A stretch of DNA of 63,645 bases, counting the filler, from Candidatus Coatesbacteria bacterium (GTDB lineage Bacteria > JAFGND01), in NCBI GenBank assembly GCA_016927185.1. It is 7 parts of 7 records of this genome, joined end to end, with 100 filler letters (N's around TTAATTAATTAA, not from the genome) between each part and the next. Parts side by side here need not be neighbours in the genome. Positions count along the whole stretch, not along the records: positions 39,774 to 44,191 come from JAFGND010000076.1; 6 more parts are not named here. The stretch is one strand, 5' to 3'. Below, one piece after another: positions 1-63,645 of the stretch. The first letter of the stretch is position 1, and the number at the start of each line of letters is the position of its first letter. The translations under genes were made by a program, and so were the position numbers. A model generated the notes under the pieces. The model was not told where the DNA came from. It worked only from the letters and a program-made list of their open reading frames with translations, and ran no database searches.

Positions 1-6
1 GAGCGA

Positions 7-1815
7 TTGATGGAAGTGGAGGGGATAGGTAAGAAAAGGCTGGAGTTGATAAAAAGATCCTTTCAGAAACAAAAAGAAACTGCTCAAATAATGACTTTCC
101 TTGCCAGTCTTGAAATCGGTCTTTCTGGTTCATACAGGATTCTGGAAAAATACAAGGAAAAGACTGTGCAGTATATCAAGGAAGATCCTTACAGGCTTGC
201 AGATGAAATATGGGGATTCGGTTTCATCAAGACTGATAAAGTAGCAAAGCTGCTTGGTTTTCATGAGAATGATATAAGAAGGGCAAAAGCAGCATTAAAA
301 TATATGCTTTCCTCTATTTCACAGGAAGGACATACTTGCTATCCAAAAGACGATTTGATAAAGAGAGTTGAAACAAGGCTAAGGATTCCTGAGGAAGTTC
401 TTCTGAAAGCATTTGATGAAGAACTGGGATGTGGAACCATAGTAAGCGATGAAATAAATAATACATTCTATATATATTCAAGCAAGCTTTTCAGCTCAGA
501 AATAAAAGCAGTAACAAGACTTCATGAAATATTGATTTCTGACAATAATCTGCCCAGAATGAGAATAGATGATGAAATAATCTATGCCCAGAGAAGAGTA
601 TCAATATCTTTGACTGAAGAGCAGAAACATGCCCTGAGCAATTCTTTGAATAACAAGATATCAGTTATTTCAGGAGGACCTGGGGTAGGTAAGACAACTA
701 TAATGAAAGTGCTTGTTTCAATTCTGCTGCAGAACAAGGTGAAATTCCTGTTAACATCACCAACAGGCAGGGCAGCAAAAAGGCTTTCCGAAACTACTTC
801 CTATCAGGCAAAAACCATTCACAGAGCACTGGGGTGGGATCCACAAAAGGCTACTTTTATTTATAATGAAAGCAATGCAATGCCTTTTGATTTCATAATA
901 GTAGATGAGACATCAATGATTGATCTTCAACTTCTTTGTGCCCTTGTTCTTGCCGTGCCAGATAAATCGCATCTGCTCTTTATTGGTGATGTTGACCAGC
1001 TGCCAAGTGTTGGTGCAGGACAGGTTCTTCGTGATCTCATCTCATGGAAGAAAATAGGAACTGTCTATTTAAGGAAAATATTCAGACAGAAAAGTGATGG
1101 AACAATTGTCAGTACTGCTCATAAAATAAAAAATGGAACTATCCCTCTTTTCAATAACAAAAAGGAAGATACTGTCTTTTTCTTGAATGAAGATAAACCA
1201 GAAAGAGCACTTCCTGCTATTGTTGATCTTGTAAATAGAAGATTGCCAAATAAATACGGCTTTTCTGCTTCCGAGATACAGGTACTTTCTCCCCAGCATA
1301 AGGGGATTGTTGGTATAGAATCACTCAATATTGCTCTCCAGAATAATCTCAATCCTGTTAAGGAAGAAGAAAATTTCAAGATTCCTTATGGACTTAGAAT
1401 AGGAGATAAAATTATCCAGCTGAGGAATAATTACGATAAAGGTGTATTCAATGGTGATATGGGGATAATCTCTGATGTAGATGAAGAAGAAAGAAAGATC
1501 TTCATCAATTTTGAAGAGCGGATCATACCTTATGTTTTTGAAGAGCTGGATGAGATAAGTCTTGCTTATGCCTGTTCAATTCACAAATCACAAGGTTCTG
1601 AGTTTCGCTGCGTTGTAATTCCTTTGTTTACAGAGCATTACATGATGTTGCAGAAGAATCTTTTGTATACAGCCTTCACAAGGGCAAAGGAGCTTGTTGT
1701 TATTATTGGGCAACAGCAGGCACTTGAAATGGCAATAAAAAATACTTCTACTGAGAAACGCTATTCGTTTCTATCTCAAAGACTTAACTTAACCGAGTTT
1801 AAGTTTCAATCCTGA
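7..1815 (+). CDS. recD2: ATP-dependent RecD2-like SF1B DNA helicase (probably 5'-truncated by the window edge)
   Basis: HhH-like start (VEGIGKKR), DPYRLADEIWGFGF, Walker A GGPGVGKT, PTGRAAKR, IVDETSM, GDVDQLPSVGAG, AYACSIHKSQGSEF, LLYTAFTRA. Confidence 0.93.
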   Translation: MMEVEGIGKKRLELIKRSFQKQKETAQIMTFLASLEIGLSGSYRILEKYKEKTVQYIKEDPYRLADEIWGFGFIKTDKVAKLLGFHENDIRRAKAALKYMLSSISQEGHTCYPKDDLIKRVETRLRIPEEVLLKAFDEELGCGTIVSDEINNTFYIYSSKLFSSEIKAVTRLHEILISDNNLPRMRIDDEIIYAQRRVSISLTEEQKHALSNSLNNKISVISGGPGVGKTTIMKVLVSILLQNKVKFLLTSPTGRAAKRLSETTSYQAKTIHRALGWDPQKATFIYNESNAMPFDFIIVDETSMIDLQLLCALVLAVPDKSHLLFIGDVDQLPSVGAGQVLRDLISWKKIGTVYLRKIFRQKSDGTIVSTAHKIKNGTIPLFNNKKEDTVFFLNEDKPERALPAIVDLVNRRLPNKYGFSASEIQVLSPQHKGIVGIESLNIALQNNLNPVKEEENFKIPYGLRIGDKIIQLRNNYDKGVFNGDMGIISDVDEEERKIFINFEERIIPYVFEELDEISLAYACSIHKSQGSEFRCVVIPLFTEHYMMLQKNLLYTAFTRAKELVVIIGQQQALEMAIKNTSTEKRYSFLSQRLNLTEFKFQS

Positions 1816-3747
1816 AGCAAGTTCTTTTGCTATATCATGAATATCTCTTGCCCCCATTAAAATTATCAAGTCATTAGGTTGAACTATCGCTTTTATCTTG
1901 TCAATCAGCAGATTTTTAGTGCAATATTCAATGTTTGAGCCTTGCTTCATTTTTATCTCATTTATTATATCTTCGGAAGTGACTGTCTTTTCTACAGTTC
2001 CCCCAGCATAAAACACTTCAGTCAGAAAGATAATATCCTCGGGTTTCTTGTGTTGCATGAGAATATCTTCAAGTTCTTCCCGGAAAAGCTTTAGTGGATT
2101 GTAACCTGTTGGCTGCCAGACTGCTATTGTTCTCTTTCCCATTTCCTTGCATGCCATAAGAACTGATTTTATCTCATATGGATTATGAGCGAAATCAAGG
2201 AAAAGCTCCCAGTTCTTTCCTCTTGCGTATTTCTCAAATCTCAATGCAGGAAATGATGCTTCATTGAGAACCTCAATTGTTGAAGGAGGAATACCAACAG
2301 CAAGTCCCAGTGTAACTGTAGCAAGCAGGTTTTCATTTGTGAAACGGTTTGCCAGCATATTCTGATTATTCAATATTAATATCTCCTTGTTGTTAAATGA
2401 GATATGCAAACCATCATTCTGCATATTTCCCTTGATATTGAAATCTCCTTCAAAACCAAAAGAGAGGGAACGGTTTCTCGGGAAGTTAAGCTCTCTTATA
2501 TATTTGTCTTCACCATTATAGACAACCCAACCCTGTGGTCTCAGTTGATTTACGAATTTCTGGAAAAGCTTCTGCGTTTCTACGCATTCGGAATGATCCT
2601 TTGCAATATTTGTAAGAACTATATAATTGGGGAAGATTTCAAGCAGGCTGCCATCATGTTCATCAGTTTCTATTACAGCAACTGAATCCTCATTATTCAA
2701 ATTTGACCAGTCTGTCTCGAAATTTCTTGGATATGCACCTGAATAGACGAATGGAAGTGGTGATTCAAGCTCTTCAGCCCAGACTTGAAGCAATTGAGCC
2801 GCAAGAATAGTCACTGTTGTCTTCCCGGCAGTTCCAGCAACAGCTACACAAGAATGTTGATTGGCAAAAGATGCTAATTGATTGGAACGCTTCATTATAT
2901 GAAGTCCCAATTCCCTTGCTTTTTTCAAATCCGGTATATTGTCTTCTACAGCAACGCTATATACAATCCTGCTCAATGTATAGTCAATGCAAGATCCATC
3001 CTGATGGAATATTTCAATGCCATCTTCCTTGAATTCAGCGATTTCGCTTGATTGAGGATTCATGTCAAAATATCTATCTGAGCCGGAAACATGCCATTTA
3101 TCTCCGTTTAAGAGATAGGCAAGCGGTTTCATTCCATTTCCTCTTATGCCTATTAAATAAGCTTTTCTATCTTCATCTAATCTCAAGTGACGATTTTGAA
3201 CAGTTACCAGAATCCTGCTTTCTTCAAGAAGACTTCCTATAGTTGCTCTTAAATTAATGAAATCCTGATCATTCATAGTAAGGCATCCCATAGTGCTTCG
3301 GTTTCTTTTTGGATGTATGCATATCCCTGTTCGTGTATAATTGCCCCAGGTTATCTCCTCTTCATTCATGGATCCACTGAATCTGCCTTCCGAAATCACC
3401 AGATAGTCTTCTGTTTGAGGAGCGGGTTTGAAGTTGGCATGAAGGAAATAATTACCTGGAGGGCATTCATGATCAGGACCATATCTTTCTTCCTCACTCT
3501 CTGTTCTGTCGAATGGGCATGTTTCGCTATCTCTCCATACTGGAAAGCACTCAAGAAGAGATGATTTATATTCATTTTCCATTCTATAAACAAGTAGAGG
3601 GTAGGGGAGTTTAGATGTTTTTGCAAAAGGTTTTATTTCCTCACCAAGTATATAAATGTGGATATAAGGGAATTCAATTTCTTTTTGCAAATCCCTTACA
3701 GATTTTTTCATCCATTTTGAAAGATCAATCCCTGCAAAAAAGTCCAT
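1789..3747 (-). CDS. MurC/Mpl-family UDP-MurNAc ligase with an N-terminal L,D-transpeptidase-like domain
   Basis: C-terminal ~460 aa has IGIRGNGM, VAGTAGKTT, ETDEHDGS, NIAKDH, DFAHNP; N-terminal ~185 aa has PPGNY and IHPKRNRSTMGC. Confidence 0.75.
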   Translation of the reverse strand: MDFFAGIDLSKWMKKSVRDLQKEIEFPYIHIYILGEEIKPFAKTSKLPYPLLVYRMENEYKSSLLECFPVWRDSETCPFDRTESEEERYGPDHECPPGNYFLHANFKPAPQTEDYLVISEGRFSGSMNEEEITWGNYTRTGICIHPKRNRSTMGCLTMNDQDFINLRATIGSLLEESRILVTVQNRHLRLDEDRKAYLIGIRGNGMKPLAYLLNGDKWHVSGSDRYFDMNPQSSEIAEFKEDGIEIFHQDGSCIDYTLSRIVYSVAVEDNIPDLKKARELGLHIMKRSNQLASFANQHSCVAVAGTAGKTTVTILAAQLLQVWAEELESPLPFVYSGAYPRNFETDWSNLNNEDSVAVIETDEHDGSLLEIFPNYIVLTNIAKDHSECVETQKLFQKFVNQLRPQGWVVYNGEDKYIRELNFPRNRSLSFGFEGDFNIKGNMQNDGLHISFNNKEILILNNQNMLANRFTNENLLATVTLGLAVGIPPSTIEVLNEASFPALRFEKYARGKNWELFLDFAHNPYEIKSVLMACKEMGKRTIAVWQPTGYNPLKLFREELEDILMQHKKPEDIIFLTEVFYAGGTVEKTVTSEDIINEIKMKQGSNIEYCTKNLLIDKIKAIVQPNDLIILMGARDIHDIAKELASGLKLKLG

Positions 3748-6700
3748 TATCCCTCCTGTTCCTTGAAATACTCATTGAAGAAATTCGGATTCATACTAAG
3801 AAGAATTGAAGTTTGCCTGACTTTAATAAAAGAATTGTTTACTAATGCAGGATTTCCTTTTATTTCTCTTGAAAGCATCTTAAGATAATTCTCTACCATC
3901 TTTTTTCCTTCTTCAATAGATATTTCATCATATATCTGCTGATAAAATGTCAACAATAGATTAAAAACTGCTGGACTGAAGGCAGAGTTAGAACTTTGCT
4001 CTCTTAATGCAAACAAAATCTTTTCTCTTTCAATCCTCGAACTTAAATATACTGAATGTTCTTTTATTGTTTCATGTATCTCCAAAGATGAATTGGAGAT
4101 TGTTTTTGCTGAATTAAGAATTTGATTTGCAAGTACGAACATCTTGATTGAAATCAAGGTTTCAGTAAGTTTCACAAATCTATAGCATATATATTCCTGA
4201 AGAGAATTTTCAGCAGGCAGAAGCAAAAGAACCTGTTGCACCGCTTCTGGAATTCTATCGAATGCTTTTGCTGCTATAAGAATATCAAGCTTCTTGAAAA
4301 GGTATTCAGCTTTTTCAGATGCTTCTATATCTCTTGATGATAAAATCTGGTCTATCAGAGCGATACTTCTGTCATAATCATTTTGGGATGCATAAACATC
4401 TGACAGCCCTGTTATTGTTTGCATATTCCTGGCATCAAGATTATATGCATCCAGAAAAGCTGCTTCAGCTTCAGCATATCTTTCCATGCTCAAGAATGCC
4501 TGAGCCAGGTGAATTCTATAGATAACCTCGAAAGGTGCAATCTTGACTGCCTTGTTTAGCTCTTTCAATGCCTGTTCGTTCTTGCCTTCATATAAAAGTG
4601 CAAGTCCCAGCAGGTGATGTGGTACTGGAAGATCTGAAGAGAAAGTAAGTGCCTTGTTGAAGAAATATGAAGACTTTGAGAAATCACCTCTTTCCAGATT
4701 CTTCATCCCAGCTTTTATATATACAGAGATTTCCGATCCATATTCACTCATTGTCTCATATTCATGCCTTTTCTTTTTATCCCTGAGAGTTTCATACGCT
4801 TCTCTTATCTTCTGGAATTGATTGGGATTGCTTTCTGGACTGCTGGTTCTGATTTTCCTGAAATAAGCATCCTTTATTTCTTCAAAACTTGCATCCTTTT
4901 TTATATCAAGTCTTTTGTAATAATCATCTTGCTCAACTTCTGTACCGCTTTCTTTCAAATCATTGATAAGCTCTTCCCAGTTCTCATTCTTTTCATGAAA
5001 TGATATCAACCATTGCCAGTTTCCTGCTTTCTTGTGGCAGATTGAAGCAGCTTCCATTTCATTTATTTTTTCGAAAATCTTGCCTGCTTTCAAGAAATCT
5101 CCTGCCAACTCATATGATTGAGCAGCTCTTAACAAGCTTTCTGCTTTTTCAAACAACTGTGCAGCTTTCTGATAATCACCTGATTTGAGAAATGCATCCC
5201 CAGCAGTTTCAAACTGATTCAATTTGATAAAATATTCGGCTGCTTTGCTGAATTCATTATTCTTGAAATAAAACTCAGCTAATATTTCATTGTCGTCACT
5301 TAAAATAAATGATTTCTCAGCATCTTCCTTTTGATCAGCCTTGAGGAATGCTTTTCCTGCTTTTGTATATTGCCTGGCTTTCAAATAAGCATTTGCAGAT
5401 TCTAGAAAAAGATGCTGCTGATAATAAAATGTCCCTGCCTCTTCATATCTATTCAATGATAGAAGCGTATCAGCTGCTTTTCTTGGACATCCAGCTTGTC
5501 TGTAGCAAGCTAGTGCTGATTTATAATTGTTTTGCAAGGCATAGAGGTCTCCAGCTTTTTCATACTTATTGAGAAAGATTAGTAGTTCTGCTGCCTTTTC
5601 ATATAATGCAGCTTTTTCATATAATAATGCAGCTTGTTGCTTGTCATCTATTATCAATGCTATTGTTGCAGCTTTCTCCAGATCATTGTCCTTTACAAGT
5701 ACATCTATTGCTTTCTGATGAAGATCTGCCTTAAGATAGAAATCACCTGCTTCCTTATATCTGCCAATTATTTCATAGCAATTAGCAACTGACTGGTAAT
5801 CTTTTAATGACTTGAATAAACCCGCTGCTTCATCAAATCTTTCCAGAAGAAAAAGCATTCTTGCTGAATTATCAATATCATTTATAAGTCTGTAAAAATA
5901 AAGTGCTTTATCGAATTCATTATCTTCCTCATGTAATTTTGCTAATCTGTCATGTTTTTTCAATTTATAAAGCAATTCTTTAGTTTTTTCCCTGTTTCCA
6001 CTTTTTTCATATAATACAGCTGCTTCCTCAAGATTCCCTTCCTTTTCCATGCATAGAGCCATATTAGGATAATCCTGGACTTTCTCGAAAATCTCAAAAG
6101 CTTTCGTGAATTCATTACTTTCCAGATAAAGCCTTGAAGCTTTTTCAGGATTATTCCTTTCTAGATATAATTGAGCAGCTTTGCTGTAATATCCTTCTTT
6201 TTCATATAATTCAGCTGCTTTCTCTAAGTCTCCTTTCTTTTCATAAGCCTCAGCAGCCAATTTCATGTTATTATTGGACAAAGATAATTCTGCAAGTTCT
6301 TCCCATCTCTGCATTTCATATAGCAGTTTGACAAGGTTCTTTGTATCATTCAGCTTCTTGAAATACTCAAGAAGTTCTTCAAGATGATTACCATCTCTCA
6401 GTATTTTAATGCCTTCGGACTTTCTTCCGAATTTTAAAAGCAATAAGCCATATTTTTCCATATTGTTTGCTTTTTTGTAAGCATTAAGAGCATTCAGCTC
6501 AAGTTTAGCTTTTATGTAGCACCTCGCAGCTTTCTCATAGAATCCTGCTTTTTCATGACAATTAGCAGCAAGCGACCACTCTTTCAGCTTTTCCCATGAA
6601 TTTGCTGCCAGTTCAAAGTCCCCAGTTTGTTCTGCTATTCTTGCTGCAGTCATCCAGTCTTCGCAAAGAGTAGCATATTCAATAACCTTACCCCAGTTTT

Positions 6701-6974
6701 CCCTTATTCTGTAGTAATTCTCTATCTTTTCTATGTTTCCTGATTTTGTCCAGTATTCTATCATTTTATCTTCCAGCCCAAGTGATGAGCATATTTCACC
6801 ACAAGCATCAAGGTCTTCTTCTTTTTCAAGAATGGAAAGAGCCAAATCCACTTTCTTGCCTTTGACATAAGCTATTACTGCTTCTCTATTTAAGCCATTT
6901 TTCTCATAAAGAGCAGCTGCTTTCAGATATTTGCCTTTGGCTTCCAGCGATTTGATTTTACTTATATCACTCAT
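3747..6974 (-). CDS. Large TPR/alpha-solenoid repeat protein with an internal degenerate J-domain
   Basis: Many KAAELYEKAG-type helical repeats; DYYKRLDI...EIKDAY...SPE...FQKIREAYETL; C-terminal TPRs. Confidence 0.8.
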   Translation of the reverse strand: MSDISKIKSLEAKGKYLKAAALYEKNGLNREAVIAYVKGKKVDLALSILEKEEDLDACGEICSSLGLEDKMIEYWTKSGNIEKIENYYRIRENWGKVIEYATLCEDWMTAARIAEQTGDFELAANSWEKLKEWSLAANCHEKAGFYEKAARCYIKAKLELNALNAYKKANNMEKYGLLLLKFGRKSEGIKILRDGNHLEELLEYFKKLNDTKNLVKLLYEMQRWEELAELSLSNNNMKLAAEAYEKKGDLEKAAELYEKEGYYSKAAQLYLERNNPEKASRLYLESNEFTKAFEIFEKVQDYPNMALCMEKEGNLEEAAVLYEKSGNREKTKELLYKLKKHDRLAKLHEEDNEFDKALYFYRLINDIDNSARMLFLLERFDEAAGLFKSLKDYQSVANCYEIIGRYKEAGDFYLKADLHQKAIDVLVKDNDLEKAATIALIIDDKQQAALLYEKAALYEKAAELLIFLNKYEKAGDLYALQNNYKSALACYRQAGCPRKAADTLLSLNRYEEAGTFYYQQHLFLESANAYLKARQYTKAGKAFLKADQKEDAEKSFILSDDNEILAEFYFKNNEFSKAAEYFIKLNQFETAGDAFLKSGDYQKAAQLFEKAESLLRAAQSYELAGDFLKAGKIFEKINEMEAASICHKKAGNWQWLISFHEKNENWEELINDLKESGTEVEQDDYYKRLDIKKDASFEEIKDAYFRKIRTSSPESNPNQFQKIREAYETLRDKKKRHEYETMSEYGSEISVYIKAGMKNLERGDFSKSSYFFNKALTFSSDLPVPHHLLGLALLYEGKNEQALKELNKAVKIAPFEVIYRIHLAQAFLSMERYAEAEAAFLDAYNLDARNMQTITGLSDVYASQNDYDRSIALIDQILSSRDIEASEKAEYLFKKLDILIAAKAFDRIPEAVQQVLLLLPAENSLQEYICYRFVKLTETLISIKMFVLANQILNSAKTISNSSLEIHETIKEHSVYLSSRIEREKILFALREQSSNSAFSPAVFNLLLTFYQQIYDEISIEEGKKMVENYLKMLSREIKGNPALVNNSFIKVRQTSILLSMNPNFFNEYFKEQEG

Positions 6975-7026
6975 TGAACTAATTAATAGATTTGATTAAC
7001 TTATTGTCAATAAAAAACATAAAGTG

Positions 7027-9441
7027 TCATGATGAGAATTTTTTTTCTACAAAGCTGACTGCTGAAAGAGCATCCTTCCCATAACCATCAGCTCCGATTT
7101 TTTGGGCAAATTGCTCAGTTACTACAGCTCCACCGACAATGATCAAGCTATTTATGTTTTTCCTGTTTTTTATTTCAACAACCTTTTCCATTTCATTTAC
7201 TGTTGTAGTCATAAGTGCTGATAAACCAATGATATGTGCTTCATTCTCTCCTGCCTCATTCACAATTCTTTCTGCATCCACATCTTTCCCGAGGTCAATA
7301 ACTTCATGACCAAAGGACCTAAGCAAAGTACCGACAAGGTTTTTCCCTATATCGTGAATATCCCCTTTTACGGTAGCAAGGATTATTTTAATGTCATTGC
7401 TCTTTTTGGAGGATTTTGCTATTTTTTCACTTAATACAGGTTTAAGGATTTCAAGAGCTGATTCCATTGCTTTTGCCGATAACATTAATTGAGGCAGATA
7501 TATTTCTCCTTTTTCATAACTTATACCTACAAGCCTTATTGAAGGAAGAAGATAATCATTCAGTATATTCAAGGGATCAATTCTTTTATCAATATATCTT
7601 TTTATCGTGGATTTTATTGAAATATCTAATCCGTTAAATATCATATCATTTATAACATCTTCTGGACTTTCTTCTTCATCTTTCTTTATTATTATTGCAG
7701 GCTTGGCAATTTTAGTGGAGTATAAAGAGATATAGTTCTTAATTTCAGCGTCTCTTCCAGTAAGTACATCAGATGATTTTATAATCCAGTTCATTTCTTC
7801 AGAAAGGGGATTTGCAATAACTGCATCTAAACCAGCTTCTGCAGCCATAGCCATAAAAGCTGAATTCAGATATTTCCTTGCAGGAAGACCATATGAGATA
7901 TTGCTTATTCCAAGGACAGTATTCAATTCTAAATCATTTTTTGCTTTTCTTATTGTTTCAAGTGTCTCCATGATATTTTCCTGATTGCTTATTAAAGCCA
8001 TTACTAAACCATCAGCAAGCATGAAGTCAGTACTCAATCCTTTATCAAGCATAGCTTTTATTATCTTCTCCAATATCTTGATTCTGCCAGTAGAGGTTTC
8101 TGGTATCCCTTTATCATCCAATGGTAATGCTATAAATGGAGATCTCATTTCAGCTATTAATGAAAGTTTCTTTTCCAAATCCTCGCTTTTCCCCGAAATA
8201 CTGTTAATTAATGGAGATCCTGTGATTAAATAGAGAGCTTCTTTCATTGTTTCAGGTTTCCCTGTATCAATAGAGAACGGAGCTCTAATATTAGGTTCCA
8301 GCTTCAGCAAGATGTTTCTCATTTTTTCTGCTTCATCAATATCAGGAATTCCTATATTAATGTCTATTATTGAAGCATTTGCATCTATTTGTATTTTTGC
8401 TTCCCTGATTATAAATCCCCAATCATTGTTAAGTATTGCTTCAGTAAGGTTCTTTTTGGCAGTAGGATTTATTCTTTCTCCTATTATTTTTATTGGTAAC
8501 CCTGTTCCTATTTTTACATGACTGAAACCGCTGCTTATAACAACACTATTACTTCTTTCCGGAATGCTTCTTGCTTTATATTCCTTGATAATTTTGGCTA
8601 ATTCTCTTATATGCTCTGGGGTTGTTCCACAACATCCACCTATATAATTCAAACCATTATCAAGGAGAGGCCTGCATTTTTCTGCATATTCCCCAGGATT
8701 CAGTGTATATTTGAAATTACCAGATTTCCATATTGGTAGCCCAGCATTTGCCTGTATGCCAATTGGCAAGGATATGGTTGAGATTTCCTGAAGAGGTTTT
8801 AGAAATCCATCAGGACCTAAAGAACAATTGAATCCAAGACCAATTGCACCATTTTTCAGAGCTAAATCAGCAAAAACTGAAGGGGAGAAGCCATGCAAAG
8901 TTCTCCCGTTTTCTTCAAGTGTAATCTGGACGAAGAAGGGCATCTTGTGTTCTCTTGATGCAAGCATTGCAGCCTGAACTTCCTTCAAATGACTCATTGT
9001 TTCAATTATTACACCATCAGCTCCTGCAATTTTAAAATTATTTATGATTACTCTGAATTCATTCAGCATATCCTTGAAAGTATGATCTCCCAAGGGTTCA
9101 GGGAGGAGTCCAGTAGGACCTATACTACCAAAAACAAAAGCTCTGTCCCTTGCTCCTTTTCTTGCAAATTCTACTGCTGAGATAATTATATCAGTCAGTT
9201 TATTTTCAAGGTTGAATTGTCTGAGTTTATGAGATGATGCTCCGAATGTATTTGTTTCAACAATTATCGAACCATTTTCAGTATAAACAGCAGCAATATC
9301 TTCTAATATTGATGGTTTTAATAGATTTACTTCTTCGGGAACTGAAAAAGATATCCCTGAAGAAATCAATAGTGAACCCATAGCTCCATCAAAAAGAAGT
9401 ATGCCTTCATGCAGGATATCTATCATGTTTTTCATTTTCAT
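7027..9441 (-). CDS. metH: Cobalamin-dependent methionine synthase, short form (homocysteine-, pterin- and B12-binding domains)
   Basis: LFDGAMG, ETNTFGA, GFNCSLGP, GGCCGTTPEHI, IGERINPT, ATVKGDIHDIGKNLV, GLSALMTTT; no C-terminal reactivation domain. Confidence 0.9.
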   Translation of the reverse strand: MKMKNMIDILHEGILLFDGAMGSLLISSGISFSVPEEVNLLKPSILEDIAAVYTENGSIIVETNTFGASSHKLRQFNLENKLTDIIISAVEFARKGARDRAFVFGSIGPTGLLPEPLGDHTFKDMLNEFRVIINNFKIAGADGVIIETMSHLKEVQAAMLASREHKMPFFVQITLEENGRTLHGFSPSVFADLALKNGAIGLGFNCSLGPDGFLKPLQEISTISLPIGIQANAGLPIWKSGNFKYTLNPGEYAEKCRPLLDNGLNYIGGCCGTTPEHIRELAKIIKEYKARSIPERSNSVVISSGFSHVKIGTGLPIKIIGERINPTAKKNLTEAILNNDWGFIIREAKIQIDANASIIDINIGIPDIDEAEKMRNILLKLEPNIRAPFSIDTGKPETMKEALYLITGSPLINSISGKSEDLEKKLSLIAEMRSPFIALPLDDKGIPETSTGRIKILEKIIKAMLDKGLSTDFMLADGLVMALISNQENIMETLETIRKAKNDLELNTVLGISNISYGLPARKYLNSAFMAMAAEAGLDAVIANPLSEEMNWIIKSSDVLTGRDAEIKNYISLYSTKIAKPAIIIKKDEEESPEDVINDMIFNGLDISIKSTIKRYIDKRIDPLNILNDYLLPSIRLVGISYEKGEIYLPQLMLSAKAMESALEILKPVLSEKIAKSSKKSNDIKIILATVKGDIHDIGKNLVGTLLRSFGHEVIDLGKDVDAERIVNEAGENEAHIIGLSALMTTTVNEMEKVVEIKNRKNINSLIIVGGAVVTEQFAQKIGADGYGKDALSAVSFVEKKFSS

Positions 9442-10364
9442 CGCTCTAATACTTCCTTATAAAAATCTATGTATTTGCTTGCTGTTTTTTCAATAGAAAA
9501 ATCTTCTATTAAGCGCTTTCTTGCAGATTTTACCATATTACTTGCCTGATTTTTATGAGTCAAAATGAAATCAATGGCATCAGCTATCTTTACAGGATTT
9601 CCTGATTCTATCAATAAAGCATCGCTATTATCTCTCAGAAATTCAGGCACTCCTCCAACTTTTGTCGCAACAACTGGAATTTCTGCTTCAGCCGCTTCAA
9701 GCAATGTTATAGGAAGCCCCTCATCTATTGAAGGCAGAACAAAAACATCCATTGCTTTCAGGCAACTTCTGATATCTCTTCTGAATTCAAGCAAAAGCAA
9801 ATCCACCCCCTCTTCAATTGCCAGCTTCTTGTATTGTTCTTTCAATACACCATTACCAATCAAGATAAGTTTGATGCCCGGATATTTGTTTTTTAAAATG
9901 GAGCATGCTTTTATAAGAAATTCTTGCCCTTTTTGTATTGTTAATCTCCCTATACATCCAATTACTATCTGATTGAGCTTCAATCCCCATTCTTCCCTTA
10001 ATCTTGAACTGTTATCACCTTGCTTTTCGAATGATTTGTAGTCCAGTCCATTCTGAATTACTCTTATTTTCCTGCTATCAATATGCTGTCTCAATAAGGC
10101 TTTTTTCATATCATGAGATACTGCTATAAAACCATCTACGAGATAATTTGTCATGTTGTCAATAAACTGATAAAAAGATCTTTTATAAAAAGGCATCAGG
10201 AAATTTGATGATAATGGGAGATGAAGAGTTGTAAATCTCTTGATTCTGGCTAAATTCTTGCTTGCTATTCTGCCATAAAAATTATCTCTATAAGAATGAG
10301 TATGAATTATATCAGGATTGAAATCTAATATTGCCTTTCTTAATAAAACAATTCCCTTTTTATC
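9438..10364 (-). CDS. GT4 glycosyltransferase (5'-truncated at contig end)
   Basis: IGRLTIQKG, VLPSIDEGLPITLLEA, VATKVGG; frame stays open upstream of the track start (PDIIHTHS) to the linker. Confidence 0.9.
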   Translation of the reverse strand, partial: DKKGIVLLRKAILDFNPDIIHTHSYRDNFYGRIASKNLARIKRFTTLHLPLSSNFLMPFYKRSFYQFIDNMTNYLVDGFIAVSHDMKKALLRQHIDSRKIRVIQNGLDYKSFEKQGDNSSRLREEWGLKLNQIVIGCIGRLTIQKGQEFLIKACSILKNKYPGIKLILIGNGVLKEQYKKLAIEEGVDLLLLEFRRDIRSCLKAMDVFVLPSIDEGLPITLLEAAEAEIPVVATKVGGVPEFLRDNSDALLIESGNPVKIADAIDFILTHKNQASNMVKSARKRLIEDFSIEKTASKYIDFYKEVLER

Positions 10365-10464
10365 NNNNNNNNNNNNNNNNNNNNNNNNNNNNNNNNNNNN
10401 NNNNNNNNTTAATTAATTAANNNNNNNNNNNNNNNNNNNNNNNNNNNNNNNNNNNNNNNNNNNN
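10365..10464. other. Artificial contig linker
   Basis: 100-nt N-run with central TTAATTAATTAA (stops in all six frames). Confidence 0.98.
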
Positions 10465-10465
10465 G

Positions 10466-11350
10466 GCAGCATTGAGAAATGGACCGGTTGGCACAGCAAT
10501 GCAGGCAACAGCAATGATGCTCAGATTCTACAAAGGTGGAACATTAGGAGAAGAAGCACCATCCTTGAACATTGGTTACCCACTTAACCATGGAGTAGTA
10601 ATAGTAGGCTGGGATGATGCAAGAAATGGTGGTTCCTGGAAATGGAAGAACAGCTGGGGAACTGGCTGGGGTGAACAAGGTTATGGCTGGACAAGATTCG
10701 GAACTTCAGAAATGGGTGCTTATACATGGAGTTGCACAGCTTTTTCAGAAGGCAGCCAGAAATCAATAACAGTAACTTATCCAAATGGTGGAGAACGCCT
10801 CCAGGGAAATTCACAGATTTATATTAGATGGACAACCACTGGGACTATTAACCTGGTTGATCTTTTCCTTACAACAAATTCTGGTTCATCCTGGGCAGCA
10901 ATTGCAACAAGGCAGAATAATAACGGTAGTTATGGCTGGACAGTACCTAATATTGACGCGATAAGCTGCAAGATTAGAGTAAAAGACAGTGAAGATACAG
11001 GTACAACATCTTATGATGACAGTGATAGAACATTCGAGATTTACAAATCCACTGGCTTCAAATATGCAAAAGATGCAATGTATCTACCTTCCAGGCTGTC
11101 ACTTTCTGTTTCTCCATCACCTTTCTTCAGCTCAGCTAAAGTCAGCTTCAATCTTCCAGTATCTGACAAAGTAGTAATTGAAGTCTATGATATTCAGGGA
11201 AGACTTGCAAAGAAAATGACATCTGCATACTACAATGCTGGAAGCCATACAATAATATGGAATGCAAATGACTTGCCGACAGGTGCATATATTGTTAAAA
11301 TGCTTACCAACAATACAACAATAACAAGAAACATCCTGCATCTGAAATAG
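10466..11350 (+). CDS. Papain-like C1 peptidase, C-terminal part, plus Ig-like domain and C-terminal sorting-type domain (5'-truncated)
   Basis: LNHGVVIVGWDD and KNSWGTGWGEQGY (catalytic His/Asn); PNGGE Ig-like repeat; PSPF...YDIQGR...GAYIV tail; paralog of 59439..62018. Confidence 0.85.
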   Translation, partial: AALRNGPVGTAMQATAMMLRFYKGGTLGEEAPSLNIGYPLNHGVVIVGWDDARNGGSWKWKNSWGTGWGEQGYGWTRFGTSEMGAYTWSCTAFSEGSQKSITVTYPNGGERLQGNSQIYIRWTTTGTINLVDLFLTTNSGSSWAAIATRQNNNGSYGWTVPNIDAISCKIRVKDSEDTGTTSYDDSDRTFEIYKSTGFKYAKDAMYLPSRLSLSVSPSPFFSSAKVSFNLPVSDKVVIEVYDIQGRLAKKMTSAYYNAGSHTIIWNANDLPTGAYIVKMLTNNTTITRNILHLK

Positions 11351-11369
11351 AAACAGTCATGTCATAAAG

Positions 11370-11401
11370 AAAAGAGCCAGAAAATTCTGGCTCTTTTTTT
11401 T
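11370..11401. terminator. Bidirectional intrinsic terminator
   Basis: AAAAGAGCCAGAA-AA-TTCTGGCTCTTTTTTT between convergent genes. Confidence 0.85.
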
Positions 11402-11419
11402 CACTTCTGTTTTTTCTTA

Positions 11420-12382
11420 TTATCTCAATATCACGGTTTTTGCTGTTGCGACTGTCTTGCCATCACTTGCTAATCTGTAAAAATAAATCCCTGCCGGCAG
11501 TTTCATGCCTTTCTCATCAGTTCCATTCCAGTATGAATACTGTATTCCATTATTGTATCGCTTTCTTGAAATGACTGCTTTTTTTCTCCCTTTCAAGTCA
11601 TAAACTGCGAGTTCAATTTCCTTGCCCCTCAAGTCATTCCCTATACAGTATGCAATCTTTGTCCTGTAAATGAAAGGATTGGGAGAATTAAGACAGAAAT
11701 GAGTTTTGACTGGGATATTTCTGCTGAATTGATCATCGCCTTCGAAGCCTTCCTTCTTGTCTGATACAATAGCCCTGAACATAGGTATCGAATTAGCTGT
11801 TGTACTTCTTGTCCAGGATGAACTGCTGTCTCTATAAGCATAATGCTCTCTTGATTGCTCTCCCATAGAAGTATCCTTGCCTACTCTCGGTTCTCTCTTG
11901 TCTTCTCCCCACCACATTACAAGCCAGAAAACCTGAGTGTCTGAACCAGTTACCTTGAGATCAGAAAAATCCATGCTTACCCATGCAGGACTTACTGGAG
12001 TGTCTGATATTGTAGATTCCTTTAGCTCCAGATCATTATCATCAGGGAAGTCATTGCTTGAATTCATCTGAACACTGAATTTCACTTTCTTTGTATGCCT
12101 GCTGGAATTGAACAGGTAAAACAATCCACCTCTTACATAGCAGGGAGTTTCAGGAGGATAAGGTGTTATGAAATGAACTCCAATTCTTGCACCTGCGTTA
12201 TCAGATACATAACTCCATGTTTCAGCTCCACCATCATCCCATTTCAAGGTATCTCCCTCAGCTCCTGTTTTGCTGTTCACCAGGGGAATATAATTTTTCA
12301 GTTCCGAATTGACAACCTTGTTGTTATCTGCAAACAAATTGCTGTAGGCCAGAAAAAACAATAATAAACAAGAAATTCGCAT
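11420..12382 (-). CDS. Secreted protein with FlgD-Ig/T9SS-type C-terminal domain
   Basis: Signal peptide; LKWDDG; NSPNPF...YDLKGR...WNGTDEKG..LPAGIYFYRL. Confidence 0.75.
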   Translation of the reverse strand: MRISCLLLFFLAYSNLFADNNKVVNSELKNYIPLVNSKTGAEGDTLKWDDGGAETWSYVSDNAGARIGVHFITPYPPETPCYVRGGLFYLFNSSRHTKKVKFSVQMNSSNDFPDDNDLELKESTISDTPVSPAWVSMDFSDLKVTGSDTQVFWLVMWWGEDKREPRVGKDTSMGEQSREHYAYRDSSSSWTRSTTANSIPMFRAIVSDKKEGFEGDDQFSRNIPVKTHFCLNSPNPFIYRTKIAYCIGNDLRGKEIELAVYDLKGRKKAVISRKRYNNGIQYSYWNGTDEKGMKLPAGIYFYRLASDGKTVATAKTVILR

Positions 12383-12391
12383 ATCAACTCC

Positions 12392-13150
12392 TTAATTATT
12401 TGTATAAGCAGATTGAAGAATTTCCTTCTGCCTGTCATTTTGAATAAAAGCCACAACGTACATTCTTTCTTTGTTCCATTTTCTGTCTATAGTAAACAAG
12501 TGCGAAACACTTATACTGTCTCCTGCACCAAATCTTACTTCATCTCCCAGATAATAACCAAAAGTGTCTCTTGCAACGCAATTCAATGTATATTGCCTTG
12601 ATGTCCCTTTGTCAGTATATATTATCCCATCTTCAAGTAATACCATTCTTAAATAGAAATCACCATTTCCTGGTGGGGAATTCACAATAATGGTTGCTTT
12701 TATTGAACTTCCTGCCCTTACTGAACCTGATAATCTCAGGTTTATAGGGGTTTGCATTTCCTGCCTGACTATCATAGCATCGTAATATTCATTATACATA
12801 TTACTTGAATAATATACTTTCTCTAATCCATCAAATATTGCAAGAGGCATTGAAGTAACATTATAATAATTGAACCTTGCCTGGGTTGTATCATTACCAA
12901 AAGTATCTCCGGATGAAGAATGCCATTGTATAACTGTCACCTTGTAAGCTTCCTCGCTTTTCAGCAAGTCAGCTGCCCTGTTTGCTCTGTCGCAATTCTC
13001 CATGTCAGTTGTTGTGGTAAAAAGCTCCAGAAGCACCAATCTGTTTGAAGCATCGTCATCATTATTATCGTATGGATTCGGCAGCTTCTCGCAAGAAAAG
13101 CATATCAATAACAAAGTGAAAACAGCTGCAAATGTTTTTCTCATATCCAT
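12392..13150 (-). CDS. Omp28-like thioredoxin-fold lipoprotein
   Basis: Lipobox CFSC; VLLELFT..., YYNVTSMPLAIFDG, VVAFIQN...EILQS. Confidence 0.7.
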   Translation of the reverse strand: MDMRKTFAAVFTLLLICFSCEKLPNPYDNNDDDASNRLVLLELFTTTTDMENCDRANRAADLLKSEEAYKVTVIQWHSSSGDTFGNDTTQARFNYYNVTSMPLAIFDGLEKVYYSSNMYNEYYDAMIVRQEMQTPINLRLSGSVRAGSSIKATIIVNSPPGNGDFYLRMVLLEDGIIYTDKGTSRQYTLNCVARDTFGYYLGDEVRFGAGDSISVSHLFTIDRKWNKERMYVVAFIQNDRQKEILQSAYTNN

Positions 13151-13279
13151 ACTTTTTAGACGGTCATGTTATTTGCCTGAAACCTAAATAAAGTCAAGAG
13201 ATTTAAATAACTTGATTTCTAAATTATTGCTTGACAAAGAGTATCACAATCCAGATTCATAAAAAGAAAAGGAGACATC

Positions 13280-14713
13280 ATGAAAAATATCATAATTTTA
13301 TTACTAGGTGTTTATGCATCCCTGAGTGGATTAAGCTGGTCTCACTGGCAAGGTAATGCACAGCATACTGGAAATCTCCAGTTGCCTTCAATATCATCTC
13401 CCATACAGCAATGGGCAAAGACAGGAGGCTCTTTTACTACAATAGATGGGGTAATAATATATAACATGCCATCACACGCTTCAAACATGCATACATATGA
13501 TTATTTTGGCAATTCGACATGGAATCAGGCATTACCGGATAAGGAATACTATTCACTTATTTCCGATGACAGATATGCATTCATAGATTACAGTGAATGG
13601 ACAAGATATGGAATAAAGTACTTCAGGTATTATTTCAGGGTATTCGACAAACAGCATAATGAATTGTGGAGCTGCCAGGCTTCTGGAGATTTCATGAACA
13701 ATGCTGGAAGGACTTATCAGGATGCAATCAAGGGAAACAATACCTGGATACTTGGAACAAACTACTGGTATGAAGGTTACTATTTTTATGGAACATTGTA
13801 TGTTTTCAACAGTTCAGGAACTGAACAATTTCATCTTGATGTAAATCCTTCCTTCTCAAGAAATTCCCTTGCCATAGACAGGAACAACAGCGTAATTTAT
13901 ATAGCAGGTGAAAAAGGCTATTATATGGCTGATGAATACCCAGCAGCAGTAGTTGCAGTTAACATGAATGGAACACAGAAGTGGAAGAGGGATTTCAGTT
14001 CCCCTACTGCTTCATTCAAGCATTCACCGATTATCGAGGATCTGACTTCAAATCTTCATTTATATGCAACTTTTGACACAACATTGTATTGCATTAATGG
14101 AAGTGACGGAAGCATAAGCTGGCAAAAGGAAGGAGCTACTAATGCTCCTGCTGTAGATATGAACAATAATGGTCTTGTTTTCTCACCATCAAGAACAAAG
14201 CTTTCCCAATATTCATCATCAGGCAATCTCAACTGCTCTTATACTTTTCCTTCTGAAATAAAGAGTCCACCAATTATTGATACTACAGGTAATGTTTATA
14301 TTGCATGCAATCAAAGGCTTTACTCACTTACAAACAATCTTTCGTTAAGATGGCAGCTTGATGTAAGCAATATAAATAGCGAAGTCAATCTTCTTTTGGG
14401 AGATTATATGTATATCTTCGTAAATAACAAGACTGCTGGAACTCTTACCTGCATATCTGACAGGACTTCTGTAAAACGCTTCCTTGTTGATATTCCTGAA
14501 AAGGAATCCTTGTTCTCATGTTATCCCAATCCTTTCAGGGAGAGATTGTTCGTGAAATCTGAAAGCAGGATTGAAATTTATACTATTGAAGGCAGGCTTA
14601 TGATGATTAAGGAGAAGGGTAATCAGATAATTGATACAAAAGATTTTGCAAAAGGGATATACCTGATTAAATCTGGGAAAAAAACAAGGACAGTAGTAAA
14701 AATCGAGGATTAA
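13280..14713 (+). CDS. Secreted PQQ-like beta-propeller protein with C-terminal sorting-type domain
   Basis: Signal peptide; WSHWQGNAQHTG; GTQKWK and SPPII repeats; CYPNPF...GIYLIK tail; AGGAG RBS. Confidence 0.7.
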   Translation: MKNIIILLLGVYASLSGLSWSHWQGNAQHTGNLQLPSISSPIQQWAKTGGSFTTIDGVIIYNMPSHASNMHTYDYFGNSTWNQALPDKEYYSLISDDRYAFIDYSEWTRYGIKYFRYYFRVFDKQHNELWSCQASGDFMNNAGRTYQDAIKGNNTWILGTNYWYEGYYFYGTLYVFNSSGTEQFHLDVNPSFSRNSLAIDRNNSVIYIAGEKGYYMADEYPAAVVAVNMNGTQKWKRDFSSPTASFKHSPIIEDLTSNLHLYATFDTTLYCINGSDGSISWQKEGATNAPAVDMNNNGLVFSPSRTKLSQYSSSGNLNCSYTFPSEIKSPPIIDTTGNVYIACNQRLYSLTNNLSLRWQLDVSNINSEVNLLLGDYMYIFVNNKTAGTLTCISDRTSVKRFLVDIPEKESLFSCYPNPFRERLFVKSESRIEIYTIEGRLMMIKEKGNQIIDTKDFAKGIYLIKSGKKTRTVVKIED

Positions 14714-14774
14714 CTAATAAGCTTGACGCAAACTGTGCTTTCCTGTTGTACTTCCAGCATTTCAGGAGGAAAGT

Positions 14775-15407
14775 TTGAAATATAAAATAATTCTTGTTTT
14801 CATATTCTTATTTTTTATCTCATGTGCCAGAAAGACAACAGATGAAGATTCTGTTAAGAAGACAGAACAGACAGAAGAAAAGAAGCAGACTGAACCTGAG
14901 AAAAACGGAAATCATCTATGGAAAACCTGTAAGGATTCACTATCAGTCACTCCTCTAGATGGCTTCATGAAGACAAAAGATGGAAAAGTTGAAAAATTTT
15001 CCGGGAAATGGACTTCCATAAGAAGATATGGAAGAGCATTAAGGATAGAATTCTCAAACAAGGCTCCTGCAAATCCTGACACTCCAATAGTCACTGCTAA
15101 TAATGCATTTCATATTATTCTAGGACAGGTGAAACCGGATGAGGTATTCAAGAAAACCTTTGAAGATACTGTTGATGAAGCATTGTATGATTCATATTAC
15201 CATATCAACCAGAAAAACAATGTTTCATATGAAATTCCTCATGGTGACTGGTCATTGACTCTGAAAATCGGGAAAATAGAATCTGCAGCAGTAGAGGGAG
15301 AATTAAATTTGCAGATTAAAAGCAAGGATAACAAGGAAGTTGTTGGAGAGCTTAAAGGATACTTCAAGGCTCTTGCATACCCTAAAGATCTACTTGTCAC
15401 GAAGTAG
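14775..15407 (+). CDS. Hypothetical lipoprotein
   Basis: AGGAGG RBS, TTG start, lipobox FISC. Confidence 0.65.
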   Translation: MKYKIILVFIFLFFISCARKTTDEDSVKKTEQTEEKKQTEPEKNGNHLWKTCKDSLSVTPLDGFMKTKDGKVEKFSGKWTSIRRYGRALRIEFSNKAPANPDTPIVTANNAFHIILGQVKPDEVFKKTFEDTVDEALYDSYYHINQKNNVSYEIPHGDWSLTLKIGKIESAAVEGELNLQIKSKDNKEVVGELKGYFKALAYPKDLLVTK

Positions 15408-16592
15408 CAAGGGAGACCATATTTCAAGATGATCTGTCTGAGGGAAGAAATCCACTGTGCTTATTATATCACATTTATAACCAATATCTATTAGTATTTC
15501 AATATCTCTCAGGAAACTCGGTGGATCGCAGGAAATATATATAATCTGCCTTGGTTTCTTTATCAATAGTTGCCTTAGAAGATTCTTGTCAAGTCCATCC
15601 CTTGGTGGATCAAGAAGTATGCAGGCATAGTCAAGACAAGATTGATTTCTCAAGAATTCAATATCCGACTGATTGAAGTATTCGACATTATTGAAACCAT
15701 TTATAATTGCATTCCTTGAAGATTGATCCGCATTCTCTTTGTCTATATCACAACCCAATACTTTCCTGAAAAATGGAGCAAGGGCAATACTGAAGAAACC
15801 TACACCACAATGCAAATCAATGAGAAGATCCTTTTCATAAGCACTCAGATATGCATTTATTTGCTGTGTCAAACGTCTTGCCATCACCGGATTGATCTGG
15901 AAAAAATGCCTGGCATTATACTGATAAGCGAATGTCTTTCCTGAATGTCTTATAATCGTATTGAGTGTCTTGTCAGTTTTCAACACCTCAATATCAGGTG
16001 AAAAATAATCCACTTCGTTTTCATCACATCTTGCCATTATTCTTATCAAATCTATGTTCCCTTTAACATCATTTCCAATTCTATCCTTTATGCTGTCTTT
16101 TATATCATTTATCTTTTCATCTATAATCATGCAATTATCTATTTCCACAATATTGCATGAATTTTCCTCAAGCAATCCAATCTTTGTTTTTTCATCATTT
16201 ACTGAAGCTCTGTAAGTGACTTTCTGTCTGTAATTCCAGCAATCTCCCTGAAGAACTGGTGTTGTTTCTATCTTCCCCTTGAAATTCCTTCTTATCAATT
16301 CTTCAAGCATATCCAGCTTTAAATCCTTCTGAAATTCAGTATCAGTATGCTGCAAGTTGCATCCACCACACATTCCGTAAAACTTACATTTGGGGGTGAT
16401 GCGTCTTTTGGAAGGATTAATTATCTTGATTACCTTGCCCCATGAAACTCCTCTTTTCTTTCCGGTTATTTCAACCTCTACTTCCTCATCCGGGAGGACA
16501 TATGGGATAAGTATTATTCCATGATTCCTGTCTCTGAGAAGTCCAAAAGCTCCCCAGATTAGTTTTTCTATTGAACCTTGCACTATTTCCAT
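15390..16592 (-). CDS. rlmD: 23S rRNA m5U methyltransferase, RlmD/TrmA family
   Basis: TRAM-like N-terminus, CKFYGMCGGC Fe-S motif, FFQIN, DLHCGVG, LDPPR, YISCDP, DFFPQTDHLE. Confidence 0.85.
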   Translation of the reverse strand: MEIVQGSIEKLIWGAFGLLRDRNHGIILIPYVLPDEEVEVEITGKKRGVSWGKVIKIINPSKRRITPKCKFYGMCGGCNLQHTDTEFQKDLKLDMLEELIRRNFKGKIETTPVLQGDCWNYRQKVTYRASVNDEKTKIGLLEENSCNIVEIDNCMIIDEKINDIKDSIKDRIGNDVKGNIDLIRIMARCDENEVDYFSPDIEVLKTDKTLNTIIRHSGKTFAYQYNARHFFQINPVMARRLTQQINAYLSAYEKDLLIDLHCGVGFFSIALAPFFRKVLGCDIDKENADQSSRNAIINGFNNVEYFNQSDIEFLRNQSCLDYACILLDPPRDGLDKNLLRQLLIKKPRQIIYISCDPPSFLRDIEILIDIGYKCDIISTVDFFPQTDHLEIWSPLLLRDK

Positions 16593-17335
16593 TAAAATAC
16601 CTTGAGAAGTTTCAAACCACTCAGGACAACTGCTGCAACAATAGCATAATTGACAAATGAAGAATCCTTTTTAAGTGCAAGATGTGTTCCAAGATATCCT
16701 CCAAGCATACTTCCGCATGTCAATATCATTGCAGGGAATAGTTCAACCTTTCCTCCTATAGCATAAATTATTAATGAAGGTAGTATAAAAATCAGCACTG
16801 TTGTTATTTTTGCTGAATTGACTTTAACCATATCGTCTACATAACAGAATGAAATAGCTGCTATAAGAAATAATCCAACACCTGCCTGGAAAAGCCCTCC
16901 GTAAAATCCTATCAATATGAATATTGGGGCAATTATATACCATGGCTGCTTCCTGGTATTCCTTATCTTGAGTTTTGATTTGAAAACAGTGAGTACAGCG
17001 AAAAATATGATTATTATTCCGAATATTGTTTGCAAAGTATCTGACTTTATCCTTATTCCAAGAAGTGAACCTGCCACTGATCCGATAACAGTCCAGCCAG
17101 CAAGCTTAAGCCCAATCATTATACCTTCTCTTGCCTTACTCATGAATTTATAAACAGAAAGTACATTCTGAAAGAAAATCCCTATCCTGTTGGTTCCGTT
17201 TGCTATATCCGCAGGAAGACCAAGAAAAATCAAGGCAGGTATAGTAAGAACACTTCCAGCTCCTGCAAGTATATTTATTATCCCTGCAACAAAACCTGCA
17301 AGAAAAATCAACAAGTATTTAAGCCATGTTTCCAT
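16592..17335 (-). CDS. TauE/SafE (TSUP) family membrane transporter
   Basis: GFVAGIINILAGAG, ANGTN, IGFYGGLFQAGVG; hydrophobic helices. Confidence 0.85.
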   Translation of the reverse strand: METWLKYLLIFLAGFVAGIINILAGAGSVLTIPALIFLGLPADIANGTNRIGIFFQNVLSVYKFMSKAREGIMIGLKLAGWTVIGSVAGSLLGIRIKSDTLQTIFGIIIIFFAVLTVFKSKLKIRNTRKQPWYIIAPIFILIGFYGGLFQAGVGLFLIAAISFCYVDDMVKVNSAKITTVLIFILPSLIIYAIGGKVELFPAMILTCGSMLGGYLGTHLALKKDSSFVNYAIVAAVVLSGLKLLKVF

Positions 17336-18475
17336 TTACTTAATTATATTACAGTCAACAAGATACGGTGAATTGAAAGATGTTCTGTCTCCTTCCTTCA
17401 GATTTGGAATCGGAAGCAGTCTTGCTGACAATGGTTTATCCAGTTTTATGGCAAGCGATGCAACATCAAGAAGCATTGCTGAAAGTGTTTCCTCAGATAT
17501 GTTGCCTGAAAGTGGAATTGTGTCCAGTCCACAACCACAAACAGAGGAAAATAAAAGAATATCATTTATTCCAAATGCTTTTTCATCAGAACGTCGTGCC
17601 AGACCAATATCCTCACAGATTGGCAGCATCAATCCTGAATATCCGCACAACTTGATATCCATCTCCCTTATTACAGATGTCACCATTGCTGCAATTGACA
17701 ATGTCATAGGGGAGCCGAATTTTCCAGTACTCAGTTTTTCAAATGCAAAAGCAATGCTTCCATTTTCTGAAAGCGAGGGATTTATTGATGCATCTATTCC
17801 CATGTATTTTATGGAATTATCTTCTGCTATCTCACTGGATATTGCTTCAATTTTCTTCAATTCACCTTCATAGATATTCTTGAAATTCACTCTTGCTTCC
17901 TTCAAATCTGAAGACAATGAAAAAGCTTTCATCAGAATATCAGCTGATTCAAGTCCAATTCCAAATCCGGTTTCTCCTTCATGATATGCAGATGGGAAAA
18001 AGGGTATTCCTGGAGGACAATTGGCAATTGCAGCAAAACGAAAATTCCCGTTCCCATTGATTTCATTGACTGATATTTCTTTTATCAATCTGGAAGTAGC
18101 AGATATTTTCCCATAATCTATTGACTTTCCTTTTGTTATCATTGAGGAAGCAGATATAATGTCGGAGTTTAAATTGATATCTTTCAATAATGAAACATGT
18201 TCAGTATTATTGGAATAGCCGATTCCAAGGAAACTTACGTCATTCTCTTTGCAAATCGTGTTCATCAATATAAATAGCGAAATTATCTCATTCCTGTCCA
18301 TTTTCTCAGTATATTGGCCATAAGGATTAGTTGCAATTCTTGTTGTCTGGACTTCATAACCTCTTTCCTTGAAATATCTTGCAGCCTTCCTGTTGAATTC
18401 TGCAGCCTTTACAAGCTGTTTCTCATTGAAGCCATATTTCAATGCCAAACCAGTTGTAATTGTCCTTATTTTCAT
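17336..18475 (-). CDS. DUF711/UPF0210 family protein
   Basis: MKIRTITTG start, PFFPSAY, GYSGLMLPICED, SSVCGCGLDTIPL, KPLSARLLP. Confidence 0.8.
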   Translation of the reverse strand: MKIRTITTGLALKYGFNEKQLVKAAEFNRKAARYFKERGYEVQTTRIATNPYGQYTEKMDRNEIISLFILMNTICKENDVSFLGIGYSNNTEHVSLLKDINLNSDIISASSMITKGKSIDYGKISATSRLIKEISVNEINGNGNFRFAAIANCPPGIPFFPSAYHEGETGFGIGLESADILMKAFSLSSDLKEARVNFKNIYEGELKKIEAISSEIAEDNSIKYMGIDASINPSLSENGSIAFAFEKLSTGKFGSPMTLSIAAMVTSVIREMDIKLCGYSGLMLPICEDIGLARRSDEKAFGINDILLFSSVCGCGLDTIPLSGNISEETLSAMLLDVASLAIKLDKPLSARLLPIPNLKEGDRTSFNSPYLVDCNIIK

Positions 18476-18595
18476 GAATAACCTTGAACACTGCATCAGT
18501 CTAATATGTAAAGTGTTTTTTATGAATCTTCATTTCAGTTGACAGGAAAACTCTATTTTTCTTTTGTTTCAAGTGATTTTCATGAAAGGAGAAAT

Positions 18596-19456
18596 ATGAA
18601 ATATGCATTTATCTTGATGATTTTGGCCTTGTTTGTTATCAATTGCGGTGGAGGGAAAAAGCCACCTGATTTATCTGTACCTGATACGATACCTCCTGTT
18701 GACAAGAAAGTGGCGAAAAATGATGATGATATCAAGAAGGAAGAACCTCAGAAAATTGATCCTAAATTCATATATACATTCAAGGTTACACTGATTGCCT
18801 TCAAGGAATCTGTTCCAATTGCCAATCCAAAACTTACCAAGGAACAGGCAAAAAAGAAGGCAGAAGAACTTCAGGCACAATTGTCAAAAAAGGATGCTGA
18901 CTGGGCAAAAATAACTGAAAAAGCTGATGTCGAAAAACAGCAGTTCAAGAAAGGGTATTCTGTTCTGGCAATGAATTTCACTAATCCTGAAAAACTCCCT
19001 CCAGAATTGGGACTCCATCTAACGAAACTCAAGGTTGGAGATATCTCTGCACCCATTGAAACAAAAGCAGGATTTTATGTTTTCCAGAGGATTGAAACTG
19101 AGGAATATACTGCAAGGCATGTACTTGTGATGTACAAGGGATCTCAAAATGCCCCTGCGGAAATAACCAGAACAAAAGAGGAAGCTAAAAAGAAGTCTGA
19201 AGAAATACTGAAGCAGCTGAAAGCTCCTGATGCTGATTTCGCAACTATTGCTGCAAAGAATTCTGATTGTCCTTCAAAGAAACAGGGAGGATTTCTTGGC
19301 TCCTTTATAAGAGGAAGCGGTCAACTGGATCAGGATTTCGAGGAAGCGACTGTCAAGCTTAAACCGGGTGAGACTTCAAATGTCGTTGAAACCCAGTTCG
19401 GTTTTCATATTATCAAAAGGGAATCAACTACTGAAAAGCCTAAATCACAAGACTAA
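18596..19456 (+). CDS. Parvulin/PpiC-type peptidyl-prolyl isomerase lipoprotein
   Basis: AAGGAG RBS; lipobox VINC; ARHVLV, SDCPSKKQGGFLG, VETQFGFHII. Confidence 0.88.
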   Translation: MKYAFILMILALFVINCGGGKKPPDLSVPDTIPPVDKKVAKNDDDIKKEEPQKIDPKFIYTFKVTLIAFKESVPIANPKLTKEQAKKKAEELQAQLSKKDADWAKITEKADVEKQQFKKGYSVLAMNFTNPEKLPPELGLHLTKLKVGDISAPIETKAGFYVFQRIETEEYTARHVLVMYKGSQNAPAEITRTKEEAKKKSEEILKQLKAPDADFATIAAKNSDCPSKKQGGFLGSFIRGSGQLDQDFEEATVKLKPGETSNVVETQFGFHIIKRESTTEKPKSQD

Positions 19457-19467
19457 CCCAAGAAATA

Positions 19468-19497
19468 AAAAAAAGCTCGTTTAAAACGAGCTTTTTT
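19468..19497. terminator. Bidirectional intrinsic terminator
   Basis: AAAAAAAGCTCGTTT-A-AAACGAGCTTTTTT between convergent genes. Confidence 0.85.
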
Positions 19498-19520
19498 GTG
19501 GAAGAGATTTTCATTAATAA

Positions 19521-19790
19521 TTAAGTAGTTTCCGTTTTCTTCTTCACCTTTTTAACAGGTTTCGCTTTTGTTGAGTTTTTTACTACTTTTACCCCGGTTT
19601 TAACCGGAGCGGTATTTAATGATTGTAATTTTGTAGCCAACCATTTCTGAGATTCTGTCTCAATCCAGTCTCTGAATGCAGCTTCAAAACCAACATCCTG
19701 ATGCTGGTTTTCACTCATTATCCATTTGTGCCTGTTTATCTCTTCCAACAAGTCGGAGCAAAAACCATTGAAATTCTCTGGCTTAAGCAT
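19521..19790 (-). CDS. Small DUF4032-like protein with Lys-rich tail
   Basis: EINRHKWIMSE...DVGFEAAFRDW; AGGAGG RBS. Confidence 0.65.
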   Translation of the reverse strand: MLKPENFNGFCSDLLEEINRHKWIMSENQHQDVGFEAAFRDWIETESQKWLATKLQSLNTAPVKTGVKVVKNSTKAKPVKKVKKKTETT

Positions 19791-19934
19791 TTTCTACCTC
19801 CTTGATGTTTCAGCACTTACAATGAAACATACATGAAAAACATTAAGATAGGAAAAACTTTTTTAATTGATTAATATTGTCAAGCCTAAAAAAGAAAATC
19901 TTCATAATACTTTATGATTAAATAATTTATGGAA

Positions 19935-20756
19935 TTAAACCTCTATAAGGGAAGTCTCTTTTGCAATTGAAATATTCATGTCGTTTTTCTTACCTTTAAT
20001 TTCAGCTTCCACTTTTTCAAGATAGGCATCCTCATGTGATGGATCATGATGAAACAAAAGGAGATTCCTGCAATTTGCTGAAATTCCGTTTGAAATTGCA
20101 AGGCTTATGGAAGAGTGACCATAACTGAGCCTTTTTGTATATTCCTCATCTGAAAATTGTGCATCATGCATCAACAAATCGCAATCCTTGCATAATTCCA
20201 GCACCCTGTCATTATAAACAGATGGACGTGCATTATGATCCGTTATCATGCAGAATGATTTTTCATCTGCTTCTATTCTGTAACCAAGCGTTTTTGTTGT
20301 ATGATCCGTCAGAACGGTAGAAACCTTGAATCCATCTATTATATAATCCTCTGATTCAAACAATGGCTGAAAATCTATCTTGGCAGCAACGTTTTTCAAG
20401 GATCTTAATGGAGAGTATTGTTCCTGGAAAAGATTCTCGAAAATATCAAGCAGATTCTTTTCAGTCCCTTCTGGAGAATATATAGTAATGTGAGACTCAG
20501 GATCCTGAATTGGCAGGAAAAAAACAAAACCGGAAATATGATCCAGATGTGTATGGGAGAACAGTATATGATATCTTTTGTCAGGAGCAGGTTTCGCTTC
20601 TTTTCCTCTTCTTATTATTCCAGTTCCAGCATCAACTAAAAGCTCGTTTCCGTTTTCTGAAAACACCTGAATACATGTTGTGTTTCCACCATATATCTTT
20701 GTAGATTTCCCCGGGCTTACAGTCACCCCTCTTGTTCCCCAGATTTTTATTTGCAA
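19935..20756 (-). CDS. MBL-fold metallo-hydrolase (RNase Z/phosphodiesterase-like)
   Basis: WGTRG, GGNTTC, DAGTG, SHTHLDH, GHSS, FHHDP. Confidence 0.88.
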   Translation of the reverse strand: MQIKIWGTRGVTVSPGKSTKIYGGNTTCIQVFSENGNELLVDAGTGIIRRGKEAKPAPDKRYHILFSHTHLDHISGFVFFLPIQDPESHITIYSPEGTEKNLLDIFENLFQEQYSPLRSLKNVAAKIDFQPLFESEDYIIDGFKVSTVLTDHTTKTLGYRIEADEKSFCMITDHNARPSVYNDRVLELCKDCDLLMHDAQFSDEEYTKRLSYGHSSISLAISNGISANCRNLLLFHHDPSHEDAYLEKVEAEIKGKKNDMNISIAKETSLIEV

Positions 20757-21682
20757 TTCAGTTCCTCTTTGTTGTGTTTCAAAGATGGCAATTCAACACA
20801 TAATCCTTCATATGCAGCGTATACATCAAAATTCTTATCTTTTGCTATATCCTTTGCAATTCTCTCTTTTTCTCTTGTATCATTATCTTTTTCATCGGGA
20901 TCATGATGAAAGAGTATAAGCTGTCTTGCTTCTGCCATCTCTGCAATCCTTATCCCGTCCTTTGGGGTAGAATGTCCCCAGTGTTCTCTTCCCTTTATGC
21001 TTTCCTCTCTGAAGTGGGTATCATAAACAAGCAAATCAGCTTTATGAGCCAAATCAGTTATCCTTTTTTCATAGCTTTCCACGAACTCGTTGTAATGAGG
21101 ATCATCTATAGACAGAAAACCTTCTCCAAGTGGAACGACATGAATTCTTGCAGTATCAGTAATGAAAGTGAAAATGCTTTCTCCATCTGATATCCTGTAA
21201 CCAAGTGTAGTATTTGGATGGTTCAGCTGCATAGTCATTATCGTGAAATCATCTATTGTGAAACTCTGTCCTGGATTTATTTCATGAAGGACTATTTTAG
21301 CAGGCAAGTCCTTGAATGCAACAGGAAAGAAGTCCTTGTCATATAGACCTTCAAAAATCTTCTTCAGACTTACGCATTCAGTTCTAGCAGCATAAATATG
21401 AAAGACATTACCTTCAACAAAAAATGGGGTGAATGAGAGAAGACCAAGAATGTGATCCCAGTGGGTATGGGTTATCAGTATATGTCCTTTTCCCTGTCCC
21501 TGTCTGCATTTTCCCTGCATAAGTATTCTCCCTACAGTCCTGATGCCAGTTCCTCCGTCTATCATCAGAAGCTCCTTGTTCTTGCCAAGAATACTTATGT
21601 TTGTGGTATTTCCTCCAAATTCTATATTGTCTGGATATGCAATGGGATAGCTTCCCCTTACTCCATTAAAAAAAATCTTCAT
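20747..21682 (-). CDS. MBL-fold metallo-hydrolase, tandem paralog
   Basis: GVRGS, GGNTT, DGGTG, THTHWDH, WGHST, FHHDP. Confidence 0.88.
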   Translation of the reverse strand: MKIFFNGVRGSYPIAYPDNIEFGGNTTNISILGKNKELLMIDGGTGIRTVGRILMQGKCRQGQGKGHILITHTHWDHILGLLSFTPFFVEGNVFHIYAARTECVSLKKIFEGLYDKDFFPVAFKDLPAKIVLHEINPGQSFTIDDFTIMTMQLNHPNTTLGYRISDGESIFTFITDTARIHVVPLGEGFLSIDDPHYNEFVESYEKRITDLAHKADLLVYDTHFREESIKGREHWGHSTPKDGIRIAEMAEARQLILFHHDPDEKDNDTREKERIAKDIAKDKNFDVYAAYEGLCVELPSLKHNKEELNCK

Positions 21683-21865
21683 TCAAATCTTTCTCTCAGG
21701 CGGATACGATTCCCTTATTTCTATTTCCCTTACTGGATTTATCTTAACTGTATCTTTCTCATTAGCCAGGACAATAAGGATAAGTTTGTCTCCTTCAGCA
21801 AACTCTATTTCCTCATTAATCAAGATTTTCCCATCCCTGTATTCTGCAAATATTGATTTATACAT
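21683..21865 (-). CDS. Small AF2212/DUF104 antitoxin-like protein
   Basis: Pattern IFAEYRDGKI...EFAEGDKL resembles I.A.Y.NGV...L.EG.KV; first gene of the MBL operon. Confidence 0.45.
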   Translation of the reverse strand: MYKSIFAEYRDGKILINEEIEFAEGDKLILIVLANEKDTVKINPVREIEIRESYPPERKI

Positions 21866-22125
21866 CCGTTACCTTTATATACTATTATATACTTGACATG
21901 CTTGAAAGGCAATAACTTTACTTTTAGTCAAGTTCTTTTCTAATTTAAATTAATCTAATCCTGAAGACTGATGGACTGAAGCCAGAAAGAAGATGCCACT
22001 CTGGACAAAGTAACTATTTGAAATTAATATGATTATTAAATATTTCTATGAAAAGAACAGTATCAATCTGCACCTGAAAAACCCTTGACATTAACTATTG
22101 CCAAATTTCATTGCTATATTAATAA

Positions 22126-22155
22126 AAAGGGAAGACCATGATTATAGTAAGGAGG
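22126..22155 (+). promoter_or_regulatory. Conserved 30-nt 5' leader/RBS, identical to 57804..57833
   Basis: AAAGGGAAGACCATGATTATAGTAAGGAGG precedes both APGDL-type PQQ-repeat genes. Confidence 0.8.
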
Positions 22156-22160
22156 AAATT

Positions 22161-22845
22161 ATGAGAAATCTGCTTCTATTAATAACACTGCTATTATTAT
22201 CATCTCTTCTTTTCTCAGCACCCGGGGATTTGTTATGGAGATATAAGACACGTAATTGTATTATATCATCTCCTTGTGTTTCAGATGGAGTTGTTTATAT
22301 TGGTAGTAATGATTATTATCTATATGCAATAAACAGCTCAGATGGAACTCTTAAATGGAGATATAAGACAGGTAATCAAGTTGGCTCCTCTCCTTGTGTT
22401 TCAAGTGGAGTTGTTTATGTTGGTAGTCATGATAACTATCTTTATGCAATAAATTGCTCAGATGGTACTATTAAATGGAGTTATATGACAGGTAGTGAAG
22501 TTATCTCCTCTCCTTGTGTCTCAGATGGAGTCGTTTATATTGGAAGTACTGATTATCATATTTATGCAATAAACTGCTCTGATGGTTCTCTTAAATGGAG
22601 ATATAAGACAGGTTATTGGGTTTCTTCCTCTCCTTGTGTTTCAGATGAAGTTGCATATGTTGGAAGTAACGATAGTTACCTTTATGCAATAAACAGCTCA
22701 GATGGAACTCTTAAATGGAGATATCAGACAAGTAATCATGTTGGCTCCTCTCCTTGTGTTTCAGATGGAGTTGTTTATGCTGGAAGTAATGATAATTATA
22801 TTTATGCAATAAACTGCTCTGATGGTTCTCTTAAATGGAGATATA
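22161..22845 (+). CDS. Secreted PQQ-like beta-propeller repeat protein (3'-truncated)
   Basis: Signal peptide then 40-aa repeats WRY.TG..V.SSPCVSDGVVY.GS.D.YLYAIN.SDG; contig breaks inside the repeats. Confidence 0.9.
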
Positions 22846-22945
22846 NNNNNNNNNNNNNNNNNNNNNNNNNNNNNNNNNNNNNNNNNNNNTTAATTAATTA
22901 ANNNNNNNNNNNNNNNNNNNNNNNNNNNNNNNNNNNNNNNNNNNN
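22846..22945. other. Artificial contig linker
   Basis: N-run/TTAATTAATTAA/N-run. Confidence 0.98.
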
Positions 22946-24103
22946 CTTTGCACCACGCTTCGTATAATCATTATATAATCTTCTTATATTACCCTTGCCA
23001 CCATTGACAACACTTGATATCTGCTGCTTTATCTCATCTGTTACCTGACCACCTACTGAAGTGGATCCAAAATTCATCTTCCCGAGTGATTCCTTCTTAA
23101 CTGTCTCTTTGGGACCAGTTTGTCTCCTTGCTGGTCCGATTTTAGGATCCCCTCCTGATGGTAAATTCACATTTGGTCTGTTAAACCTTATGTTTTCACC
23201 CCCAGGTGCACCTGGTGCTCCAGGACCGAAACTTCCTCGGGAGTATTTCCCGCTTCCATCTCCTGAACCAGAACCTTGTCCTGAGGATGATGTCCATGTT
23301 CCTGTTGAAGTAACCGAACTTCCACTTCCATCATCATCAAAGCCTCCCAGAATTTTGTCTGCAGCATCTTCTGCTCCCTTATCACCTACATCGAATCTTT
23401 CAGGCTCTCCTGGTTCACCTTTCTTTGCATTCGGGTCAAAATCAGTTGAGCCTGCCTGGGAAACTCTTGTAGAAGCTTCAGATGGTCCGACATTTTTATC
23501 CTGTCCACTTCCCTTTCCCTTTCCACTTCCCTGATCCATAGATTTCCTCAAATCCTCATCGTCCTTCTTTGCATCTTTCTTGCTTGTTCCTTCTGATGAA
23601 GATGTCTCCTTGTCCTTTGCTTCCTTGTCAGATTGCTCCTTCTGCTTTCTGAATGCTATCATCCTGTTTACTGCATCTTCAAGCTGCTTGATTTTTGTCT
23701 TCCTGGGTTGAAGATTGAATACATCAACTGCTTTTATTATTCCTGCTGTTGATAGTGATTCAATTATAAAGCAGAGAAGAAATACAGTCATCATATAGTC
23801 TTTATGTTTCACTGGTGGAATATATACATGCTCGAATTTCACTTGCGGTTCATCAGATTTCGGTGCTTCCTTGACTTCCAGAACCCTCAATACACCAGTA
23901 GAAGCAGCTGATGGTTTCCTTACTGGAGGTCTTACAGGAGGTATCTTGCTAGTTCCTATCACCTGAGGGATAGGTGGTTTTGGGGCAAGAGGTGGTTTAG
24001 GAGCACCCAAATTAGGTAATGGAGGTGGTTTCAAATCACCTGCCTTTGGTATGGGAAGAGGTGGTTTACTTATTCCAGGTTTTTTATCTTTATCATCAGG
24101 CAT
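22946..24103 (-). CDS. TonB-like / GltG(AgmX/PglI)-like energy transducer (3'-truncated)
   Basis: Pro-rich N-terminus, one TM helix, Gly/Ser/Lys-rich linker, C-terminal ISSVVNGGKGNIRRLYNDY; follows ExbBD genes. Confidence 0.65.
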
Positions 24104-24122
24104 AAATTCCCTCCTTCAGGTT

Positions 24123-24605
24123 TTACTGGACACTTACAACAGACATGATAAACGCATCAATATTGCCAGCATCCCTTGCAGAACCTAAAACTGCCCATAA
24201 TGTTCTGTATGGTAAGTTCTTGTCTCCTTCAAATATTACTATCTTTTTTGCCAGTTTCGTATGCTTCTGAAGAAACTCAGTTAATATCGAAAGTTGATCC
24301 TTTTCCTCTGCAGTTGCAGCTTTTTCAGAATATGGATATTTCAGGTAAATTTTGTCAGTTTTATAAGAAGCGATAACTTCAACCATATTACTGTTTTTTA
24401 CAACTCCAATAGATATAGTTCTTTCTCTTTCCTTTTCTTCTTGTTTTTTCTGTGAGTTGGAATCAGGCAGCTTGACATAGCTTCCTATTGCAGATTCAGG
24501 ATCAGTTGAGAAATTAATCAGCAAATACACAAGGAATATTGTGAACATATCCATCATTGAAGTCATTCTTAAGACAGGCAGTTTTCTCTTTGGCTTTTTT
24601 CCCAT
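24123..24605 (-). CDS. ExbD/TolR-family stator subunit (AglS-like)
   Basis: LRMTSMMDMFTIFLVYLL, VKLPDS, EGDKNLPY...ARDAG. Confidence 0.85.
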   Translation of the reverse strand: MGKKPKRKLPVLRMTSMMDMFTIFLVYLLINFSTDPESAIGSYVKLPDSNSQKKQEEKERERTISIGVVKNSNMVEVIASYKTDKIYLKYPYSEKAATAEEKDQLSILTEFLQKHTKLAKKIVIFEGDKNLPYRTLWAVLGSARDAGNIDAFIMSVVSVQ

Positions 24606-24619
24606 ATTTACCCGCTTTC

Positions 24620-25153
24620 CTATAATAATCCTAGTGAAATATTCTGGAAACCTGCTTCCCTGCCTGCATCCATCATAGAAATAATATATCTATACATAAT
24701 GGCATTATCTGCCTTAATTACGCAAGTTTCAAGTGCTCCTTGTTTCTTGTAAACCTCAATCTTGTCTTTTATCTTCTTGTAATTCTCGTATGCTTCTGTT
24801 TCATTGGTTAATACAGACATGTTATCCATTATATTAGTTACTTTTTGCAAGTTACCTTTCGGACCAATATAAACATCACCAGGATTAGTAATCTCAATTA
24901 TAAGCATCTTTGCCTGGAATTCTTTTGCTTCCTTAGTAGTTGGGTTAGCTGTTCTTCCTGCAGAAGGCATATATAACTGTAATATTGCTGACTGCGAGAA
25001 TCTTGCAGCTACAAGAAGAAGCGGGATAATGACCAGGAATATATTCATCTGACCAGTTAAGTTAATTTCTACTTCTTCCTTGACTCGCTTCTTGTGTCTT
25101 GCCCCTGAAGGCTTGCTAATACTAGGATCGTTTCCTACACCTGTTCTAGGCAT
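24620..25153 (-). CDS. ExbD/TolR-family stator subunit (AglQ-like)
   Basis: EINLTGQMNIFLVIIPLLL, IKADNAIMYRYIISMMDAGREAGFQNISL. Confidence 0.85.
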   Translation of the reverse strand: MPRTGVGNDPSISKPSGARHKKRVKEEVEINLTGQMNIFLVIIPLLLVAARFSQSAILQLYMPSAGRTANPTTKEAKEFQAKMLIIEITNPGDVYIGPKGNLQKVTNIMDNMSVLTNETEAYENYKKIKDKIEVYKKQGALETCVIKADNAIMYRYIISMMDAGREAGFQNISLGLL

Positions 25154-25156
25154 TAC

Positions 25157-25795
25157 CTACCTCCCAGCTACAAGAGCATTCATTACTTTAAGGGCTGTTT
25201 CATCAATATCATTTATAATCCCGTCCACAAGTCCCTGAATCCAGGCATGCACAACAAGAGTTGGAATAGCAACAATCAATCCTGCTTCTGTTGTGTACAT
25301 TGCTGCCTTTATACCACCTGCAAGAGCTGCACCCTTCTGCTCACCTGTATACTGTGCCAGGGATTTAAATGATTCCATCAAACCAATAATAGTTCCAAGC
25401 AGACCAAGCTGTGTTGCAACGTTTGCAATAGTTGCAAGCGCCGGAAGTCTGGCTTCCAATCTTGGTGTTTCCTGGATAACTGCTTCATCTATAGCTCCCT
25501 GAATGGCACTTTTTGTATCCTGCCTGTTCTCTATTGCAATCCTTGCAATTCTTGGAACAGGACCTTTCTCTCTCTTGCAGTAAGCTATAGCTTTCTTGTA
25601 GTTACCTTGCTTTATAAGATTAACTATTTCATAAAGAAAACGTCTAGCATCAATCCTGGAACTGTAACATACTATTAAACGTTCAATTGACACAGCTGTT
25701 GCAATAATGGCACATAGCAAAATCAATGAAATGTCAATTGGACTGGAAGCAAATGCTTCCTTAATCTCATTTGCCAAATAAGAGAAAAAATTCAT
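25157..25795 (-). CDS. MotA/TolQ/ExbB proton-channel protein (AglR-like)
   Basis: ATQLGLLGTIIGL, GIKAAMYTTEAGLIVAIP. Confidence 0.92.
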   Translation of the reverse strand: MNFFSYLANEIKEAFASSPIDISLILLCAIIATAVSIERLIVCYSSRIDARRFLYEIVNLIKQGNYKKAIAYCKREKGPVPRIARIAIENRQDTKSAIQGAIDEAVIQETPRLEARLPALATIANVATQLGLLGTIIGLMESFKSLAQYTGEQKGAALAGGIKAAMYTTEAGLIVAIPTLVVHAWIQGLVDGIINDIDETALKVMNALVAGR

Positions 25796-25849
25796 GCAAG
25801 AACCTCCTCAAATACAACTAGTGAAATAAACATCTGAAAGAATTTCCCA

Positions 25850-27556
25850 TTATCTTATGGGCAATACCAGTATCACCCCCCCCTCTACTATTGGTCCTTC
25901 ATGAGGATAATCTAAATAAAACTTATATGCTTCTTTTTTAAATGGATAAGATCCACTTAAAAACAATACCAATATGTCACTTAAAAGATATTTCGAAAAC
26001 CTTACTTTAGCAAAAGGTAATCCCAGATTTCCTGAAGGAGTATTATTAACCATAACATAATCTCCTCCTCCAGCAATATCAATATTTTTATCTTTTCTAT
26101 ATCCTATCATATAATGAACTACATGTGCGTTTTCATAAGGCAAGGTGAATGAGCTTTTCCTGAATCCATATCTCAGTTCATGATATACTTCTGGAACGAA
26201 ATTGTGATTTACAGAAACATCAAACCCGAAAAGGGATGTACTTGAATCTGCCTGGGCAAGTCTCCATGAATATTCTGTAGAGGTTGAATCTGCCAGGCCA
26301 GAGGATGTCCAGTAGAATCTCTGCTTATATGACCTGAAAAAGCCTTCTGCCTTAAGCAACAAAACATAAGGAAGCTCTACAGTAAATCCTCCCAATCCGT
26401 AATAATATTCATCTCTGCCATAAGTAGAATCAATCTGTACAAAACTCAGATTAGGAGCTTCTTCCCATAGTCTTGTTCTGAAGACATCTCCTCCGCCTCC
26501 AGCATAAATCCTGCTTACTGGAGTGAAATAATACTCAATAAGACCTTGAGGATTTACTTTTGTCGCCCATTTCTTGTCATATACTATATTAACACCAGGA
26601 ATAAATCTCAATTTATCAGCTTTTATTGTAAGATTTCCGCCAAAATCTCCCATAGTGTATCTGTTGCTTATTTCATTTATATTATCTCCATTGGCTGCAT
26701 CATAAGTGATTCTTCCCCCCCCGCCTTCTGCAGAAAATTCTGCATCAACAGTCTTGGAACCAACATGAAGTCTCCCCAATCCACCTATCATTGTTTCCTG
26801 ATATCTTCCAAAACTATCTTCATTTTTAAGAGAAAAACTGTTACCAAGCATTCCAACTTCAAATCTTGATGTTTTGGAAATTCTGTATCCAAAACTTCCG
26901 CTGCCATACAAAAAGTCCCTTGGCTGAACAGTCAAGGAATCCGCAGATTCTATCTTCTTGTAATCATACAAGACATTGAAATCAATTATATAAAGCTCAC
27001 TGAAATATCTACCTTGCAATAAACCTCTTGTTCTTTCATCTTTATAATCACTGACTTTTCCAATCTTGCTGTCCCAGATAAATTTATAAAAAGACTCATT
27101 CCTGAAAAAAAACTGTCTTTCATCCTTGCTGAACCATTCATCAAATGGATCTATCTTTGGTTTAAGTTCATCCATTTCCTCTTTCTGTTTTGAAAGAGTC
27201 TGAGTACCAGTAGTGATCCTTCCGGCTGAAAATACTCTTAAGTTGTGCAGTTCATGATAAGACAGACTTCCACCAATAAGGTTTGCGAAAACAGGAACAG
27301 GAGCAGGATAAATATTATCAAGAAATGTGCTTTTTTCAATTGGTCTCATTAAATCCCTGAAAAATTCCCTGTCAATCTTGACCTCTCCTGTATCAGAAAA
27401 CTTTCTTGTCAACATGAGGTCAAGCCCGGTACCACCAGATATTTTAATCTCGCCAAGATTTATTTCTATCTCTTCTTCTGCTTCCAATCCTGCTTCAAAC
27501 AAGAGAAGCAGGAACAATATAATAGCTAATTGCCACCGAACATTTTTTGATACCAT
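25850..27556 (-). CDS. Putative outer-membrane beta-barrel protein with GltF-like N-terminal segment
   Basis: Signal peptide; INLGEIKISG...REFFRDLMRPIEKSTF; alternating aromatic/Gly strands. Confidence 0.5.
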   Translation of the reverse strand: MVSKNVRWQLAIILFLLLLFEAGLEAEEEIEINLGEIKISGGTGLDLMLTRKFSDTGEVKIDREFFRDLMRPIEKSTFLDNIYPAPVPVFANLIGGSLSYHELHNLRVFSAGRITTGTQTLSKQKEEMDELKPKIDPFDEWFSKDERQFFFRNESFYKFIWDSKIGKVSDYKDERTRGLLQGRYFSELYIIDFNVLYDYKKIESADSLTVQPRDFLYGSGSFGYRISKTSRFEVGMLGNSFSLKNEDSFGRYQETMIGGLGRLHVGSKTVDAEFSAEGGGGRITYDAANGDNINEISNRYTMGDFGGNLTIKADKLRFIPGVNIVYDKKWATKVNPQGLIEYYFTPVSRIYAGGGGDVFRTRLWEEAPNLSFVQIDSTYGRDEYYYGLGGFTVELPYVLLLKAEGFFRSYKQRFYWTSSGLADSTSTEYSWRLAQADSSTSLFGFDVSVNHNFVPEVYHELRYGFRKSSFTLPYENAHVVHYMIGYRKDKNIDIAGGGDYVMVNNTPSGNLGLPFAKVRFSKYLLSDILVLFLSGSYPFKKEAYKFYLDYPHEGPIVEGGVILVLPIR

Positions 27557-30500
27557 TTTTTCCTCGCTTCTGTGGCTTGCCTCCCAAAATCATCCTTAAT
27601 TTCCAGAATGTTCTTTACCGCCTCCCCTGCTTTGCTTGTTATTTCAGCATCCTGAGTGTAGGTTTTTGCCATTTCAAGGGATTTTTTATACCATTCTGTG
27701 TTTGCATACTGTTGATAATAGCTAGGATTTTTGTCAATAGCTGCGTTAATTGTCTTAACGACTTTTGCGTATGCATCGCCTATTTTAAGCATTACCTTGG
27801 CTTTTGTGTCAGCAGAAATATTAGAATCCAAAACCTTTTTTCTCTTTACTTCATCAAAAAATATGTTTGCTTGTTTATAGAAGATCTTGGCATGAAGTTC
27901 AGGAACCGGGAAGGTCAGGACTTTGGTATACCATTCTTTGTTCGCAGCTTCAAATCCTGACTTTTTTTCCATTATTTCACCAAGATTATAATGCAGGAGT
28001 GCTATTCTTGTATCTTCCTGATTACTGTAAACGCTAATGGCTTTCTTCATCTCAGGTTCAGCAGTAACATAATCTCCTTTATCATAATAAAGCAAGGCTA
28101 TTGTTGCCGCAAAATCAAAGGTATGTTCCTTATCACCCGGGAACCTGTTAACATATTCCTTCATTAGTTTTTGCACTGTCTCTAAATCCTTATGCTCTTT
28201 ATAAGTATCTATCTCAGCAAGATAATAGTCTATTTTCTTCTTCTGGTCACTTTCTTTTTCAGCCATCTGATGTATCATTTGAGCTGCTTCTTTCCATTTG
28301 TTAGTTTTTCTCATTATGTAAACAATCTTGCTTCTGTAATCCTGTGCCAGTTTTTCATCCTTGGTTTGCTTGATTATTTGTTCATAAAGATCGATAATCT
28401 TCATATACATGTTCTGCAACTGTGCCTTGTCCTCACCAGTCTGTCCTTCTCCCTTATCTTCCAATGCTTTAGCTGCTTTGCTATACAGACCAGCAGTATT
28501 CTGCCAGTATATTATTTTCTCTTCTTCTTTTACAACACCTGTTGTTGTCTTTATATATTCAGCCTTCTTCTGTTCCCATTGGGCAGAAAGAATATAATTC
28601 TGAGCTTTCACATTACCTATTTTGTTTTCTTCAGCTGTTTTATAAGCAGTCTCAGCTTGATTAGTATAAATTAATATGATATAACCATTTGCTGCTTTGA
28701 CCAAATCCTCGAAACCTTTCGATTTACAATATACCTGAGCTTCCTGCAAGTATTGAATTGCCTTCTCTGCTGATTCTTTCTGCTGATCATTGTAAATTCT
28801 CAGTACATTTCCCATAATTTTCTTTGCCTGTTCTGGATATCCATTAAGGACTGCGTAATCTGTTAACTGCCTTAAATAACCAGCTGCCTGCATTACGTCA
28901 CCTTTTACAAGTGGTGTCTTGGAAGTAGTATCATTGGAGGTTTTTTCTGCTGCATTCGGATATGCAATCAGCCAGTATTGAGCATGTGCTGCTTCAATTG
29001 CCTGAACTGCTTCATTCTTCTTGCCATTCAATCTTGCAAAACGCTCTACTTCCATAAATGCCTTCGCTGCATCTATCCATTGTTTCTTCATCTGGTAACA
29101 ATACGCTATATTCTGTCTCGCGGATAATCCATTATCCACTTCTGTCGGGAATCTCTGTAAGAAATTATTGTAAACCACCATGGCATTATCCCATTGCTTC
29201 AATTCAAGCAGAGCATCTGCATGGACTGACATAATTATTGAAAGGTCCTTGTTATTTGTACCAATTTTTTCGTAAAATTCTGCTGCTTTTATTAATTTCG
29301 GAATTATCTGCTGCTTTTGTGTAGTATTCTTAGTTTTATCAGCCAGAAGTGAGATATCATGATAGCATGAGAAAGCATTTCTCACGCAAAACTGAATATA
29401 ATCCTGTTTGGTCTTATCCTTAAATGCCTCAATTCCCTTGAGAAAATTTGGTGGGAAATTCTGTTCAAGCTCGGTAGCTAACTTGAGGAATGTATCACCA
29501 GCTGGTTCGCTTTGTTGCAGAGCCATCTGGGCATCCCCAAGATTTACAAGCATTGCATAATATTCTATTGTTCTTGAATTCGGGTTTCTTGCCAGATATT
29601 CACTAGACAGCTTCATCATTTTTTCATATTCTCCCTTGGATTTTTCATCTAAAGTCTTTGATGCAGAGAGTTTTTCCCTGATTTTTGACGTAACTTCGAA
29701 TAAGGCTACATTCACTTTTGATGAAACATCCTTGTCGGTCGAAGTTCTTGCTTTGTCCAGAAAACTCTCCATTGCATTCTGCCAGCCATCCATATTTTTT
29801 GATGTTTTTGATAATTCACCTATTCTCCAGTGGACACTTGCTATATTTGGATCGTTTGGATAAAGATTATTCATTAGTTTCAAGGTATTTATTGCCCTGT
29901 CATATTTGAACAAGGTTTCATATTTCCCTGCCATTTTATCCATAACCTGCTTTGTAGTCTGGGATCTTGTTGCATCTGGTTTAAGTTGCAGATATTTCTG
30001 AAAAAGCACTACTCCAGTATTATCCTTCTTGCTCTCAGCATGCTGGGTGAAAAGAACTGCAGCTTTGTCAACAGCTTCACTTTCCTGTTTTACTGCTGGT
30101 GCTTGATTGAATGCATCAGTCATATACTGGACAGCTCTTTCATATTCACCTTGCTTCATATATGCGATAGCAAAAAGAAGAGTCAACCTGAATTTCTGGA
30201 TGGGAGTAATGTTCTTTAATCTGATAGCTTTATCATAAAATGGTAATGCCATTTTCCAGTACTTGGAATCATCTTTACCTTCTTCAGTTTTATCAAATGC
30301 CGGAAGAATATTGACATATGCCTCTCCAGCAGCTATGGCAGCATCAGCGGCGCTCGGAAAGTCTGGAAATTTATCCAGGAGTATTTCCCAACTCTTTATT
30401 GCCTTGACTGTATAATTCATAAGTCTTGTAGCTTCCTCTACGCTGATATTCTCTTGTTCTATCTTTGCAGAAGCTACAAAATAATATGCCCAGCCTAAAC

Positions 30501-31884
30501 CCCATAAAGCATCCTTGTAAAAAGGGCTATCCTGGAAACCACTGCATATATCTTCATAGACTTTGATTGCATCTTCATATTTCTCTTGATAAGTTAATAT
30601 CTCCGCTTTATAAAAATAAGCATAAACTAAAAGTCTGTGCTTCTTGTCTTTTGCCTGGGAAATCAAATCCTCAGTATACTGAAGAACATATTTTGCTGGT
30701 TCTTCTATCTTGCCCCAGTCCTTTTTAGAGGTACCATATTTCTCCCTTGCTTTCAGGAAAAGTCCATAATAAGGGAGTATTATTTCATATCTGGCTTCAT
30801 TTGACCAGTCCCTGTCATCTGGATCATTACCTTGCTTTGGATATTCTTTCATAACTCGCTTGAAAGTTTCTATCGCTTTATCATATTCTCCCAGTCTATA
30901 CTGACAATGGCCAATCATTGTTGCCGATTCTCCTGCAAGATTATATTCTTTTGTTTTAGTGAGAAGCAAGCTGAAATACTTGATAGACTTGTTGAATTCT
31001 TTCAATTTCAAGTAAGACCAACCCAAACCAGATAGTGCCTTATGATAATATATTCCTGCATCTTCATCAACATCAAGGTAATCGTCTTTTGCCTTGTCGA
31101 ATTGTTCCTTGCTATACCAATAGTTTCCAAGGAAATAGCTTGCTCTTCCTCTTGCTTCAGGATTGCCAGGGCCTCTGATATTTTTTGCTTTCTGAAAAGC
31201 TGTAACAGCATCAGAGATTTTATCAAGTTTCCAGTAAGCCATTCCCATTGCAACCAGTGAATTCTGCTGGATCTCGACAGGTCCGGTATATGCAATACTT
31301 TGAAGTATGCTGATAGCTTTATTATAATCAGGCTCTTTTAATTTAAGATAGTATTCAGCAAGAATATACTTTGCATGATCCCTGTATTTCTGGAATCTTA
31401 TATCCTGTTGAATCATATCATAATATTTAGTCAGTTTCTCCTTGTTCTCCGTTCTTCCTGATATCCAAAGAAGTCTGTATACACATACTGGAACATATCT
31501 GTCATCTTTCGGGAAATCAACCAGTATTTTCTCATAATAGCTTCCTGCTTGAGTGAAAAGATCTAGCTTGTATTTCCCTTCAGCAACAAAAAACATTATC
31601 TCCAGTCTTAGTGCAGCTTTAGGATAATCATTCAACTTTCTTGCAAGATTTTCCATCCTGTCCACTGCTACCTGATATTCTTTTATTTGATATTGATAAA
31701 GAGCTTGTTTAAACTGCTTATCAATATCCCATATCAATTCCTTGGGTGCTCCACCCAGACTCTCGTCTTCCTTGCTTTCCTTTTTCTTTTCTGGTTCCGG
31801 TTTCTCTTCTGCACTGATAGAATTAAAAGAGAAAACCAGGAAAAACAAGAGTATCACTGTGAAGATATATTTGTAATTTTTCAT
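27526..31884 (-). CDS. Giant exported TPR protein (1452 aa)
   Basis: Signal peptide; numerous TPR motifs (e.g. ALWGLGWAYY, AIETFKRVMKEYP). Confidence 0.85.
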   Translation of the reverse strand: MKNYKYIFTVILLFFLVFSFNSISAEEKPEPEKKKESKEDESLGGAPKELIWDIDKQFKQALYQYQIKEYQVAVDRMENLARKLNDYPKAALRLEIMFFVAEGKYKLDLFTQAGSYYEKILVDFPKDDRYVPVCVYRLLWISGRTENKEKLTKYYDMIQQDIRFQKYRDHAKYILAEYYLKLKEPDYNKAISILQSIAYTGPVEIQQNSLVAMGMAYWKLDKISDAVTAFQKAKNIRGPGNPEARGRASYFLGNYWYSKEQFDKAKDDYLDVDEDAGIYYHKALSGLGWSYLKLKEFNKSIKYFSLLLTKTKEYNLAGESATMIGHCQYRLGEYDKAIETFKRVMKEYPKQGNDPDDRDWSNEARYEIILPYYGLFLKAREKYGTSKKDWGKIEEPAKYVLQYTEDLISQAKDKKHRLLVYAYFYKAEILTYQEKYEDAIKVYEDICSGFQDSPFYKDALWGLGWAYYFVASAKIEQENISVEEATRLMNYTVKAIKSWEILLDKFPDFPSAADAAIAAGEAYVNILPAFDKTEEGKDDSKYWKMALPFYDKAIRLKNITPIQKFRLTLLFAIAYMKQGEYERAVQYMTDAFNQAPAVKQESEAVDKAAVLFTQHAESKKDNTGVVLFQKYLQLKPDATRSQTTKQVMDKMAGKYETLFKYDRAINTLKLMNNLYPNDPNIASVHWRIGELSKTSKNMDGWQNAMESFLDKARTSTDKDVSSKVNVALFEVTSKIREKLSASKTLDEKSKGEYEKMMKLSSEYLARNPNSRTIEYYAMLVNLGDAQMALQQSEPAGDTFLKLATELEQNFPPNFLKGIEAFKDKTKQDYIQFCVRNAFSCYHDISLLADKTKNTTQKQQIIPKLIKAAEFYEKIGTNNKDLSIIMSVHADALLELKQWDNAMVVYNNFLQRFPTEVDNGLSARQNIAYCYQMKKQWIDAAKAFMEVERFARLNGKKNEAVQAIEAAHAQYWLIAYPNAAEKTSNDTTSKTPLVKGDVMQAAGYLRQLTDYAVLNGYPEQAKKIMGNVLRIYNDQQKESAEKAIQYLQEAQVYCKSKGFEDLVKAANGYIILIYTNQAETAYKTAEENKIGNVKAQNYILSAQWEQKKAEYIKTTTGVVKEEEKIIYWQNTAGLYSKAAKALEDKGEGQTGEDKAQLQNMYMKIIDLYEQIIKQTKDEKLAQDYRSKIVYIMRKTNKWKEAAQMIHQMAEKESDQKKKIDYYLAEIDTYKEHKDLETVQKLMKEYVNRFPGDKEHTFDFAATIALLYYDKGDYVTAEPEMKKAISVYSNQEDTRIALLHYNLGEIMEKKSGFEAANKEWYTKVLTFPVPELHAKIFYKQANIFFDEVKRKKVLDSNISADTKAKVMLKIGDAYAKVVKTINAAIDKNPSYYQQYANTEWYKKSLEMAKTYTQDAEITSKAGEAVKNILEIKDDFGRQATEARKKWYQKMFGGN

Positions 31885-31894
31885 AACAGGCTCC

Positions 31895-32626
31895 TTATTC
31901 TTGCATGTCGCTTACGCCACCATATTTTATATACAATTCGGTATATTTTCTTGATTCAATGATGTATTTTTCCTGCAATTTCTTGTCAGATGTTTTCAGT
32001 TTCAGTTTTCTGTAACATGCAGTAATATTATAATAAGCATCTTTGAATGATGGCCACTTATTTGTTAACTCAACAAACTGAGCAATAGCATCATCAAATT
32101 TTTCCAGTCTATATAAGGCGATTCCTATATTATAATGTGCTTCTATAAAATTGGGATCTATCTGAATAGCCTTTTTGAACCACTCAATTGCTTTGTCCAT
32201 TTCCATCTGTCTCATATAAACAATTCCCATACCGTTATAAGCCATAGAGAAATTACTATCCATGGCTATGCAATTCTGGAAATATTTCATTGCATTATCT
32301 GCATCATCTTCTCCAACATACAATCTTGCAAGATCATATTTCACCAATATGTTATTAGGTAAAAGTTTTTCAGCTTTCTGCAGATAAGGCTTGGCTTCAC
32401 TGAATTTCCCTTGATCAACCAATAATGCACCTAACTGTAAATTGGTTGCTGGATTCTCTGGTTTCAACATGATACTTTGCCTGTAATTATTTATTGCAAC
32501 ATCAATATTGTCAGACATATATGCAGAATCTGCTATTCTTTTTAATTCAATAGATTTATCTCCGCATCCAAGCATGAATAATGAAAAAGCTAAAAAAATC
32601 AAGAAACTACGTTTCATAGTAATCAC
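31895..32626 (-). CDS. TPR lipoprotein
   Basis: Lipobox MLGC; canonical TPRs (AYNGMGIVY, AHYNIGIAL). Confidence 0.85.
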   Translation of the reverse strand: MITMKRSFLIFLAFSLFMLGCGDKSIELKRIADSAYMSDNIDVAINNYRQSIMLKPENPATNLQLGALLVDQGKFSEAKPYLQKAEKLLPNNILVKYDLARLYVGEDDADNAMKYFQNCIAMDSNFSMAYNGMGIVYMRQMEMDKAIEWFKKAIQIDPNFIEAHYNIGIALYRLEKFDDAIAQFVELTNKWPSFKDAYYNITACYRKLKLKTSDKKLQEKYIIESRKYTELYIKYGGVSDMQE

Positions 32627-32736
32627 CTCGTTAAGAACTCTAACTTAAACAAAAAATGTCAAGCTATTTTGGTTATTAATAAGCTCTTGTATATACCTCT
32701 CTTACTATAATATAATAGCAAAAAGCAAGCCAGCTA

Positions 32737-33825
32737 TTAAAATAAAATATCATCTGCGTCAAGAGGTTTTTCATGCTCCTTTTTCTCTTCTTTAATTTCC
32801 TCTCCTTCCTCAGGCTCTTCTGCAACTTTGCCTTCAAATTTCTTGATAAATTTTATATCAAAATAGTAATCTGCTCTGATATAACCCTTTTTCCCCATTA
32901 AATTCTTGATTGTTCCCCATAATTGCCCTATTGAATAACAAAAATGAGTATAAGGATAAAGGAAAATCAATAATAAGGCAACTGTAAGATCCTGCTCTAC
33001 GATAAATGTGTACAAAGAAAATCCGCACACTGTAAAGAAATAAATTATTTGTGGTACGAACAAGAATAAAATATCAGCCGCGAACTCAAAGGATCCTATC
33101 AAGAAGATGAATGTTGAAACAAAAACATAAAGATAAAATAATAAAGGCAAGAAAAAGAAAAGTGATTTAACATCTGGTTTAATGAAAAAATAATCTGCTC
33201 TTCCTCTGCCATCTCTGAATATCTGCAATGTTAAATCTTTTATATTGGATCTATGAGATCTCGTTACAAAGAAGTTCGGATCATAAATTATTCTGTAGCC
33301 ATTATAAATAATCTTTTTGGCGAGATCATTTTCCTCACCAGGAAAAAGCATTTCATTGAAGAGACCTAATGATTTAAAGGTCTCCTTTCTTATTATGAAA
33401 TTGCATAATATCACCATGTTTGCATCTGCTGCCCTTGGACCTGATTGCTTGCTATGCCTTGCTCTTGCTGAGCCAGTACCCAGAAAAGATGAAAAAAGCT
33501 TATCAACACTTTTCTGAAGAATATTGGCTTGAGACTTGGGTAAAGCAGGACCTGCGACTGCAACCACCCTCTTTTCATTGAAATGCGGTATCGCATGCTT
33601 GAAATTCTTTGCATCAGGTTCGCTATCATTATCAAGAAAATAAAGCAACTCACCAGATGCTCTCAAATAAGCTTCATTTCTCTGTTTTGTAGGATGATTC
33701 CCAAAAACGAAAATTATTTCAATTAATTCACTAGGATAATCTACTTTTTCAACAGATTTCAGAAGAAGACTTGTATCTCTCCCTTCAGCAACAGGGACAA
33801 TTATACTAATTGTAGGCTGATACAT
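32737..33825 (-). CDS. GT2 glycosyltransferase with C-terminal TM helices
   Basis: ISIIVP, FLDND, GEENDL; hydrophobic C-terminus. Confidence 0.85.
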   Translation of the reverse strand: MYQPTISIIVPVAEGRDTSLLLKSVEKVDYPSELIEIIFVFGNHPTKQRNEAYLRASGELLYFLDNDSEPDAKNFKHAIPHFNEKRVVAVAGPALPKSQANILQKSVDKLFSSFLGTGSARARHSKQSGPRAADANMVILCNFIIRKETFKSLGLFNEMLFPGEENDLAKKIIYNGYRIIYDPNFFVTRSHRSNIKDLTLQIFRDGRGRADYFFIKPDVKSLFFFLPLLFYLYVFVSTFIFLIGSFEFAADILFLFVPQIIYFFTVCGFSLYTFIVEQDLTVALLLIFLYPYTHFCYSIGQLWGTIKNLMGKKGYIRADYYFDIKFIKKFEGKVAEEPEEGEEIKEEKKEHEKPLDADDILF

Positions 33826-35217
33826 CTAATTTCCTTTCCATAAAGCCTTATTTAAGACCTCAATCCCTTCAATAATTAGCTGCTTCAGCTGGAAAAAATT
33901 CCTGGTTTTCTTGATAGTCCTCCACAAATAAGACGGTCTTAAATAAAATTCTCTTAATGCTTTATTTTGCCAATATATTAAATCAATCTCATCAGAATCA
34001 AATACTGAAGAGCTACCGCTTTGATCCTGTATATAAACATCTTGATTTATCAGCTTTTTCGAAACAGCTTCTTTTGTAAGATTTGTTCCCGGTCTTGCAA
34101 TTGGAATATTAAATGAAGCATAATCAGGATCCAGACTTATAGCAAGATTTATTGTTGCTTGTATCTGCTCACTTGTTTCTCCTGGAAAACCCAGAATAAA
34201 TGTACCTACTCTTCTTATGTTTATCTCTTTGCAATAGGAAAAGACCTTCCTGATATCCTCAATGCTTTCTCCTTTTGTTATATTCTGCAAAGTGCTTTCA
34301 TTTCCGCTTTCAACACCAAAGATCATTGTATGACAGCCAGATTCTTTCATCTTTATCAAGTCATCCTTTTCCCAAATATCTGCTCTGCTATAACATGACC
34401 ATGAAAATTTCAGCGGTGAAATCAAGTCAAGTAATTCCTCTCTTCTTTCTTTTTTAGCTCCAAAAGTCTGATCAACGAAATAAATCTCATTGTAACCAGC
34501 TTCTTTCAACCAATGCAAATCATTGGCAACCTCATTTAGTGGTCTTTCCTTGAAGCCAATTATACCTGCTGTACAAAATTTGCATTGATATGGACAGCCA
34601 AAATCAGTTAGTACTGTTGCCATTGGATAATTCATGGAGAAAGGATATGAATAAAACTCAGGATCAAATATTTCATATCTCGGTCTTGGCATTGTAAAAG
34701 TACCTTTTGGTAAATATACAAATTTCCCAGTTACTTCTCCATGTTCATCCCTGTAGAAAATGTTTTCGAGTGAATCTTTTTTCCCATTCAAAAATGATTC
34801 CAGGCAAGGCGTGGTAAAATCTGTAATAATTATATCTAATTCCGGAAATCTGTCAAGAAAGCAAACGGGATCACCCATAAAAATATCACCTGAGATGGCT
34901 ATCAAACCTTTGTATTTCTCCCTGATTTTCTTGATAAAATCGTAATCTTCTGCCCATGAAGCTGAACCTGTTATCATGAAAATTGCCTTAATTTTGTTGC
35001 TTTTAATTTTTTCCCAGAAATCACCTTCTGACTTTGGATTGATTTGAATATCAAATAACAACAATTCAAATGATCTATGAAGCCAGGAAGTCTGCATTAA
35101 AAGATCTATTGGTTGCATGTAATAATTGGCTTTTGATACCTTTCCGCAATAATAATCTCTTAGATATTTCTTGGAACCTGGAGGAACCAGAAGAACTACT
35201 TTTTCCTCTTTTTTCAT
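33826..35217 (-). CDS. B12-binding-domain radical SAM enzyme
   Basis: GCPYQCKFC, FVDQTFG, FGVESG, FILGFPGET. Confidence 0.88.
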   Translation of the reverse strand: MKKEEKVVLLVPPGSKKYLRDYYCGKVSKANYYMQPIDLLMQTSWLHRSFELLLFDIQINPKSEGDFWEKIKSNKIKAIFMITGSASWAEDYDFIKKIREKYKGLIAISGDIFMGDPVCFLDRFPELDIIITDFTTPCLESFLNGKKDSLENIFYRDEHGEVTGKFVYLPKGTFTMPRPRYEIFDPEFYSYPFSMNYPMATVLTDFGCPYQCKFCTAGIIGFKERPLNEVANDLHWLKEAGYNEIYFVDQTFGAKKERREELLDLISPLKFSWSCYSRADIWEKDDLIKMKESGCHTMIFGVESGNESTLQNITKGESIEDIRKVFSYCKEINIRRVGTFILGFPGETSEQIQATINLAISLDPDYASFNIPIARPGTNLTKEAVSKKLINQDVYIQDQSGSSSVFDSDEIDLIYWQNKALREFYLRPSYLWRTIKKTRNFFQLKQLIIEGIEVLNKALWKGN

Positions 35218-36347
35218 TTCTCAAGATATTCCGTTATTTTTTCAAAAATCAACTCCGATGTTAAATCTTCCAGGCATATATTATTGCTTGGGCAGTTTCT
35301 AAGATAACAGGGGGCACACTTTGCTTTTGTTTTTATCTTCAAACCCCTGCCGTATAATTCTATCTCCTGCGAGCAAGTACTTGTAAAAAAAGCTATTACA
35401 GGTTTTTGTATAGCAATTGCTAAATGCATAGCTAGTGTATCTCCAGTCAAAATAAGCTTGCAAAAACGAAGTAATGCAGCAAATTGTCTTACAGAATTAT
35501 GAAAATTGTTGAAAACAAGAGGAAAATCTATTATTTCCTGCAATCTCGATTGAACAGTTATTTCTTGCGGCCCTCCAAGTAGAACTAAAGGGTATCCCTT
35601 GCCATGAAGCTTCTTAATAAGCTCTGCCAATGTATCTGTCGGAAGGGATTTATTTGCAAATGCTCCTCCAGCACCAATGTTTATTCCTAAAACATCGTTG
35701 CTTTTCATTCCCTTCAATTCTATTCTCTCACTGATATCTTTCCATCTTTCACTAGAATTCAATAACTCATCTTCAGTAAAATCAAGTATATATTCCTCAT
35801 TATTGTAAGGTATTTCAGATATCTCGAATATCATTTCAGGATAAGTTGATTTATTCTCATGGAATTTATAATTGTCATCAAGTCCCAATAACCATGACCT
35901 TCTTGATGCTTCATTTGATATTGTAAGATCTCCGCATTCGGTAGATGTAAAACCGAATTTCCTTTCTGCAGATATATATCTTGAGAGAGATATAGCTTCT
36001 GATGATTTGTCAAAGCAAAACAATAAATCAAATCTGGTTGAAAGAAGTTCAGGTTTGAAAAGCTCATCTATGCACCATAACCTGTTTATGAAAGCGTTGT
36101 TTTCCAGCAAGGGCTTGCTTATGCTGTGCGTTAACCATGTTATTTGAGCCTCAGGATATCTTGAATTAATTCCTTTTAAAATTGGGGTTGTTCTTAATAC
36201 ATCTCCCATAGCTCCCAATTTAATTATAAGGATTCTCTGCTGCCATGGAATATATTTATTGCAATCAGGGCAGATTTTTCCAAAAATACAAGGCTTTTCT
36301 CCCCTGTAATACTTACAATCAACTTTCGGTATCCATAAGGTATTCAT
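35214..36347 (-). CDS. GT9 (heptosyltransferase-like) glycosyltransferase with Cys-rich N-terminus
   Basis: IIKLGAMGDVLRTTP, TGDTLAMHLAIA, CAPCY. Confidence 0.88.
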   Translation of the reverse strand: MNTLWIPKVDCKYYRGEKPCIFGKICPDCNKYIPWQQRILIIKLGAMGDVLRTTPILKGINSRYPEAQITWLTHSISKPLLENNAFINRLWCIDELFKPELLSTRFDLLFCFDKSSEAISLSRYISAERKFGFTSTECGDLTISNEASRRSWLLGLDDNYKFHENKSTYPEMIFEISEIPYNNEEYILDFTEDELLNSSERWKDISERIELKGMKSNDVLGINIGAGGAFANKSLPTDTLAELIKKLHGKGYPLVLLGGPQEITVQSRLQEIIDFPLVFNNFHNSVRQFAALLRFCKLILTGDTLAMHLAIAIQKPVIAFFTSTCSQEIELYGRGLKIKTKAKCAPCYLRNCPSNNICLEDLTSELIFEKITEYLEK

Positions 36348-36612
36348 GACCTTCCTCAATTATTCCAGCAACTACTCCATTTATATAGTTCTTTCTGCCT
36401 TTATCCAGTATCATTCCAACGCTTCCACCTTCATTGATTACAAGAACCCAGTCTCCCTGTCTTGCCCCGATCCTGTCAATTACCCAAAATGGATCACCAT
36501 AAAGAGATTTTGAATCAAAAGATGCAGCTTGAACCATAAGAATCTTTTCTCCCTCAAGATCAGGGTACTTAATTGTGGTTACAATGGGTTCAATAACTCT
36601 AGCTAATATCAT
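36319..36612 (-). CDS. EutN/CcmL-family microcompartment vertex protein (BMC-P)
   Basis: MILARVI..IVTTIKYPDLEGEKILMVQ, DRIGARQGDWVLV..GGS, VAGIIE. Confidence 0.85.
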   Translation of the reverse strand: MILARVIEPIVTTIKYPDLEGEKILMVQAASFDSKSLYGDPFWVIDRIGARQGDWVLVINEGGSVGMILDKGRKNYINGVVAGIIEEGHEYLMDTES

Positions 36613-36844
36613 AATCTTCTATGGCAATTATTGTTAAATCTATCGGTCTATTTTCATCTCCCAAAGCATACATTGCTTCCTTGCTTTGTGCGCATAAAAC
36701 AGTCTTGCCCAATTCTGCACCAATTCTGTCAACTGCAATAACAATTCTATTATCTTTGCCAAGTACAATCAGAAGTCTCTCATGGTTAATGTCTGCAATG
36801 GCATTTGTAAGAACTATACTCCCAATAATTTTTCCTATCTTCAT
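36599..36844 (-). CDS. EutN/CcmL-family microcompartment vertex protein (BMC-P)
   Basis: MKIGKIIGSIV, AVDRIGAELG..VL, PIDLTIIAIED. Confidence 0.85.
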   Translation of the reverse strand: MKIGKIIGSIVLTNAIADINHERLLIVLGKDNRIVIAVDRIGAELGKTVLCAQSKEAMYALGDENRPIDLTIIAIEDYDIS

Positions 36845-37089
36845 AAGGACTTGCTTTTCTTTATGAGCTCTATTTGTCAAATTAAATCATTCTTTTTGAA
36901 GCAAATTCAATTCAGTTTTAAAGATAGAATAAAACACCTTAACTAAGTATGATTATAATAATGTAACTAATCATGAACCTGAGAATTCCTTCTTTATTAT
37001 CATCTTTTTCAATTACTTGATCCAGCCATAAAAAAATTGACAAATATATATTACTGGAAACGCAAGTTATTTAAAAAAAGGAAAGTTAG

Positions 37090-38529
37090 TTGAAATTTAG
37101 AGAAGTATCATTCAATGAAAAAGTATTCATAATAATACTTCTTGTTTTAAGTTGCATTTTATTCATTATCGGAAAAAGTGGCTGGTTTCTTAATGATGAT
37201 TTCTACTTGCTGGATCAAGCTAAAACCCTTAAATTATTAAGTCCTTTTTACGATAACATGTTTTACAGACCAATAGCTCACATTTCATTTTTTGTTCAGC
37301 AAAAAATATCTGGATTGAAATTCTATCCTTATCTGATAGTAAACATCCTCATTCATCTTATCAATACTTTTCTACTATATTATTTAATGATATTGCTCGC
37401 TAGAAGCAAGGGAGAAAGTTTTCCAGATTTGACAGGGAAACTACTGGTTATGATTTTCTTTGTCCACCCGACAGGAATAGAAGTCGTACAATGGAGTTCC
37501 GCAAGAACTGATTCTCTCGCTGGCTTGTTTGTTTTTTCTTCAGTGATTGCTTTGTTAAAGGGGAAAAACAATGTTTCAATTTTCTTATATGCTCTTGCTT
37601 TGCTATCAAAAGAAATAGCAATAGCTGCATTATTACCTTATATCTTTATAAGCTACTTCAAGGATAAAAAAAATCTGAAGAAAAATCTTTTGAAATATTC
37701 TCTTGTAACAATTATATATGTTGCATTAAGATATTTTGTATTGAGAAATCTCTTCTTTAAAACAATTGAACAGCACATTCTTGAACCTTATCAGAGAATT
37801 GCCCATCTAATTCTTTATTTATTCATGCCTTATTTCAATTATTGCATAAAATTGCTGGGCTTGATAACCCCTATAGTTTTTCTTGTGGTTTTTTCCATAA
37901 GCATAATATTGATAAGTATACATCTTTTCATGAAAAATCCTTTCTATTTGTTTATAATTGCAGGATTCTGGGGTTTCTTGTTTGTTGCCATATCTTCATA
38001 TATAATTGGATTAAGATATTTATATTTACCTCTGTTTTTCGGGGTACTTCTATTGTATTGCATGCGTCTTGAAAACAAAATTCCGAAAAGCTTCCTCAAA
38101 AAAATAAATATTTTCATATTTTTAGTAATATGTCTTTTTACGCATTTATTTGGACTGCAAATGGAAGGATTTATTGATCATGGGAGAATTGTAAGGGTAT
38201 TCGCCAGAGATCTGCTTTTTAATAAGCATGAATTTGATGACAAAGAGCGGACGATCTATGCAATAGACTTTTTACCAGTACATGTTACGCATTTCCTGAA
38301 TGATGTATCCTTTAGTGGTCTGTTGAGATTATATGATTTCAAGGTAACTAATGGTGTAATACTATATACTGTTCCAAAAGGGAGCAGATTGGTATATTCC
38401 AGTGCTCCACAGGCTATGAAAGAGGGAATTAATGCGGAAATGTGGATCAGCCCTCCTCCTGGATATTTGATTTTTTTCCAGCCTGAAGGTAAGTTATGGA
38501 GAATAGAAAGCATAATCAAGAATTTCTAA
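37090..38529 (+). CDS. Polytopic GT-C-fold membrane glycosyltransferase-like protein
   Basis: LNDDF, FYRP, HPTGIEVVQWSSARTD, LLSKE, RYLYLP. Confidence 0.7.
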   Translation: MKFREVSFNEKVFIIILLVLSCILFIIGKSGWFLNDDFYLLDQAKTLKLLSPFYDNMFYRPIAHISFFVQQKISGLKFYPYLIVNILIHLINTFLLYYLMILLARSKGESFPDLTGKLLVMIFFVHPTGIEVVQWSSARTDSLAGLFVFSSVIALLKGKNNVSIFLYALALLSKEIAIAALLPYIFISYFKDKKNLKKNLLKYSLVTIIYVALRYFVLRNLFFKTIEQHILEPYQRIAHLILYLFMPYFNYCIKLLGLITPIVFLVVFSISIILISIHLFMKNPFYLFIIAGFWGFLFVAISSYIIGLRYLYLPLFFGVLLLYCMRLENKIPKSFLKKINIFIFLVICLFTHLFGLQMEGFIDHGRIVRVFARDLLFNKHEFDDKERTIYAIDFLPVHVTHFLNDVSFSGLLRLYDFKVTNGVILYTVPKGSRLVYSSAPQAMKEGINAEMWISPPPGYLIFFQPEGKLWRIESIIKNF

Positions 38530-39673
38530 GCCTGAAAAGCATTCCAGAAAATCAGTTATTATTTTTCATGATAATTGGCTTAGTCTTTCTTTCTATAAGG
38601 CTTTATATGCCACTTCTTGATGCAGAGTTTTTTCTCGATGACTATCTTCACCTAATAATAGTTAAAGAAAACATAAATCCTTTGAATGTATTTGCAAAGG
38701 ATTTCATGCTGGGGGCATTTTACAGACCAATAGTTTATTTTGTATGGAAGATCAATTATGTTTTTTTCAACATAAATCCTAGAATGTATTATTTTATTAA
38801 TATAGTCATTCTGATAGGAAATTCTCTTTTGCTGCTTTTCATAATGCATCTATCAAAAATGAATAAATTGATTTCCTTTTTTGCTGTTTGCATATGGATA
38901 GTCAATCCGATAACAGCAACAGGAACAGTTTGGTTGTCAAGCAGATATGATCTTGTATCAACTTTTTTTCTGCTGTCAAGCATTCTTTTCTATGTATTAT
39001 TTCATCTGGGTGGAAGGTGGAAACTATATATTTTATCCCTGATTTTTGCCTTGCTATCATATTTCTCCAAGGAAAGCTGCTTATCGCTTCCTCTTCTTAT
39101 TATTGCTTTTTATCTTAAGATAGAAAAAAAAGCAGGACTGAAGGATAAGTTCCTTGGTATAATAGTGTTCACAATTCCTTACATATTATTAGCATTGCTG
39201 TTTATGTTTATCAGGCTTGAAGTGCTTGGAAACTGGGGAGGATATGATTTTACAGGAAATATAGCATTATCTAATTACAGACTAATAACTGGCTATTTCA
39301 TGAAGCCTTTGAGTAACAAGATAGTACTTTTTTCATATTTATTGCTAATAATCCTCCTGGTCAAGAACAAGATAAACTCGACAGCAAGACTCTCTTTTAT
39401 CTGGATTTTTGCATCCCTGCTACCTGTCATTCCTTTGTACAAATTGCTCTTCATCCCTGGAATGCTTCTCTTTCTGCCTTATAGATTCTTCTTTCTGACA
39501 GGATTGGGAATGACTTTTTTAGTCTGCTCATTACTGGAGCAGCTTAGCAGAAAAAACAGAATTGCAGGTGCTATAGCATTATCTTTAGTTCTTTCCATGT
39601 TCGTTATAAAAATGTATAAATCCAGACAGATTATTAATGACTGGAAAAAAGAAACCATCAAAGTACATGAAAC
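38496..39673 (+). CDS. Polytopic GT-C-fold membrane glycosyltransferase-like protein (3'-truncated)
   Basis: FLDDY, FYRP, VWLSSRYD, FSKE; paralog of upstream gene. Confidence 0.7.
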
Positions 39674-39773
39674 NNNNNNNNNNNNNNNNNNNNNNNNNNN
39701 NNNNNNNNNNNNNNNNNTTAATTAATTAANNNNNNNNNNNNNNNNNNNNNNNNNNNNNNNNNNNNNNNNNNNN
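39674..39773. other. Artificial contig linker
   Basis: N-run/TTAATTAATTAA/N-run. Confidence 0.98.
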
Positions 39774-39881
39774 AATAACTATTGTCTTCTTGCCAATTCC
39801 CTTCAAGAAATCTGATAATGAATGAGCAAGTGTTGTCTTTCCGGATCCTGAGTAACCTATGATTATATAACAAACTTTCAT
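39774..39881 (-). CDS. P-loop kinase, N-terminal 36 aa only (APS kinase/CysC-like), truncated by contig end
   Basis: Hand translation MKVCYIIIGYSGSGKTTLAHSLSDFLKGIGKKTIVI with Walker A GYSGSGKT; not in ORF track. Confidence 0.75.
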
Positions 39882-39899
39882 CTTCTAATGATGCTTCTT

Positions 39900-40070
39900 T
39901 TAAGTGTAAAGATATAGTCCAGCACAACCGGCATCTTCTTTCCCTCTTCCCAGCATTTCCTCTCTGCAACCTTCATAGTTTTTAGTATAATAGAGATATT
40001 CTTCACAATTGAGTGCAGTCTTTTCTAATACTTGTTCCGAAATTATTTCTGGTTTCTTATAGGGTTTCAT
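39900..40070 (-). CDS. Putative RiPP precursor peptide C (56 aa)
   Basis: MKPYKKPEIISEQVLEKTALNCEEYLYYTKNYEGCREEMLGRGKEDAGCAGLYLYT; GGAGGG RBS. Confidence 0.8.
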   Translation of the reverse strand: MKPYKKPEIISEQVLEKTALNCEEYLYYTKNYEGCREEMLGRGKEDAGCAGLYLYT

Positions 40071-40090
40071 CTTTCCCTCCAAAATATTTA

Positions 40091-40258
40091 TTAACTATAA
40101 ACATCATAACAAAGATCGTAAATTGCTTTTCCCCTTCCCAAATACAAATCTCTGCAACCTTCATAGTTTTGCACATAATAGAAATAATCCTCGCAACTGA
40201 GTGCAACTTTTTCTAATACTTGTTCAGAAATTATTTCTGGTTTTCTATATTGTTTCAT
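40091..40258 (-). CDS. Putative RiPP precursor peptide B (55 aa)
   Basis: MKQYRKPEIISEQVLEKVALSCEDYFYYVQNYEGCRDLYLGRGKAIYDLCYDVYS; AAGGGG RBS. Confidence 0.8.
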   Translation of the reverse strand: MKQYRKPEIISEQVLEKVALSCEDYFYYVQNYEGCRDLYLGRGKAIYDLCYDVYS

Positions 40259-40278
40259 TTCCGCCCCTTTAAAGACAA

Positions 40279-40443
40279 TTAACTCCAACCACTTGCACAA
40301 TTACTATCTACTTTCCCTCTTCCCAAACATTCTTCGCCACATCCTTCATAATATTTAGTATAAAATATAAAATCTTCACAATCAAGTGCTACTTTTTCTA
40401 ATACCTGTTCAGAAATTATTTCTGGTTTCTTATAGGGTTTCAT
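40279..40443 (-). CDS. Putative RiPP precursor peptide A (54 aa)
   Basis: Hand translation MKPYKKPEIISEQVLEKVALDCEDFIFYTKYYEGCGEECLGRGKVDSNCASGWS; GGAGGG RBS; not in ORF track. Confidence 0.8.
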   Translation of the reverse strand: MKPYKKPEIISEQVLEKVALDCEDFIFYTKYYEGCGEECLGRGKVDSNCASGWS

Positions 40444-40493
40444 CTTTCCCTCCATTCTAACTATTACTCTCTAAATAGATTGTTTTGATGCTC

Positions 40494-40521
40494 ATTATTT
40501 CATTCTATAAATTATAGTCAA
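40494..40521 (-). promoter_or_regulatory. Candidate sigma70 promoter for the peptide operon
   Basis: TTGACT-N16-AATAAT with a TG extended -10, about 50 nt upstream of peptide A. Confidence 0.45.
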
Positions 40522-40608
40522 TAGACATTATCAAGTATCTGGCATATTTTAAGATTACAAAAAGCAATCTCTTTTTCATGGGAATCTTTTTATTTATCAC
40601 TCGGTACT

Positions 40609-41643
40609 TCATTTTTCATAATTATCCTTGTAGCTATAAGTGCTTATTGCATAAAGATATTTGCCGCTGATAACAAATACAATCCCCTCAGAAACACAAG
40701 GAGATGATACAAAATTTTGATCCGTCAAGAATTTCCATTTAAGAGTACCATCCAGGCAGTTTACTGCATAGAGATATTTTTCTCGACTTCCAGTATAAAC
40801 TACTCCATCTGAAACACAAGGGTAATAAGAATAAGGATTAATATATACTTTATAACTCCATTTACGAGCTCCATTAGAACTGTTTAATGCATTAAGACTA
40901 TCTTCACTTCCAACATATATAACTCCTTCTGATATGCATGGGGAAAGGATAATGGCTGTTGACATTCCAGTTATCCATTTTATTGATCCATCTGAAGTAT
41001 TTATAGCATATACTTGTCCATAACCACCAATATATAAAACTCCATTTGAAACACAAGGGGAAGACACAACAGAATCCCCTATCCAGAATCTCCATTTGAG
41101 TGTTCCATCCTTGCAATTTATTGCATAAAGATAATTATCATTACTTCTGGCAAAAACAACTCCTTCTGAAACACAAAGAGAAGAGTAAATAAATGAGCCT
41201 GTTTTAAAACTCCATTTAAGTTTTCCATCTGAACAGCTTATTGCATAAAGAAAATGATCACAACTACCAACATAAACGATATCATCTGAAACGCTTGGAG
41301 ATTGAACTTCACCACCTGTACAATACTTCCATTTGATGATACCATTTGAACTGTTTATTGCATAGAGGCATTTATCATTACTTCCAGAATAAACAACTCC
41401 ATTAGAGATGCAAGGGGTAGAAAAAAGTCTAGCACCAGTTTCACATCTCCATTTTGAAGCTCCATCAGAACAGGTTATAGCATATAGATAATTATCCCTG
41501 CTTCCTATATAAACAACTCCATCGGAGACACAAGGGTAAGTACAAAATCCTCTTTTATTTTCGTGTTTCCATATCAAATCACCAGGAACTGGAAATAAAC
41601 CTGAAGATGATAGCAGAATTATTATAGATAAAAAATATCTCAT
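40609..41643 (-). CDS. Secreted PQQ-like beta-propeller repeat protein without C-terminal sorting domain
   Basis: Signal peptide + VPGDLIW; 40-aa PCVSDGVVY.GS repeats. Confidence 0.85.
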   Translation of the reverse strand: MRYFLSIIILLSSSGLFPVPGDLIWKHENKRGFCTYPCVSDGVVYIGSRDNYLYAITCSDGASKWRCETGARLFSTPCISNGVVYSGSNDKCLYAINSSNGIIKWKYCTGGEVQSPSVSDDIVYVGSCDHFLYAISCSDGKLKWSFKTGSFIYSSLCVSEGVVFARSNDNYLYAINCKDGTLKWRFWIGDSVVSSPCVSNGVLYIGGYGQVYAINTSDGSIKWITGMSTAIILSPCISEGVIYVGSEDSLNALNSSNGARKWSYKVYINPYSYYPCVSDGVVYTGSREKYLYAVNCLDGTLKWKFLTDQNFVSSPCVSEGIVFVISGKYLYAISTYSYKDNYEK

Positions 41644-41750
41644 AAAATTCCCATTCCAGAATACAGGATTCATTTTATTATTCAATAATGTCGTTTATTG
41701 GCAACCTCTATCCCCTACTCTATTTTTTAGGGATTTAACAATAGTTGAAA

Positions 41751-43061
41751 TTAGTCCAGCTTTACTATTTTTCTAGTTTCAGCTCCTGCCTTTATTATAT
41801 AAGTTCCTGTCTGCCATTTACTTGTATTAATAGTATGTCTGCCTTTATCATATCTGGCTATCAGTTTTCCTGATAAATAATATATTTCAGATTTCTCTTT
41901 AATCTCTATTATAAGAGAATTTCTGAAAGGATTATTGGCTATTATATCAGGTTTTTTTGCTGGCAACTTGCTTGTTTTATTTTCCTTGAAACCTATATCC
42001 GCTCCTATTTCAATTGCATAAAAGTTTCCACCATAATCCGCAACAAAAACCTTATTGTCATCAGCAAAGGACTTGTTATTTATATCGTTTTCTGTTTCAA
42101 ATAACCAGATAAGGTTACCGTTTTCAGCATCAAGTGTATAAAGATGATTACCACTTCCAAATATTACTAAATTATTGTAAGTAATTGGACTTCCATTTAT
42201 TGCATGTTCTGTTTCGTACTTCCAGATAAAACTGCCATCAAGTGCATTCAGTGCATAAAAATTGAAATCATAGCTCCCCACATATACAGTGTTATCCTTT
42301 ACACATGATCCTTCACTGATTTCACGTCCGGTTTTATATTTCCATACAAGATCTCCATTTGTTGAATTCACTGCATAGAATTCTCCTGCAATATCTCCTG
42401 AATAAATCATATTATCTGACACGCAGATAGGAGAGGAACATCAGTGTCGGTATTTCCAGATTATATCTCCAGTATCATATTTGAGCGAATACATATTTTC
42501 AAACTCTGCATTGAAGAATACAGCTTTTTTTCCTACAGATGGAGTTCTACGTATAATTCTTTCAGCCCAGAATTTCCATATATAATCTCCGTTTAATGCA
42601 TTTATTGAATACAGATAATATATATCGTCAGGATCATAGAATCCGAAAAAAACCTGATTATTATAAACGCAGGGGCCTGTAAAAAAGTCAGCGTTGCATT
42701 CATAAGTCCAATTGCATTTTCCATTATAAGGATTTAAGCAATGGATATAACTTCTGCTTGCGCTAATACTGGAAGCACTAACATAGATGTTTCCATAAGC
42801 CTGTACTATTTCATATACGGCAATCCCCTGCAAATCAAACTTCCATATCTCAGTTCCATTTTCTGCATTCAGTGCATATATAGTCCCTGATGTGCGTGAA
42901 TTGTTTCCATTTCCGAAATATGCAATATTATTGTAATAAAATGGATATGCCCAGGCATATCCATTTGAATTGTATTCCCAGATTTTTTCACCTGGTGCTG
43001 AAGCTAGTGAAGAAAAAAGAAGAAAAATCAGCAAGCCAACAGAACAAGATGAGATTTTCAT
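41751..43061 (-). CDS. PQQ-like beta-propeller with sorting-type C-terminal domain, interrupted by one in-frame TGA (candidate selenoprotein or nonsense pseudogene)
   Basis: Track ORFs 42441..43103 and 41751..42422 are in the same frame; junction reads WKYRH-TGA-CSSPICVSDNM. Confidence 0.75.
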
Positions 43062-43233
43062 ATTGAATACCACCTTACTATAATTCTTGTTTTCTAATTT
43101 CACTAGAAGAAACTAAGAAAAAATGTCAAGCTTTTTCATATGTAAAACTAAAATATTTGTCTTTTATTAAAACTAAGTTTGATAAATACTATTTGACAAT
43201 ATATTAGTCATATCTGCCTGAACTAACAATATC

Positions 43234-44191
43234 ATGCTTAAATTGGATTATTTGACTGACAGGCAATACATACTTAATCTTCTGACAGGCTTACTACTTT
43301 TAGTCTGCTATTTCTTGATGTCTGCTCCAAGTGTTACTTTCGAGGATTCAGGTACGCTAATAACAGCTGTAGTCTCATTAGGTGTTTCTCATCAACCAGG
43401 CTATCCTTTATGGACAGAGCTTACCAGAATTTTATCTAGCATAATACCAGGGGACATTGCATCCAGCATCAACAGGACTTCAGGTTTGCTTTTTGCAGTG
43501 GCATTTATAATCTTTGCATTCATACTTGATGAATATAAAGTAAAAGCATTTTACAAAGTTATATTTACAATACTTGCTGGATTACTTCCTGCATTTCTTT
43601 CACAGGCAATTATTGCTGAAGTATACGGCTTCAATCTGCTTCTGATGACATCATGCTGGTATTCTGCAATAAAAAGCAGACAAGAAACAAGATGGTTATA
43701 CCTGTTTGCATATATTACTGGAATATCTATTTCCCATCATTATGCGTTACTGCCTTTGATAATTCCCTTGATATATTTCAATTACCGCAAGTTTATATCC
43801 AGCAAACAGAAATTAATAATACCACTCTCATTCATGTTCATGATAATCGGCTCCAGTACATATATTCTTCTTTTATTTCACTTCAGGAATAAAGCAGGTT
43901 TTGATATCATTCAAATTAAAAGTATCTCAGGACTTTTGAAGTATTATTTCATGTTCTCATATTCAAATGAATCACAACCTTTTATACAGAAATTCTTGAA
44001 CCTGAGTTTGTATTTCCTGAAAAAGAATATATTTGCCCTCCCCTATTATCTACTGATGCTCCTGGGGTTTACTGGAATGCTTTTCAGAATCTATAAGTTA
44101 ATAAAAGACAAGGAATTATTTGAATTATCCTTCTGGATTGCCTTTTCCATTATCTCTTATTTGGGAATGGCATACTCACTGAATTCATATA
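43234..44191 (+). CDS. DUF2723 / TMEM260-like GT-C membrane glycosyltransferase (3'-truncated)
   Basis: APSVTFEDSGTLI, LGVSHQPGYPLW, SQAIIAEVY, SHH. Confidence 0.82.
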
Positions 44192-44291
44192 NNNNNNNNN
44201 NNNNNNNNNNNNNNNNNNNNNNNNNNNNNNNNNNNTTAATTAATTAANNNNNNNNNNNNNNNNNNNNNNNNNNNNNNNNNNNNNNNNNNNN
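44192..44291. other. Artificial contig linker
   Basis: N-run/TTAATTAATTAA/N-run. Confidence 0.98.
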
Positions 44292-44293
44292 AT

Positions 44294-44530
44294 AACAAGA
44301 AGACTTCCTCTCTTCCCTCCCCCTCCCTCTCTATTTCTCCTAACCCCTTCTCTTCCCGCTTGTCAGTTACTCTGCCTTCCTCAGGAGCAATCTATTCCCT
44401 GACTGGTCAATTGATTATGAAACTAGATAAAGGCAAACATACAATTGATACTAGCAGCTGGAGAGAGGGAGTTTATATAGTGAAGTCAGGGAAAGAAACC
44501 AAGAGGATAGTGAAGATAAATCAGTCTTAA
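44294..44530 (+). CDS. 3' end of a secreted protein: C-terminal sorting-type domain (5'-truncated)
   Basis: Hand translation NKKTSSLPSPSLSISPNPFSSRLSVTLPSSGAIYSLTGQLIMKLDKGKHTIDTSSWREGVYIVKSGKETKRIVKINQS*, highly similar to the tails of 57839 and 59439. Confidence 0.85.
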   Translation, partial: NKKTSSLPSPSLSISPNPFSSRLSVTLPSSGAIYSLTGQLIMKLDKGKHTIDTSSWREGVYIVKSGKETKRIVKINQS

Positions 44531-44638
44531 TTTCCAATAGAAAAAGCTTTTAAATAAAGCCTTTTCTCTAATGGTCATGCTTTTTTCTTGACCTGAAATC
44601 GCTCTTATTATTCTTTTACAAATCTCATAATTACCGAT

Positions 44639-44705
44639 GCCCTCATCCATCTAGATTATGGTTTTCTCTTTCATATCAAATAATCAGTCTGGATGAGGGC
44701 TTTTT
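44639..44705 (+). terminator. Long hairpin with U-tract (terminator-like)
   Basis: GCCCTCATCCA...TGGATGAGGGC-TTTTT, 11-bp perfect outer stem. Confidence 0.5.
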
Positions 44706-45046
44706 CTTGATAAACAGCTCCAAAAAATCTTTAACCTCAACCCGTAATTCTGATTCCCTCTCCTTCGAGGAAAAAAGCAAGGAGTTAGGTGCTTCTACTG
44801 CCTCTCCTAAAAGCGGGATAATATGAAAGTAAACTTAGACAGAGCTAGCTTATTGTTTTAATCAAATAACTATAAATTGGACTTTAAACAAGACAAGTTT
44901 TCAGAAGAGATATTTATAACGAAGTGTTGATCTAAGATACGAAATCTTAAAATAATATTAGTTAGCTGAATTGGAAATAAAATCTTGACATAAAAGCGAT
45001 TTGTAAAAGTGGAACACAAGGATTGTAACAGGGATAAGGGATTGAA

Positions 45047-46312
45047 ATGCTAGATATAAAACTGATAAGAGAAAATCCTGAGATAGTCAGGAATGCAATA
45101 AAAAGAAAACATACTAATGTTGATCTGGAAATGATATTAGAACTTGATAAAAACAAGCGTGAACTTCAAACAAGAATAGAGAAAGCAAGATCAGACAGGA
45201 ACAAACTTTCAAAGGAAATTACAAAAGCATCTGTTGAAGAAAAAGCTTCAATAATATCTGAAGTAGAGAAGATCAAGGAATTCCTGAAGGAAGCTGAGCC
45301 GAGATTTAATGATATGGAAAAGGAATTGAATTATCAGCTTCTTTTGCTACCCGGAATTCCGCATGAAACAGTTCCAGACGGGAATAGTGATGAAGATAGC
45401 ATAGAGATAAAGAGGGTAGGGGATATTCCGGAATTCGATTTTGAGATAAAAGATCATCTCGAAATAGGAAAAAGCTGGTTTGATTTTTACAGGGGAGCCA
45501 AAGTTGCTGGCTCTAGAACCGTATATCTCAAGGGAATTGGAGCTCTTCTTGAACAAGCAGTATTGCAATTAGCACTCAATCATCTTCTGGAAAAAGGATT
45601 TACATTATTTTCTGTGCCACAGATGGTTAAGGAAATGGCAATGGAGGGAACCGGCTTTCTCCCAAGAGGACAGGAAGAATGTTATTTCCTGGAGAGAGAT
45701 GAAAGATATCTGATTGGGACATCAGAAGTTCCTTTAGTTTCTTACCATGCTGATGAAATCTTCTCTGCAAAGGAACTTCCTAAAAAATACGCTGGATTTT
45801 CAACCTGTTATAGAAGAGAGGCAGGTGCAGCAGGAAAAGATACAAAAGGATTATATAGAATTCATCAGTTCCAGAAGATAGAACAGGTTGTTTTCTGCAT
45901 TAACGACTTAGAAGAATCCAAGAAATGGCATTACGAGCTTTTGAATAATGCAGAAGAGATACTTCAATTGCTTGAACTGCCATATAGAGTAGTGATAGTT
46001 TGTGCTGGGGAAATGGGTTTGCCACAGCATTTCAAGCATGATATCGAATGCTATATGCCTGGCAGAAAAAACTACGGCGAAACAATGAGCTGTTCAACTA
46101 TGCATGATTTCCAGGCAAGAAGACTTAATATAAAGTATAGAGAAGGAACTGATTTGAAATATTGTCATACTCTGAATAATACTGCTATTGCCACTCCAAG
46201 AATATTGATTCCACTCATTGAAATTCATCAACAAAAAGATGGATCAATTTATTTACCCAGAGCTCTGCGCAAGTATATGAACAACAGGGAGAAGATTGAG
46301 AGAGAAGATTGA
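45047..46312 (+). CDS. serS: Seryl-tRNA synthetase
   Basis: MLDIKLIRENPE, GTSEVPL, YRREAG, GLYRIHQFQKIE, HTLNNTAIATPR. Confidence 0.97.
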   Translation: MLDIKLIRENPEIVRNAIKRKHTNVDLEMILELDKNKRELQTRIEKARSDRNKLSKEITKASVEEKASIISEVEKIKEFLKEAEPRFNDMEKELNYQLLLLPGIPHETVPDGNSDEDSIEIKRVGDIPEFDFEIKDHLEIGKSWFDFYRGAKVAGSRTVYLKGIGALLEQAVLQLALNHLLEKGFTLFSVPQMVKEMAMEGTGFLPRGQEECYFLERDERYLIGTSEVPLVSYHADEIFSAKELPKKYAGFSTCYRREAGAAGKDTKGLYRIHQFQKIEQVVFCINDLEESKKWHYELLNNAEEILQLLELPYRVVIVCAGEMGLPQHFKHDIECYMPGRKNYGETMSCSTMHDFQARRLNIKYREGTDLKYCHTLNNTAIATPRILIPLIEIHQQKDGSIYLPRALRKYMNNREKIERED

Positions 46313-46331
46313 AGGAGTAATAATCAGGAAT

Positions 46332-47206
46332 TCATATCCCATTTTTGAAATAGAACTCCAGTCCTTCATCAATAGATTCTTCCTTTAGTCCAAATGTATT
46401 ATTTGCTTTTAATGAAGATAATGACAAATCCATTGGATAGAGACGTGAAACTGGGAGTTTTTTCAAGACGACAGGAATTATTAGTGATTTATCTGCACCC
46501 ATATATTCAGCTATTTTTAAATTCATGTCATATCTAGAAATTCTTGTTCCTCCAGATAAATGGAAAAGTCCATATTTATTGGATTGCCAGATAGTGATAA
46601 TATTAGAAATAAGAGATTTCAGGGAAATCGGAGTTCTATACTGATCTATATAGCTTTCTATCTCATTTCCAGATTTGAGATTTTCAACTGTTTTTTCAAA
46701 AAAGTTCTTATTGGCACTTGAAGAAAAGCCGTAAACTAAAGCTATTCTAAGAACAATCCCTTTTTTATAAGACAAAACTGTTTTTTCAGCCTGCAATTTG
46801 GTAAAACCATAGTAATTGACAGGATGAGGGATTGCTTCCTCTTTGTAGACAGGATTATTCCCAGAAAAAACCATATCAGTTGATAAGAAAATGAATGGTA
46901 TGTTTATTTTCCTTGCAATTTCTACCAGATCTATTGTTGATTTGATGTTTAAAACTTCAGCAATATCTTTTTTTTTTCTGCTTCCAAAACATTGCTTATA
47001 GCAGCAAAATGCATAATAGCTGATGGATTGTGACTTTCAATAGCTTCCATGAGATCATTTCTTGTAACATCTATTTTCATGAATTTATCGCTATTCACGA
47101 ATTGCCTTGAATTATAATAAATTCCCCTGTAATCAATATGCTTTTTTTCAAGTTCTGAAACAAGGGATGCTCCTATGTAACCACTTGCTCCTGTTACTAT
47201 AAGCAT
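46332..47206 (-). pseudogene. RmlD-like dTDP-4-dehydrorhamnose reductase/SDR, frameshifted at an A10 tract
   Basis: VTGASGYIG and HFAA in the first frame; FLSTDMVFSG, PVNYYGFTK, DQYRTP in the second frame; shift at 46968..46977. Confidence 0.8.
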
Positions 47207-47207
47207 C

Positions 47208-48935
47208 TCAATCAGAAGGTCCTTTTTTATCGATATCCTTGTTTTTCACAAGAAAGTCTCCTATTGCAAGATAGTCAAGATGTCCCATATGAAATGATCT
47301 CAGGGCATCTTCAGGTGTACAGACTATTGGTTCTTCATGCATATTAAAAGAAGTATTTACAAGGCTTGGGGTTCCAGTTTTCTTGTAAAATTCCTTGATA
47401 ATATTATAAACGGGAGGGTTATCAGTTTCCTCTATAAGTTGAGGTCTTGCGGTTTCATCAACATGTACAACCCCAGGACTCACTTTTTTCATGAAATCAG
47501 TGCATTTGAAAGTTATTGTCATGAATTTGGCAGCATATTCAGCTCCTTTTATGTCTTCATAACAATCATATGCTTTTTCATGAAGAGTAATCGGGGCAAA
47601 TGGCATATATTCAGTTCTGTTAAGTCTCTTGTTCAGCCAGTCATTCGCAGAAGGATCGTCACTCCTGAAGAAAATAGTCCTGTTGCCTAATGCTCTAGGT
47701 CCATATTCCATTCTTCCGTTGAATCTTGCGATAACAAATCCTTCTGCAACAATATCAGAGATAATCCCGGGAGGATCTTTCATTTCAACGAAATCTACAT
47801 TCTCTTTCTTCAGTAATTCAAGGATTTTGTCATTTGTGTATTCAGGTCCAAGATAGACATTATCCAGTTTTCGCGGTTTTATGTTCAGTTCTTTTCCAAG
47901 GTGGTATTGAACACCTCCAAATGATAAGCCTTCATCTCCCATAGCTGGCTGGATGAATATTTCACTGAATCCCATTTCTTTTATTTTCTGGTTAAGTTTT
48001 ACATTAGTTACAACTCCTCCTGCAAGAGCAATTCTTGAGCCTTTTATTACTGGAATATTCTTTCTTATTATTTCAAAAACAGTTTCTTCAGTAAGTGTCT
48101 GGATTGCCCAGGCTAATTCCTTGATTGAGAATTTTCCGAAACGTTCTTCCCTGATACGTTTCATTTCTTTCTTTCCTTCTGGATCATAAATAAGGTAATC
48201 ATTATAATTAAGATAGTCACCTTTATATTTTGTTTTCCAGACTTGATTCCAGAAGCTCCTTAAGGATTCCAGTGCCTCCTCATTTACTGCATTATGACCA
48301 GCAAGTCCTGTAAGCTTTCCAGGATGTCTTCCTCCATGCAGTCCTACAAGTGAAGTTGTTAACATATAATTTCTTCCTATAGGCAGCTCATTGAAATAAT
48401 AGCCTTTATATAACTCAAGTGAAGAACCTTTTCCCTTGAAGAAAGTTGTTGAATAACCATCATCACCCTGTCCATCCAGGGATAGCACCCATGCATCCTG
48501 AAAACCGCTGCTATAATATGCACTCCCGGCATGAGCATGATGATGCGGTATACTGAAGGTTTTTTTTGCCTTCAGGTTTATATGGGATTCTTTCTTGAAA
48601 CCTGCTTCAAGTATTCTTCCTCCCTTGACTCTTGTGAAATAATGTTTAAGTATATGAGGAATATTTACAGCACCTAGTCCCTTGATTTTAGCATTTACTA
48701 TGAACTGAAAATCTCTCATTACTTTTGCAAATCTGTCCATCCTTATTGCTATAAGTGCTTCAATATCATTTCCATATTTATCTGATATATATTCAAGAGA
48801 CTCAGCAGGAAAAGCAAAAGAATCTTTGTCTCTTGTAAGGCGTCCATTATTTATTGCAAAGATTACCTGACCTTCCTCATCAAAGAGAGAGACATTACTG
48901 TCATGTCCAGGGAAAACTCCAAGATAAAGTTTCAT
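47208..48935 (-). CDS. Carbamoyltransferase, CmcH/NodU family
   Basis: GHDS, HHHAHAGSAYY, LDGQGD, GKLTGLA, AGGVVTNVKLN, PAMGDEG, GPRALGNR, NTSFNMHEEPIV. Confidence 0.92.
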   Translation of the reverse strand: MKLYLGVFPGHDSNVSLFDEEGQVIFAINNGRLTRDKDSFAFPAESLEYISDKYGNDIEALIAIRMDRFAKVMRDFQFIVNAKIKGLGAVNIPHILKHYFTRVKGGRILEAGFKKESHINLKAKKTFSIPHHHAHAGSAYYSSGFQDAWVLSLDGQGDDGYSTTFFKGKGSSLELYKGYYFNELPIGRNYMLTTSLVGLHGGRHPGKLTGLAGHNAVNEEALESLRSFWNQVWKTKYKGDYLNYNDYLIYDPEGKKEMKRIREERFGKFSIKELAWAIQTLTEETVFEIIRKNIPVIKGSRIALAGGVVTNVKLNQKIKEMGFSEIFIQPAMGDEGLSFGGVQYHLGKELNIKPRKLDNVYLGPEYTNDKILELLKKENVDFVEMKDPPGIISDIVAEGFVIARFNGRMEYGPRALGNRTIFFRSDDPSANDWLNKRLNRTEYMPFAPITLHEKAYDCYEDIKGAEYAAKFMTITFKCTDFMKKVSPGVVHVDETARPQLIEETDNPPVYNIIKEFYKKTGTPSLVNTSFNMHEEPIVCTPEDALRSFHMGHLDYLAIGDFLVKNKDIDKKGPSD

Positions 48936-49166
48936 AAATTTCTCTTAAATCTCCTAATGTACTTGCCAGTTGTCTATATGCATGAATAAGGTCAAGTGAA
49001 TTGTAAATAGATTCAATAATGCTTTAATGAACGAGATATCAGTGTTATAAAGGTAATTTAATTATTATCATAAGATTATGCAAACAGGAATCAAGTTTTC
49101 ACTTGACAGTTTTCTTTATATATATCTTCAAAACTAATAAAATTAAGAGGAGAAAGGAGATATCAT

Positions 49167-50120
49167 ATGTTCAAGAGGATTTTGTGCATAATGCTTATAT
49201 TAATTATAGGCATTACATTTGGCTGTTTTGGAAAAAAGGCTGAAGAAAAGAAAGATGTAAAAGATATCAAGGCAAAAGTCGCTGAATATGCTGATCCAAT
49301 AAAAGGTGCTGATAACAAGGCACGAGATGCAGCAAAAGAAAAGCTAGGGGCATTAGCAAAATTGAAGAATCCTGAAGATCTTTCATTATTTCAGGAACTT
49401 GCAAAAGACGGCAGCAAGGATGTAAGAGCTGCTCTTATGTCAGCTTTAGCTGGAGCTCCTGATGGGGCAGGATACTGGGAGATATTCGAAAAATTCATTG
49501 ATAGCAAGGACAAAGATGATTACAGGAATGCCTGCTGGTATACTGATGGTTTCGGAAGAAATGATGCAACAAAATCTAAAGTGGAAGCTGCATGGGAAAA
49601 GGCTTTCAAATCAAATACTGAAGAGGAAGCAAAGAGGAATGCACTTACAGGATTAAGAAGAGTTGGCAGTCCAGCTGCAATTATGAAATTGCAGGCATTC
49701 TCGATTGATGATCCAGAAGCATCACCAGGTATTGTTGCAACTGGCATTGATGAATTGGTATGGATAAGGAAACTTAATAAATCCAGATTGGAAGAGTTCA
49801 TGCCAAAGGAAAATCCCAAAACCAAGAAACCCAATCATCCTTATGTTAGAGCTATGGCTATTTACAGATACGGCAGTTTAAAGACAAAAGACAAGGCAAT
49901 TGCCAAAGAATTAGTCAAGTATCTTGATGATATGAGTGAAGCAAAGTATAAGGGTGATACTGCATGGGGTGGAGGTTTTGTAGCAGGCTCTGCCATTCGT
50001 GCCTTGGAAGCTTGTTGTGGACATGATGCAGTTAAATCAGCTAATAGAAACATCTTCAATGAGAAGGATGTAAAAGCACTTGCAAAAGAATGGAAGGCTT
50101 ACGTAGCTAAGATGAAATAA
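49167..50120 (+). CDS. HEAT-like repeat lipoprotein
   Basis: Lipobox TFGC; helical repeats such as KDVRAALMSALA; AGGAG RBS. Confidence 0.6.
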   Translation: MFKRILCIMLILIIGITFGCFGKKAEEKKDVKDIKAKVAEYADPIKGADNKARDAAKEKLGALAKLKNPEDLSLFQELAKDGSKDVRAALMSALAGAPDGAGYWEIFEKFIDSKDKDDYRNACWYTDGFGRNDATKSKVEAAWEKAFKSNTEEEAKRNALTGLRRVGSPAAIMKLQAFSIDDPEASPGIVATGIDELVWIRKLNKSRLEEFMPKENPKTKKPNHPYVRAMAIYRYGSLKTKDKAIAKELVKYLDDMSEAKYKGDTAWGGGFVAGSAIRALEACCGHDAVKSANRNIFNEKDVKALAKEWKAYVAKMK

Positions 50121-50127
50121 ATCTATG

Positions 50128-50163
50128 ATAGCACCTTAGAAAATCTAGGGTGCTATTTTTTTT
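50128..50163 (+). terminator. Intrinsic terminator overlapping the hisS stop codon
   Basis: ATAGCACCTTAGA-AAA-TCTAGGGTGCTAT followed by a T-tract. Confidence 0.7.
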
Positions 50164-51422
50164 ATTATATCGTTTATTGCAACTTCTTCCTGAATGCCAG
50201 AATTCATATCTTTGATTGTAACAGAACCTGTTTCTTTTTCATTTTCTCCAATCAAGATCACAAATCTTTTCTTCATCTTGTTGCATAAAGAGAAAATCTT
50301 CTTCGGTTTTTCTGGCTTGAGGAATAGATCTGTTGAGATTCCTTTTTTCCTTATCAATTCTGCAATTTTGATTGCAAAATCTCTTTCATTGTCAGATAAA
50401 AAGGCTATTGCTATATCAGGTTTTGCATTTGTCTTTAATTCCATATTCTTGTATTCAAGAAGCTCTTTTATTACAACATCTCCAAATCCCAATCCTACTG
50501 CTGGCAGATCCTTTCCTCCAAGATTTTGCAGCAAGTTGTTGTATCTTCCACCTCCAAAAATTGCCCTGTATTTTCTTTCAACATCGAATCCCTCAAAAAC
50601 GATGCCGGTATAATATGCCAGTCCTCTTATTATTCCTATATCGAATTCAATGAAGTCTTTCAGATTATAGATTTCCAGAAGATTGAATAATTCCTTTAAA
50701 TTATTCAGGGAAGTACTTTTGTTGTCTATAATTGATTCGATTTCTTCAATATTTCTTATTTCCATGATTTTGAATATTTTCTGGATTTCAGATTCTGGAA
50801 GACCATCAGATTTCAACATTTCTTTGATAGCTTCATCAGCTATTTTACCTCTTTTATCCAGCGCCAGACAAATCTGATTGAAATATTTCATTTCACATTC
50901 ATGGTATTTGAGTATATCATGTAAAATACCTCTGTGACCAATTCTTACCTTGAAATCTCTTGAGGTCATTCCCAATCCTGTCATTACATTAACTGCTGCA
51001 GCAATTACCTCAGATTCTGCTATGGGTGATTCTTCTCCTATTATATCAACATTCCATTGATAATGCTCTCTTTTTCTTCCTTTCTGGGCTCTTTCATATC
51101 TGAAGCATTGAACAATCCCGAACCAGCGAAGGGGAAAATGCAGTTCTTTTATTCTAGAGAGAATCAGCCTTGCAAGAGAAGGAGTTAGCTCAGGACGAAG
51201 AGCTAATTCTCTTCCTCCCTTGTCTTTGAATACATATATCTGCTCATCAATTTCCTCACCTGATTTTCGTCTGAATAGATCTGCTGATTCAACAATAGGA
51301 GCATCGAATTCCTCAAAACCATAAATTCTGGAGATCTCTCTCCACTTATCAAATAAATAATTCCTGAAAAGCATATCTTCAGGATAAAAGTCCCGCATTC
51401 CCTGAGGTGGATTCAAATTCAT
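50145..51422 (-). CDS. hisS: Histidyl-tRNA synthetase
   Basis: GMRDFYP, LRPELTP, FRYERAQKGRKREHYQ, RGLAYYTG, GGGRY. Confidence 0.97.
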   Translation of the reverse strand: MNLNPPQGMRDFYPEDMLFRNYLFDKWREISRIYGFEEFDAPIVESADLFRRKSGEEIDEQIYVFKDKGGRELALRPELTPSLARLILSRIKELHFPLRWFGIVQCFRYERAQKGRKREHYQWNVDIIGEESPIAESEVIAAAVNVMTGLGMTSRDFKVRIGHRGILHDILKYHECEMKYFNQICLALDKRGKIADEAIKEMLKSDGLPESEIQKIFKIMEIRNIEEIESIIDNKSTSLNNLKELFNLLEIYNLKDFIEFDIGIIRGLAYYTGIVFEGFDVERKYRAIFGGGRYNNLLQNLGGKDLPAVGLGFGDVVIKELLEYKNMELKTNAKPDIAIAFLSDNERDFAIKIAELIRKKGISTDLFLKPEKPKKIFSLCNKMKKRFVILIGENEKETGSVTIKDMNSGIQEEVAINDIIKKIAP

Positions 51423-51546
51423 ATTAGTCCCCTTTCATAAGAAGACGATATTATACTATGTAGATTTTAGGCAAGTTAAAAATTCAAATAGATTTTCTTT
51501 ACGATTAATATAATTCAACTATTTTATAAAATTATTTAAAAAACGC

Positions 51547-51574
51547 TTGACAAAATTTAAAAAAGTATTATAGT
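51547..51574 (+). promoter_or_regulatory. Sigma70-type promoter
   Basis: TTGACA-N16-TATAGT upstream of the DUF2089 operon. Confidence 0.65.
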
Positions 51575-51623
51575 TATTTACGAAAGTTAAAGTTGGCATT
51601 AATATTTTAAAGGGGGTGATATA

Positions 51624-51989
51624 ATGGAGATTGATTCCCTTAAACAATGCCCGGTTTGTGGTAAGGAACTAATAATAGAAAAGTATGTTTGTCCATCCTG
51701 CAATATAGAAATAAAAGGAAATTTCAAAGCTTGTTTTTGCAGCAGACTAAGCAAGGAAGACAGGCAATTTCTGGATGTATTTATCAGAAATGCGGGTAAT
51801 CTGAAGGAAATAGGAAAATTCCTTGGAGTAAGTTATCCAACAGTGAAAGCAAAGCTGAAATCGCTCCAGGAAGCCTGGGGAGTTCCCCTGTCCCAAATTG
51901 AGCTAACCGGCAAGGCATCAATACTTGATTTGCTTGAAATGGGTGAGATCTCTGCTTCTGAAGCTGAAGAAATGATAAAGAACCAATAA
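51624..51989 (+). CDS. DUF2089 family Zn-ribbon/HTH protein with SHOCT-like tail
   Basis: CPVCG...CPSC, GNLKEI..LGVSYPTVKAKL, ILDLLEMGEISASEA. Confidence 0.88.
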   Translation: MEIDSLKQCPVCGKELIIEKYVCPSCNIEIKGNFKACFCSRLSKEDRQFLDVFIRNAGNLKEIGKFLGVSYPTVKAKLKSLQEAWGVPLSQIELTGKASILDLLEMGEISASEAEEMIKNQ

Positions 51990-51999
51990 GGAGAGTATT

Positions 52000-52680
52000 A
52001 TGTTTGTATCTAAATTGATAGAAAAGAAGGAATTTGATGTTGAAAACATTAATCAGATATCAATAAAAAATATATCTGCTGATTTAAATCTTTTGGGAAA
52101 AGCTGACTCTGATAAAATATCACTGGAATTATATTCAGAGAACGAGAAAGCAGTAATTAAGGTTTTCAATCAAGACAGTACTCTAAATATAACCGTTCAT
52201 ATTGGTGTCTTGATTGTAAATGCTCCTTCAAATCTAAATATCAGAATTATTTCTGAAGTTGGGCACAACAAGATAAAAGCGTTTGAAAACGGAGGATATA
52301 TAAAATCAAAAGCCGGTTATGTAAAAATAGATGGAATAAGAAAAGGTGATTGGGAAATTGAGGTTGATAGTTCTCCACTAATGATGTATTTAGATGATAA
52401 TCTGGAAAAGCTGTCTGTCAAGTCAGTTAACGGACCTTTGAACATTGATTTCATCAATATTAATTCTGGCATATATAGCATTTTTTCAGAGAATGCTCCA
52501 TTGTATGCTAATTTCAAGAAGCTATGTGATGTTTCCCTTGATGTGAAAACAAAAAACCAGAACATGATTTACAAGATTGATCTGCCTAAAGAAAAGGATA
52601 AATATATAATTGGCAAAGGTACAGCAGAAATGTTCTTTTCTACTAAAATTGGCCCCATAAGAGTTTTAAAAGAAGAATGA
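52000..52680 (+). CDS. DUF4097-like beta-solenoid protein
   Basis: Repeated S.NGP/V strands; paralog of the next gene. Confidence 0.6.
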   Translation: MFVSKLIEKKEFDVENINQISIKNISADLNLLGKADSDKISLELYSENEKAVIKVFNQDSTLNITVHIGVLIVNAPSNLNIRIISEVGHNKIKAFENGGYIKSKAGYVKIDGIRKGDWEIEVDSSPLMMYLDDNLEKLSVKSVNGPLNIDFININSGIYSIFSENAPLYANFKKLCDVSLDVKTKNQNMIYKIDLPKEKDKYIIGKGTAEMFFSTKIGPIRVLKEE

Positions 52681-52693
52681 AAAGGAGGAAATC

Positions 52694-53866
52694 ATGAAAA
52701 CAGGAAAACTTATAAAAGAATTGCAATTTGATTCAACAACCATAAAGCATATTTCAATAACAAATGAGGTTGCTGAACTATTGCTTTTGGGCAAGGAAGA
52801 AAGTAATCAAATTGCTCTGGAATATTATTCTGATATTGAAGATGCTGAATTCGAAGCTATAGAAGAAGAAGATGCACTGAAAATCGAATTATCTGTTGGA
52901 AAACTTATAATGAATGCTCCATCTAACATATTTCTTGAGATATCAAATGTCTCCGGACCATGTAAGATAAGAGATTTTCAGAAGGGTGGAGATATAGACA
53001 GTGAAGCAGGTCCCTTGAAAATGGATGGAATAAAAGAAGGGAACTGGAATCTTGATATAGAAAATGCTCCACTTGACATGAGAATAGATGGAAGTCTTGA
53101 AAACCTGTCCATATCATCTGAAAACGGTCCTGTGAAAGTATCACTTAAAAATGTTCATCATGGAGATTATTCAATAAGCTCAGATAACGGTCCTGTAAAA
53201 ATAATAATAGACAAAGTAAATGATCTGAGTATTAATGTTGAATCCAAGAACACTCCGATGCTAAGCAGAATAAATCTCCCAAAAGCTGATGGGAAATATG
53301 TTGTGGGTAAGGGTACAGCTGAAGTAAATATTGAGACTGAATATGGACCTATTATGTTAGTTTCTGATGATGTTTCATACAGGGAATCTAAGGCAAAAAA
53401 TGATTACAGGGAAGAAAAATTGCGCATACTGAAGATGGTAGAATCAAACAAGATAACTGTAGAAGAGGGAATGAGATTACTCAATACTATTTCTGACAAG
53501 GAGAAGAAAGAATCGGATGAAAACTTCGGTCTTCCCAAGGTTATTTTTGTATCTTGCTTTGCTACTAATGATCCAGTTCCAAAATGGAGCATATCTGTTC
53601 CAATACGACTGTTTCATGGTCAGAAATCTGTAGCATCTTTGCTGGGAATTGACATAAATACTAAACAAAGCAGATACTCAAAACGTATACCATTCATAGA
53701 TATGGAACTGGGTGATTTCTTGCCAAACAAAATATTTGGTAATTGTGAAACATCCGGGATAGACTGGCTGGAAATTGAAGAAAAATATTCTGTTCAGGGG
53801 AACTTCATATTTCATAAGCTTACTGCTGAAAATGAAGAAATAGTAGTAGAGATAAAAGGAGACTAA
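52694..53866 (+). CDS. DUF4097-like beta-solenoid protein with SHOCT-like domain
   Basis: SSENGPVK repeats; EEKLRILKMVESNKITVEEGMRLL. Confidence 0.65.
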   Translation: MKTGKLIKELQFDSTTIKHISITNEVAELLLLGKEESNQIALEYYSDIEDAEFEAIEEEDALKIELSVGKLIMNAPSNIFLEISNVSGPCKIRDFQKGGDIDSEAGPLKMDGIKEGNWNLDIENAPLDMRIDGSLENLSISSENGPVKVSLKNVHHGDYSISSDNGPVKIIIDKVNDLSINVESKNTPMLSRINLPKADGKYVVGKGTAEVNIETEYGPIMLVSDDVSYRESKAKNDYREEKLRILKMVESNKITVEEGMRLLNTISDKEKKESDENFGLPKVIFVSCFATNDPVPKWSISVPIRLFHGQKSVASLLGIDINTKQSRYSKRIPFIDMELGDFLPNKIFGNCETSGIDWLEIEEKYSVQGNFIFHKLTAENEEIVVEIKGD

Positions 53867-54510
53867 AAAATATCTTTCCTTATTAAAAGAACAGGTTTAC
53901 CTATTATCTTGAAATACTGCAAATCATTTTCTTCCAGTAATATGTCAGGATAATTGGGATTAGCTGCCTGAAGACGCACCTTGTCTCCAATCTTGAAATA
54001 TCTTTTAAGAGTGGTTTCTTTATCAAGCTGAACAGCAGCTATTTGCCCTGATTGAACCTCTATTCTTCTGCTGATTACAACGTAAGAAGAAGGGGTAATA
54101 CCAGCTCCTATCATGCTGTCACCGCTAATTTGAAGTACAAACAAATCTTCAGGATATCTGCTTTCCTCAGCAAGCAGGAATTTTGGAAGCTGGATTTTCT
54201 CTTCAGCTTCCTCATCAGGTTGCCTCAATCCTCCAGCTGCTATAGTTCCAAGTATTTGAAGCTCCATAATTCCTTCCTGGACTCCATGATTTGCCAGCAT
54301 CTTTCCATCACCCTTGAGAAGCCAGTCAAGTGATACATTTGTGCTTTTTGCCAGATTATCAAGAAATGCTGAGCCTGGAGCTACTTTGCCAGATTCATAC
54401 TTGCTTATAAGATGCTGAAAAGATTTCGTTAAAGCAGCAAGATCCTTTTGTGACAATTTTAAATGCTTTCTTAGTTGCTTTAATCTGAAGCCAAATCCTT
54501 GTACTTCCAT
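53863..54510 (-). CDS. XRE-HTH / S24 peptidase (LexA/CI-like) repressor
   Basis: RLKQLRKHLKLSQKDLA HTH; IAAG cleavage site; GDSM and TLKR catalytic Ser/Lys. Confidence 0.88.
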   Translation of the reverse strand: MEVQGFGFRLKQLRKHLKLSQKDLAALTKSFQHLISKYESGKVAPGSAFLDNLAKSTNVSLDWLLKGDGKMLANHGVQEGIMELQILGTIAAGGLRQPDEEAEEKIQLPKFLLAEESRYPEDLFVLQISGDSMIGAGITPSSYVVISRRIEVQSGQIAAVQLDKETTLKRYFKIGDKVRLQAANPNYPDILLEENDLQYFKIIGKPVLLIRKDIF

Positions 54511-54570
54511 GGAAATCCTTTCATTTTTATACCTGATTTTATATATTAATTTTTTAATGCAACTATAAAA

Positions 54571-56505
54571 TTAAAAAAGTTTATTTTTATAGTTGTATCT
54601 TATACCAAAATTGAATGTCCTTCCAGGTTGTGGATAATCACGCTTCTCTTCATAAAGCTTATCATAAATATTGCTTATCTGAAGATATAGTGACATTGTT
54701 TCCTTGAACATATAGACCTCGGATTTCAAATCATGAACTGTATAGTCTTTCATCTTAGCCTGGATATGATCATATCTTGTGAAAGATCCTTTTATTACAT
54801 ATGTTATTGAAGCTGGAAGAAGTAATTTGAAAAACATTGTGTTATCGAAAGATACCTGATATCTGGGATTGTAAGCTTTTATCTCAGTATATTCTTCTCT
54901 TGCAAGATTTCCCTGTTTAAAGAAAAGAGATGAAAGCATTGCATTTGGAATTATTCTTGTATTCCTGTTTAATTCTATTTCAGAACCTATCTGAAAATCA
55001 GCACCCCATGTGCCAACTGATGAGGAAGTGTTTGCGAATTTTCCATCCAGATCATCCTGATAGCTTAAATATATCAAATCATGAATATAATTCCTGAAAA
55101 CAGAAGCTGAGGATGTAACCTTTGCACTCTTCTTGATGGGAATTGTTATCTCACTTCCTGCTTCAAACTTGTATGCATATTCACTTTTCAGATCAGGATT
55201 TCCCTTTGTTTCACTATATAGATTTTGCAATGTCGGATATTTAATAGTCCTCCCCATGCTTACTCTAGATGAAAGATTATTGGTTATGAAATATTTCAAA
55301 CCAAGGCTGGGATTAATGTCATAAGTATAATGCTGAGAATTAAAAAGTGTTGAAAATCCAATCCCTGGAGTTATATAAAGCGGTTTAACTGGATTTATCT
55401 CATCAATCAGATAAGCATTATTAATGCTGTATTTGTACCTTTCCAGATCTTCATCAATGTCAGGTTTCTTGAGAAAATAAATATACCTGAATTCATTACC
55501 ATAAGTCAGCTTGTTTTTTGTGAATATATCATGATCGATTTCCACTTTTTCTGACATTGTATGTATCTTGAAAACTGAATCAAAATCAAGATTTTCATCA
55601 AAAAATGGTTGCCTGCTATATCTCTTCAATCTATCCATATAATACGAATACAGAATTGCAGGATACATGATAATGTTCTTCCGCAAATTAAGTCTTGCCC
55701 TTGAATTGACATAATTATTAGACCAGTCCACAAATCTGTCTATTGGCAGTCTGTCTGTTTCATTAACGCAACCAAAGTCCTGCCTTGTTACACCAAATCC
55801 CAGACTGACATATTGCTGATTTTTCAAGATTCTTCTTAGTGTTCCCTGAAAATGCAATCGCTCCCTGTCACTGTTCTCTCTTAGTCCTCCATCTTCATAA
55901 AAATCAGGGACAAAATCCTCAGGTAATTTAAAGCCCTTCACCTTTTCCCATGAAACATTCAAATTCATTATTGTGAAAGAACCTAATGGATGAGTCTGGC
56001 TGATTTCAAGGTAATGCCCTAAATCTTCTATGGCTTCTACGGAAATTTTCAGTTGTGGTGGTTCCCAGCCTTCTTTTGTTATGATATTTATTATTCCTCC
56101 CATTCCTTCTGCATATTGTGGTGAAATAGAAGAGGGAGTTATAATTACTTTCTCTATTTGTTCAACAGGTATGGTAGAGAGATCTACCATACCATAGTAA
56201 TTTTCAGATATCGGCTGGCCATTAATCAGAACCTTGACTTTTTCATTTGCAAAACCTCTTATGCTGACTTTTGTACCAGATTTACCTCCAGCCGAAACTG
56301 ATAAGCCTGGAACGTTTCTGAGTATGTCTGCAAGGTCTCTGGAGTTATATTTGTCCAGGTCAGAAGAAGTGATAACCTTCTGCTGTGCTCCATAATCAGG
56401 CAAGTATTGACCCCAGACAACATCCTTCATGTAATCAAGCTGATTCTGGTCAGATTGCTCCCCATTCAGGAAGACTGACAGTATTAATAGAAAAAACAAA
56501 TGCAT
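54571..56505 (-). CDS. TonB-dependent receptor
   Basis: Plug LRNVPGL..SIRG..VLING..IEKV..GGIINIITK; GNPDLKSE; C-terminal PGRTFNFGIRY. Confidence 0.9.
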   Translation of the reverse strand: MHLFFLLILSVFLNGEQSDQNQLDYMKDVVWGQYLPDYGAQQKVITSSDLDKYNSRDLADILRNVPGLSVSAGGKSGTKVSIRGFANEKVKVLINGQPISENYYGMVDLSTIPVEQIEKVIITPSSISPQYAEGMGGIINIITKEGWEPPQLKISVEAIEDLGHYLEISQTHPLGSFTIMNLNVSWEKVKGFKLPEDFVPDFYEDGGLRENSDRERLHFQGTLRRILKNQQYVSLGFGVTRQDFGCVNETDRLPIDRFVDWSNNYVNSRARLNLRKNIIMYPAILYSYYMDRLKRYSRQPFFDENLDFDSVFKIHTMSEKVEIDHDIFTKNKLTYGNEFRYIYFLKKPDIDEDLERYKYSINNAYLIDEINPVKPLYITPGIGFSTLFNSQHYTYDINPSLGLKYFITNNLSSRVSMGRTIKYPTLQNLYSETKGNPDLKSEYAYKFEAGSEITIPIKKSAKVTSSASVFRNYIHDLIYLSYQDDLDGKFANTSSSVGTWGADFQIGSEIELNRNTRIIPNAMLSSLFFKQGNLAREEYTEIKAYNPRYQVSFDNTMFFKLLLPASITYVIKGSFTRYDHIQAKMKDYTVHDLKSEVYMFKETMSLYLQISNIYDKLYEEKRDYPQPGRTFNFGIRYNYKNKLF

Positions 56506-56508
56506 TTT

Positions 56509-57510
56509 CTAATGAGGAGTATATTTTATTTGTATCTCCGCAATATCAGATACATCATCAGGAACTGTATAAATAACTCCCAAAACAGGCTTGTCTTCAC
56601 TATGTGCTTCAGGGATTGCTACTTCAGTTCCAATAATTTCTATCAGGTAAGGTGTTTTTGTCCTGAGATTGTTGATTTGTTCTTCAGTGAATTTTGATTC
56701 ATCAAAATAAGCCTTATCCTTGCTTTCTTCCTCAGCACCATCCTCAATCTTATACCAGCCTGTACTGAACTGATCCCAGGTTAGCTCTAATCTTGTCATT
56801 CCTCCACCAGTATAGTATCCATCTGTTGCTACAACAGTAAACTTGTAGTTACTATTCCAGCATGCTTCTGGAACTGCATATTTCAACTGGATACCTTTGC
56901 ATGTATCTGTATATTCCGTTCCTTTTTTAGTCCATCTGAAAGTATGAGTTTCCTGCTTGAGAGCATCTAACTCATATATACCCCAGTTTGAATCGGAAAA
57001 CTGTGTCTTGAAAGCTCTATAGCAAGCTATCTCCTTGACTTGTTTTACGGAATGTCCACTGACAAGACCGTGATCCTCACCATCGTTCTTTGTCATTACG
57101 CTATCATCAAAGCGTGAACGTGGAATATCTTCCGTGTTTTCTTCTTGATAGTTGAGTCCACCCATTAAGAATTGAAATTCCGCAATATCCGGATTACCTT
57201 TTTGATGGCTATTATAACCATCCTCTGCATATAATCTGTATGAAAATGCTTTTTGCAGGCCATCCATTGGATCAAGAGCTGCTATGAATTTTTCATCCAG
57301 ATATGCCTCTTTTATGAAACCATCTTCAACATCTCCAGTGTTATGTATAAATGCTTTTACGGTTAAAGTTTGAGTTCCAGTACTTGTCCCTGTTCCTGTG
57401 CCTGTTCCTGTGCCATTATCTGTTTCATCATCACCGCAACCAAAGTTGAAAGCTAAAACTACAAACAATGCTACAAGAAGGAATTGCACGAGATATCGCC
57501 CCTTTCTCAT
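56509..57510 (-). CDS. Hypothetical lipoprotein co-transcribed with the TonB-dependent receptor
   Basis: Lipobox NFGC, Gly-Thr linker, AAGGAG RBS. Confidence 0.7.
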   Translation of the reverse strand: MRKGRYLVQFLLVALFVVLAFNFGCGDDETDNGTGTGTGTGTSTGTQTLTVKAFIHNTGDVEDGFIKEAYLDEKFIAALDPMDGLQKAFSYRLYAEDGYNSHQKGNPDIAEFQFLMGGLNYQEENTEDIPRSRFDDSVMTKNDGEDHGLVSGHSVKQVKEIACYRAFKTQFSDSNWGIYELDALKQETHTFRWTKKGTEYTDTCKGIQLKYAVPEACWNSNYKFTVVATDGYYTGGGMTRLELTWDQFSTGWYKIEDGAEEESKDKAYFDESKFTEEQINNLRTKTPYLIEIIGTEVAIPEAHSEDKPVLGVIYTVPDDVSDIAEIQIKYTPH

Positions 57511-57838
57511 TTTTGTGCTCCTTTCTTATCGATTACTTAACAACAAGGTCTATGTCTGTTTTAAGGTTCTTTTAAGCAAGAAAAAAGTATTAAATAGCAT
57601 TGTAACTTGGTTGTTGACGGTTTTCAAAACGAAAAGGAAATAAGAAAGGGGTGTTTCGCAAAGTGAAGTTGAATAAATTCAGATCTTTTTCTTGCCTGAT
57701 TTCAAAGATCTTGTATCAATTTCTGACTTATAAAGAGATTTTTAATGACTTAATTAAAAACCTTGACTTTAAATATTGTCAATTTTTATGTGAAATATAT
57801 ATGAAAGGGAAGACCATGATTATAGTAAGGAGGCTATC

Positions 57839-58990
57839 ATGAAAAATCTTTTAATCATCATAATTCTGCTAACATTATCTAGTCTGCTTTTCTCAGCACC
57901 AGGGGATTTAATATGGAGATATCAAACAGGTGGTTATGTTAACTCCTCTCCTTGTGTTTCAGATGGAGTTATTTATGTTGGAAGTTGGGATTATTATATA
58001 TATGCAATAAACTGTTCAGATGGAACTCTTAAATGGAGATATAGGACATTTAATTATATTGATTCCTCGCCCTATGTTTCAGATGGATTTGTCTATATTG
58101 GGTGTCTTGATGGTTATATTTATGCAATAAACTACTCAGATGGAACTCGTAAATGGAGATTTGGTACAAATGGTAGTATTTCAACTACCCCTTGTGTTAG
58201 TAATGGAGTTGTATATGTTGGAAGTGGTGATCATTGTTTATTTGCAATAAATAATTCATCCGGAACTCTCCAATGGAGATATGAGACAGGTGCTGGAATT
58301 TACTCCTCTCCTTGTGTCTCAGATGGAGTTGTTTATGTTGGAAGTGTTGATAATTATCTCTACGCAATAAATAGTTCTGTTGGAACTCTTAAATGGAGAT
58401 ATCAAACAGGTGGTTATGTTATCTCCTCTCCTTGTGTTTCAGATGGAGTTGTATATGTTGGAAGTAGGGATCATTATCTTTATGCAATAAATATTTCAGA
58501 TGGAACTCTATTTTGGAGATATAAAACAGAGAATTGGATTTATTCTTCCCCCTGCATTTCAGACAGAGTTGTTTATTTTGGAAGTTATGCTTATTATCTT
58601 TATGCAATAAACTGCTCAGATGGAACTCTTAAATGGAGATATCAGACAGGAAGTGATGTTGACTCCTCTCCTTGTGTTTCAGATGGAGTCGTTTTCATTG
58701 GAAGTCATGATTGTTATCTTTATGCTATAGAAACTTATGGATATAAAGGTTTCAAAGACAACAAGAAAAGATTCAACCTTCCAGAGAAGCAATTTTCAGT
58801 TTCCCCAAATCCATTTACTGACAGACTTACGATTTCCCTTCCTTCTTCTGCTTCTATTTATTCCCTTACTGGTCAACTGATTATGAACCTACCCAAAGGC
58901 AAGCATTCACTTGATACTAGCAAATGGAGAGAAGGAGTTTATATTGTGAAAAGTGGCATGGAATGCAAGAGAGTGGTGAAGATAAGATAG
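57839..58990 (+). CDS. Secreted PQQ-like beta-propeller repeat protein with C-terminal sorting-type domain
   Basis: Signal peptide + APGDL; seven 40-aa repeats; VSPNPF...WREGVYIVK tail. Confidence 0.9.
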   Translation: MKNLLIIIILLTLSSLLFSAPGDLIWRYQTGGYVNSSPCVSDGVIYVGSWDYYIYAINCSDGTLKWRYRTFNYIDSSPYVSDGFVYIGCLDGYIYAINYSDGTRKWRFGTNGSISTTPCVSNGVVYVGSGDHCLFAINNSSGTLQWRYETGAGIYSSPCVSDGVVYVGSVDNYLYAINSSVGTLKWRYQTGGYVISSPCVSDGVVYVGSRDHYLYAINISDGTLFWRYKTENWIYSSPCISDRVVYFGSYAYYLYAINCSDGTLKWRYQTGSDVDSSPCVSDGVVFIGSHDCYLYAIETYGYKGFKDNKKRFNLPEKQFSVSPNPFTDRLTISLPSSASIYSLTGQLIMNLPKGKHSLDTSKWREGVYIVKSGMECKRVVKIR

Positions 58991-59163
58991 TATTTTCTAT
59001 TCCATTTCAGGGAAATCTGCCTCTTTCAAGACAGACTCCCTGGTTATGGAAACAGGAGCTTTCCCAGTAATTAATCATTCATATATTTTCATATAAAAGA
59101 GCTTATCTGTATCAATCATTTCGAAACATATTTCAAAAATGGATACTTAGAACGTTCACATAT
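58850..59163 (+). repeat. Repeat copy 1: C-terminal-domain coding region plus ~170-nt non-coding tail
   Basis: Highly similar to the reverse complement of 59264..59580; last 87 nt identical. Confidence 0.9.
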
Positions 59164-59263
59164 NNNNNNNNNNNNNNNNNNNNNNNNNNNNNNNNNNNNN
59201 NNNNNNNTTAATTAATTAANNNNNNNNNNNNNNNNNNNNNNNNNNNNNNNNNNNNNNNNNNNN
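59164..59263. other. Artificial contig linker
   Basis: N-run/TTAATTAATTAA/N-run. Confidence 0.98.
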
Positions 59264-59580
59264 ATATGTGAACGTTCTAAGTATCCATTTTTGAAATATG
59301 TTTCGAAATGATTGATACAGATAAGCTCTTTTATATGAAAATATATGAATAACTAATGAACTGGGAAAGCCTCTGTTTCCATAACCAGGGAGTCTGTCTT
59401 GAAAGAGGCAGATTTCCCTGAAATGGGATAAAAAAATACTATCTTACCTTCACCACCCTCTTGCATTCCATGCCGCTCTTCACTATATAAACTCCCTCTC
59501 TCCAGCTGCTTGTATCAAGAGAATGCTTGCCTTTATCGAGGTACATTATCAGCTGACCAGTAATGGAATATATAGAAGCA
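59264..59580 (-). repeat. Repeat copy 2
   Basis: Reverse complement matches 58850..59163. Confidence 0.9.
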
Positions 59581-62018
59581 GAGGAAGGAAGATGCAATGA
59601 AAGTTTCTTGTTGAAGGGATTGGGAAATACCCTGAAGGGAATTGGAATTTTACTGTATGTAATGTAATCTGATATTCTTGTACCCATATATATAGAGAAA
59701 ACTGCATCGCTTTCATCTTCTGGAATCTTGTCATGGCAATTATTCTCTATCTTGAGCAGGCATTCTTCTGATGGGGTTTCCGGAATTTTCCATTTATAAG
59801 TATTAACTCTGCCTGAAATCCTGTCTATGAAAATCCAGTTTTCTCCATTATCAATGCTGTAACTGATATTAACGGAATCATTGAAGATTGATGAAAACTT
59901 TATTTCCTGAATACTTCCTGCCTCAAATTTCTCTCCCCCATCAGGATACATGACTTCCAAATATGAACCTATATTCCTGAAACTGCCATCTTCCAGATAC
60001 CAGTACTTGAGCATTCTGTCTCTTCCTGCTGAAAGAAAATATGTATCAAAAGGATTCAAGAACAGCGAATTTATCTTGTCAGTATGGGAAATATAAGTCT
60101 TGGTGCTGCTTCCTGTTTCAAGATCCCAGCATTTTATCAAGCCATTTTCATATCCTGCAAGGATTTTCTTTCTATCATTAAAGAAAGCCAATGACGATAC
60201 AGGATGAGTGTCATATATTGTCTTCATGCATGCCCCATCAGACAATCTCCAGTATCTTATGGTGTTGTCATTACCTCCAGATACAATATACTCTCCCTTG
60301 CTGTCTATATCTATGCAAAGAACCAGGGAAGTATGTCCTGACATGGTCAGAATGTTTTCTCCGCTTGCCAAATCGAAATATCTTACCTTGCCATCCCAGC
60401 AACCTGAGGCAGCATATTTCCCATCAGGACTGAATAATACGGAGCTTACATATGAGGGATGGGGAAAAGCACTTACAAGAATCATATCAAAGAGGTTCCA
60501 GTATTTCATTGTGGAATCGTAACTTCCTGTAAGTCCATATCTGCCATCAGGAGAGCATTTCATATCCACTACCCAGTAATTATGACCTTTTATTTCAAGC
60601 ACAAGATCTCCCGAAAGGAAGGACCATGCCTTAAGCATTCCGTCACCAGTTCCAGCTGCAATATATGAATAGCTTGTTTTTGTGTCAGTGCAATGCAGAA
60701 CGGAATTATCATTTATAGTCTTGAATGGCTTTCCGTCTTCAACAGTCCATATCTTGACTGTCATGTCACTCCCGCATGAAATAGCATATCTGCCATCAGA
60801 AGTCAGTATTGCATCTGAAACGTCATCCGTATGTCCTGCAACTATGGAGAACAAACCATCGCTTTCATCCTTGAACTGACCGCTTGTTATTCTTACCAGA
60901 CATGAATCAGAGGGGGTGTAAGGAACTGACCATACATAATTCCTCTTTTTCTCTACATCTGCAATCTTTTTCCATACCTTACCATTGTCTGTTGTATATT
61001 CCAGCAAGAATGCATCAAGTTCCGAAGGACATATCCATTTTATTTCCTTTTTCAGTCCTGCCTGCAATACTTCTCCTCCATTCGGTTCAAGAACAATGAA
61101 GTCCTTGTTTGAATATGCAGTACCTGACCATGATTTGGTTCCTATTTCCTGGGTACCAAATCCTATCCATGCATAACCATTTTCTCCCCAATCCGCACCC
61201 CATGAATTCTTTATCTTGAAGGCATTCCTGCTGTCATCCCAGCCTACAATAATAACAGTATGATTGGTTTGCATGGTATTGCTTCTTGTATCAGCTATTA
61301 TTCCCTGACTGTAGAATCTAAGGTGCATTACTGACACATACATGCTGCAACCAACAGGACCAGATCTTAATGCCTGCTTGATAGCTTCTACATCAGGTTC
61401 AAAACATATATATGAATCAGTCCTGAAATAGAAAAGTCTTGTATCATAATCACTGCATCTTTCACTGCAATTGGAATTCCTTGCAACGTATGGATAACAT
61501 GCTTCATCAGGGACTCCGTTTGTCTCTATCCAGAAAGCTGCAGTGTATGCAGTTCCACCTGAGCAATCTCCAGCTGAACAGCAGCTTGAGACAATATACT
61601 GCTCTGAAAGGTCAATATCATAATCAGGATCATTTGAAGCAATATTTATCAATGCCTCAAGTACACCTATCGCAGTGAAAGCCCAGCATGAACCGCACAT
61701 TGCCTGATCCTTTACTGGAGTCATCCAATCCTTGCCAGACATATTAGACCAGTCGAAATATTCAGGAAGTTTTATATTTCTCTTGAAATTCTTTTTGGGG
61801 AGAAATGGAAAAGGTTTTTCTTCATGATTTCCAAGCAAGTTCTTTAATGCGCTTTCAGGCAGATTGGTATAATGATTCTCTGAAGCCTGCCATTTCAGGG
61901 AGTTCTGTTTTATAAATTCCCTGCATTCCTGAATGTCCATATTATATTGATTGAGAGCTGAGATTTCAGAGAAAGCTGAAAAAAATATCAAAATAAGGCT
62001 GCAAATCAGCTTGCTCAT
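59439..62018 (-). CDS. Secreted papain-like C1 peptidase with Ig-like, WD40 and sorting-type C-terminal domains
   Basis: PVKDQAMCGSCWAF, DLSEQ, NHTVIIVGWDD, KNSWGADWGENGY; PNGGE repeats; GH...WD40 repeats; FPNPF tail. Confidence 0.9.
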   Translation of the reverse strand: MSKLICSLILIFFSAFSEISALNQYNMDIQECREFIKQNSLKWQASENHYTNLPESALKNLLGNHEEKPFPFLPKKNFKRNIKLPEYFDWSNMSGKDWMTPVKDQAMCGSCWAFTAIGVLEALINIASNDPDYDIDLSEQYIVSSCCSAGDCSGGTAYTAAFWIETNGVPDEACYPYVARNSNCSERCSDYDTRLFYFRTDSYICFEPDVEAIKQALRSGPVGCSMYVSVMHLRFYSQGIIADTRSNTMQTNHTVIIVGWDDSRNAFKIKNSWGADWGENGYAWIGFGTQEIGTKSWSGTAYSNKDFIVLEPNGGEVLQAGLKKEIKWICPSELDAFLLEYTTDNGKVWKKIADVEKKRNYVWSVPYTPSDSCLVRITSGQFKDESDGLFSIVAGHTDDVSDAILTSDGRYAISCGSDMTVKIWTVEDGKPFKTINDNSVLHCTDTKTSYSYIAAGTGDGMLKAWSFLSGDLVLEIKGHNYWVVDMKCSPDGRYGLTGSYDSTMKYWNLFDMILVSAFPHPSYVSSVLFSPDGKYAASGCWDGKVRYFDLASGENILTMSGHTSLVLCIDIDSKGEYIVSGGNDNTIRYWRLSDGACMKTIYDTHPVSSLAFFNDRKKILAGYENGLIKCWDLETGSSTKTYISHTDKINSLFLNPFDTYFLSAGRDRMLKYWYLEDGSFRNIGSYLEVMYPDGGEKFEAGSIQEIKFSSIFNDSVNISYSIDNGENWIFIDRISGRVNTYKWKIPETPSEECLLKIENNCHDKIPEDESDAVFSIYMGTRISDYITYSKIPIPFRVFPNPFNKKLSLHLPSSASIYSITGQLIMYLDKGKHSLDTSSWREGVYIVKSGMECKRVVKVR

Positions 62019-62349
62019 TTCCAGTTATCCTTCTTTTATATAGATAGTTAGCCTGCTGCTTCCTGTTCTGTTTATTATTGCCTTATAACATCAATCAATA
62101 TATATTCAAATAAGACAAGCATTTTCTTGAAATATTATTTTGATTATCTCCCTGACTCACCAGGTTCAAAAAATCAGTAAACTTGCTTAATTTATTTATA
62201 GTTAAGTAATTATAGGAATTAAGTTATTGTATTTAAAAGCATTGATAACTGGCATCCGAATGATGTTGTTGCTCGTTAAAAACTGACACCTTCTGCTCAC
62301 ACTAAAAAGAGAATTTGAGGGCATTTTTGTGCATTTTCTGCTCACACTA

Positions 62350-62449
62350 NNNNNNNNNNNNNNNNNNNNNNNNNNNNNNNNNNNNNNNNNNNNTTAATTA
62401 ATTAANNNNNNNNNNNNNNNNNNNNNNNNNNNNNNNNNNNNNNNNNNNN
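62350..62449. other. Artificial contig linker
   Basis: N-run/TTAATTAATTAA/N-run. Confidence 0.98.
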
Positions 62450-62529
62450 TGGCTGGGAATAATTTGTAATTAATGATAATAAAGTAACATTTTTCATAAA
62501 TATTTATTTAGAAAAAAGACCATAATAAA

Positions 62530-63033
62530 ATGAGAAGAATTTATAAAGCAGGGCATCGTTCATGGAGTGCGAAAAATGCAAAACTTCCAGGAAAAAACAC
62601 TGGAGACATAATGTCACCTGATAAAAGAAGTAATGTAATGTCAAAAATAAAGTGTAAGAATACAAATCCGGAAAGGATCATTTTCTCATTACTTGAGGAA
62701 AAGAATCTTATTTTTCAGAAGCACTACAAATATTTACCTGGAAAACCAGATATTGTCTTTACTGAAATTAAATTTGCTGTTTTTATTGATGGGGATTTCT
62801 GGCATGGCTGGAGATTTCCATTATGGGAACATAAACTTACAGAAATATGGAGATTGAAAATTAAGACAAATAGAATACGCGATATGAAAAATCACAGTCA
62901 ATTAAGAAAATCAGGCTGGAAAGTTCTGAGAATATGGGAACATCAAATAGAACAATCTCCTGATAAATGCCTGGTCAAAATAATGAAAATACTTGATTAT
63001 ATGAATTCAGCTATTAAGCATAGAAATAAGTGA
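62530..63033 (+). CDS. vsr: Very-short-patch repair endonuclease
   Basis: RSNVMSKIKCKNTNPE, LPGKPDIV, FIDGDFWHG, KI..NRIRD, GWKVLRIWE; exact start uncertain. Confidence 0.92.
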   Translation: MRRIYKAGHRSWSAKNAKLPGKNTGDIMSPDKRSNVMSKIKCKNTNPERIIFSLLEEKNLIFQKHYKYLPGKPDIVFTEIKFAVFIDGDFWHGWRFPLWEHKLTEIWRLKIKTNRIRDMKNHSQLRKSGWKVLRIWEHQIEQSPDKCLVKIMKILDYMNSAIKHRNK

Positions 63034-63368
63034 ATTATATGATTTATGAAATATATGGTAAATGATTTGTTTCAGAAAACGTAAGACACTTACTTGATAA
63101 AGTCAATATCACTATCCAAGATTTAAAACACATAGGAAAAAAGTCGGATGATTTTCTTAATCCTATCCCATAGACATCATGGATTGAATTATAAAAAGCC
63201 TACATTCTTCCTCATATTCTTGTATTCAGATGATTACAAGAACTATACCCCAAATGAGGTATTTTGTAAGTGCTTTACAAACATGGATTTATCTAGCTGT
63301 TTATTAATCCAGATAGGAAATCCCTGAATACTTTACAAAACATCACCAGAAAAAGCTCCTTGTTGACA

Positions 63369-63424
63369 CCTCACCCCTAGCCCCTCTCCTTGTAGGAGAG
63401 GGGATTCTGGAAGACGGGGTGAGG
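63369..63424. repeat. GC-rich nested palindrome (REP-like)
   Basis: CCTCACCCC-TAG-CCCCTCTCCT-TGT-AGGAGAGGGG...GGGGTGAGG. Confidence 0.7.
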
Positions 63425-63645
63425 TTAATATAACTTTCTTACCTGAATAATTATAAGGAAAACCTTAGATAATGATTTACTGATAAGAGTCTGATTTTAA
63501 TTATGAATCATAGAATTATATAAAACAGAGATTCTAACTATTCTTTCCTGATGCATAAAGGAGATATGAATCTCAGTATATAATTATAAAGAAAAGGTCT
63601 CAAAAGTTACTACTTTTATATACTTTTGTATACTTTTATGGTAAA

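Follow-up and report, generated by a model that had tools for sequence, protein, structure and literature searches.

The window analysed here is a stretch of 63,645 nucleotides joined from parts of the genome of a Candidatus Coatesbacteria bacterium (assembly GCA_016927185.1, G000 in our genome set), and the genes of interest lie on one of its contigs (JAFGND010000076.1, G000:C6, window positions 39774-44191). Three short ORFs for candidate precursor peptides follow one another there on the minus strand, between a group of beta-propeller genes and the end of the contig (Table 1). A preliminary description of this DNA had reported them as three co-oriented ORFs of 54-56 aa, each with its own ribosome-binding site, and both the sequence and tblastn confirm it: a purine-rich site precedes each ATG, with GGAGG 5 bases upstream in peptides 1 and 3 and GGGGCGG in peptide 2. 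The short starts that it proposed are also supported, as homologs found elsewhere all begin with M-K-x-Y; the mechanical ORF list runs all three genes upstream to an earlier ATG or TTG. The peptides are mutually 61-70% identical in the alignment (70-76% in local tblastn alignments) and keep the three fixed cysteines ascribed to them, Cys22, Cys35 and Cys49, with one extra Cys in peptide 1.

Table 1. Features around the candidate precursor genes; positions count along the whole window.
Feature	Positions	Strand	Remarks
Candidate precursor peptide 1	40279..40443	-	54 aa, four Cys, last residue Ser; stop codon included
Candidate precursor peptide 2	40091..40258	-	55 aa, three Cys, last residue Ser; stop codon included
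Candidate precursor peptide 3	39900..40070	-	56 aa, three Cys, last residue Thr; copy co-folded with PqqD; stop codon included
Sigma-70-like promoter	40494..40521	-	TTGACT, 16 nt, AATAAT, TG before second hexamer; ~50 nt upstream of peptide 1; 10/12 consensus positions, consensus match only
P-loop (Walker A) protein, first 36 aa	39774..39881	-	Cut by contig end; begins 18 nt past peptide 3 stop
Three PQQ-like beta-propeller genes (358, 223, 220 aa)	40609..43103	-	Directly upstream of peptides, same strand; Beta-prop_ACSF4, PQQ_2

The contig break had been placed 126 nt past the third stop codon, which is correct (an N spacer follows); to this must be added that the remnant holds the start of the P-loop ORF. 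No convincing terminator was found between peptide 3 and this ORF, and the peptides and the P-loop gene are probably co-transcribed. The 36-aa fragment gives weak, sub-threshold P-loop matches alone (AAA_33, APS_kinase, MobB and others). The operon runs past the contig break, and a dedicated maturase set could lie there. The extension beyond 39774 that had been recommended was attempted by aligning the contigs of four sequencing runs, and it was not gained from them, the contigs being broken up by repeats there. Rfam gave no match at E ≤ 1 on the whole contig. On the other side of the array, the upstream region is conserved also upstream of the related copy on contig C16. A functional link of the beta-propeller genes to the peptides is uncertain; the middle one has a match to Por_Secre_tail just under threshold (26.4 bits, cut-off 27).

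The three genes do not stand alone as a locus; they are members of an 11-copy family which tblastn finds dispersed over eight loci of this MAG (3.0 Mb, 93% complete, 109 contigs), with profile E-values of 1e-28 to 1e-32 within the genome. A promoter-like sequence of TTGAC(A/T) type goes with every solo copy. A PqqD gene adjoins none of the eight loci, and at a single one of them (C106a) the peptide follows a radical SAM and a GT2 glycosyltransferase gene, a proximity that could be due to chance, the genome having many radical SAM genes. The window ORFs are real and under purifying selection, a point that had been left to be checked: over 45 paralog pairs pN averages 0.23 and pS 0.71, and the four close pairs for which dS is finite have a dN/dS between 0.16 and 0.42. 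The formula of a conserved leader with a diversified core is right for about the last ten residues but not for core residues 22-44, which are as conserved as the leader; in the 10 intact copies, pN is 0.223 for these residues and 0.240 for the leader (residues 1-21), so that the truly variable region is residues 45-53 only. Such even conservation would be equally compatible with a small protein whose function is fixed.

Pfam and NCBIfam scans place the window peptides, the precursor on contig C50 described below and related peptides in no family, which agrees with the earlier statement that the core resembles no recognised class. Among 1.84 billion representative proteins there are 15 short homologs, all of ~54 aa. 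Three longer matches were treated as unrelated, namely P0015 and P0024, SprB-type repeat proteins in which a short Y/K/D/G/C-rich repeat causes the match, and P0026, also a repeat protein. The profile search of genome contigs gave one locus, a spurious one within a gene for a membrane channel in a MAG from the Acidobacteriota. The search of metagenome contigs also gave one locus; its contig resembles a mobile element and over 3.4 kb encodes, next to the homolog, a DnaB-type helicase and small ORFs but no maturase.

The leader follows the pattern Y-x-K-P-x-I-x-S-E ... T-A-L-x-C. The Y-x-x-P motif attributed to it is a constant feature, Tyr4 and Pro7 being invariant in all 27 aligned sequences. 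At the opposite end, the last residue of these sequences is Ser in 24 cases, Thr in two and Asn in one (Ser/Thr in 26/27). A genome-wide scan for Y-x-K-P-x-I with a 12-residue gap to the first Cys returned 17 matches, which comprise the 10 intact family copies, the C50 precursor and six unrelated ORFs.

The genome search for PqqD and radical SAM/SPASM genes that had been suggested was successful: such a pair is present in the same genome as the window peptides, in a cassette found on contigs C107 and C50. C107 carries an NTP_transf_5 gene, a gene for a P-loop protein, a PqqD gene (63.1 bits, cut-off 23.4) and, directly after it, a Radical_SAM + SPASM gene that is cut at residue 289. At the start of C50 there is, in frame, a SPASM-like tail rich in Cys, which aligns to residues 287-313 of the enzyme of another genome (G014). 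Behind this tail come the genes for a precursor of 66 aa and for an S24-like peptidase. The missing radical SAM tail was found at no contig end except that of C50; the ends of C107 and C50 share no overlap, and it is from reading frame, collinearity and gene order that we infer one split cassette. In the C50 precursor, as in the window family, 12 residues separate the Y-x-K-P-x-I motif from the first Cys. In a word-indexed search for relatives it retrieved itself only, and the C107 P-loop protein retrieved itself and one relative at 84% identity.

The closest described gene set is the SynChlorMet (SCM) cassette, which is defined by models for ScmC (TIGR04249), ScmD (TIGR04248), ScmE (TIGR04250) and ScmF (TIGR04251). 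In the ESM Atlas, 26 of 30 feature hits assign the C107 P-loop protein to the ScmC set (score 0.95-0.96), and its TM is 0.85 against a cluster with PF27840 ScmC in 68% of its members. Its match to HprK_rel_A is weak (E 2.6e-5; 23.4 bits, cut-off 200), a phmmer comparison of the P-loop protein with PDB sequences gave generic P-loop matches only, at E > 0.1, BLASTP against the G014 counterpart aligns the P-loop alone, and its AF2 single-sequence model is poor (pLDDT 35). An alignment of eight ScmC-like proteins has an invariant His and P-loop Lys and an acidic pair that is DD, DE or EE, the C107 protein having E-E. The C107 proteins score far below the curated SCM cut-offs (ScmD 31.9 vs 100, ScmE 92.6 vs 400, ScmC 15.3 vs 125 bits), and therefore we call the cassette SCM-like and not a member of SCM.

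Co-folding of the leader with a recognition protein had been recommended as well, and the C107 PqqD passed the controls with window peptide 3, at 0.61 vs 0.20 for the best of three controls. The predicted interface is formed by residues 1-15 of the peptide and by residues 28-41 and 58-84 of PqqD; at least 75% of contacts recur between runs, with a partner pLDDT of 51 or more. The mark attained here is also attained by 116 of the 157 solved complexes and by 2 of 215 mismatched pairs, a calibration that holds roughly, an alignment of our own having been used. Since solved RRE-leader complexes exist, such a pass measures likeness to those complexes and not binding. The peptide alone is predicted to be disordered (mean pLDDT 52), which fits the expectation for a precursor.

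The comparison of neighbourhoods in other genomes, also proposed earlier, shows leader-bearing peptides right next to genes for PqqD and radical SAM/SPASM enzymes. The 400 comparison genomes include no close relative of the lineage itself, and leader matches at E ≤ 1e-4 occur in 7 of 401 genomes, G000 counted. Six of the 26 genomes from the phylum of G014, another phylum than that of the window genome, contain a single match each, in every case within 4.3 kb of both PqqD and radical SAM genes. Five of these six loci are arranged as P-loop protein, PqqD, radical SAM, peptide, an S24-like peptidase coming next in four of the five. Further afield, a leader-bearing peptide stands directly after a radical SAM/SPASM gene in G194 and G347 and beside a ScmC-like gene, NTP_transf_5 and radical SAM in G189; in G105 it adjoins an NrdG activase, a housekeeping gene. 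The recurrent leader heads unrelated cores in these other lineages. Moreover, G386 has a genuine SCM cassette with all four proteins above cut-off (ScmD 142.7 bits with cut-off 100, ScmE 626 with 400, ScmF 598 with 400, ScmC 304 with 125), and an ORF of 55 aa with both leader motifs, which lacks an annotation, stands between ScmF and ScmC. An S26-type peptidase and NTP_transf_5 come after these genes. A motif-bearing peptide ORF is present in two of the three genuine-ScmC loci examined (G386 and G388, not G239), five such genomes having been seen. The further leader-bearing peptides examined beyond the 27 aligned ones all end in Ser, the genuine SCM-cassette ones apart: the precursors of G386 and G388 end in neither Ser nor Thr, so that ScmC is not generally tied to a terminal Ser.

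Taking these results together, we think that the window ORFs encode precursors of an RRE-dependent radical SAM/SPASM RiPP of SCM-like type that are matured in trans, and to this reading we give a probability of roughly 60%. The original RiPP proposal is strengthened by the leader that stands beside PqqD and radical SAM genes elsewhere and by the cassette in the same genome; against it, no maturase adjoins the window peptides, and we keep it in the conditional. The peptides, their family, the selection on them, the cassette and the synteny elsewhere are observed, and from these we infer the remaining steps. Judging from sequence and structure prediction, residues 1 to ~21 would form a two-part leader. 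Its first motif (Y-x-K-P-x-I/V-x-S-E) is predicted to dock as a strand on the PqqD-family recognition protein, and the second one (E-K-T-A-L-x), which immediately precedes the first Cys, probably serves to position the core or to mark where cleavage occurs. The radical SAM/SPASM enzyme would then cross-link the core at the three fixed Cys, most likely by thioether links to neighbouring Asp, Glu or Tyr, and the leader would be cut off by a small S24/S26-type peptidase. The most speculative part of this proposal is that the ScmC-like P-loop protein of the cassette, alone or together with NTP_transf_5, may modify the Ser/Thr at the C-terminus, which is nearly invariant. The most likely source of the enzymes would be the single C107/C50 cassette, which is of a widespread type and lies away from the window peptides; as this cassette has a precursor of its own, it would serve up to 12 precursors from nine loci in trans.

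The proposed modification of the C-terminus is based on analogy with the pairs of HPr-kinase-like protein and nucleotidyltransferase of phosphorylated lasso peptides such as paeninodin and pseudomycoidin. As described in two publications (PMC6993621, PMC9266682), the HPr-kinase family members PadeK and PsmK phosphorylate the C-terminal Ser of lasso precursors, and addition of hexose requires PsmN, an uncharacterised NTP transferase. Our system shares with these peptides the predicted PqqD-type leader recognition with Y-x-x-P, the conserved C-terminal Ser and a cluster with an uncharacterised nucleotidyltransferase and a P-loop protein that may be related to HPr kinases. It differs in having a radical SAM/SPASM enzyme in the cassette in place of a B2 protease, to which no match exceeds the cut-off, and an E-E instead of a D-D acidic pair in the C107 protein, a putative kinase like the other ScmC-like proteins.

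With the SCM cassette, the resemblance extends to a ScmC-type P-loop protein, a PqqD-family protein, radical SAM/SPASM, a small peptide ORF, an S26/S24-type peptidase and NTP_transf_5, besides the two leader motifs held in common with the ORF of the genuine G386 cassette. Apart from the low scores of its proteins, the cassette in our genome is unlike SCM in having one radical SAM gene and not two; genuine cassette peptides have Gly/Cys-rich cores with no terminal Ser, and the window peptides are encoded away from the cassette. The precursor of the SCM cassette is reported to be unidentified. Sactipeptides and ranthipeptides (AlbA, PapB, StsB) offer another comparison, with a radical SAM/SPASM maturase, Cys cores with nearby acidic residues and leader recognition of RRE type. 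The C107 enzyme has sub-threshold matches to StsB, PapB and AlbA, all far below the cut-offs, and the window core, with three Cys spaced 13 and ~14 residues apart, rich in Tyr and with a G-x-G-K motif, matches no model. The sulfotransferase search recommended at the outset yielded no Sulfotransfer_3 match.

Other explanations have to be weighed against maturation in trans. The best of them, which we still regard as unlikely, is that the peptides are RiPP precursors matured by dedicated enzymes just past the contig break, from the P-loop gene onward, the C107/C50 cassette being uninvolved. The short distance between peptide 3 and the P-loop ORF, without a convincing terminator, indicates that the operon continues, and the genome is 93% complete and in 109 contigs; a second PqqD gene is found on contig C21 with no adjoining radical SAM gene. 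However, the P-loop fragment has no paralog in the assembly and no contig end continues it, the seven other family loci lack a downstream P-loop gene of this type, and the leader motif and its spacing are shared with the precursor encoded in cis on C107/C50.

It is rather improbable that the peptides are small unmodified cytoplasmic proteins, for instance regulators or mobile-element components, whose leader-like N-terminus is ancestral and has no role in maturation here. For proteins of this kind one would have to accept that the lone peptide is predicted to be disordered, that its N-terminal 15 residues sit on PqqD in the co-fold model, that the same leader adjoins PqqD and radical SAM genes in several lineages and that a terminal Ser/Thr is kept across unrelated cores, the last being hard to explain. 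What speaks for them is the dispersal of the copies, the solo ones with their own promoter-like sequences and no adjacent maturase, together with conservation that spans the whole length and the helicase-associated homolog of the metagenome contig.

The neighbouring beta-propellers suggest a further and quite improbable reading, in which the peptides are cross-linked small partners or cofactor precursors of a greatly expanded secreted family of PQQ-like beta-propellers. Possible analogues would be the Cys-rich gamma subunit of quinohemoprotein amine dehydrogenase (QHNDH) or PqqA for PQQ. Four of the eight loci lie 143-169 bp from a propeller gene, when 5.2% of the genome is inside or within 200 bp of one (binomial P ~4e-4); propeller-type genes also border the C21 PqqD (a PQQ-like fragment) and the C50 cassette (a Kelch protein), and Cys, Asp/Glu and Tyr abound in the core. 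Nevertheless, the orientation varies in the four loci (two convergent, one with the peptide upstream, one downstream), the C16 and C100 loci share their flanks and thus count as one duplication and not as two independent events, and there are 119 propeller intervals in the genome, many of them at contig ends. In addition, leader-bearing peptides of other lineages are not beside such genes, and the propellers have secretion tails or weak matches to them while the peptides have no signal peptide. Finally, the lasso route raised earlier is very improbable in spite of the Y-x-x-P motif and the sub-threshold match of the C107 PqqD to lasso PqqD chaperone models (41.3 bits, cut-off 80), because this 93% complete genome has no Transglut_core3 (lasso B2) above cut-off (best 17.6 bits vs 26), none of its six Asn_synthase matches (on C39, C1, C67, C60, C81 and C104) is on the PqqD-bearing contigs C107 and C21, and the gene after the C107 PqqD encodes a radical SAM/SPASM protein and not B2 or C.

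Returning to maturation in trans by SCM-like enzymes, PqqD-partnered radical SAM/SPASM cassettes are a rich source of new peptide chemistry. SynChlorMet has curated enzyme models and no NCBIfam precursor model, and no bench work on it was found in the literature searched. The cassette name gave no paper, and the matches listed in a further search were acronym collisions, none of them containing TIGR04249, TIGR04250 or PF27840. A search for a RiPP with HPr kinase and radical SAM found nothing, and among the matches listed in a broader one none dealt with such a cassette. The leader signature is common to the window family, to relatives in several lineages and to the peptide inside a genuine cassette, and it is directly testable. 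The candidate enzyme set lies in the same genome as its putative substrates, and the prediction is that of cross-links at the three fixed Cys and a modified terminal Ser.

A bolder proposal, possible but tentative, is that the one SCM-like cassette, with its ScmC-like P-loop protein, PqqD, radical SAM/SPASM enzyme, NTP_transf_5 and an S24/S26-type peptidase with a Cys or Ser nucleophile, matures all twelve precursors of the nine loci, with cross-links at the three fixed Cys and a phosphate or phosphate-linked group on the terminal Ser/Thr, and that the two-part leader is the long-missing precursor signature of the orphan SynChlorMet cassettes in general; this would make a new RiPP class, in an uncultured lineage, with a combinatorial layout like that of the prochlorosins. 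In prochlorosin biosynthesis, one maturase, a lanthipeptide synthetase, acts on many dispersed precursors. The likeness consists in many precursors with a shared leader scattered over the genome and one candidate maturase set found; the enzyme would be radical SAM/SPASM instead of a lanthipeptide synthetase, and the cores of the window family are alike and not hypervariable. Should a single cassette act on twelve scattered precursors, the prochlorosin logic of one enzyme and many substrates would have its counterpart among radical SAM systems. As a minor observation on the array itself, joints that skip 239 or 573 bases within it were seen in the run contigs, and these may be paralog cross-alignments or copy-number variants.

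The comparative context, a predicted peptide–PqqD complex and a candidate cassette elsewhere in the genome make it probable that the three window peptides are RiPP precursors, as proposed in the preliminary description, even if no maturase gene stands next to the window peptides themselves. The window consists of contigs of one metagenome-assembled genome chained with N spacers, and the array lies on contig C6. The three peptide ORFs are real, with coordinates, start codons and ribosome-binding sites all as first described; the three fixed cysteines and the distance of 126 nt from the third peptide to the contig break were likewise borne out. The P-loop ORF cut by that break gave only generic, sub-threshold P-loop matches in domain-model scans, and the Rfam scan of C6 returned no family. 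No extension past its end was obtained from public-run contigs or from the contig ends of the genome. Public-run contigs showed joints skipping 239 or 573 bases inside the array (window 39883-40458), which could be tandem copy-number variants or cross-alignment of paralogs.

Features of the peptide-bearing contig C6 and of the candidate cassette on contigs C107 and C50
Feature	Position	Strand	Remark
Contig C6	window 39774-44191		4,418 bp; carries the peptide array
Three PQQ-like beta-propeller genes	window 40609-43103	minus	ahead of the peptide genes
Promoter-like site	window 40521-40494	minus	between propeller genes and peptide gene 1
Peptide gene 1	window 40443-40279	minus	
Peptide gene 2	window 40258-40091	minus	
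Peptide gene 3	window 40070-39900	minus	
P-loop ORF		minus	starts 18 nt past peptide gene 3; cut by contig end after 36 aa
NTP_transf_5	C107 3280-4437		
ScmC-like P-loop protein	C107 4506-5171		
PqqD	C107 5171-5446		63 bits
rSAM/SPASM	C107 5436-6302		runs off contig end at residue 289
Cys-rich tail	C50		70 aa; opens C50 in frame
Cis precursor	C50 180-380		66 aa; after Cys-rich tail
S24-like peptidase	C50 382-741		after cis precursor
Kelch-repeat protein	C50		after S24-like peptidase

RiPP recognition and maturation genes were sought in the genome, and a cassette with PqqD and a radical SAM enzyme with SPASM domain (rSAM/SPASM) was found on C107 and C50. There is no overlap between the contig ends; from the frame, the collinearity and the gene order we infer that they adjoin, with a gap of about one base. 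The C107 part of the enzyme covers residues 22-276 of the corresponding enzyme of G014, a comparison genome, and the C50 tail aligns to its residues 287-313 (E 0.085, in that single comparison). The cis precursor reads Y-S-K-P-Q-I-I and has a 12-residue gap to its first Cys, the same as in the window family; a genome-wide scan for this motif and gap gave 17 hits, namely 10 intact family copies, the cis precursor and six unrelated ORFs. A layout in which many scattered precursors go with a single candidate cassette is unusual. A second PqqD-family gene (570-869 of L028, G000:C21:1-4661) has a beta-propeller gene fragment on one side and, on the other, a 1,246-aa adenylate-cyclase/AAA/TPR protein that matches a TOMM kinase/cyclase fusion model below threshold; neither an rSAM gene nor a leader-type peptide was seen beside this PqqD gene.

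When the third window peptide was co-folded with the PqqD of C107, the score was 0.61, the best of three controls reaching 0.20; among solved complexes 116 of 157 attain the mark used, and among mismatched pairs 2 of 215, counts that hold only roughly with the custom alignment employed here. The runs share at least 75% of contacts, with a partner pLDDT of at least 51, and the predicted interface joins peptide residues 1-15 to PqqD residues 28-41 and 58-84. A model of the peptide by itself predicts disorder (pLDDT 52). Since solved complexes of RiPP recognition elements (RREs) with leaders exist, this prediction shows likeness to them, not binding.

The leader also occurs beside maturases in other genomes. 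A profile search of 61 genomes gave one match outside the present genome, in G014 and over the leader part only: a 49-aa peptide encoded directly after PqqD and rSAM/SPASM genes and before a small S24-like peptidase, with a P-loop protein upstream of PqqD. Six of the 26 genomes of the G014 phylum carry such a peptide, one apiece, always within 4.3 kb of a PqqD and a Radical_SAM gene and always ending in Arg/Lys-Ser. Five of these six loci run P-loop protein, PqqD, rSAM, peptide, and the peptidase comes next in four of the five. Seven of 401 sampled genomes had a match at E<=1e-4, the present one among them. Peptides of 80-85 aa directly follow an rSAM/SPASM gene in G194 and G347, the second copy of G347 adjoining a ScmC-like gene; the 71-aa peptide of G189 has, in its wider locus, a ScmC-like gene, NTP_transf_5 and an rSAM gene; a ScmC-like gene is seen with the 71-aa peptide of G342, and a peptide in G105 adjoins NrdG only. 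All these have a terminal Ser.

This arrangement resembles the SynChlorMet (SCM) cassette, whose ScmC model is matched above cut-off in 5 of 401 genomes. The G386 cassette, which passes all four Scm models, runs ScmD, ScmE, ScmF, an unannotated 55-aa ORF, ScmC, an S26-type peptidase and NTP_transf_5. Its ORF begins M-K-Y-E-K-P-E-L-K-S and, past an insertion, continues E-K-I-E-T-A-G-G-x-x-C, and thus contains the two window-leader motifs; in G388 the arrangement is similar, the leader being Y-I-S-P and ScmC being fused to the peptidase domain. In the ESM Atlas, 26 of 30 feature hits of the C107 P-loop protein fall in the ScmC set (scores 0.95-0.96, TM 0.85). The genuine SCM peptides of G386 and G388 have Gly/Cys-rich cores and no terminal Ser, unlike the window family. 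The present system is best filed as SCM-like, not as an SCM member, and as a variant of RRE-dependent rSAM/SPASM RiPPs.

Two reports describe lasso precursors whose C-terminal Ser is phosphorylated by the HPr-kinase-family enzymes PadeK and PsmK, hexose addition to that phosphate needing PsmN, an uncharacterised NTP transferase (PMC6993621, PMC9266682). Given these parallels, the weak HprK-related matches of the cassette P-loop protein, the NTP_transf_5 gene, and the His, P-loop Lys and acidic pair kept in an alignment of eight ScmC-like proteins, we think that terminal Ser/Thr modification by the SCM-like cassette is a reasonable idea; the genuine SCM peptides argue against a general terminal-Ser rule. 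The peptidase would be a Ser/His or Cys/His dyad enzyme, as suggested by its G-x-S/C-M motif, by the I-H-R motif kept in all peptidases compared and by a match to the model of archaeal/SipW-type signal peptidases: three peptidases of the G014 phylum read G-G-S-M-R-P, and Cys takes the nucleophile position in G014 (G-G-C-M-R-P, L030:10044-10385) and on C50 (G-N-C-M-F-P, L043:382-741). Of the chemistries entertained at first, lasso cyclisation is unlikely, as no B2-type match over cut-off was found in the genome, where the search for Sulfotransfer_3 gave no match either.

The precursor family is new. By tblastn, the genome holds 11 copies at eight loci on seven contigs (three on C6, two each on C18 and C106, one each on C16, C100, C90 and C70). 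The C90 copy (G000:C90:1960-2124) has AAG where others have the ATG start, and C106b (G000:C106:35487-35660) a one-base frame shift within an A run; either may be a pseudogene or an assembly error. The 10 intact copies align over their full length, with 14 invariant columns (K2, Y4, P7, S11, E12, E16, L20, C22, Y28, C35, G41, G43, K44, C49). Change is mostly synonymous (mean pN 0.23 and pS 0.71 over 45 pairs; dN/dS 0.16-0.42 in four close pairs with finite dS), with equal constraint in the leader and in core residues 22-44. Each solo copy carries a promoter-like sequence of TTGAC(A/T) type of its own, and a 3' flank common to the C16, C100, C90 and C106b copies means that segmental duplication made some of them. 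In the stretch L006 (G000:C106:9946-12271), one C106 copy directly follows, on the same strand, an rSAM gene and a gene for a GT2 glycosyltransferase that matches the mycofactocin MftF model below threshold; PqqD is absent there, so the adjacency may be chance. Just upstream of the C16 copy is a sulfur-trafficking set (L001, G000:C16:29008-31681): a YeeE/YedE-like transporter, TusA, a class-V aminotransferase of cysteine desulfurase type and a Se/S carrier-like protein.

Beta-propellers accompany several copies. PQQ-like propeller genes are very greatly expanded in the genome, with 119 intervals (3.8% of bases), and many of its contigs break inside such genes. Four of the eight peptide loci lie 143-169 bp from a propeller; for comparison, propeller genes with 200 bp on either side take up 5.2% of the genome (binomial P ~4e-4, C16 and C100 being one duplication counted as two). 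Orientations vary among these four loci, and Por_Secre_tail matches are seen in the propeller genes beside the copies on C16, C90, C100 and C6 (middle gene), two above cut-off and two just under. We treat the link as unexplained, not as functional.

Pfam and NCBIfam scans of the window peptides matched no model. Outside this genome, relatives are rare. Of 43 candidates from a word-indexed search across 5.8 billion proteins, 14 were hits, nine from the same genome and five from other metagenomes; an exhaustive HMMER search through 1.84 billion representatives returned 19, of which 15 are short peptides built in the same way and four are long proteins, the three examined among these matching through a short repeat and being treated as unrelated. 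Across a 27-sequence alignment Y4, P7, L20 and C49 are invariant, and 24 of the sequences end in Ser, two in Thr and one in Asn. The 400 comparison genomes given as relatives are all labelled 'same domain' only, so the sampled set holds no close relative of this lineage. On a JGI metagenome contig of 3,372 bp (L031, positions 1923-2357), a homolog ending in Thr adjoins a DnaB-type helicase and several small ORFs, a context that suggests a phage or plasmid.
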